Source: Acidobacterium sp. S8 (lineage in GTDB: Bacteria; Acidobacteriota; Terriglobia; Terriglobales; Acidobacteriaceae). Taken from it: a stretch of 31,953 nt of DNA. The stretch covers positions 572,960 through 604,912 of the forward strand of contig NZ_LMUM01000037.1 in assembly GCF_009765985.1 (NCBI RefSeq), read 5' to 3'. The notes under the pieces were generated by a model. The model ran no database searches. It worked only from the letters and a program-made list of their open reading frames with translations, and was not told the origin of the DNA. Positions 1 through 31,953 of the stretch are shown here, one piece after another. The position numbers and the translations under genes are program-made. Position 1 is the first letter of the stretch, and each line of letters opens with the position of its first letter.

Positions 1-494
1 CGGTGTCTCTGTATTGGGCTGCGCTTTCTTTCCGCAGCCAACCGAACACAAAGACAAAGTTGCAACACAGAAGAAGGTTGTTACACGAAAAGCGTTAATG
101 ATCAAAGTGGCAGACATGTCGACTTACCTTTCTGGGATATTGCATTCCCCAAGCTTGCCTGGACCGAGCGGGCTGGTTCTTCTCCAGCGCGAAGCTATAC
201 GGGTGAGGAACTTCAACCGCACATTGTATGGCTGAGCGCTCATTGACTCGCTACTGTCAAAACTGTCAGACACAGAATTAGCGCAGGAAGTAGTCCTCGC
301 GATTCTGAATGTGACTCGGATGACTTGCGTATTGGGCCGACGTCTAGTCTGTCCGTTTTGACAGTTCCGAATCTGAGCTCTGTGCGTAACTCTGTTGACT
401 CTACGGCCATCGCTCCGTGATCGATGTTCTCCATTCCCGAGTTGGCAGAGCGGCAACCTGTGACAACGACCTCATGGAATCCAAGGAGTAACCC

Positions 495-1058
495 ATGACA
501 GTCAATCGCTTCCTCACCGGGTCTCGGTTCGTAGTCACATCTCTGTTTTGTGTGCTTCCGGTGGACACCTTCGTTAACAACAAAGAAGATAAGCGGGTGA
601 ACATCCAAAAGATGTCTCGAGATACGCTCCAACGCCTTTACAAGGCCGAGCCTTCAGCGAAGACAGCCGTCGAAAAATCTTATGGGTATGCGGTTTTTAG
701 CAATACGCCCGGAAATGGCGTAGGCATGGCCGTCAACAACAAGACGAAAGGTAAAACATTTATGAGAATGTTTGAGATCCACGAGGGTCATGGCGCGGGA
801 GTCAAGAAGTTTCGGTACGTCTTTGTATTCGACAACGAGACAGTGTTCAACGACTCCGTGAATTCTGGCTGGGAGTCCGGAGGGCAGGTATCAGAAGCCG
901 CCAAAACCTCTGCTGAGAAGGGCGGACCCATGCACGGCGCGGCGGCAGTTTCCAACGGCATCTGGATGTATCAGCTCAATGGCAGGGGGGTGGTCTTGAA
1001 TATCGCTGCCAAGAGCACTAAGTATTCACCAGACGATAACTTGAACAAATCATCGTGA
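495..1058 (+). CDS. SYLF/Ysc84-like (DUF500) domain protein, paralog 1
   Basis: ATG is preceded by AAGGAG (483-488) and an in-frame TAA at 489-491. It aligns along its length with the 3165-3734 product, for example LQRLYKAEPSAKTAVEKSYGYAVF vs LQDLYKLQPSAQGAIQKSAGYAVF, and C-terminal KYSPDDNLNKSS vs KYYKDDDLNKKS. The YAVF...GxGVxxxxYxxxFVF...SGW pattern matches my recollection of the SYLF lipid-binding fold. The N-terminus is only weakly signal-peptide-like, and there is a short deletion relative to paralog 2. Confidence 0.6.
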   Translation: MTVNRFLTGSRFVVTSLFCVLPVDTFVNNKEDKRVNIQKMSRDTLQRLYKAEPSAKTAVEKSYGYAVFSNTPGNGVGMAVNNKTKGKTFMRMFEIHEGHGAGVKKFRYVFVFDNETVFNDSVNSGWESGGQVSEAAKTSAEKGGPMHGAAAVSNGIWMYQLNGRGVVLNIAAKSTKYSPDDNLNKSS

Positions 1059-1434
1059 GGCAAGATGCGGCCGCAGCAGTTCTCTTGGGAGAAGGGTGAA
1101 GAACTGTCAATCATCCGTATGCCGCAACCTCTGGACAATACCGGGCATAGTACACCCCGTCCCTTAATCGTGAGAGCGTCCATTCGTCGAGCTGCCTGAT
1201 TCCTTTCTGCGCCGGTGACACTGTTAGTTCTACGAGGCGACAATCAGCTAGCTTCCGAATACCATGCCGTACGACGGGCTCCGAACGGTGGTTTCTTAAA
1301 GGCAGGCCTTTAGGACTTACGTGATGTGGGCCAACACATCTCCCTGCACATAGCTCACGCATGTGAGGCGATCGGCTTCCTCTCTGGAAAGCTGCCGTCA
1401 GATGACGACGGTACGGGCCCGTGAAAGGAGGAGC

Positions 1435-2892
1435 ATGAACCTAAAAAGCTATTTTGTATTTACAGCCACGGCTCTGGGCTGCGCTGCAGTGCTGAATGCT
1501 CAACAGAACTCTCTGGAGGCATCGGTATCGTCCGTCGTTAGCTGTGTCTCTCAAGGCAAAGCACGACAACAGTGCTCGGCCGATACTCGTGCGGGCATCG
1601 TGATGCTGCGACCAACAGGCGAGGCGCCCTGCCTCCTCGGCAGAAACTGGGGCTACGACGACCAGGGGGTCTGGGTGTCGGAAGGTTGCGGCGGTGACTT
1701 CGGCACGGGAAGTACTCACCGCGCAGATGCGCCATCGGCAACCGCAACCGCAGCAGCGCTGGTTGAGTCCGAGCAAGAACAAGCGGCGATTGAAACTACT
1801 ACAACGGGGACGAATCCCACACAGAAATACACCGGCGCTTTCCAGCCTTATGGGAGTCTTCGCAACATCATATCCATTCCAGCTAACGGAGAAGCGGAAG
1901 TACAGGACAACGCCACCCGCGTCGGCATTAATTTCACAACGTTTGGACCCATTAGAGTAATTGGCACTACAGAATGGGGAATTAACCTCGTTCAGAGCGA
2001 AACCACGTTCAACGCCGGTGCGACCACAGAGTCTGGTTTCGGCGTGCTGCAGCAAACGACGCAGCCCGTCTTCGGCGCTCGCCTCGGTTTTTTTGGTGTT
2101 GCTTCTGACAAATTTGGAAGTCTCACCTTTGGCAAGCAGAACTCAACCCACTACGACATAACAAGCTATACAACGGATCGCTTCAACGTTTTCGGCGGGG
2201 TATCCACCGCCACCTACGTTGCGGGCACAGACGGCGGTCAGTCAGGTACCGGCCGCGCCGACCAAACGATTCTCTATCATCTCAAATTCGCCAATGTCCT
2301 GGACTTCGGAGCACAGGGACAATTGCGAACTGGAGACACCTCGCAGGCCTTTAACGGCTTCGGCTTTTCTTTGCAGGCAACACCGATTCCGGGACTGAAG
2401 ATCGGTGGGGCCTACAACAAGACCTACTTCAATTCCACGCTTAGAGATACGGTACTCCATGGCGACGGCACGGATTACTGGGCCTTTGGAGGTAAAGGCA
2501 CCTGGCGCAACCTTGAATGGGGTGCCGATTACGTGCGCCAAAACAATGGCGATCTGGCATTCATTCCTGATCCCACAGGCGGACCGGAGACAATAGCGGT
2601 CGGATTTTCCGCGAACGGAGTCGAGATCTATTCCAGGGTTAAGTTCGGAAAGTTTGCAGTTGTAGGCGGCTTTGAGGACTACATACCCTTCGACCTTAGT
2701 GCTCTCATCAACCCGGATTTCAAGACCAGATATGCAATTCTCGGTGCCGAATGGCACATCTCGCCATCAGGCTACGCATTTTTTGAATCGCGGCTGGGAG
2801 ATACCACGGACGCTCAGGGAATGGGAGGTTACAACGCAGCAGCTCTCGGCTTCCGCTACGACTTCAGTTGGAAGACGCTGCATCTGCAATAA
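1435..2892 (+). CDS. Outer-membrane porin with a Cys-rich DUF3011-like N-terminal domain
   Basis: Start chosen at ATG 1435 (MNLKSYFVFTATALGCAAVLNAQQ, a clear signal peptide) with AGGAGG 6 nt upstream; the track start at 1363 looks too early. N-domain: CVSQGKARQQCSADTRAGIVMLRPTGEAPCLLGRNWGYDDQGVWVSEGCGGDF, which resembles the DUF3011 Cys pattern. The rest shows the alternating beta-strand pattern of Gram-negative porins (GSLTFGKQNSTHYD, aromatic girdles, C-terminal GFRYDF). Confidence 0.6.
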   Translation: MNLKSYFVFTATALGCAAVLNAQQNSLEASVSSVVSCVSQGKARQQCSADTRAGIVMLRPTGEAPCLLGRNWGYDDQGVWVSEGCGGDFGTGSTHRADAPSATATAAALVESEQEQAAIETTTTGTNPTQKYTGAFQPYGSLRNIISIPANGEAEVQDNATRVGINFTTFGPIRVIGTTEWGINLVQSETTFNAGATTESGFGVLQQTTQPVFGARLGFFGVASDKFGSLTFGKQNSTHYDITSYTTDRFNVFGGVSTATYVAGTDGGQSGTGRADQTILYHLKFANVLDFGAQGQLRTGDTSQAFNGFGFSLQATPIPGLKIGGAYNKTYFNSTLRDTVLHGDGTDYWAFGGKGTWRNLEWGADYVRQNNGDLAFIPDPTGGPETIAVGFSANGVEIYSRVKFGKFAVVGGFEDYIPFDLSALINPDFKTRYAILGAEWHISPSGYAFFESRLGDTTDAQGMGGYNAAALGFRYDFSWKTLHLQ

Positions 2893-3164
2893 ACCCCGTT
2901 GGCGGCTTCCACTTCAGAAGCGATCGGTTCACGTGCGTTTCTTTGCAATGTACCCGTTTCTATTTGAGGTGTCCTCGATCTGCAGTAAAACTCGCTTACG
3001 ACGCGGCCGGAAGCGCTGCACACGTCGTGTGCAACAACTAGCAGTTCTGACAGTCGCAAAACATCTTATGTCCTGTTCCACTGTAGCGGTGAGGAAGGGT
3101 TACAGGCCAGCCCTGACGCCGTGATGTACCTGCAATCAGCTCCTCGAAGATAAGGAGAACACCG

Positions 3165-3734
3165 ATGAAACTCAGAATGATCGCTTCAAGCCTCGCAGTG
3201 ATTCTGCTGGCTACAAGTTTCGCTGGCGCCGCTTCACCGGACGAAAAACGAACCAAGACTCGCAAGATGGCTGATAAAACTCTGCAGGACCTATACAAAC
3301 TGCAGCCCTCAGCTCAGGGGGCTATCCAAAAGTCTGCCGGATACGCCGTTTTCGATAACATGGGAACGAACCTCTTGCTAGTAAGCACGGCGCGTGGCTC
3401 AGGCATCGCCGTTGCCACCGGTTCCAAGCAGGAAACCTTCATGAAGATGGTTTCGGCCGGCGCAGGTCTGGGTGTGGGAGTCAAGGATTATCGGCTAATC
3501 TTCGTGTTCGAAAACGATAAGGCGTTGTCTCAATTCCTCGATTCCGGCTGGTCGGGTTCAGGACAAGCGGATGCTGCGGCCAAGGCAGGCGACAAGGGCG
3601 GAGCTTACTCGGGGGCGGAAGAGTTTGCCCCGGGTGTCTGGATCTATCAAATTACCAAGAACGGTCTCGCTCTCCAGATAACCCTGCAAGGCACCAAATA
3701 CTATAAGGACGACGACCTCAACAAAAAATCATAG
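3165..3734 (+). CDS. SYLF/Ysc84-like (DUF500) domain secreted protein, paralog 2
   Basis: AAGGAGA lies 6 nt upstream of the ATG. It has a canonical signal peptide (MKLRMIASSLAVILLATSFAGAAS) and is homologous to the 495-1058 product. Confidence 0.75.
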   Translation: MKLRMIASSLAVILLATSFAGAASPDEKRTKTRKMADKTLQDLYKLQPSAQGAIQKSAGYAVFDNMGTNLLLVSTARGSGIAVATGSKQETFMKMVSAGAGLGVGVKDYRLIFVFENDKALSQFLDSGWSGSGQADAAAKAGDKGGAYSGAEEFAPGVWIYQITKNGLALQITLQGTKYYKDDDLNKKS

Positions 3735-3844
3735 CTCCTGGTTGGGACGTGAAGTCACAAGAATTAGCCCCACATGCGCATGGTGGTAGCTGAGGATTGA
3801 TTCGCTACATGTCCCATATCTTTTTGCGGTGGATGATCTGCACA

Positions 3845-5767
3845 TTACAGCACCAGCCGACACTCGCCAACCTTACGAGTGACCCGCTCCCGGTCAAGAT
3901 ACTCAAGGAGCGGGATGGCGTATTTGCGCGACAGACCCGTCAACTGTTTAAACCGCGCCACATCGATGGTCTGACCTCGAAACTCGGCGACTTGTGATCG
4001 CAGCTTTGTAAGAGCAATTTGATGGAAATAGAGCTCTTCCGTTCCCATCTTTACCAGCGTTTTGTCGCGCAAGAGCAGAATCATGAGTCGCCGCAACTCA
4101 GAGGAATCGATGGCGAGTCTATTTGCGACTTCTGCGGCGGATGGAGTAGAGAGTCCGGCGGCTTCGAAGGATTCGGCAATCGACGACAGTAGGTTGCGAT
4201 CTTTTTCCGAAGGTCGGCCATCGGAATCAAAGGGCAAGACCCAGTCCTGCTGAACCCGCAGTTTGCGCTCGCGTTCCAGTCGTTCCAGCACGAAGTCAAA
4301 GAGCGCGGGGTTGAGTCTGGTGTGACTTCTCAGTTCCGAGCGCCTGACCGAAGAGCTCGCGGTACCTTTCATTCGGTGGGCAAGCCCGCTCATGACGCAA
4401 CATTCGGCGCTCTCAAGGCCTTCTATCGTTAAAAGAAGATCGTCCTGGGTTTGCACTAGCTTTCCAGCGACGATAAGTGGATTTGTCAGCGTGGCAATGG
4501 CCTCGGCGGTTAAGCCACATTCTGCAGACAACCCAGACAGATGTAGCCCGCGCAGGCCTCGCCTGCTGATTCGCAGGAAAAGCTGTCCCGCGATAGGAGC
4601 ACTCCTTAACTGCTCCAGCCACTTCATGCATTCGGACTTCCGCAGACCTGGAATTGGCTGCGCATCCAATATGCGTCCACCGCCGATTGTCATCGCAGGC
4701 GATGGCTGACGGAGCACAAACCGGTCGCCTGGCGCGAGGACGATGGACTTCTCAAGCCTGAGGCGCAGCAGGCGGGCGCTGCCTGGCGGGACAGGCTCAT
4801 GTTGGTACAGCGACACTGTCGAGAGAGCCTCTGAAGAGAAAGCATAAAAATGAACACGGCAGCCATGTTTGAGCTTTGGCGTGCTGCGTAGCATGGTGAC
4901 TTCGACATCGATTAAGTCGGTCGCGGCTAGCGTGCCTGTATCCAAGACAGTCTGTCCGCGGTGTATCTCTGAGGCCTCTATGCCGACAAGGTTCAGAGCG
5001 ACTCGCGAGCCGCCGTATGCCACTCGGTCCGTATGGCCGTGGACCTGAATGCCACGCACTCTTACCGCGCGGCTCCCCGGCTCGATCGTGAGTGTTTGTC
5101 CGCACTCGAACGATCCCGCGAGCAGAGTGCCGGTCACCACTGTGCCGAAGCCCTTCATGACGAATGCCCGATCTATGGGCAGCCTGGGCAGCGCGTCGGA
5201 GTTTCTAGCCGGAACGGAGGTTGCGAGCGATGCAAGTTCGGATCTCAGCTGATCCAAACCTCGTCCTGAATGTGCGGATACAGGGACGACAGGTGCTCCA
5301 TCGGTATTTAGAAACGTACTGCTCAGGAATCCCCGGATTGAATCGCAAACCCTTTGGAGATGGTCAGCGCTGATCCGATCGATTTTTGTGACAACAGTAA
5401 GGCCCGCACGAACCCCCAGCATTTCACAGATCGCCAGATGCTCTTCCGTTTGCGGTTTCACTCCTTCTTCAGCTGAGATAACCAGCATCACAGCGTCAAT
5501 CCCACCTGCGCCGGCGAGCATGTTTCGGATGAAGTGATGGTGACCCGGAACGTCGACAAAGCTCAACCGCAGCGGCAGGCCGCTGTGAGTTTTTGTTTCA
5601 AGAGAAGCGAAGCCGAGGTCAATCGTGATGCCGCGGCGCTTCTCGTCCGGCAGGCGGTCGGTATCGACCCCGGTGAGCGTGCGGACCAGTGTGGTTTTTC
5701 CGTGATCGATATGGCCCGCTGTGCCGATCACGATGGACTGCGGTCGGGTTGTCTCGTGTGAAAGCAT
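3845..5767 (-). CDS. selB: Selenocysteine-specific translation elongation factor SelB
   Basis: GTPase G1-G3 motifs [23 protein letters not shown] and DVPGH, followed by EF-Tu-like domains II/III and a long C-terminal extension of about 270 aa typical of the SECIS-binding winged-helix region. Start set at ATG 5767 (MLSHETT...), 4 nt after the selA stop codon; the track start at 5809 would overlap selA. Confidence 0.93.
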
Positions 5768-5771
5768 GCGC

Positions 5772-7235
5772 CTATCTGTCCGACATTTGAACCGACGTCC
5801 GCATTGCAACGTGATGGCCCCTGAGAAGAGTCGCCAGTGACGTATCTAAGTCTGCGTCCACGGTACGCAGATCCAGCAGCACGTTGCCTTCGCTGATTCT
5901 TCCAATCACTGGCGGAGTCGACTGGCGGAGAGTGGAGAGCAGCTCATCTGCGGTCAATGTTGCGTGACGCAGCGACAACGCGTAGCTCGATAACCTGGCA
6001 TCGGGAGTCGTTCCTCCTCCGATAACGCTCACCGTCGGAACAACATCCACAAATAGATTTTCTGCGGGAATCTTGCTGGCTATCCAGTGACAACGAATCT
6101 TGATCTCGTCTGCATCGAGGCCGATCATGCGTAGTGTCGGAATCGAGTCCGCAGCGCCGGAAACGTGGTCGAGCAACGTAGCTTCAAGAGCCGCATAAGT
6201 CAGCTTGTCCACACGGTAAGTCCGCAGTAGAGGATTTTGCCGGATGCGCTCGATAAGATCCTTCCTCCCAATCAATAAACCGCACTGGGGGCCGCCCAGG
6301 AGCTTGTCCCCGCTGGCGGCTAGCAGGTCCGAGCCTTGCCGATAACCTTCGAGAAGGCTTTGTTCGCACAGAATGCCATGCGCCTCAAGAGAAAAGATAA
6401 GGCCTGTGCCCTGATCTTCGAAGACCGACACATTCGATCGCTTTCCCAGCGCGGCTAATTCCGAAATCTGTGGCCTTGTGACGAATCCGTGCATGCTGAA
6501 ATTCGATTGATGCACGCGCAGAATTAATCCGGTATCTGGTGAAATGGCCCGCTCGTAATCACTCAAACTGGTACGGTTTGTCGTTCCGACCTCGCGAAGG
6601 GTGGCGCCTGATTTTCGGAGAATCTCGGGAATGCGGAAGCCCCCGCCTATCTCGATAAGCTCGCCTCTTGATATCAAGACTTCTTTGCCTTCGGCCAGAG
6701 TGTTCAGGGCAATGAACGTGGCGGCAGCACAGTTGTTGACGACCAGGGCTCGATGGGTATTCGAAGGCTCGTTTGCGCCTGTCTTCTTCGCCAGGACGCG
6801 AAGTATCAAGGACTCGACGTGTACGTCTCTGCTGCTTCGCTCGCCAGAGGTCAAGTCGAATTCGAGATTGCAATAGCCTTTCGCGACTTCAACTATATGA
6901 TCGAGTGCAGTTTGACTAAGTGATGCTCTTCCAAGGTTCGTGTGAAGTATGACGCCAGTTGCGTTGATGACGGGCCGCAACGAATATCTCCCCTTGCGCA
7001 CGAGCCCATCCACGATACCGTCTTCCAGAGACGCTAGGCGCTCCTTGATGCTTGTACGAGTGTGTTGTCCATCCGAGATTTCTTCTCGAATGCGACTCAA
7101 GGCATCCCGTATCGAAGATGCGACAGTGTCATGTGAGTGAAAACAAAGGAGTGCCTTCACTCCTGGAGTTAATAGAAGGTCGTTAACAGAGGGCAGGAGC
7201 CGGTAGAATTCGTTGCTGTATTCATCGTTCTTCAT
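5772..7235 (-). CDS. selA: L-seryl-tRNA(Sec) selenium transferase SelA
   Basis: Diagnostic SelA motif SLRPVINATGVILHTNLGRA and a PLP-fold core. It sits between selD and selB. Its start ATG shares an ATGA overlap with the selD stop (7232-7235). Confidence 0.93.
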   Translation of the reverse strand: MKNDEYSNEFYRLLPSVNDLLLTPGVKALLCFHSHDTVASSIRDALSRIREEISDGQHTRTSIKERLASLEDGIVDGLVRKGRYSLRPVINATGVILHTNLGRASLSQTALDHIVEVAKGYCNLEFDLTSGERSSRDVHVESLILRVLAKKTGANEPSNTHRALVVNNCAAATFIALNTLAEGKEVLISRGELIEIGGGFRIPEILRKSGATLREVGTTNRTSLSDYERAISPDTGLILRVHQSNFSMHGFVTRPQISELAALGKRSNVSVFEDQGTGLIFSLEAHGILCEQSLLEGYRQGSDLLAASGDKLLGGPQCGLLIGRKDLIERIRQNPLLRTYRVDKLTYAALEATLLDHVSGAADSIPTLRMIGLDADEIKIRCHWIASKIPAENLFVDVVPTVSVIGGGTTPDARLSSYALSLRHATLTADELLSTLRQSTPPVIGRISEGNVLLDLRTVDADLDTSLATLLRGHHVAMRTSVQMSDR

Positions 7236-8344
7236 CGCAATACGATCGCCGGATTGCCGCTTTCCGGCCTGTAAACCCCCGCAACGCGGCCGATTCTCTC
7301 CGCGGCGATTCCGGCGTCGCGAAGCGCCTTGCGGAGCAGTTCGGCGCTCTCCGCCGCGACAGAAATAAGTAGTGGGCCCGAGGTCTGCGGATCAAACATT
7401 AGTGTCCGCAGCTCGTCCGGGATATGGCTCCCTGGCGCTTCAGCGATGACGCACTCAGTAAAGTCCCGATTCGCCAATAAACCCGCCGGAATTGCACCTA
7501 AACGGATTGCTTCAAGGGCGCCATCCATCCTGGGTACAGTCTCCACTTCAATCTCCAAAGTGACGCCGCTCGCCATAGCCATCTCGCGGCCGTGCCCCAT
7601 CAGCCCAAAGCCTGTGATGTCCGTCATGCCGTGAACGCCACGGACCTGCGTTATGACTTCCGCCGCAGTCCTGTTGAGCGCCGTCATGGATCGTATTGCA
7701 TTTTCTACCCAAAGCGGCTCTGCCCTCCCCTGTTTCAGAGCGGTTGTAATGACTCCCGTCCCGATCGCTTTGGTCAGAATGAGATCGTCTCCCAGAATAG
7801 CTCCTGCATTTGTGAAGACTCGCGCCGGATCGATCATTCCCGTTACGGCATAGCCGAATTTGATTTCCGCATCACGCACGGTATGTCCACCGGCTACGGC
7901 GCACTCGGCCTCGGACATCTTATTCAGACCGCCACGCATAATCTGTTCGAGGATTTCCATGTCTCCATCCTGCGGGAAACAAACTACTGCGAGCGAGGTC
8001 AATGGCCGCCCACCCATTGCATATACATCGCTGAGTGCGTTGGCAGCCGCAATTTGACCAAAGGTAAACGGATCGTCAACCAGAGGTGTGAAGAAGTCGA
8101 CGGTTTGCACAAGAGCTGCGTCCGGCGCGATCAGATAGATGCCGGCGTCGTCGGATGTGTCAAATCCAACGAGCAGGTTTTGATCGTGTTGCGCCGGAAG
8201 CCTTTCGAGAACCGCCCGGAGGGATCCGGGGGCGAGTTTGCTGGCGCATCCGCCGGCTTTTACCTGCTGTGTCAGACGGATGGGATAAGAGGTTTCCAAC
8301 AAAGTGTCCTGATTTGAATCCCGGTTGATCGAGGTCCCGGCCAC
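7232..8344 (-). CDS. selD: Selenide, water dikinase (selenophosphate synthetase) SelD, Cys-type
   Basis: N-terminal IRLTQQVKAGGCASKLAP matches the SelD glycine-rich loop, with Cys (not Sec) at the catalytic position. It has the AIR-synthase-like fold motifs (DDAGIY, GHT..D). The start is uncertain: 8344 is GTG, and in-frame TTG codons at 8302 and 8299 would give an N-terminus closer to the length of E. coli SelD. Confidence 0.9.
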   Translation of the reverse strand: MAGTSINRDSNQDTLLETSYPIRLTQQVKAGGCASKLAPGSLRAVLERLPAQHDQNLLVGFDTSDDAGIYLIAPDAALVQTVDFFTPLVDDPFTFGQIAAANALSDVYAMGGRPLTSLAVVCFPQDGDMEILEQIMRGGLNKMSEAECAVAGGHTVRDAEIKFGYAVTGMIDPARVFTNAGAILGDDLILTKAIGTGVITTALKQGRAEPLWVENAIRSMTALNRTAAEVITQVRGVHGMTDITGFGLMGHGREMAMASGVTLEIEVETVPRMDGALEAIRLGAIPAGLLANRDFTECVIAEAPGSHIPDELRTLMFDPQTSGPLLISVAAESAELLRKALRDAGIAAERIGRVAGVYRPESGNPAIVLR

Positions 8345-8361
8345 GTAGTATAGATTGCGAT

Positions 8362-8455
8362 GGAAGTGCCTGGGCTCCGGTGATCCCCCCGGTCTTCAAA
8401 ACCGGTGGTCGTCCTTACGGGCGACGGTGTGTTCGACTCACACGCGCTTCCGCCA
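8362..8455 (+). tRNA. selC: tRNA-Sec (anticodon UCA) with encoded CCA
   Basis: Hand fold: 8-bp acceptor stem GGAAGTGC/GCGCTTCC (one T-G wobble); D arm GGGCTC-CGGT-GATCCC with one C-T mismatch; anticodon stem CCGGT/ACCGG with loop CTTCAAA (TCA at 8396-8398); long variable arm GGTCGTCC-TTAC-GGGCGACG; T arm GTGTG-TTCGACT-CACAC; discriminator G then CCA. The layout parallels E. coli selC as I remember it, and the 8-bp acceptor stem is the bacterial tRNA-Sec hallmark. Confidence 0.9.
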
Positions 8456-8602
8456 CTCCAACCAAACCAGACTAAGACTATTGAGAAGTTCAGAATACTG
8501 TCGCTTTTGACAGGCATCATTCTCTTAATTTTGTGGTAGCTTTGGAGCCGATTATTCCTCTCGGAATGATTCTCTGTCCCGGGATTCTGCTGTGGAGGCT
8601 GA

Positions 8603-11600
8603 ATGCAAGTTTCTCGCAGAGATTTCATTTGCTCGATGGCTGCAGCAGGTGCGGTCGGGCTCGGAGTGGACGTCCAGCCTCTGATAGCGCAAGCGCGCAC
8701 CCTAAAAACTTCAAAGACAACCCAGACCCGCTCGAACTGCCCGTACTGTTCCGTATGCTGCGGTGTCATTATCCACACAATGACCGATGGGGCAAAGAAT
8801 GTGATCCCTCAGGTTGTGCATGTTGAGGGCGATCCAGATAACCCCATTAACCGTGGCACTCTCTGCCCTAAGGGCGCTTCGCTCCAACAGGATTGCGTGA
8901 ACGAGCGGAGGCTGACCAAGCCTCAGGTGAGACGGCCGGGCAAGTCCGACTGGGAAGACATCTCGTGGAACCAGGCGCTCGATGAGATCACGCGCAAGGT
9001 GAAAACTACACGCGACTCTGGGTTTATGCACCAGGATGAGCAGGGGCGGGTTGTCAACCGATGCGAGAACATCGCGTTTCTTGGCGGCGCCACTGATACG
9101 AATGAATTCTGCTGGACCGTTGTGAAAACAATGGCAGCTTTGGGGGTTGTGCGCCACGAAAACGTGGCGCGTACTTGACACGGCCCTTCGGTTCCCGGTC
9201 TGGGAACCACGTTTGGCCGAGGGGCCATGACTAACAGCTGGAACGACATCGCTAATACCGATGTCATGCTGATCATCGGCGCGAATCCGGCGGAGAACCA
9301 TCCCTGCGGCTTTAAGTGGGCCATTGAAGCAAGGCGGCTGCGCAATGCGCGGATGATCGTCGTTGATCCGCGATTTACACGAACGGCGGCGACGGCAGAC
9401 TTCCACGTGCCGATCCGGGCGGGCAGTGATCTTGCCTTTGTCGGCGGATTGATTCGCTACGCCATCGAGAACAATCTCTATGCACGCGAATATGTGCTCA
9501 ACTACACGAACGCGTCTTTCCTCGTGAACGAGGACTTTCATTGTGCGGACGAGGGTCTCTTTTCCGGATTCGATGCGGCGAAGTCGAACTACGATCAGAC
9601 CACCTGGAACTACCAGCCGAAGTCAGGAGCCGGGACGCCGGGCCACCTGCCGGAAAATGTCGCGGCCGACCCTACCCTGCAGAACACACATTGCGTATTT
9701 CAACTTCTGCGCCAGCAGTATTCACGTTATACGCTGGAGATGGTCGAACGAATCACCGGCGTTCCTCAGGCTAAGTTTGCGCGGGTTGCGGAAGAGTTTG
9801 CAGGGATACGCCGCAACGGCGACATGACCAGAACCGGCACTCTCATCTATTCGCTGGGCTGGACGCACCACTCCATCGGCACGCAGATCATTCGCTCCGG
9901 AGCTATTCTTCAGCTCCTCCTCGGCAACATTGGACGTCCGGGCGGAGGCGTAAATGCGTTGCGGGGACACGCTAATGTACAGGGAGCAACGGACCTCGCC
10001 ATCTCCTGGGACAGCTTGCCAGGTTATCTGAAGCCGCCGACCGCTGGCGACGACAACTTCGCCACCTGGATGAAACGCACGACTCCTACCCCTTCCAAGC
10101 CGAGCGAATGGCAGTCAATGAACTATTGGGCCAACACTCCTCGATTTGCCGTTTCCCTCCAGAAGGCTCTCTATGGTCCTGCCGCGACGGCGGCGAACGA
10201 ATGGGCTTACGATTACATGCCCAAGCGCCCGGATGGGCGCGGCTGGTGGGCGATTTCGGAAGAGACGGTGAAAGGCAAGGTAAAGGGCGCATTCTGCTTT
10301 GGCATGAACGCACTCGCGCTGGCACCATCGGTGGATCGTACCCTCGCCGCCTTGAGTCGGCTCGACTGGCTTGTGGTCTGCGAGATTTTTCCGGATGAAA
10401 CCAGTGAGTTCTGGCGTGCCCCAGGCATCACGGCGGAGCAACAGGCGAAGATCGACACCACTGTATATCGCCTGCCGGGAGCCGGTTTCTCCGAAAAGTC
10501 GGGGACGATGGTCAATTCATCCCGTCTGCTGCAGTGGAGAGACGCTGCGACCCCACCGCTCGGCGATGCGCGAATCGATTTAGAGATTCTGGCGCAGATA
10601 TTCTGGCAGGTGCGCCGGTTGTACAAGACCGAAGACGGCGCTTTCCCGGACCCGATTCTGAATCTTTCGTGGGATTACGAGGACCCGGAGCGGCCGAGCG
10701 CCGAAGAACTAGCTAAAGAATTGAACGGACGGGCGCTTGCACCCGTGACCGAAGGAGGCAGCACGCTCCCGGCAGGATCACAATTGCCGGGTTTCGCCTG
10801 GCTCCGCGACGATGGCTCTACTGCATGCGGATGCTGGATCTACTGTGGCTCGTGGCCGGAAGGGGGTGCCCTGACGAAGCGGCGCGGCACGGAAGATCCG
10901 TCAGGCATGGGAATTCATCCGAACTGGGCCTGGAGCTGGCCGATGAACCGTCGTAATTTGTATAACCGTGCTTCTTGCGATCCGCAGGGGAAGCCTTGGG
11001 ATCCAGGACGAGCCCCGGTGTGGTGGGATGAATCGGCGGGTCGATGGAAGGGTCATGATGTCCCCGACTTCATGGTGACCTCCGCGCCTAAAGAGCACAT
11101 GGGACCCTTTATCATGGCTAACGAGGGAGTCGGCCGTCTCTTCGCGCCGCTGCCGTCACTGGTAGATGGACCATTCCCAGAGCATTATGAACCCATCGAG
11201 AGCCTGGTGGAAAATGCTCTTCACCCGGCTGTACCGACCAATCCCCTTGGCAAGAAAGTAGAGACATCCTTCGACAAATTCGGCACAGCCGCCGAGGGCT
11301 ATACGGCGGTCGCCTTCACCATGCGTCTCACCGAAACCTATCACTTCTGGACCAAGAATAACCCTGCCAACGTTCAGTTGGTGCCGGAACCGTTCGCCGA
11401 GATCAATGAGCAGATGGCACGGGAGCTTGGGATCGACGGCGGCGATTTCATCCGCATCTCCAGTGCACGCGGCGCGCACATTTGCAAGGCAATGGTCACC
11501 AAGAGGCTCCCGGCGCTCCAGGTGAACGGAAAACATGTGTATCAGGTCGGCATTCCTTTTAGTTGGGGATTCCGCGGAATTGCTGAAGACGCCGGACGAA

Positions 11601-11710
11601 CTTCGCGCACTCTCGTCAATCTGATCACGCCAACCAGCTACGACGCCAATACGCGAACCCCTGAGTACAAGACATTTCTCGTAAAGGTCGAAAAGGTTGA
11701 CAAACTATGA
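8603..11710 (+). CDS. fdnG: Formate dehydrogenase (FDH-N/O type) catalytic alpha subunit, Tat-exported, selenocysteine-containing (UGA 9176-9178 recoded)
   Basis: GGAGG lies upstream of the ATG. Twin-arginine signal MQVSRRDFICSMAAAGAVGLGV and an N-terminal FeS motif CPYCSVCCG. ORFs 8603-9178 and 9227-11710 are in the same frame, and the only interruption is TGA 9176-9178. Reading through gives VART-U-HGPSVPGLGTTFGRGAMTNSWNDI, which matches the conserved ARVUHGPTV...TFGRGAMTN active-site block of E. coli FdnG/FdoG. The rest shows molybdopterin oxidoreductase domains. Confidence 0.92.
9179..9220 (+). promoter_or_regulatory. Bacterial SECIS element directly downstream of the fdnG UGA
   Basis: There is a perfect 7-bp hairpin GGTTCCC-GGTCT-GGGAACC at 9190-9208. 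The loop GGTC starts 19 nt after the UGA. A possible lower stem is GGCC (9182-9185) with GGCC (9216-9219). The loop sequence and spacing match the E. coli fdhF SECIS as I recall it (CACGGCCCAUCGGUUGCAGGUCUGCACC). Confidence 0.75.
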
Positions 11711-12606
11711 GCGCAGAATCACGTCGCATCCAGAGGATCTCCGCGCACGCTGGACCCGTGCCGGGCACAGGAACCGTCCGCGAGGAAAAAGTCGCCAAGC
11801 TCATCGATGTGACCACTTGCATCGGCTGCAGAGCATGCGAGATTGCATGCCAGGAGTGGAACGATCTCCCCTTTGCCGATACGGTCTTTCAAAACAACCA
11901 CCAGACCATGCCGGATACATCTTGGAATCTATGGACGTTAATCAAGATGAACGAGGTCGAGCACGAAGACGGAACACTGCAATGGCTCCTGCGAAAGCAA
12001 GGCTGTATGCATTGCGCCGATCCAGGATGCCTGGCGGCCTGTCCGGCAGAGGGTGCCATCGTCCAGTACGAAAACGGGATCGTTGATTTCGATCACGACA
12101 AATGCATCGGGTGCCAGTACTGCACAATCGGTTGCCCGTTCAACGTGCCGAAGTTCAATCCGGCGACGAAGAAAGTCTTCAAGTGTTCTCTTTGTTCCGA
12201 CCGCGTGGAGAATGGCCTTGAGCCGGCTTGTATTAAGTCCTGTCCCACCGGGTGTCTGCAGTTCGGAGCAAAAGAAGAGATGCTTCACGTCGCCCACAAG
12301 AGAGCGGAGCAGTTGCGAGACCACTTCGGATACGAGAACGCCGGGGTTTATGATCCTCCGGGTGTTGGGGGTACCGGCGTGATCTATGTCCTGCACGACG
12401 TGACCCGTCCAGAGCAGTACGGTGGTTTGCCGAAAGATCCTCGAGTCCCGGCCACCATCGGCCTGTGGAAAAGCCCGCTGAAGTGGCTGGGCAACCTGGC
12501 GATGGTAGGCGGCTTGGTCGGGATGATTGCTCACTTCTTCCTCTTCGGCCCGAAGACTGATCCCGGCGACGAAGAGAGTCATGGCACGGAGAAGCCCGAT
12601 GATTAA
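11707..12606 (+). CDS. fdnH: Formate dehydrogenase iron-sulfur beta subunit (4x[4Fe-4S], C-terminal TM anchor)
   Basis: Ferredoxin-type Cys clusters (CIGCRACEIAC, CMHCADPGCLAAC, CIGCQYCTIGC, CSLCSDR...C) and a C-terminal hydrophobic helix (LGNLAMVGGLVGMIAHFFLF). The 299 aa length is comparable to E. coli FdnH. The ATG overlaps the fdnG stop (ATGA). Confidence 0.9.
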   Translation: MSAESRRIQRISAHAGPVPGTGTVREEKVAKLIDVTTCIGCRACEIACQEWNDLPFADTVFQNNHQTMPDTSWNLWTLIKMNEVEHEDGTLQWLLRKQGCMHCADPGCLAACPAEGAIVQYENGIVDFDHDKCIGCQYCTIGCPFNVPKFNPATKKVFKCSLCSDRVENGLEPACIKSCPTGCLQFGAKEEMLHVAHKRAEQLRDHFGYENAGVYDPPGVGGTGVIYVLHDVTRPEQYGGLPKDPRVPATIGLWKSPLKWLGNLAMVGGLVGMIAHFFLFGPKTDPGDEESHGTEKPDD

Positions 12607-13258
12607 AATCCGGTGGCGCAAATTAGATCCGGAGCATGTTCGTCGCTATACGTTTCACGAACGTGCCGTTCATCTCATTGTTGCGGTCAGTTGCGTCTAC
12701 CTGGTCTTGAGCGGATTGGCCCTGCATACTCCTTTTCTCTTCTGGATGTCGACGGTCCTGGGCGGCCCGGCCTCGATGCGCCTTTTTCACCCGGTTTTGG
12801 GAGTGTTCTATTTTGTATTCCTCGTCTATATGTGGTGGATGTGGCGGCGCGACCTGCGTTTTAACCAGGCTGACAAAGGCTGGATGCTAAACATGGAAGC
12901 GTACATCACCAACCATGACGACGACCTGCCGCCGATTGACCGCTGGAACGCTGGCCAGAAGATCTTCTTCTGGATGATGATGACATCGGGTGTAGGCTTG
13001 GTGATTTCGGGCATGGTCCTGTGGTGGCCCGAGTACGTACCCTGGAATCTGCAATGGATCAAGTTCCTCGCGATCATCCTTCATGCTGCTTGCGCCTTTG
13101 TCAGCATCGGCGGGCTGATGATCCACCTCTACATGGGAATCTTTCTTGTGAAGGGCGGGTTCGGCCAGATCGTCACGGGGGAAGTTACGCGAGCCTGGGC
13201 GTACCATCATCACCGTCTCTGGCTCGTCCGGGTCACAAAGGAACATACCGATGGCTAG
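12599..13258 (+). CDS. fdnI: Formate dehydrogenase cytochrome b556 gamma subunit
   Basis: Start set at ATG 12599 (MIKIRW...), which overlaps the fdnH stop in ATGATTAA. That gives 219 aa with four predicted TM helices and conserved His residues (FHERAVHL, ILHAA, HLYMG), similar in size to E. coli FdnI. The track start at 12527 lies inside fdnH. Confidence 0.85.
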   Translation: MIKIRWRKLDPEHVRRYTFHERAVHLIVAVSCVYLVLSGLALHTPFLFWMSTVLGGPASMRLFHPVLGVFYFVFLVYMWWMWRRDLRFNQADKGWMLNMEAYITNHDDDLPPIDRWNAGQKIFFWMMMTSGVGLVISGMVLWWPEYVPWNLQWIKFLAIILHAACAFVSIGGLMIHLYMGIFLVKGGFGQIVTGEVTRAWAYHHHRLWLVRVTKEHTDG

Positions 13259-14045
13259 CTGTCTCAATCCTGTATGGCGTTCTGCGCGGGGACAACGAAT
13301 CTGGGCCGACTACCGTGAGCGCGCGGAGAAACTGAATGCTGAGACGGTGAACCCGCTGCTGGCCAGGTACATTGAGCTGGTTTCGCTCCAGGCGAGACTC
13401 AGTTCCATCCTGATCGAGACACTGGATGTTCCCCACACGGATAGCGATTGCGCTCTTCTCAGCTATTTCAATGGAGAAGCACTTCGTCCACTCCTCGCGC
13501 TCGCCGCGCGCGAGGTGAGCGCGAAGGGGAAGATGGAGCCGCCGGAGGAATCGCTGAATCTGCTTGAAGATCTGTGGAATCAGGTAGAGGAGTTCCAGTA
13601 CCCCCGGGATTTTGCGGCGCGGCTTGCCTTGGAAGTCTTTGCCACTGAGATTTCCGTCGTGCCCCACAGGGAGATGGAAACAACACCGGATCGCTGCCCG
13701 CATTGCGGCTTTCCTATCCTCTGTTCGATCGCGCGAGAAGAGGGCCTGGGCACTCGGCGGTCGGCTCTGTGCTCTCTTTGCTCAAGCGAATGGGCGGTTT
13801 CGCGTCTTGGATGTCTGCGCTGCGGAGAGCAGGGAGCGTCCAGGCTCCCGGTTTTCAGCTTCGATGCCTGGGCGCATATCCGAGTCGAGGCATGTGATTC
13901 ATGCGGCGGCTATCTGAAATCCATCGATATGACAGAGGACGCCGAAGCGCTGCCCGTACCTGATGACGTCGCTTCGAGCGCGGTCAATATCTGGGCCTTC
14001 GAGCAAGGTTATCAGGCCATTGGGAGACATTTCTTCAATTTGTAA
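13251..14045 (+). CDS. fdhE: Formate dehydrogenase accessory/maturation protein FdhE
   Basis: Four CxxC pairs in the C-terminal half (CPHCG, CSLCS, CLRCG, CDSCGGYLK) match the FdhE rubredoxin-like arrangement. It lies directly after fdnI, with an 8-nt overlap. Confidence 0.85.
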   Translation: MASCLNPVWRSARGQRIWADYRERAEKLNAETVNPLLARYIELVSLQARLSSILIETLDVPHTDSDCALLSYFNGEALRPLLALAAREVSAKGKMEPPEESLNLLEDLWNQVEEFQYPRDFAARLALEVFATEISVVPHREMETTPDRCPHCGFPILCSIAREEGLGTRRSALCSLCSSEWAVSRLGCLRCGEQGASRLPVFSFDAWAHIRVEACDSCGGYLKSIDMTEDAEALPVPDDVASSAVNIWAFEQGYQAIGRHFFNL

Positions 14046-14188
14046 GTGCCGGCGTAAAGATTTTTATTCTCCCCTTTTGCATAAGTCTTATAGCTTCATC
14101 CCACGCTCGATTCATCGATGTTATTGAGTCAATTTAGAAGCCCAGTCGAGCGGCACATCAGTGCGCTCCGCTAGAATGGCTCTGCGCA

Positions 14189-15130
14189 ATGAGCGAGCTG
14201 ATCAAAGCCGCCAAGATGTTCGCCAATAGCGGTCACCAGCGGATCGCCGTAGAGCGCAATCCAGCACTGCAAAGCCACGAGGCCCATCTAAAGTCCGTAG
14301 CCCAAATCGTTTCATCCGCCAGTGGGGATGAACAAATGATTGCCGCTGCGTGGCTGCACGATATTGTGGAAGACACCGGGGTCACGATTGATGACGTGGA
14401 GCGGCAATTTGGTGTTCAGGTCGCGAAGCTTGTTTACGAAGTCACCGTTGTCAGCGACCCTGCGCGTGGTCATCGCGCCGCCAGCTTTGCACTTTCCAAA
14501 CAGCATTTCGCCAAGGTTTCTGATGCCGCAAAGACGGTAAAACTAGCTGATCTCATCGACACTAGTCGAGACCTCTACAAGAACGACTGGGCAATGTTCC
14601 GCACATACGCGGCAGAAGCGAATGAGCTGGCGCTTGTGCTTAACGGAGGCAATACTAGGCTTCTAACGAGACTGAAACGCGATCTGAATAAGTACGCTTC
14701 CAGCACTCAACCTGCCAGGTCAAGCCCACAGATGCCACAATCGCGGCGTTTTGAAATTCCCATCGCGACCTTGCGAGTGCTGGAGGACTCATTCACCGCG
14801 CAAGATATTACTCAACCTTTGATCACTTTTGATTCAAACCGCACGGCGACCGAGATTCTCGAAGCAATGACCGTAGCTGGCATTGAAGTCGCGGGACTCC
14901 AGCGAGATGGAACCCAATGGGGATTTGTGGAGATTGCCAGCTTGAGTAAGGGTGTTGGTAAAAGCTGGGGACGGGAGTTTGCGGCTAGCCAATTGCTTTA
15001 TACAACAAGCACCTTCACGGATGTCATTGAAGTTCTGACACGACATGATTGGTGCTTTGTGACGGAACTAGGGAATGTTATCGGAGCAATCTCGCGAATT
15101 GATATACAAAAGCCGGTAGGGCGAATGTAG
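14189..15130 (+). CDS. HD-domain (RelA/SpoT-type (p)ppGpp hydrolase-like, HD_4) protein with a C-terminal CBS pair; ends at an in-frame TAG that may be secondary
   Basis: N-terminal HxxxHLxxV...AAAWLHDIVEDTGVTIDDVERQFG...V..LV.EVT is the RSH hydrolase/small alarmone hydrolase signature (HD plus ED). The C-terminal ~120 aa resemble two CBS motifs (FTAQDITQPLITFDSNRTATEILEAMTVAGIEVAGL... and ...FTDVIEVLTRHDWCFVTELGNVIGAISRIDIQK). Confidence 0.7.
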   Translation: MSELIKAAKMFANSGHQRIAVERNPALQSHEAHLKSVAQIVSSASGDEQMIAAAWLHDIVEDTGVTIDDVERQFGVQVAKLVYEVTVVSDPARGHRAASFALSKQHFAKVSDAAKTVKLADLIDTSRDLYKNDWAMFRTYAAEANELALVLNGGNTRLLTRLKRDLNKYASSTQPARSSPQMPQSRRFEIPIATLRVLEDSFTAQDITQPLITFDSNRTATEILEAMTVAGIEVAGLQRDGTQWGFVEIASLSKGVGKSWGREFAASQLLYTTSTFTDVIEVLTRHDWCFVTELGNVIGAISRIDIQKPVGRM

Positions 15131-15214
15131 CTATTCGGAATTCTCACCTTTACGGAGCTTGAGTTTACAGAACGAATTAGACGGAAATGGACTGGCGAGA
15201 GTTGGAGCAGGCTC

Positions 15215-15511
15215 TTGTCGCAGCAAAGAATGGACAAAGCCAGACAGCTCCTCGCCGAACGTGAACGTCGTAAGGAGAAGTGCCATCTGATCGATTGTCT
15301 TCAGTTAGCCGACAAGATAGAGATCCTCATTGCAGATCCGTCAGAATTGGCTGCTATCGGCATTCCCAGTCAGAGTCTGGCGCGGCGAGTCGGCAGGCAG
15401 ATTGAGAGTTTACGTAACAGCCTGGCGCATGCGCAAAGCTTTGTTGAGCAGGATTGGCCGCAAATCGTCCGCTTGACCAGGCGCATTCACAAGATGTCGC
15501 ATGACTTGTAG
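15215..15511 (+). CDS. HEPN-like (Rx4H) domain fragment, in frame with and probably the C-terminus of the upstream HD-CBS protein
   Basis: It is in the same frame as 14189-15130, and TAG 15128-15130 is the only stop between them. 15215 is a TTG; the first ATG is at 15230 and I see no SD. It contains LRNSLAH (R at 15413-15415, H at 15428-15430), which is the HEPN Rx4-6H nuclease motif. The LIDCLQLADKIEIL block resembles Swt1-like HEPN domains found C-terminal to CBS pairs, but this is from recollection and was not searched. Confidence 0.5.
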   Translation: MSQQRMDKARQLLAERERRKEKCHLIDCLQLADKIEILIADPSELAAIGIPSQSLARRVGRQIESLRNSLAHAQSFVEQDWPQIVRLTRRIHKMSHDL

Positions 15512-15813
15512 TTGAACCGAACCTCGGAAGATCGGCTGGTTTTGGATGTCACAGCTTTGGTCCGATTTACCGGGAGTCACGAGCGACCCCCATTACAAAT
15601 CCGGGTTGGGTCCGATTCCGCAATTGTCATTTGTCAATGGGGGGTATATGATATGCTCCATTAGGCCCCATAAGGGTGCCATCTGCGGGATAAGCTGTTG
15701 ATTCAAAACAGCGTTGATTGCAGCATCATATTGCCGCCTTTTCTTGCATTTGATCGGCTGTATGCCGTTCCCCTTGATAACAAAATAGCGATTAGCTTCT
15801 ATATCTCTCTCTA

Positions 15814-16140
15814 TTGGTTACCAATATGGAATCAAAGACAAAGCCTTGGCTAAGGCCCCCCTATCGTAGCCGGGAAAGTGATGGCCTGTCCGGCATGGCA
15901 ACAGCGAAAATCAATCTCAGGCAGAGTGCACATGACCCCGGTCGCAATGAATACGACGTTCAAGTGTTCGGAGATGACTTCCAATCTCAAGTGAAGGGCG
16001 GCTCGTACCAATCGCTTGAGGATGTGTTCGACATTGCATTCAAAGATCGATTGACCAAAGCTGCCAAATTACGAATCCAAAGCTTTCTCGATGCAGGTTT
16101 AGAGGCGCGCTCGAATCTTGCCGAAGACTATAAAGCGTGA
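15814..16140 (+). CDS. Hypothetical small protein (orphan)
   Basis: It is the only sizeable ORF in a ~1 kb gap. 15814 is TTG and the first ATG is at 15826 (MESKTKPW...). I see no obvious SD and recognise no motifs. The composition is plausible for a soluble protein. Confidence 0.35.
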   Translation: MVTNMESKTKPWLRPPYRSRESDGLSGMATAKINLRQSAHDPGRNEYDVQVFGDDFQSQVKGGSYQSLEDVFDIAFKDRLTKAAKLRIQSFLDAGLEARSNLAEDYKA

Positions 16141-16507
16141 TACGAAGCAGTCCCGGCCGATTAGTTAGCGTTGCAATGAGGTGCGGCATGCCGTAACCGT
16201 CAATACGGCTTTCCACGGAACCTTAGTCCCGGCCAGTTCGTTTCCCAGGTCGGTGCTCTACTAGGTGCTGCATTGTGATAAACCACTTATTCCACTCCGG
16301 GTCAGTTGTCTGTACTCAACGAATTTCACGCTTCAAGGTGCCCGCCTGTAGAGTCGGTCCGAACAATTTCGCCCCCGCGCAATTGTTGGGAGGAGCATCG
16401 TCGACGACGAGCACAAGCTCTCTTTAGCCATGTTCGATCATCTTTCAGCTTCCCAACCTACTTCCGTTCGAGGGCGAACTGGATTCTGGATTTGAGATAA
16501 TTCCGAA

Positions 16508-17203
16508 CTACTTGATCGGGTGCGTAGCAAAATATTGCTCCAGGCCGGCGGCCACATCATTCGCGGCCAACTGAACATTCCTGTCTAGAGCCGCGACCAC
16601 ATCCGGAACAGTCTTTGCACTTACCGGCTCATCGTGCGTGTAATACCGTCGCCACACTGTTGCGCCGGTTTGCGTATCACTCAATTCGAGATCCATCGTA
16701 AGTCTCGCTACCAGGTTGCTGCCGGAATCATGTTCCGCAAACTCATATAAGCGTCCGTGTAGAGCGTAATCGCCGCCGGCCTTTCCTTCGGGGGTATAAA
16801 CACCCGAGTAGTGCCCGGAAGCCCTCAATTCCCCGAGGAAAACCCCCTGGATCAGCTCTGAAGGAGGCCCTACCCACCGCTCGTATTCATAGGTCCCCAT
16901 CTGTTGGTTGCCGACACTGTAGACGAGGCGCCTGTCGCGATAAAGGGTCGAAGCCAGCAGCCGTCGAACTACGATCGTCACGGGCACTGGCGGCGTCGTT
17001 GTTGCCGGAGCGATCACGCCAGGGAGACTAAGTTGGTAGTACTTGATCGGACGCGACGCCCCGCCACAGCCGCTGAGAATTCCAAATGCCGCGACAGCCA
17101 GCGCTGCTCCCGACCTTCGGCCGATTCGTCGACGCATGGCTACCATTGTTCCCCTTGGATTACTCTTACGATCTGCCTTGATATCGGCGTTCACGACGAT
17201 CAT
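16508..17203 (-). CDS. ABC-type transport auxiliary lipoprotein (PqiC/DUF330-like) of the Mla/Mce system
   Basis: Lipoprotein signal with lipobox (AALAVAAFGILSGCGG) followed by the YYQL motif typical of this family. It is the last gene of the mla-like operon. ATG 17203 shares an ATGA overlap with the MCE gene stop; the alternative start ATG 17146 (MVAMRRR...) gives a more natural signal peptide. Confidence 0.7.
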   Translation of the reverse strand: MIVVNADIKADRKSNPRGTMVAMRRRIGRRSGAALAVAAFGILSGCGGASRPIKYYQLSLPGVIAPATTTPPVPVTIVVRRLLASTLYRDRRLVYSVGNQQMGTYEYERWVGPPSELIQGVFLGELRASGHYSGVYTPEGKAGGDYALHGRLYEFAEHDSGSNLVARLTMDLELSDTQTGATVWRRYYTHDEPVSAKTVPDVVAALDRNVQLAANDVAAGLEQYFATHPIK

Positions 17204-18171
17204 TTCGGGTCTCCTGGCTTTCGGTCGCGCGGGCTGCTTGAACGGATCAACTGGGATGGTCGATTCCTGAGCGAATCGCTGAGCTGATTCAGGTTCTCGG
17301 TTGCCTGACGAATATTCTCGAGCGTCTCATTAATGTTGTCTGAGTTCACTTCGAGCGTATGATCCAAACGATCCGCGACGCTGTTCATCGTCGCTAACGA
17401 CCTGCGCAATTCAAGGATCGCCTGACGAATATCCGGGCCGTTCTGTCCTATCAACGCGTCGACATGATTGATAGTTTTATTTGCCTCGTCGGAAGTCTCC
17501 CGTAAATTCTGAAGCAACGGATCGAGCCTTTGGCTGGCCGCATTCAGGTTTTGTAAGGCCGACTTAACCTGCGCGCGGTTTTCAGCGATCATGCCTCTTG
17601 CCCCGGCGATGGTTCCGGCAAGATTTGCGCGGTTCTGATCATTTAGAAGATCGTTCACGCGGCTGATGGTTACCTTAAAATCTGCTGTGCGGTCGTTGAG
17701 AGACACCAGGAGCCGCTGAGCATCTGGAGCGAGATCGTTGATCTTAGCCGTCAAAGCGTTGAAGTCGACGTAAGGATCGGATGTCAGCAATGATCCGGCT
17801 GGAGCCAGAGCAGCGCTAGTGCTGCCCGGCACAATTTCCAGATGATTGTCCCCAAGTGGACTGAGGCTCTCGATTTTGACGTGGCTGTCAGTTTTTACCG
17901 GCACGCTCCCACTCACGCTGAAGACAACGTCAATGAGGGAAGGATCATTGGGATCGATTTGTATATGTTCTACTCGGCCGGCCTTCGGGCCTCCTGAATA
18001 GCGAACCGTCGCGCCTTCTTCCAGTCCGCCCGCGAAGGCAAACTTGGCATGATACTTAGTCGCCGAGCGGTTGAATAGTCCGCTCAGAGTAAAGACAGTG
18101 ACCAGAAGCAACGCCGCGGCAACGAGGACAAACAGTCCCACAAACACCTGCTCACGTTTTCCATCCATCAT
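17200..18171 (-). CDS. MlaD/MCE-domain substrate-binding protein with a long helical C-terminal region
   Basis: N-terminal TM helix (VFVGLFVLVAAALLLVTVF), an MCE domain (YHAKFAFAGGLEEGATVRYSGGPKAGRVEHIQIDP...VKIESLSPLGDNHLEIVPG), then ~180 aa of coiled-coil-like repeats. ATGA overlap with the upstream ATPase gene. Confidence 0.85.
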   Translation of the reverse strand: MMDGKREQVFVGLFVLVAAALLLVTVFTLSGLFNRSATKYHAKFAFAGGLEEGATVRYSGGPKAGRVEHIQIDPNDPSLIDVVFSVSGSVPVKTDSHVKIESLSPLGDNHLEIVPGSTSAALAPAGSLLTSDPYVDFNALTAKINDLAPDAQRLLVSLNDRTADFKVTISRVNDLLNDQNRANLAGTIAGARGMIAENRAQVKSALQNLNAASQRLDPLLQNLRETSDEANKTINHVDALIGQNGPDIRQAILELRRSLATMNSVADRLDHTLEVNSDNINETLENIRQATENLNQLSDSLRNRPSQLIRSSSPRDRKPGDPK

Positions 18172-19022
18172 GCACCTCTCTTGTCGCCCGACTTGGATCC
18201 CGGTCGATTGTCTTCGGTGAGCATTTGCAGATAATCCATTTCCTCCGACACGTCTGGGTCAGGGGCACGATTGAGAAACTGGCGTACGCGCGGATGGATG
18301 CTGGCACGCATTTCGTCCATCGTCCCAATCGCCACGACGTGGCCTTTGTCCACGACAACCGCGCGATCTGCTATGAGGAAGGCGCTTGCCAATTCGTGCG
18401 TAACCACGACGATGGTCATATGAAAGGCTTTTTTCAGCTTCAGGATCAGCTCGTCAAGCCCGGCGGCGATGATCGGGTCCAGCCCAGCCGACGGTTCATC
18501 AAAAAACAGAATGTCCGGATCCATTGCCATGGCGCGAGCGACCGCTGCTCGCTTCTTCATTCCGCCGCTGAGCTGCGATGGCATGTAATTCTCGAAGCCT
18601 GACAAACCCACCTGCTCCAGCTTCAGCCGCACGATGATCTCGATCGTCGATTGTTCCAGCTTCGTGTGTTCGCGAAGAGGCAGGGCGACATTTTCACCAA
18701 CCGACAAAGAACCGAATAGCGCTGAGCCCTGAAACGACATGCCGAGCTTTTTCCGAATCTGATCCATTTCAGTTGCTGAAATTGCCGCAATATTCTTTCC
18801 TTTCAGCCAGATTTCGCCGGATGTCGGCTTCTCCAATCCCACAAGTGTGCGCAATAGCGTGCTCTTGCCGGAACCCGAGCCTCCAAGAATGACCAGTGTT
18901 TCTCCCCGCTGCACGTCAAAGGTGATTCCATGCAGAATCTCTCGCGTGCCATAGCTTACGCGGAGGTCTCGCAGAGAGATCATCGTTTCCGTGGATGGAC
19001 CAATCTCATCGACCTGTTGCAT
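18168..19022 (-). CDS. mlaF: ABC transporter ATP-binding protein, MlaF-like
   Basis: Walker A GGSGSGKST, signature LSGGMKKR, Walker B ILFFDEPSAGLDP and an H-loop (VTHEL). It is positioned between the MlaE and MlaD homologs. Confidence 0.9.
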   Translation of the reverse strand: MQQVDEIGPSTETMISLRDLRVSYGTREILHGITFDVQRGETLVILGGSGSGKSTLLRTLVGLEKPTSGEIWLKGKNIAAISATEMDQIRKKLGMSFQGSALFGSLSVGENVALPLREHTKLEQSTIEIIVRLKLEQVGLSGFENYMPSQLSGGMKKRAAVARAMAMDPDILFFDEPSAGLDPIIAAGLDELILKLKKAFHMTIVVVTHELASAFLIADRAVVVDKGHVVAIGTMDEMRASIHPRVRQFLNRAPDPDVSEEMDYLQMLTEDNRPGSKSGDKRGA

Positions 19023-19039
19023 GACAAATACTGTAGTTC

Positions 19040-19846
19040 TTACTGGGGGCCCATAAAGAAAAAGATTGCAGTAAAGATTACGTCTACCATGACAACAAGA
19101 AAAATAGACATGACGACAGCCCGGGTGGTCGAGCGTCCGACCTGTTCGGCCCCGGCGCCAGTCGACAATCCTTCGTGACAGCCTATAGCGGCAATCGTAA
19201 CTCCAAACATAAGACTCTTAATCAGACCAGTCATGATGTCGCGTAAGAAAAGCGCGTCCAGTGAGGCCTGAATATAGCGTCCAACTGTAAAGTCCGCTTC
19301 TGCCACACCAAACACTGCTCCGCCAAGTATGCCCATGAAATTCGCCCAGATCGTCAGGCAAGGCACCATAACTATCATGGCGATAAATTTTGGAGTCACC
19401 AGGAACGGAACCGGACCGATCGCCATGGTCGTCAAGGCGTCAAGCTCTTCGGTGACCTTCATGGTTCCGATTTCGGCAGCAAACGCTGATCCTGAACGAC
19501 CGATCACGAGAATGGCAGTGATCAGTGGACCAAGCTCTCTCGTCATCCCCAGAGCAACCGCGGTCGCCACCAGATTCAGCGCGCCAAAAGTGCGGAGTTC
19601 GTATGCGCCTTGAAGTGCCAGGATCAACCCAATAAAGAATGTGATGAGCGAAAGAATCGGAAGCGCACGCACGCCTATTTCCATGGCTTGGGTTACGGAT
19701 GATTGAATACGTAGCGGCTTACCCCTAAAGGGACCTATGAAGGTGAAATAAGCTGCGCGGCCCGAGAGCTCTGCGAGTGCCCCCACATACTGGAGACCTC
19801 CAGATACAGTGCCACCGACTTGAGCTAATAATTCTTCCATCGTCAT
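19040..19846 (-). CDS. mlaE: ABC transporter permease, MlaE-like
   Basis: Multi-TM protein of 268 aa with MlaE-family blocks (RELGPLITAILVIGRSGSAFAAEIGTMKVTEELDAL, TTRAVV). Confidence 0.9.
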   Translation of the reverse strand: MTMEELLAQVGGTVSGGLQYVGALAELSGRAAYFTFIGPFRGKPLRIQSSVTQAMEIGVRALPILSLITFFIGLILALQGAYELRTFGALNLVATAVALGMTRELGPLITAILVIGRSGSAFAAEIGTMKVTEELDALTTMAIGPVPFLVTPKFIAMIVMVPCLTIWANFMGILGGAVFGVAEADFTVGRYIQASLDALFLRDIMTGLIKSLMFGVTIAAIGCHEGLSTGAGAEQVGRSTTRAVVMSIFLVVMVDVIFTAIFFFMGPQ

Positions 19847-19882
19847 CTCGAGAGCAGCCGGATGTTTGAGAAGGCTGCCAAC

Positions 19883-20215
19883 TTATTCCGCAATGGCCTG
19901 CTCTTCGTTGTCGTAGATTTCGAAGACTTTCACCAGCTTGGAGAGTTGCATCACTTCGCGCACCATAGTGCTTAGGCCGAAAAGAGCAAAGCGTGTTCCG
20001 GCATCCCTCGATGCCTTGAGGCCTTCGATAAGTGAGGCAATCCCCGAACTGTCGATGTACCTTACAGCGTTGAGATTGAGAACGACACGGGGCGTCTTAA
20101 GTTCCTTTATCTCGCGCAACAAAGCAGTTCTAAGTTGCGGCGAACTCGCGAGGTCTATTTCCCCGGAAACGTCAATCACCACCAGCCCTGTAGAGCGGCG
20201 CGTATTTAATTGCAC
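19883..20215 (-). CDS. STAS-domain protein (anti-sigma-factor antagonist, SpoIIAA/RsbV-like; possible MlaB analog)
   Basis: 110 aa with the canonical LVVIDVSGEIDLASSPQLR...VVLNLNAVRYIDSSGIASL pattern; the phosphorylatable Ser of the DSSG motif is present. The GTG start overlaps the upstream kinase gene stop by 10 nt. Confidence 0.85.
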   Translation of the reverse strand: MQLNTRRSTGLVVIDVSGEIDLASSPQLRTALLREIKELKTPRVVLNLNAVRYIDSSGIASLIEGLKASRDAGTRFALFGLSTMVREVMQLSKLVKVFEIYDNEEQAIAE

Positions 20216-20733
20216 ACCACACCTCCTTCCGCTTCCTGCCGCGGTTCTGCCTGTCTCAGAAACTTCACAAGGTGTAGACGGTTCGTTCCCTTCTGGTGGC
20301 GGAACCGCACACTGTCCATGCTTTCTCGAATAAACTGTAATCCCAGGCCCCCCGGACGTACTTCGTCGAGAGGGCGGCCACGCAACTCTTCAGCCTTGAC
20401 TCGCACGCCTTTGTCCTTGAGGACAATCTCCAGAGCATCTCGAAGAACGCCGTTGTCGAGCAGTTGGCTGTGGCGACAGTCAACCTCAATCGGTTGATCG
20501 ATCCGTCCGTGATAGGCGTGGCGTATCACGTTGGTCATCGCCTCGTCCACCGCAAGCACCATCGAACGAACCTCCTCAGGCAAAAACCCAGCTGATTCCC
20601 CGAGCTGTCCCAAAGCCGCCCGTACGACGCAGAGCATTCTTGGGTCGCTCCGCAATTCCATTTTCAGCAGTAGGCTGTTACGGCTCACGTCAGAACACTC
20701 CAAATCTATGACGATCATTTCGGGAATCGGCAC
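20206..20733 (-). CDS. Anti-sigma regulatory factor / Ser-Thr protein kinase (RsbW/SpoIIAB-like, HATPase_c_2)
   Basis: N-box-like EAMTNVIRHAY and the G-rich region RPGGLGLQFI are typical of RsbW-type kinases. 20733 is GTG; an alternative ATG is at 20718 (MIVIDLE...). Confidence 0.8.
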   Translation of the reverse strand: MPIPEMIVIDLECSDVSRNSLLLKMELRSDPRMLCVVRAALGQLGESAGFLPEEVRSMVLAVDEAMTNVIRHAYHGRIDQPIEVDCRHSQLLDNGVLRDALEIVLKDKGVRVKAEELRGRPLDEVRPGGLGLQFIRESMDSVRFRHQKGTNRLHLVKFLRQAEPRQEAEGGVVCN

Positions 20734-21231
20734 ACCCTGCTTCGCGATAGATCAAGGAATCGTATTGCAGGCGCATCAGGTGTGTTGTCTCTGTGCGTTG
20801 TACTTGAGAACAGCCGGCCCTTCCGTTCTTAAACAGTGCATTTGCGCTAAAGCGCAGTAACCATTCGAAAGGATCCAAGAGCCCTTCGGGGAAGCCACGC
20901 TTCTGGCTGCATGTTACAGACAGGATGGATCTTGGGAAACTGATAAATATGCTAGGTGCGATAAGGAAAAGCGACAGGTCTGGAACGGCAGTCTGGCTTA
21001 TGTTCGGAACAAGATGGCGCGAATCGTTCGGGATACCATTTTTAGTGTCTTTGGCTCCGTCGCTTGCTTTGCCTTCGGATTGAGAAATTCGAATGCTTGG
21101 TCAGTTGGAACAAGGTGAATAACACAATCTGCTCGCTGTACAGCCACGCACTCCAATCTTCCTCACACAGCGTTAGGATGCTAGACTTGAGACCCTTACC
21201 ACAAACGCTCCTGATATAAGGTTTCGACAAG

Positions 21232-22596
21232 ATGCCTATACCGCCTCGGACACACGGAGCACTTCAAATAAAGCTTCGTGAGTCGTTACTCACCCGCACC
21301 GTGGTGCTGCCGATCCAGCGCTTTATTCACATTCAGGGAATCAGCAGCTTCCTGTTGCTCGCAGCGGCAATTGCCGCTCTGGCTTGGGCCAACTCTCCCT
21401 GGCGCGACTCCTATCATCACGTTTGGGAAATGGAACTTACACTTTCAAAGCTTCGCTTGCCTGTACATGATTGGATCAACGATGCTCTGATGGCCATATT
21501 CTTCTTTCTCGTCGGAATGGAGATCAAACATGAAATAAAGCATGGGGCGCTCGCGGATGTGCGCCGGGCTGCCTTACCATTGTTCGCCGCAGTCGGCGGG
21601 ATGCTGGTGCCCGCTCTGTTATTTACGCTTTTGAACAAGGGCAAGGTGGGCGAACACGGCTGGGCCATTCCGATGGCTACGGATATCGCATTCTCGCTCG
21701 GCGTGCTCAGCATGGTAAAAGGCATTTCGCCGAATCTGAAGATATTCTTGCTTTCTCTCGCCATCGCCGACGATATTGGCGCGATCGCCGTAATTGCACT
21801 CTTCTACAGTGGATCGCTGGATAGAAAATCTCTCTTCGTTGCTCTGCTTCTGCTGGCCGTTATCTTTGGCATTCAAAAGATTGGAGTGAAGCAGCCAATC
21901 ATTTATTCGCTGCTCGGCGTAGGAGTATGGGTCGCCATTTTGCGGTCCGGACTTCACGCCACAATTGCAGGCGTGATCCTCGGATTCATGGTTCCTACCA
22001 CGCGGGGTTTGTCCATGTCCGACTTTCAGGAGATCGCGTCCGACATGCTTGACCGATTCAGAACTGCTTTGTCTGACGGAGACGACAAAACAGCAGAACA
22101 TCTGCTTGGCGCCTTCGAGGAATTGATACAGGGAACCGAGTCCGCAGCAGAACGTCTTACCCGTTTGCTGGAGGACTGGGTTGCGTTTCTGGTACTTCCC
22201 TTGTTTGCGTTGTCGAATGCTGGAGTTACGTTCTCCGCGGGAGCATTCGGCGATTTGCTTACAAGCCGTCTTGCCTGGGGAATTATTCTCGGATTGGTTG
22301 TGGGAAAACCGGTCGGCATCGTTGCGTTCTCGTGGCTGGCGATTCGCTGCCGTCTTGCCTTTCTTCCAAGTCACGTTGCATGGCGTCAGTTGTTCGCTGT
22401 TGGTCTCCTGGCCGGCATCGGTTTTACAGTCTCGATCTTTATCAGCTCCCTTGCATTCGATGAAGGATCCCAACTGTTGAATGCCAAGACTGCGGTTCTG
22501 TGTGCCTCACTGGTTGCGGGCTTGCTGGGATATTTCACTCTGCGCGTCAGGGCAAAATCAGACACGATAGAAACAACAGTAGATCGGGGCGCATGA
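21232..22596 (+). CDS. nhaA: Na+/H+ antiporter NhaA
   Basis: NhaA signature blocks: NDALMAIFFFLVGMEIKHE, WAIPMATDIAF, and LAIADDIGAI, which carries the catalytic DD pair. About 12 TM segments. Confidence 0.9.
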   Translation: MPIPPRTHGALQIKLRESLLTRTVVLPIQRFIHIQGISSFLLLAAAIAALAWANSPWRDSYHHVWEMELTLSKLRLPVHDWINDALMAIFFFLVGMEIKHEIKHGALADVRRAALPLFAAVGGMLVPALLFTLLNKGKVGEHGWAIPMATDIAFSLGVLSMVKGISPNLKIFLLSLAIADDIGAIAVIALFYSGSLDRKSLFVALLLLAVIFGIQKIGVKQPIIYSLLGVGVWVAILRSGLHATIAGVILGFMVPTTRGLSMSDFQEIASDMLDRFRTALSDGDDKTAEHLLGAFEELIQGTESAAERLTRLLEDWVAFLVLPLFALSNAGVTFSAGAFGDLLTSRLAWGIILGLVVGKPVGIVAFSWLAIRCRLAFLPSHVAWRQLFAVGLLAGIGFTVSIFISSLAFDEGSQLLNAKTAVLCASLVAGLLGYFTLRVRAKSDTIETTVDRGA

Positions 22597-22794
22597 TGTT
22601 GAAGAGAGAGAGTCTGACCTTTTCTCCAAACCAAAGATAATGAAGTAGCTGTCACGATGGCGGTCCTTCTTATCAATGAATTCGTTGGAGAGTCGCGGGT
22701 ACGAAGTAGTTATTGCGCCGAGCTTCAGTCTTACCGGTACTGAGAAATGCCGATGTTGTTGGCGAACTGCTGCGCCTTCCGCGCGAACTGAAGC

Positions 22795-24189
22795 TTATTG
22801 CTGCCAGCCTCCTCCAAGAGCGTTATAAAGCTGTACCAGAGCCAGCCGTTCGCTGAGTTGCGCCTGCGCCAGGGAAATTTCCGCGTTGAAATGACGCGTG
22901 TCACTGTCGAGGACTTCGAGGTAGCTAGTGACACCTCCATTATATTGAAGGTTCGCGAGCCGGACCCCATCCTGGGCCGCTGCCGTCAACAATTCCTGCT
23001 GCGCACGAAACTCCTGATTCTTCCGGTACGCAATCAGCGAATCTGAAACTTCACGGAACGCTTGCTGGATGGACTGCTGATAGAACAGAACGGCTTCCTG
23101 CTGTTGCGCCTCGGTCAACCTTACATTGGCGCGTAGTTTTCCTGCAGTAAAGATAGGTTGCGCGAGCTGTGCGCCGAAGGTCCACAGACCTGCCGGCCCG
23201 GTAAACAGACTCGTGAGGGCTGTGCTCTGGTAGCCGGCTACAGCGGTCAGACTAATGTCAGGAAAATACGCCGCCTTCGCCACACCGATCTGCGCATTCG
23301 CTGCAACCAGTTGTTGTTCGGCCGATTGCAGATCAGGTCGCCGCTCCAGTAGCGAGGAAGGCAATCCTGCAGGAACAACCGAAGGAAAATGGTTTTCAAC
23401 AAGAGGCTTTCCGCGCGTAATGGGCTTCGGGTTATCGCCTAAAAGAATGCTTATGAGGTTTTCCTGCTGCTCAATGCTCCGCTCCAGGGCAGGAATGTTC
23501 TCCGCCGCAGCGTAGACCAGTTGTTCGGACTGACGAACATCGAGCATGGAGGTCGTGCCGCCGCTTTCCCGTATCCGCACTAAGCGCAACGACTCGTTGC
23601 GGGAGACGAGTGCATTTCGAGAGATTTGCATTTCGGCATCGAGTTCAAGCAACTGGAAATACGCTGAAGCTACGTTGCTGACTAAGCTCCAGATCACAGC
23701 CTTCCGACCCCACTCCGTGGCCAGAAGGTTAGCGCGTGCTGCTTCAGTGGCCCGGCGATATTTGCCCCAGAAATCCAACTCCCAAGCCAGAGAAAGGTTT
23801 ACCTGGTTAGAACTGGTATTTGTTGCCGACAAGAGCTTCGTCTGAGGAAGACGGGTGTTGGCCGCGCTCGCACCACCGTAGATGGCCGGAAACTGATCCG
23901 CACGGGTAATGCCCAGGGAGGCTTGCGCTTGTAATACACGGGTCGCAGCAATTCGCACGTCATAATTCTGAACGATTGCTTCGCGGATCAAAGCTTGCAA
24001 GGACTGGTCGTCAAAAACGGTCCACCACTTTTCGTCAGCGATGGATGCAGTGGTCTGCGGCGCAGCGTCCGGAGCGAGCCCGCGGTAGGCATCAGGAGCG
24101 GCAATCGTTGGACGCTTGTAATTGGGACCGACGGTGCATCCGGTCAGGAATATAAGGGTGATCGCAACGAGCCGATGTCTGGCGATCAT
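22795..24189 (-). CDS. RND efflux outer-membrane factor lipoprotein (NodT family)
   Basis: Start set at ATG 24189 (MIARHRLVAITLIFLTGCTVGPNYKRP: lipobox plus the NodT GPNYxxP motif), 2 nt after the RND pump stop. The track start at 24402 lies inside the pump gene. Two TolC-like repeats and a C-terminal LYNALGGGW. Confidence 0.9.
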   Translation of the reverse strand: MIARHRLVAITLIFLTGCTVGPNYKRPTIAAPDAYRGLAPDAAPQTTASIADEKWWTVFDDQSLQALIREAIVQNYDVRIAATRVLQAQASLGITRADQFPAIYGGASAANTRLPQTKLLSATNTSSNQVNLSLAWELDFWGKYRRATEAARANLLATEWGRKAVIWSLVSNVASAYFQLLELDAEMQISRNALVSRNESLRLVRIRESGGTTSMLDVRQSEQLVYAAAENIPALERSIEQQENLISILLGDNPKPITRGKPLVENHFPSVVPAGLPSSLLERRPDLQSAEQQLVAANAQIGVAKAAYFPDISLTAVAGYQSTALTSLFTGPAGLWTFGAQLAQPIFTAGKLRANVRLTEAQQQEAVLFYQQSIQQAFREVSDSLIAYRKNQEFRAQQELLTAAAQDGVRLANLQYNGGVTSYLEVLDSDTRHFNAEISLAQAQLSERLALVQLYNALGGGWQQ

Positions 24190-24191
24190 GG

Positions 24192-27100
24192 CTAGTCTCC
24201 CTCCGTGTGCGAGACGGCTGGCAACCCAGCTGGCGGCGTTTCTTTCTTCCCCCAGTGCGACAGCCGTTCCACAACTTCGAACGAGACGGGTATGAAGAAG
24301 ATAGCCAGGACCGAGGCCGCTAGCATGCCGCCGATCACCACGGTTCCCAGCACACGGCGCGAAACTGAGCCCGCGCCGGAAGCCACCCACAACGGCACGC
24401 AACCCAGAATGAAGGCAAATGCGGTCATCAGGATTGGCCGTAACCTCAGCCTTGCGCCGATCAGAGTCGCTTCGATGAGCGGCGTGCCCTTGTCGTACTC
24501 AAGCTTGGCAAATTCGACGATGAGGATGGCATTTTTTGCCGACAGACCGATCAGCATGACCAGCCCAATCTGTGCATACACGTCATTGTCCAGGTGGCGG
24601 AAGTAGAGTGCAAGGAAAGCCCCGAAAACCGCGATGGGCACCCCCAGCAGCACGCTGAAAGGCAGCGTCCAGCTTTCATATTGCGCGGCCATGATGAGGA
24701 AGACGATGAAGAACGCCAGGCCAAAAACGACAGCCGGCGAAACACCTTGCGCGGCCTTCTGCTCCTGGTACGACATGCCCGAGTAGTCGAAACCCATCTG
24801 GCTGGGCATTGTCTTATGGAAGACATCCTCCAACGCCGCCATAACCTGACCGGAGCTGTAACCGGGCGCTGCCGAGGCATTAATCTGGATGCAATTAAAG
24901 AGGTTGTAGCGCATGACAAATTCCGCGCCACTGCGTGGATAGGTAGTTGTCAGCGTACTCAATGGGACCATGTCGCCTGAGGCATTCCTGACATAAAACT
25001 TGCCGAGATTTTCTGCCTGGGTTCGAAAGTCGCCATCGGCCTGAACATACACCTGCCACTGCAGGCCGAAGCGGTTGAAGAAGTTCACCAGTGAACCGCC
25101 CATAAACGTCTGCACAGTCTGGTACAGATCGCTCAGCTGAATCTGCTGCGTCATCGCCTTGGCGTTGTCGACCCTTACTCCGACCTGGGGGACACTGAGC
25201 AGCGCCGTGGACAATACTCCCGACAACTCAGGACGCTTGCGAAGCTCGGACACAAAGATTTGAGCGTTTTTTGCAAGAAAATCAATGCTGCCGCCGGACC
25301 TGTCTTCGAGAATGAAAGTGGCGCCTCCCGAAGTGCCTACACCCGGGATCGCGGGAGGCGGAAACGAGAATGCAAGCCCCTCTGTGCGTTGACCGAGTAC
25401 CCGTTGCAGATGCGCCTTAATTCCGTTGTAACTCTCTTCCGGAGTCTTGCGTTCCTCCCACGGTTTCAGGGAGATGAAGAAGAAAGAGCTATAAGTAGCG
25501 TTGACGCCGCTTAACATGCTGTATCCCACAACCGAACTGACATACCGAACGCCGGGCGTCTCCATGATGGCTTTCTCGACTTGCCGCGAGGCCTCCGACG
25601 TGCGTTCGAGCGACGACGCGTTGGGTAACTGCAAGCCGCCGTAGAGATATCCCTGGTCTTCATCGGGGAGAAAGCTTCCTGGGATCTGCTTGCCGAAGAA
25701 ACCGGCACCCACGGTGAGCGCGGCAAGCAGGAGAAAGGACAGGCCGGCCTTATGGATCATATGCCTGCATACATTCACGTAACCGTCAGTGGCGCGCCCG
25801 AAGACACGGTTGAACCAGCGGAAGAAAGCGCCAAGCGGCCCACGTGCAGGCTTCTTGGGTCGCAACAGCAACGCGGAAAGCGCAGGGCTGAGGGTGAGGG
25901 CGTTGAACGCGGAGAAGAGCACCGAAATCGCGATCGTAACCGCGAACTGCTTATAAAGCTGGCCGGTGATACCTGGAACGAAGGCCGTGGGAATGAACAC
26001 TGCGGCCAGAATAAGTGCAATGGCAATTACGGGTCCGGAGACCTCCTCCATCGCCTTGAGGGCGGCGTCGTGGGGTGACAGCCCATGCTCGATATGGTGT
26101 TCTACTGCCTCCACGACAACAATCGCATCGTCAACGACCAGCCCAATCGCAAGGACAAGTCCGAAGAGCGAAAGGGTATTGATGGAGAACCCAAGCATAG
26201 GAAAGACGACAAAGGTTCCGATCAACGAAACGGGGACGGCGAGCAACGGAATCAGCGTTGCTCTCCAACCCTGGAGGAAGATGTACACGACCAGGATCAC
26301 AAGAATAAGAGCTTCTCCCAGCGTGTGGTAAATTTCATTGATGCCAGCGCTGACGGCGAGCGTCGTATCGAGGGCGACAGTGTAATCCAGGCCCTGGGGA
26401 AATCTGCGGCTTGCCTCCTCCATCATCTTGAGTACAGCGGCTCGCGTCTGCAGCGCATTGCTGCCCGGAGTCAGGTAGAGCGCGATGAGCGCTGCGGGCT
26501 GCGCAGGTTTCCCCGACCCTGCCACTCCCATACGCGCGAGAAAGGAATAATATTGCGATCCCAGTTCCACGCGAGCCACGTCCTTCAACCGAAGGATTGA
26601 GCCGTCAGGTTCAGCGCGGACTACGATTTCGCCAAACTCCTCAACGGTGGGCAGGCGCCCCGGGGCGCGCACATTGTAAGTAAATTGCTGACCGGAAGGA
26701 ACGGGCTCACCGCCAATCTGGCCTGCGGGATTGACTTTGTTCTGGGCCTTTACGGCATTCGTAATATCAGTTACCGTCACCCCCAGGCTCGCCAGCTTAT
26801 CCGGGTTTACCCAAATGCGCATCGCGTAAGGTCCTGCGCCGAATATCTGTACCTGCCCGACGCCTGAAATGCGCGTCAGCGCGTACTGCAAATTGATGGT
26901 GGCGTAGTTGGCCAGAAAGATGTTGTCATACGTGCCGCTAGGTGAGTAGAGATTCAGCAGCATGAAGGGTGCGGTCGTTCCGGGCTGCACAATTACGCCT
27001 TGCTGCGTCACCTCGGAGGGCAGTTGCGAGTTGGCCTGTCCGCTCCGCATCTGCGCCAGAATCTGGTCGGTATTGGTATCTGTCCCCAACTGAAAGTCAA

Positions 27101-27377
27101 CGTACAGGCTCATTCCACCGCCGGAGCTGGCACTCAGCGAATACATGTAGTTCATGCCGCTGACGCCTGACATTTGCTGCTCGATGGGTGTTGCGACCGA
27201 CTCCGCAATCGTTTGAGCATCCGCGCCGGGATAGGTGGCCTTTACCTGGATCATCGGGTCGGCGATATTAGGAAACTGTGCTGTGGGCAAACCGAGCATT
27301 GCGACCACGCCGACCAGCACCATCAGGATGGAAATGACCATCGCGACGATGGGGCGATTGATAAAGAATTTCGCCAT
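24192..27377 (-). CDS. RND multidrug/hydrophobe efflux pump, inner-membrane permease (AcrB/MexB, HAE1 family)
   Basis: 1061 aa. N-terminal MAKFFINRPIVAMVISILMVLVG, the TM4 block GLVLAIGLVVDDAIVVVE with the proton-relay DD, and the duplicated 6-TM plus large-loop architecture. Confidence 0.95.
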   Translation of the reverse strand: MAKFFINRPIVAMVISILMVLVGVVAMLGLPTAQFPNIADPMIQVKATYPGADAQTIAESVATPIEQQMSGVSGMNYMYSLSASSGGGMSLYVDFQLGTDTNTDQILAQMRSGQANSQLPSEVTQQGVIVQPGTTAPFMLLNLYSPSGTYDNIFLANYATINLQYALTRISGVGQVQIFGAGPYAMRIWVNPDKLASLGVTVTDITNAVKAQNKVNPAGQIGGEPVPSGQQFTYNVRAPGRLPTVEEFGEIVVRAEPDGSILRLKDVARVELGSQYYSFLARMGVAGSGKPAQPAALIALYLTPGSNALQTRAAVLKMMEEASRRFPQGLDYTVALDTTLAVSAGINEIYHTLGEALILVILVVYIFLQGWRATLIPLLAVPVSLIGTFVVFPMLGFSINTLSLFGLVLAIGLVVDDAIVVVEAVEHHIEHGLSPHDAALKAMEEVSGPVIAIALILAAVFIPTAFVPGITGQLYKQFAVTIAISVLFSAFNALTLSPALSALLLRPKKPARGPLGAFFRWFNRVFGRATDGYVNVCRHMIHKAGLSFLLLAALTVGAGFFGKQIPGSFLPDEDQGYLYGGLQLPNASSLERTSEASRQVEKAIMETPGVRYVSSVVGYSMLSGVNATYSSFFFISLKPWEERKTPEESYNGIKAHLQRVLGQRTEGLAFSFPPPAIPGVGTSGGATFILEDRSGGSIDFLAKNAQIFVSELRKRPELSGVLSTALLSVPQVGVRVDNAKAMTQQIQLSDLYQTVQTFMGGSLVNFFNRFGLQWQVYVQADGDFRTQAENLGKFYVRNASGDMVPLSTLTTTYPRSGAEFVMRYNLFNCIQINASAAPGYSSGQVMAALEDVFHKTMPSQMGFDYSGMSYQEQKAAQGVSPAVVFGLAFFIVFLIMAAQYESWTLPFSVLLGVPIAVFGAFLALYFRHLDNDVYAQIGLVMLIGLSAKNAILIVEFAKLEYDKGTPLIEATLIGARLRLRPILMTAFAFILGCVPLWVASGAGSVSRRVLGTVVIGGMLAASVLAIFFIPVSFEVVERLSHWGKKETPPAGLPAVSHTEGD

Positions 27378-27379
27378 GG

Positions 27380-28648
27380 TCAGTTGCTCCCGCCCGCTTC
27401 CGCGGCTGGAACGTAGGGCTTGGCATTGACGGGGATGCCTTCCTTTGCCAGTTGGGGCGCAGCGGCAGCGAACATTTGTACCCTCTCCGTGCCTTCAACC
27501 ACAACTCGCTCGTCGGGTTTTAATCCTTCGGTGATGATCCAATTCGGCCCTACGCGATCTCCCACCTTGACGGGTCGAAACACCGCCTTGTTATCAGGCG
27601 TGACCACAATAAGCATGTACTGCGATTGCACTTCGATTACGGCCGGCTGCGGAACCAGCAATGCATTCTCGCTATCACCTATCTTGATCCGGATGCGGCC
27701 AAAGCCACCCGGACGAAGAGTAGCGCCTTTGTTGGGAAACTCGGCGGCCATCTGGATGGTGCCCGTTCCTGTACCGACCTGCCGGTTCACATAGATGATC
27801 CTTCCCTTCTCGGGATAAGGAACGTCGTTAGACTGGATGAACTCAACCGGCATAGGCGGACGCGAACCGCTGCCGAGCTTTCCAGTAATGTAGGCCGTTA
27901 CTTTTGGAGCAAATTTTAGAAAAAGGCTTTCGCTGGGATTGAAGTATGCCCAGATTGGATTTACCTGCGAAATGGTCACCATCTTCGTGCCGGTTCCAAC
28001 CAGGTCGCCGATCTGGGAACTCGATACTCCGGCGATACCTTCAATGGGGGAGTAGACTTTTGTCCAGGTAAGATTCAGCTCCGCATTCGCCAGGCTAGCC
28101 TTCGCGGCTTGCACCTGCGACTTCATGGCTTCCTGGTTGGTCAGATCGGTATCGAGGTCCCTCTGCGCGATCGCTCTTTGAGCTGCCAGAGGAGTATCGC
28201 GTTGGACATCGTTGCTGGCCTTGGCGAGATTGGCTTCGGCGATGCCTACCTGCGCTTTGGCCTGTTCCACCGCGGCCTCGTACTGTCGCGGGTCGAGCGT
28301 AAATAGAAGCTCACCTTTCTTGACGAAGAATCCGTTCTGATAATTCTGCTGCAGCAGGTAGCCCTGCACTTTGGGAGTGATATCGACATTCACGGGGCCG
28401 TTCAGCTGTGAGACCCACTCGCCATAATTCGGAACATTCTGCTGGATGACTGTCGCCACCTGGACTTCGGGAGGAGTTGCCTTGGGAAGTTCCGGCTCCT
28501 TTGCACAGCCGACGAGCGTCACGAATATGAATGCTCCGAGGGTGACTAAACTCCAGAGCGCATTCTCCGCCAAAGGGATTGCGGTCTCAAGTTGTTTCGA
28601 ATCTGCCGTGTATAGCCCATTCAGTTGAGATTCGCGCTTGGTCTGCAT
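27380..28648 (-). CDS. RND efflux periplasmic adaptor (membrane fusion protein, AcrA/MexA-like)
   Basis: Start set at ATG 28648 with GAGGAG 8 nt upstream (28654 is GTG). TM/lipobox-like VTLVGC. Has the alpha-hairpin (AAVEQAKAQV...ANLAKA..., AKASLANAELNL), lipoyl and beta-barrel blocks (YSPIEGIAG). Its stop is 2 nt before the pump ATG. Confidence 0.9.
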   Translation of the reverse strand: MQTKRESQLNGLYTADSKQLETAIPLAENALWSLVTLGAFIFVTLVGCAKEPELPKATPPEVQVATVIQQNVPNYGEWVSQLNGPVNVDITPKVQGYLLQQNYQNGFFVKKGELLFTLDPRQYEAAVEQAKAQVGIAEANLAKASNDVQRDTPLAAQRAIAQRDLDTDLTNQEAMKSQVQAAKASLANAELNLTWTKVYSPIEGIAGVSSSQIGDLVGTGTKMVTISQVNPIWAYFNPSESLFLKFAPKVTAYITGKLGSGSRPPMPVEFIQSNDVPYPEKGRIIYVNRQVGTGTGTIQMAAEFPNKGATLRPGGFGRIRIKIGDSENALLVPQPAVIEVQSQYMLIVVTPDNKAVFRPVKVGDRVGPNWIITEGLKPDERVVVEGTERVQMFAAAAPQLAKEGIPVNAKPYVPAAEAGGSN

Positions 28649-29095
28649 TGACACACTCCTCGTTGACCTGCTCCCGAGGATGCCGAACCTATGCAGAGGT
28701 TTCCTTCACGCATGGCAAGTTCGACAATTCAGGAGATAGCCACCAAACGGCTGCCTACGCAGCTAAGGTATGCTGGTACGCCGTCATAGCAAACTGGCAG
28801 AAATGACAGTCTGCGCGTCCGACTGTCAGTCGACAACTTAAATGTTGCGTGTTATTTGAGCATTTTTCGGGCTGACTTTCGTAGGGGACAAGCGTTCAGG
28901 CTGAGATTCATGTCAACCATCGTGAACGCAGTCGCCCCGAGCATTCGGTACATTTGATATGCCCGTGCTATACAAATGAAGTCGAACGATATTCTCTTCT
29001 TCCGACCAAGCAGAGCCGCCAGAAGCGCTAACGTAGCCATAGCTATGGCATCAGCCCTTGCTCACGATGGCTTTTATCGCTAAGAATATTTTGTC

Positions 29096-30307
29096 TTAGC
29101 GGGTGGCACACGCCAGCACTTTTGTTAAGGCGCCGGCCGTGTCCTCCATGTCGCGTTCTCTGAGAGTGGGATGGACTAGAAACATCAGCGCGGTTTCACC
29201 CAACTCTTTGGCGACAGGAAGCCTTTCGATTGGCCGAAGGTCCGCAGGAAAAGCTCGTTCCAGGTATATCTCGCTGCAACTCCCAACAAAACAAGGTACG
29301 CCTTCCGCATTGACAGCATCCACTATCCGCTGCCGACTCCAGTCCTCACGTAAGTATTCTGGCCGCAGGAAAACATAATATTTGTAAAACGAGTGCGTCA
29401 GATGATCGGGCGGCGTAATTACGCGGAGGGCCGGGATCTGGGAGAAACGCTCCGTCAATATCGTAGCCAGTTTTTGCCTCGTCAGAATGGACTGAGGAAG
29501 CTTGCGCAACATCACACGGCCCATGGCGCTCTGCAGTTCCGTCATTCGCCAGTTGCTGCCAAAGCTTTCGTGCAGCCATCGATATCCAGGCGGATGATAC
29601 CGATGATATACAGCCTCATAGCTCTTGCCATGATCTTTGAATGCCCACGCGTGGGACCAAAGATCAGAATCGTTCGTCGTCAGCATGCCGCCTTCGCCGC
29701 CGGTGGTCATGACCTTGTCCTGGCAGAACGAGAACGCATTTGCGTCGCCCATGGAACCTACGGGGCGCCCTTTGTAAGTAGCTCCGGGTGCTTGTGCGCA
29801 GTCTTCAACGATCTTTAGGCGATATTCGCGAGCAAGATCGAGAATCGGATCCATATCGCACGGCCATCCCGCAAGGTGCACGGTGACAATAGCGCGAGTG
29901 CGCGGGCTGAGAACAGGCCGAATGGTATCGGCTGTGATATTTTGCGAATCGCGGTCGACATCGGCGATCACCGGCTTTGCTCCGCGCATGACGGCACAAC
30001 TGGCGGAGGCAATAAATGTACGACTGGGAACGACGACTTCATCCCCGGGACCTATGCCGAGTGCCTGCAATGCAAGTTCCAGCGCAACGGTGCCGTTGGC
30101 CACCGCAATTGCATGCTTACACCCTGTAAAGGCAGAGAACTCCGCTTCGAATTGCCTGCCTTCGTCTCCGGTCCAGTAATTGACTCTGCCTGATTCGAGA
30201 ACATGTGTAGCTGCAGCTATCTCTTCCGGAGTGAAGGATGGCCACGGAGCAAATGGATTTTTGCGAAGAGGTTCGCCACCTTCGATTGCCAATTGAGTTT
30301 CAGTCAA
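29096..30307 (-). CDS. DegT/DnrJ/EryC1/StrS-family PLP-dependent sugar aminotransferase
   Basis: Family blocks GDEVVVPSRTFIASA, DCAQAPGATYKG and FSFCQDKVMTTGGEGG (PLP lysine). 30307 is a TTG and there is no nearby ATG, so the start is uncertain. Confidence 0.88.
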   Translation of the reverse strand: MTETQLAIEGGEPLRKNPFAPWPSFTPEEIAAATHVLESGRVNYWTGDEGRQFEAEFSAFTGCKHAIAVANGTVALELALQALGIGPGDEVVVPSRTFIASASCAVMRGAKPVIADVDRDSQNITADTIRPVLSPRTRAIVTVHLAGWPCDMDPILDLAREYRLKIVEDCAQAPGATYKGRPVGSMGDANAFSFCQDKVMTTGGEGGMLTTNDSDLWSHAWAFKDHGKSYEAVYHRYHPPGYRWLHESFGSNWRMTELQSAMGRVMLRKLPQSILTRQKLATILTERFSQIPALRVITPPDHLTHSFYKYYVFLRPEYLREDWSRQRIVDAVNAEGVPCFVGSCSEIYLERAFPADLRPIERLPVAKELGETALMFLVHPTLRERDMEDTAGALTKVLACATR

Positions 30308-30449
30308 AATATTTTATGGATTACCTCCGACATCGCGACGGAAGAAGGTCTGACAACTCTTTAGTTAAAAAATAATCACCATTTCATCAGTACACGCCAG
30401 TAGCTCCAACTGGCGCGATTCTAGCGAAGGCATAATCAAAGGGACGCAT

Positions 30450-31953
30450 TCATCGTTCCTTTGAAGGACTCATACCCCTGCCCATTCTGATGGCAACGTG
30501 CTCAAGATTCTTCTCATTAAGTTGATCGGCGGTAAAAGCTCCGTTTGCTTGGATGATCCGGGCGATGCAGCCTGTCCAACCCGTTTGATGGCTCGCGCCG
30601 ATACCGGCGCCGTTGTCGCCATGGAAGTACTCGTAGAAAAGGATGTTTTCTCGCCAATGGGGATCAGTCTGGAATTTTTCTGTCCCTCCAAACACAGGCC
30701 TGCGCCCGGCACTGTCCTTGACAAATGTGCCAATGAGCCGTTCAGCTAACTCCTGGGCGGCCTCGAACAAAGTCAGGAGTTTTCCCGAACCGGTCGGGCA
30801 CTCCACCTTGAACGAGTCGCCGTAATAGGCACCCAACCGTAGGAGGGAGAGATAGAGCAGGAAGTTCACCGGCATCCAGACTGGCCCCCTCCAGTTGGAA
30901 TTCCCGCCGAACATCCCGCTGTCCGAGTCGCCTGGCAGGTAGGAAACGCGATACTCCTGGCCGCTAAGGCCGAAAACGAAGGGGTGGTCGAGGTGATAAC
31001 GCGAGAGCGCGCGGATGCCATGCGGACCGAAGAATTCATTTTCGTCGAGCATTCTCGCCAGAATGCGGCGCAGCTTGTCTTCGTTCACAGTAGCGAGCAT
31101 GCGCCTGCCTGCGAGACCCGGGGTGCTTGGCATATGAAGGTTCGCTTGCAGTTCGGGATGGCGTTCCATAAATTCCCGGATACGTTTCCTGGCTGTCGGT
31201 AACTTCTCGAGAACGTCTTCCTCAAAGATCGCGACCGCGGCCAGCGGCAAAAGACCGACCATGGATCGCACTTTTAGGCGGACGGCCTGACCATTGGGTA
31301 AACGAAGCACGTCATAGAAGAAACCATCCTCTTCGTCCCACATCTTATCTTGACACTCGCCCATGCGGTCCATCGCTCCTGCGATCCACATGGTGTGCTC
31401 GAAGAACTTGCTGACGAATTCCTCGAAGGCCGGGAAATGCAGCGCGAGTTCTACCGCAATACGCAGCATCTGCTGACTGAAGAACACCATCCATGCAGTC
31501 CCGTCCGCCTGTTCCAGATATCCGCCTGTGGGCAGCGGCGAGCTGCGGTCGAACACACCAATATTGTCCAGACCAAGGAAACCGCCCTCGAATACATTGT
31601 TTCCCGAACGGTCCTTGCGGTTGAGCCACCAGGTGAAGTTGACTAACAGTTTGGAGAATGCGTAGACGAGGAACTGGAGGTCTCCCTCACCATTGTTTCG
31701 CTCCTTGTCCGTCAGGTAAATCTGCATGGTGGCGTATGCATGCACTGGCGGATTGACATCGCTGAAATTCCACTCGTAGGCAGGCATCTGCCCGTTGGGG
31801 TGAAGATAATCGTTGCGGAGTATCAGGTCGAGTTGCGACTTCGCAAAATCTGAGTCCACCTGTTGGAACGCCAGCATGTGAAACGCGAGATCCCATGCTG
31901 CATACCAGGGGTACTCCCACTTGTCCGGCATGGAGATGATGTCGTCATTGTCC
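30450..31953 (-). CDS. GH63-like (alpha/alpha)6-barrel glycoside hydrolase (MGH1-like glucosidase), 5' end outside the window
   Basis: The frame stays open to the window edge (..DNDDIISMPDKWEYPWYAAWD). Motifs YPWYAAWDLAF, NSNWRGPVWMPVNFLL and GASHQTGWTG resemble GH63 / glucosylglycerate-mannosylglycerate hydrolase-like enzymes. The family call is from memory only. Confidence 0.65.
   Translation of the reverse strand, partial: DNDDIISMPDKWEYPWYAAWDLAFHMLAFQQVDSDFAKSQLDLILRNDYLHPNGQMPAYEWNFSDVNPPVHAYATMQIYLTDKERNNGEGDLQFLVYAFSKLLVNFTWWLNRKDRSGNNVFEGGFLGLDNIGVFDRSSPLPTGGYLEQADGTAWMVFFSQQMLRIAVELALHFPAFEEFVSKFFEHTMWIAGAMDRMGECQDKMWDEEDGFFYDVLRLPNGQAVRLKVRSMVGLLPLAAVAIFEEDVLEKLPTARKRIREFMERHPELQANLHMPSTPGLAGRRMLATVNEDKLRRILARMLDENEFFGPHGIRALSRYHLDHPFVFGLSGQEYRVSYLPGDSDSGMFGGNSNWRGPVWMPVNFLLYLSLLRLGAYYGDSFKVECPTGSGKLLTLFEAAQELAERLIGTFVKDSAGRRPVFGGTEKFQTDPHWRENILFYEYFHGDNGAGIGASHQTGWTGCIARIIQANGAFTADQLNEKNLEHVAIRMGRGMSPSKER

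Follow-up and report, generated by a model that had tools for sequence, protein, structure and literature searches.

A premature TAG in an HD-CBS-HEPN gene of Acidobacterium sp. S8, a member of a known but uncharacterised family

Described CBS-HEPN proteins and small alarmone hydrolases

Proteins that join CBS, HD and HEPN domains are listed in an in silico survey of Anantharaman, Makarova, Burroughs, Koonin and Aravind (2013; PMC3710099), who entered the combination as "CBS and HD (alr3009), active" under the Swt1-like HEPN domains. The CBS(+HD)-HEPN examples given there, alr3009 and a protein of Pelobacter propionicus (gi 118580987), belong to the Swt1-like/Abi2 group, and ligand-regulated RNA degradation was predicted for the CBS(-HD)-HEPN fusions. 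In that work HEPN domains are defined by a core of four helices, of which helices 2 and 3 are separated by an insert, an acidic Ex3[KR] feature in helix 2 and an Rx4-6H motif with a polar residue (N, D or H) after the Arg, located where helix 3 ends and within the loop leading to helix 4 (PMC3710099). DS-11, an anti-phage system of Escherichia coli made of one CBS+HEPN protein (WP_000257686.1), was reported with DefensePredictor (Science 2026, PMC13092281); its HEPN domain was assigned to HEPN_SAV2148 by HHpred, and the HEPN mutants R330A and H335A as well as the CBS mutant Y157A each lose phage defence (PMC13092281). Regarding the HD component, the definition of "small" single-domain small alarmone hydrolases (SAHs) and their Mesh1-L and paSpo groups is found in Atkinson et al. 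(2011; PMC3153485).

The HD-CBS-HEPN architecture is therefore not new, having been catalogued in 2013. An earlier note on the DNA analysed here, made from the sequence alone, named no characterised HD_4-CBS-HEPN system; novelty of the architecture falls with the listing of the fusion in PMC3710099 and the mutagenesis of a CBS-HEPN protein in PMC13092281. Among the papers searched, no experimentally characterised HD/SAH-CBS-HEPN protein was found.

The reading frame and its premature TAG

The window, that is, the whole stretch of DNA that was analysed, comprises 31,953 nucleotides of the genome of Acidobacterium sp. S8. On its forward strand, translation from the ATG at 14189 reaches a TAG at 15128-15130 after 313 aa, and the same frame continues beyond this codon for 126 further open codons up to the TAG at 15509-15511. 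The ORFs 14189-15130 and 15215-15511 start 1026 nt (342 codons) apart and thus have a common frame, and the TAG at 15128-15130 is the sole stop that separates them. The first ORF encodes WLHDIVEDTG (14351-14380) and the second LRNSLAH (15410-15430), and the read-through peptide given in the earlier note is likewise found. The truncated ORF (14189..15130), with the HD domain and the CBS pair, corresponds to a database protein of 313 aa that is 100% identical (P0007) and that NCBI lists for Acidobacterium sp. S8 under the name "HD domain-containing protein". The untranslated remainder (15131..15511), a Swt1-like HEPN domain (residues 315-440) plus the natural stop, is devoid of any further stop or frameshift. 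It shows 99% protein identity to the C-terminus of an intact ortholog, and for this reason the downstream frame is considered open beyond chance. Translation and ortholog alignment both bear out what the earlier note had read from the two ORFs, namely that they lie in one frame with a single TAG between them: one gene, cut by one TAG, spans the ORF 14189-15130 together with the open frame that reaches 15511.

Homologs of this gene are numerous (712 found), many of them intact, about 440 aa long and up to 94% identical. Confirmed relatives span at least 508 species genomes from Acidobacteriota, Gamma- and Betaproteobacteria, Bacteroidota and Desulfobacterota, and the C-terminal domain gave 683 representative matches. 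Trp314 is invariant in the 32 full-length orthologs aligned, RMWLFG is present in 80 of the 81 other genomic loci, none of these 81 loci has an internal stop, and the codon at this position is TGG in the orthologous DNA of L001, L003 and L004. A single G>A change at 15129 has converted the invariant Trp314 codon TGG into TAG (15128..15130). The note had placed a Trp at this junction, with a one-base change from TGG, which proved correct, and the uninterrupted orthologs it had called for turned out to be the rule.

The nearest intact ortholog (94% aa identity) occupies the same genomic place, directly after the fdh operon, and close relatives (87-94% aa) carry the gene at the same position after fdhE. 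The GC content is 0.49-0.53 over about 14000-16500 compared with 0.55-0.60 in the flanks, and thus the "small AT-richer insert" proposed previously has the lower GC content ascribed to it; it is no strain-specific insertion, given the position of the gene in those relatives. A scan for promoters and terminators over 13900-16600 yielded nothing above shuffled expectation. A search of the window for RNA elements and suppressor tRNAs had as its sole match a tRNA-Sec, which reads UGA and not UAG. Downstream of the TAG the first in-frame TTG is located at 15215 and the first in-frame ATG at 15230; the earlier note was right that no ATG precedes 15230, but its statement that the downstream piece lacks a Shine-Dalgarno sequence is not strictly true, as a GGAG lies at 15204-15207, overlapping the codons for conserved residues (SWSRLL).

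Around the premature TAG, 750 nt of sequence match the closest intact ortholog at 98-100% identity, with 8 differences in this tract, the TAG being one of them. Over the 126 codons (378 nt) past the TAG only 3 substitutions separate the two sequences, 2 synonymous and 1 non-synonymous, and omega downstream of the TAG is 0.10-0.14 (0.10 vs L001). Extra stops, frameshifts and relaxed dN/dS were looked for in the remaining frame and no such decay was found, which indicates that the lesion is very recent or else a base-calling error. A recent inactivation or a sequencing error were also the options named in the earlier note, and this was the right pair. The dN/dS ratio was considered as a discriminator between a real mutation and an error and was set aside as uninformative, with just 3 downstream differences from the nearest ortholog.

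If the TAG were a base error of sequencing or assembly, the organism would have an intact gene of 440 aa. The lesion consists of one substitution in a frame otherwise without defect, the surrounding tract is almost identical to the intact ortholog, and a consensus sequence looks alike for a young real mutation and for an error, all of which would fit such an origin. Against it, the genome is that of an isolate, the contig is 961 kb long, and window ORFs of 827 and 1061 aa are intact, unlike the genes of the indel-ridden metagenome-assembled genome that contains L085. Consensus substitution errors are rare relative to real nonsense mutations in accessory genes. A base error is thus regarded as unlikely, and the TAG is taken as an ordinary nonsense allele in a family that is known but uncharacterised. 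In S8 the expected product is an HD-CBS protein of 313 aa that lacks the predicted RNase domain. The annotated 313-aa protein covers only the first two-thirds of a gene that has been disrupted; its annotation calls either for joining the HEPN remainder (15131-15511) to 14189..15130 as a pseudogene or for a re-check of the base.

Domains of the intact protein

The N-terminal domain (residues 1-170; 14189..14698) resembles Mesh1 and the small alarmone hydrolases. The window protein scored 48.5 bits with Pfam HD_4 (gathering cutoff 27.2), and the family profile matched Mesh1 3nqw (E = 1.4e-24) and human MESH1 (7e-22) among PDB sequences. In Foldseek comparisons the TMt values were 0.81 with 3nqw (rmsd 2.8 Å across 180 columns), 0.80 with human MESH1 and 0.78 with the Pseudomonas aeruginosa SAH 6yvc. 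H33, H57, D58 and D121 are predicted to bind the metal, and E61-D62 forms the ED motif (HDIVED at 14357-14374); in the ortholog alignment H33, H57 and D121 are invariant while D58, E61 and D62 are at least 90% conserved, and these positions align with their counterparts in Mesh1 3nqw. Altogether, the evidence strongly supports an HD domain of the Mesh1/small-alarmone-hydrolase type, and hydrolase activity is predicted from the conserved residues and the model.

A poorly conserved linker modelled at low confidence (residues about 171-190; 14699..14758; AF2 pLDDT 52-57, variable alignment columns) connects the HD domain with the middle region (residues about 191-313; 14759..15127). There the AF2 model displays two beta-alpha-beta-beta-alpha repeats (residues 192-312), the second of which bears G299-x-I-S-R303-x-D, and Foldseek aligned them to the CBS pairs 7msu and 2p9m with TMt values of 0.70-0.71 and rmsd of 2.8-3.2 Å. 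Pfam CBS scored 17.2 bits on the window protein, under the cutoff of 24 bits, and matched 17 of 33 orthologs (best E = 1.4e-6). A CBS pair (Bateman module) is strongly supported as the predicted identity of this region by the model and the structural matches.

With these two domains assigned, the function of the HD domain can be seen in another way: in the same gene with the same lesion, it might trim the 2',3'-cyclic phosphate or 3'-phosphate ends of RNA after HEPN cleavage, with the CBS pair sensing energy charge only. HEPN RNases leave 2',3'-cyclic phosphate ends (PMC3710099), enzymes of the Mesh1 type act on 2'/3'-phosphorylated ribose (MESH1 with NADPH and PAPS: 5vxa, 9chy), the three domains stay together even when permuted, and the genomic context is housekeeping-like, in agreement with such a role. 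This is countered by the retention of the full alarmone-hydrolase signature (R18, H33, HD57-58, ED61-62, D121) and by the nearest HD relatives, which are (p)ppGpp/(p)ppApp hydrolases with mononucleotide substrates. To our knowledge, no HD of the RelA/SpoT type acts on RNA ends. RNA end-trimming is hence judged improbable, and hydrolysis of a mononucleotide is kept as the predicted activity of the HD domain.

The C-terminal domain contains the predicted HEPN catalytic motif R409-N-S-L-A-H414 (15413..15430), an Rx4H motif with the polar N after the Arg. R409, N410, A413 and H414 are invariant in 33 sequences, as are D422, W423 and E357, and RN[NHS]L[AS]H occurs in about 79 of the 81 loci. The AF2 model of this domain (pLDDT 85) has core helices at positions 2-19, 31-46, 81-99 and 106-124, the third of which ends in RNSLAH; small helices (53-76) form an insert between core helices 2 and 3. 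E357x3R361, invariant or nearly so, is located in helix 2 in the manner of the Ex3[KR] feature, and in the predicted model the catalytic motif closes the third core helix and extends into the loop that precedes the last one.

HEPN_Swt1 (PF18731) was the only recurrent Pfam match, with hits in 20 of 21 orthologous domains (best E = 8.8e-6). The window sequence itself scored 13-16.3 bits, under the gathering cutoff of 27.5 bits; four of ten family members reach that score (27.5-29.9 bits) over almost the whole model and the others attain 25-26. As the scoring members match the domain profile at about 1e-50, the window sequence can be assigned to HEPN_Swt1 by transitivity, at the edge of the model. 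The profile scan proposed earlier was thus borne out for HD_4, whereas for the CBS and HEPN_Swt1 models the window protein remained below cutoff, and its HEPN and CBS calls rest on family-level evidence. Read at that level, the HD-CBS-HEPN composition that the earlier note had recognised holds, with an HD_4 match, a CBS-pair fold and a Swt1-like HEPN domain with Rx4H.

Alternatively, the protein could be a CBS-regulated alarmone hydrolase whose C-terminal helices form a bundle for dimerisation or regulation instead of an active HEPN RNase, in which case their loss would alter regulation and would not take away a toxin. The fold searches are consistent with this. Whole-protein Foldseek results were dominated by the HD and CBS domains, and the domain was therefore searched in isolation: no PDB match with E < 3 was obtained (the HEPN toxin 7ae8 ranked 21, E = 9.5), BFVD gave no significant fold match, and the C-terminal profile had no match among PDB sequences. 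Most Pfam scores, moreover, fall under the gathering cutoff. Foldseek is often insensitive on small all-alpha domains, and no Swt1-like HEPN structure appeared among the targets of the fold searches. A mere bundle is at odds with the invariance of R409, N410 and H414 and of D422, W423 and E357, with a motif position and helix topology that follow the HEPN definition, with HEPN_Swt1 as the sole recurrent family, and with the classification of the same fusion as an active Swt1-like HEPN (PMC3710099), and it is accordingly given little credence. Sequence, motif and topology agree in supporting a Swt1-like HEPN domain at the C-terminus, predicted without a fold match to a solved HEPN structure.

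The weakest reading, a programmed or functional split in which read-through or suppression of the TAG would be useful or HD-CBS and HEPN would cooperate as two polypeptides, was raised in the earlier note and could draw on a stop placed precisely at the CBS/HEPN domain boundary and on the GGAG 7 nt before the in-frame TTG at 15215, but it is very improbable in view of the uninterrupted frame in 81/81 other loci and 32/32 aligned orthologs, of restarts at 15215 or 15230 that would leave out HEPN helix 1 (residues 316-333), of a tRNA-Sec as the only tRNA in the window, and of stand-alone HEPN entries of 128 aa that are contig-edge artefacts or frameshifted assemblies. A recurrent split had been considered on account of the many database entries of 127-128 aa that start at M313 and was discarded: the frame of L086 stays open upstream as far as the contig edge and keeps its Trp, and L085 jumps among three frames in an assembly in which an alpha-amylase gene is also fragmented.

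Genomic context and proposed mechanism

Neighbour clustering over about 81 loci was searched for an alarmone synthetase, a defence gene or any conserved partner and none emerged, the largest neighbour cluster being a Kef-like antiporter (9 loci); the neighbouring genes have housekeeping functions. PADLOC returned no match, and blastn and tblastn searches of 72,556 plasmids and 50,697 phages detected no full-length homologs, only stand-alone HD genes. The gene family is chromosomal and its context does not indicate a defence role, a lack that does not exclude such a role because DS-11 itself was chosen outside defence islands.

The locus is one gene of a family of about 440 aa with the domain order HD-CBS-HEPN, cut by a nonsense allele, and based on the domain assignments the intact protein is probably a nucleotide-gated RNase. 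In its dimer, R409, N410 and H414 of the HEPN domains would make up an RNase site that works without metal. The CBS pair may bind a phosphorylated adenine or guanine nucleotide and turn the RNase on or off, and the HD domain may cleave a nucleotide (pyro)phosphorylated at the 3' or 2' position, for instance (p)ppGpp or (p)ppApp, which would set the threshold or reset the switch. The whole would act as a single-chain nucleotide-gated RNase for the response to stress or phage, and in S8 the nonsense allele would drop a potentially toxic effector and keep the hydrolase and the sensor. Gating by an alarmone is a plausible form of this mechanism. A more specific version can be put forward only tentatively: a self-contained alarmone effector in which the CBS pair binds a (p)ppGpp/(p)ppApp-like nucleotide and licenses the HEPN domain, and the HD of the same chain destroys that nucleotide, making the response self-limiting and thresholded. 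If this is true, the S8 allele would be a natural "effector-off" variant that retains the hydrolase.

A large and strongly conserved family joins a hydrolase of the stringent-response type to a predicted RNase via a putative nucleotide sensor. The HD-bearing form is the obvious next target because the CBS-HEPN protein DS-11 acts in phage defence, and its study could reveal the nucleotide to which these sensors respond and show if the effector has alarmone turnover built in. Ready-made constructs exist in P0001 and P0005, two close orthologs that are intact, and in the natural truncation.

Comparison with known systems

The group described in 2013 has the same three domains as the present family, keeps Rx4-6H and was likewise predicted to regulate RNA degradation by nucleotide-sensing CBS domains (PMC3710099). 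It differs in that its N-terminal domain was taken as a generic HD phosphohydrolase, while here it is assigned specifically to the Mesh1/SAH type; alr3009 is likened to the window gene through its published description, and the window copy is truncated by a nonsense codon. The same HEPN subfamily also occurs in shorter proteins of about 260-280 aa that form a CBS-HEPN core class, and one complete ORF (P0401) has the circularly permuted order CBS-HEPN-HD.

DS-11 and the present family share a CBS pair directly before a HEPN domain with RNxxxH, and DS-11 depends on its CBS ligand site as well as on the R/H residues of its HEPN domain, in line with the mechanism put forward above. In the place of the HD, DS-11 carries about 120 unrelated N-terminal aa, and the present family is also set apart by its housekeeping neighbours and its absence from the plasmids and phages searched. 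With hhalign, the profiles of the two families aligned colinearly over 211 columns with superposed motifs, at a marginal E of 0.0032 and a probability of 9.9%; the HEPN domain compared separately gave E = 0.14, which is not significant, and the single-sequence comparison matched the CBS segment only. On these comparisons, direct homology to DS-11 is marginal.

With the SAHs of the Mesh1-L and paSpo groups (PDB 3nqw, 3nr1, 5vxa, 6yvc, 7qoc) the HD domain shares the fold (TMt 0.78-0.81), the complete active-site signature H..HD..ED..D and profile E-values of 1e-24 to 1e-21. SAHs are single-domain proteins of about 180 aa, whereas the present HD is fused to CBS and HEPN domains in a three-domain protein of 440 aa, and falls outside the single-domain definition. 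The N of the KLADxxxN motif is replaced by T in the acidobacterial members and kept in the proteobacterial ones.

The parallels drawn in the earlier note to toxSAS-SAH pairs and to CARF-HEPN effectors are to be read as analogies, no synthetase or other conserved partner being adjacent. In toxSAS-SAH pairs a Mesh1-like hydrolase is able to neutralise an alarmone, as the HD domain could do here; the toxin there is a separate synthetase, whereas here the putative toxin would be an RNase that shares one chain with the hydrolase. The present family showed neither a sequence nor a fold relation to CARF-HEPN proteins, and no CRISPR or cyclase genes lie nearby. The likeness to CARF-HEPN proteins (Csm6/Csx1) with ring nucleases, by analogy only, consists in a sensor-gated HEPN RNase limited by degradation of its signal, with a CBS pair instead of the CARF sensor and a RelA/SpoT-type HD as the degrading domain. 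If the self-contained alarmone effector proposed above is true, the family would be a one-polypeptide analogue of a CARF-HEPN protein plus ring nuclease, operating on stringent-response nucleotides instead of cyclic oligoadenylates.

Reading frame and internal stop codon

In Acidobacterium sp. S8 the gene at 14189-15511 (+) opens with ATG 14189 and is read for 313 codons to TAG 15128-15130, past which the same frame remains open for 126 codons more, to TAG 15509-15511. The arrangement described in the earlier note was confirmed: ORFs 14189-15130 and 15215-15511 are in phase with this TAG as the sole stop between them, both WLHDIVEDTG and LRNSLAH can be read in the sequence, and the earliest in-frame ATG past the stop is at 15230. 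The accompanying claim that the downstream piece has no SD does not hold strictly, as GGAG occurs at 15204-15207, 7 nt 5' of an in-frame TTG (15215). This pair is not read as a functional start, since the GGAG stretch codes for conserved residues and a restart at the TTG would leave out helix 1 of the C-terminal domain. The 313-aa product is recorded as "HD domain-containing protein [Acidobacterium sp. S8]" (P0007), on a 961-kb contig and under the taxonomy Acidobacteriaceae.

A database search with the conceptual read-through protein returned 712 homologs, many of them uninterrupted, ~440 aa long and with identities of up to 94%. In the alignment, the stop position is occupied by Trp in all 32 full-length orthologs (43-94% identity), within an invariant RMWLFG motif, and the codon is TGG in three orthologous DNA loci; from these comparisons the lesion is read as a single G>A at 15129, the one-base change of TGG to TAG that had been anticipated at this junction. 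None of 81 further genomic loci (80 of them with RMWLFG) has an internal stop, so that the option of a programmed split was judged wrong. Three seeming exceptions among the loci were discarded: one is a natural terminus, one a second HD gene and one a shorter N-terminal match. Apparent stand-alone HEPN genes (metagenome calls P0123, P0126, P0129, P0133-P0137 and others) are considered artefacts; they measure exactly 127-128 aa and start at the Met of RMWLFG, and a contig-edge origin was established for at least one of them (L086, a contig-edge fragment with the frame open upstream).

Codon comparisons with the homologous loci L004 and L001 revealed no decay downstream of the stop. Relative to L004, the closest intact ortholog (94% aa identity), S8 carries two synonymous and one non-synonymous change in the 126 downstream codons, and the downstream omega versus L001 is 0.10. 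In a sliding comparison with L004, positions 15022-15771 are 98-100% identical, versus 92-96% upstream and 78-83% beyond 15772; the TAG is one of only eight differences within this tract, and coding differences are distributed unequally downstream and upstream of the stop (Fisher p = 2e-5). The ~750 nt take in the last part of the CBS pair, all of the HEPN region and ~260 nt of 3' non-coding sequence. Their high identity to L004, a metagenomic contig, points to recent recombination or a tract of shared ancestry rather than to constraint on the protein; another possibility is that 15512-15771 holds a conserved non-coding element.

Based on the near-absence of downstream change and the location of the TAG inside this tract, the stop in S8 is either very young or a base-calling error, the consensus sequence alone fitting both, in agreement with the former proposal of a recently inactivated gene or a sequencing error. 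A real mutation is favoured, since the window is otherwise free of signs of error-prone assembly, in contrast to L085, a homologous locus of another genome. The S8 locus is an ordinary nonsense allele, possibly a base error, of a known, uncharacterised family.

The ORF finder also cuts the gene encoding the formate dehydrogenase alpha subunit (8603-11710, +), into the same-frame pieces 8603-9178 and 9227-11710. The dividing stop, TGA 9176-9178 (...NVART[TGA]HGPSV...), stands where FdnG/FdhA-type enzymes usually have their selenocysteine, and a tRNA-Sec gene with anticodon TCA (8362-8455, +; ARAGORN; Rfam RF01852, 71 bits) lies just 5' of the alpha-subunit gene; this TGA is therefore expected to be decoded, in contrast to TAG 15128.

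Domain architecture

The three-domain anatomy previously proposed (HD and CBS followed by HEPN with an Rx4H motif) proved largely right, as evidenced by Pfam, profiles, models and the invariant RNxLAH. Residues 1-170 of the read-through protein were assigned to a Mesh1/SAH-like HD domain by Pfam (HD_4, 48.5 bits vs a cutoff of 27.2 for the window protein), profile search and fold. The family profile matches Drosophila Mesh1 3nqw (E = 1.4e-24) and human MESH1 (7e-22) as well as Rel/SpoT hydrolase domains and bacterial small alarmone hydrolases, and the AlphaFold2 model (pLDDT 87.9, pTM 0.85) aligns with Mesh1 at TMt 0.81 and with the Pseudomonas aeruginosa SAH at 0.78. The metal ligands H33, H57, D58 and D121, the ED pair E61 and D62, and R18 are invariant or almost so in the ortholog alignment, and the domain looks catalytically competent. 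Besides the three-domain gene, a Bacteroidetes MAG (L010) carries, ~5 kb downstream of it, a separate HD_4-like gene fragment (14601-14897) with 39% identity to residues 33-132.

The CBS pair (residues ~192-312) was recognized by Pfam in orthologs and by the fold match of the model; the Pfam CBS family is sub-threshold for the window sequence and matches 17 of 33 orthologs, and the model aligns with solved CBS pairs at TMt ~0.70.

Among Pfam families, HEPN_Swt1 alone recurs for the C-terminal helical domain (residues 316-439), matching 19 of 33 full-length and 20 of 21 domain-only sequences (best E = 8.8e-6); its gathering score is reached by four of ten family members, over almost the whole model, the remaining six falling 1-2 bits short. 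R409, N410 and H414 (RNxLAH) are invariant in the ortholog alignment. In the isolated C-terminal model (pLDDT 85) this motif lies at the end of core helix 3 and extends into the loop that leads to the last helix; helix 2 holds an invariant E357x3R361, and helices 2 and 3 are separated by a helical insert. Motif position, E..R pair and insert agree with HEPN as defined by Anantharaman et al. (2013; PMC3710099). A Foldseek search of the isolated domain against PDB and BFVD gave no significant match and, this fold comparison being the one failed test, the predicted HEPN identity is considered well supported but not proven, the rival reading being a non-catalytic helical bundle. The stop falls exactly between the last CBS-pair element and the first HEPN helix, and S8 is predicted to make a complete HD-CBS protein that lacks the RNase domain.

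Family variants and genomic neighbourhood

At least 508 species genomes contain confirmed relatives and, among the matches listed, the hosts include Acidobacteriota, many sulfur-oxidising Gammaproteobacteria, Accumulibacter and other Betaproteobacteria, Shewanella canadensis, Bacteroidota and Desulfobacterota. With the S8 C-terminal piece as query, an exhaustive phmmer search retrieved 683 representatives (306 at E <= 1e-10) whose lengths form two classes, ~440-460 aa and ~255-290 aa; in the shorter one HEPN comes straight after the CBS pair, and both the junction KPxxRMWLFG and the motif LRNxLAH are shared. The homolog P0401 (L087 1565-2860, a complete 431-aa ORF flanked by alkaline phosphatase and RecQ helicase genes) is a circular permutation, CBS pair-HEPN-Mesh1-like HD. 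Its HD region resembles by eye that of proteobacterial HD-CBS-HEPN members. P0361, an 860-aa protein of the acidobacterial HD-CBS-HEPN type (HEPN part 68% identical), continues into PAS and histidine-kinase ATPase domains and is either a real sensor-kinase fusion or a merged gene call. These architectures show CBS-HEPN to be the core module, with the Mesh1-like HD as an accessory retained despite altered order; that the HD stays joined when the order changes argues for its functional coupling to CBS-HEPN.

Neighbour clustering over ~81 loci revealed no conserved partner gene, the neighbours being ordinary housekeeping genes. The best cluster, and the only neighbour in more than six loci, is a Kef-type K+/H+ antiporter-like membrane protein, encoded directly upstream of the family gene in nine loci, all proteobacterial (e.g., L019), and on the same strand in eight of them. 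No PADLOC model covers the protein. The three-domain protein was never found on plasmids or phages, which carry stand-alone SAH-type HD genes only. Stand-alone Mesh1/SAH-like HD proteins matching only query residues ~1-190 are present in 147 phage and 230 plasmid records, e.g., Pseudomonas phage D6 (H17), Komagataeibacter phage phiKM1 (H20) and a Thioalkalivibrio plasmid (H1); the CBS-HEPN part is in none of these records.

In S8, as in its close relatives, the gene comes after the formate dehydrogenase operon (fdhE), with both on one strand. Similarity between S8 and L001 ends ~70 bp past the gene and GC is 0.49-0.53 in its region vs 0.55-0.60 in the flanks; the gene therefore borders a variable region and may be a horizontal acquisition. 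Thus, the "small AT-richer insert" of the earlier note stands as to base composition and fails as a strain-specific insertion, since close relatives also have the gene after fdhE. The fdhE-to-gene intergenic region measures ~880 bp in L001 and L002 (L001 7051-7929), with a 37-aa ORF called in one copy, and ~140 bp in the window (14097-14117 region) and L004; a 69-nt piece of L001 7051-7929 matches window 21229-21296 on the opposite strand (80% identity).

Proposed function and known systems

CBS pairs bind adenine or guanine nucleotides, and Mesh1/SAH enzymes take the 3'-pyrophosphate or 2'/3'-phosphate off nucleotides. The family is under strong purifying selection, all predicted catalytic residues are conserved and the gene is stand-alone. 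HEPN domains are usually dimeric, metal-independent RNases (PMC3710099). In the simplest model, the intact protein would be a nucleotide-gated RNase, activated or inhibited by a nucleotide that its own HD domain would turn over; in a rival scheme the HD domain would trim RNA ends left by HEPN.

The novelty of this combination had been overstated, as the HD+CBS+HEPN fusion is already known: Anantharaman et al. (2013) have "CBS and HD (alr3009), active" in their Table 1, under the Swt1-like HEPN architectures, and predict in the text RNA degradation regulated by ligand (PMC3710099). A literature search did not retrieve an experimental characterisation of an HD/SAH-CBS-HEPN protein. New here are the specific Mesh1/SAH nature of the HD domain, the family size and selective constraint, the CBS-HEPN core class, the permuted variant, the lack of a partner gene and of mobile-element carriage, and the S8 locus as a unique, very recent nonsense allele, demonstrated by sequence comparison and possibly a base error. 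The value lies in the family as a good experimental target rather than in the S8 stop codon. The best experimental precedent for its CBS-gated RNase logic is DS-11, a one-protein CBS+HEPN anti-phage system of Escherichia coli in which the HEPN mutations R330A and H335A and the CBS mutation Y157A each abolish phage defence (PMC13092281); as its similarity to the family is marginal only, DS-11 backs the logic and not membership.
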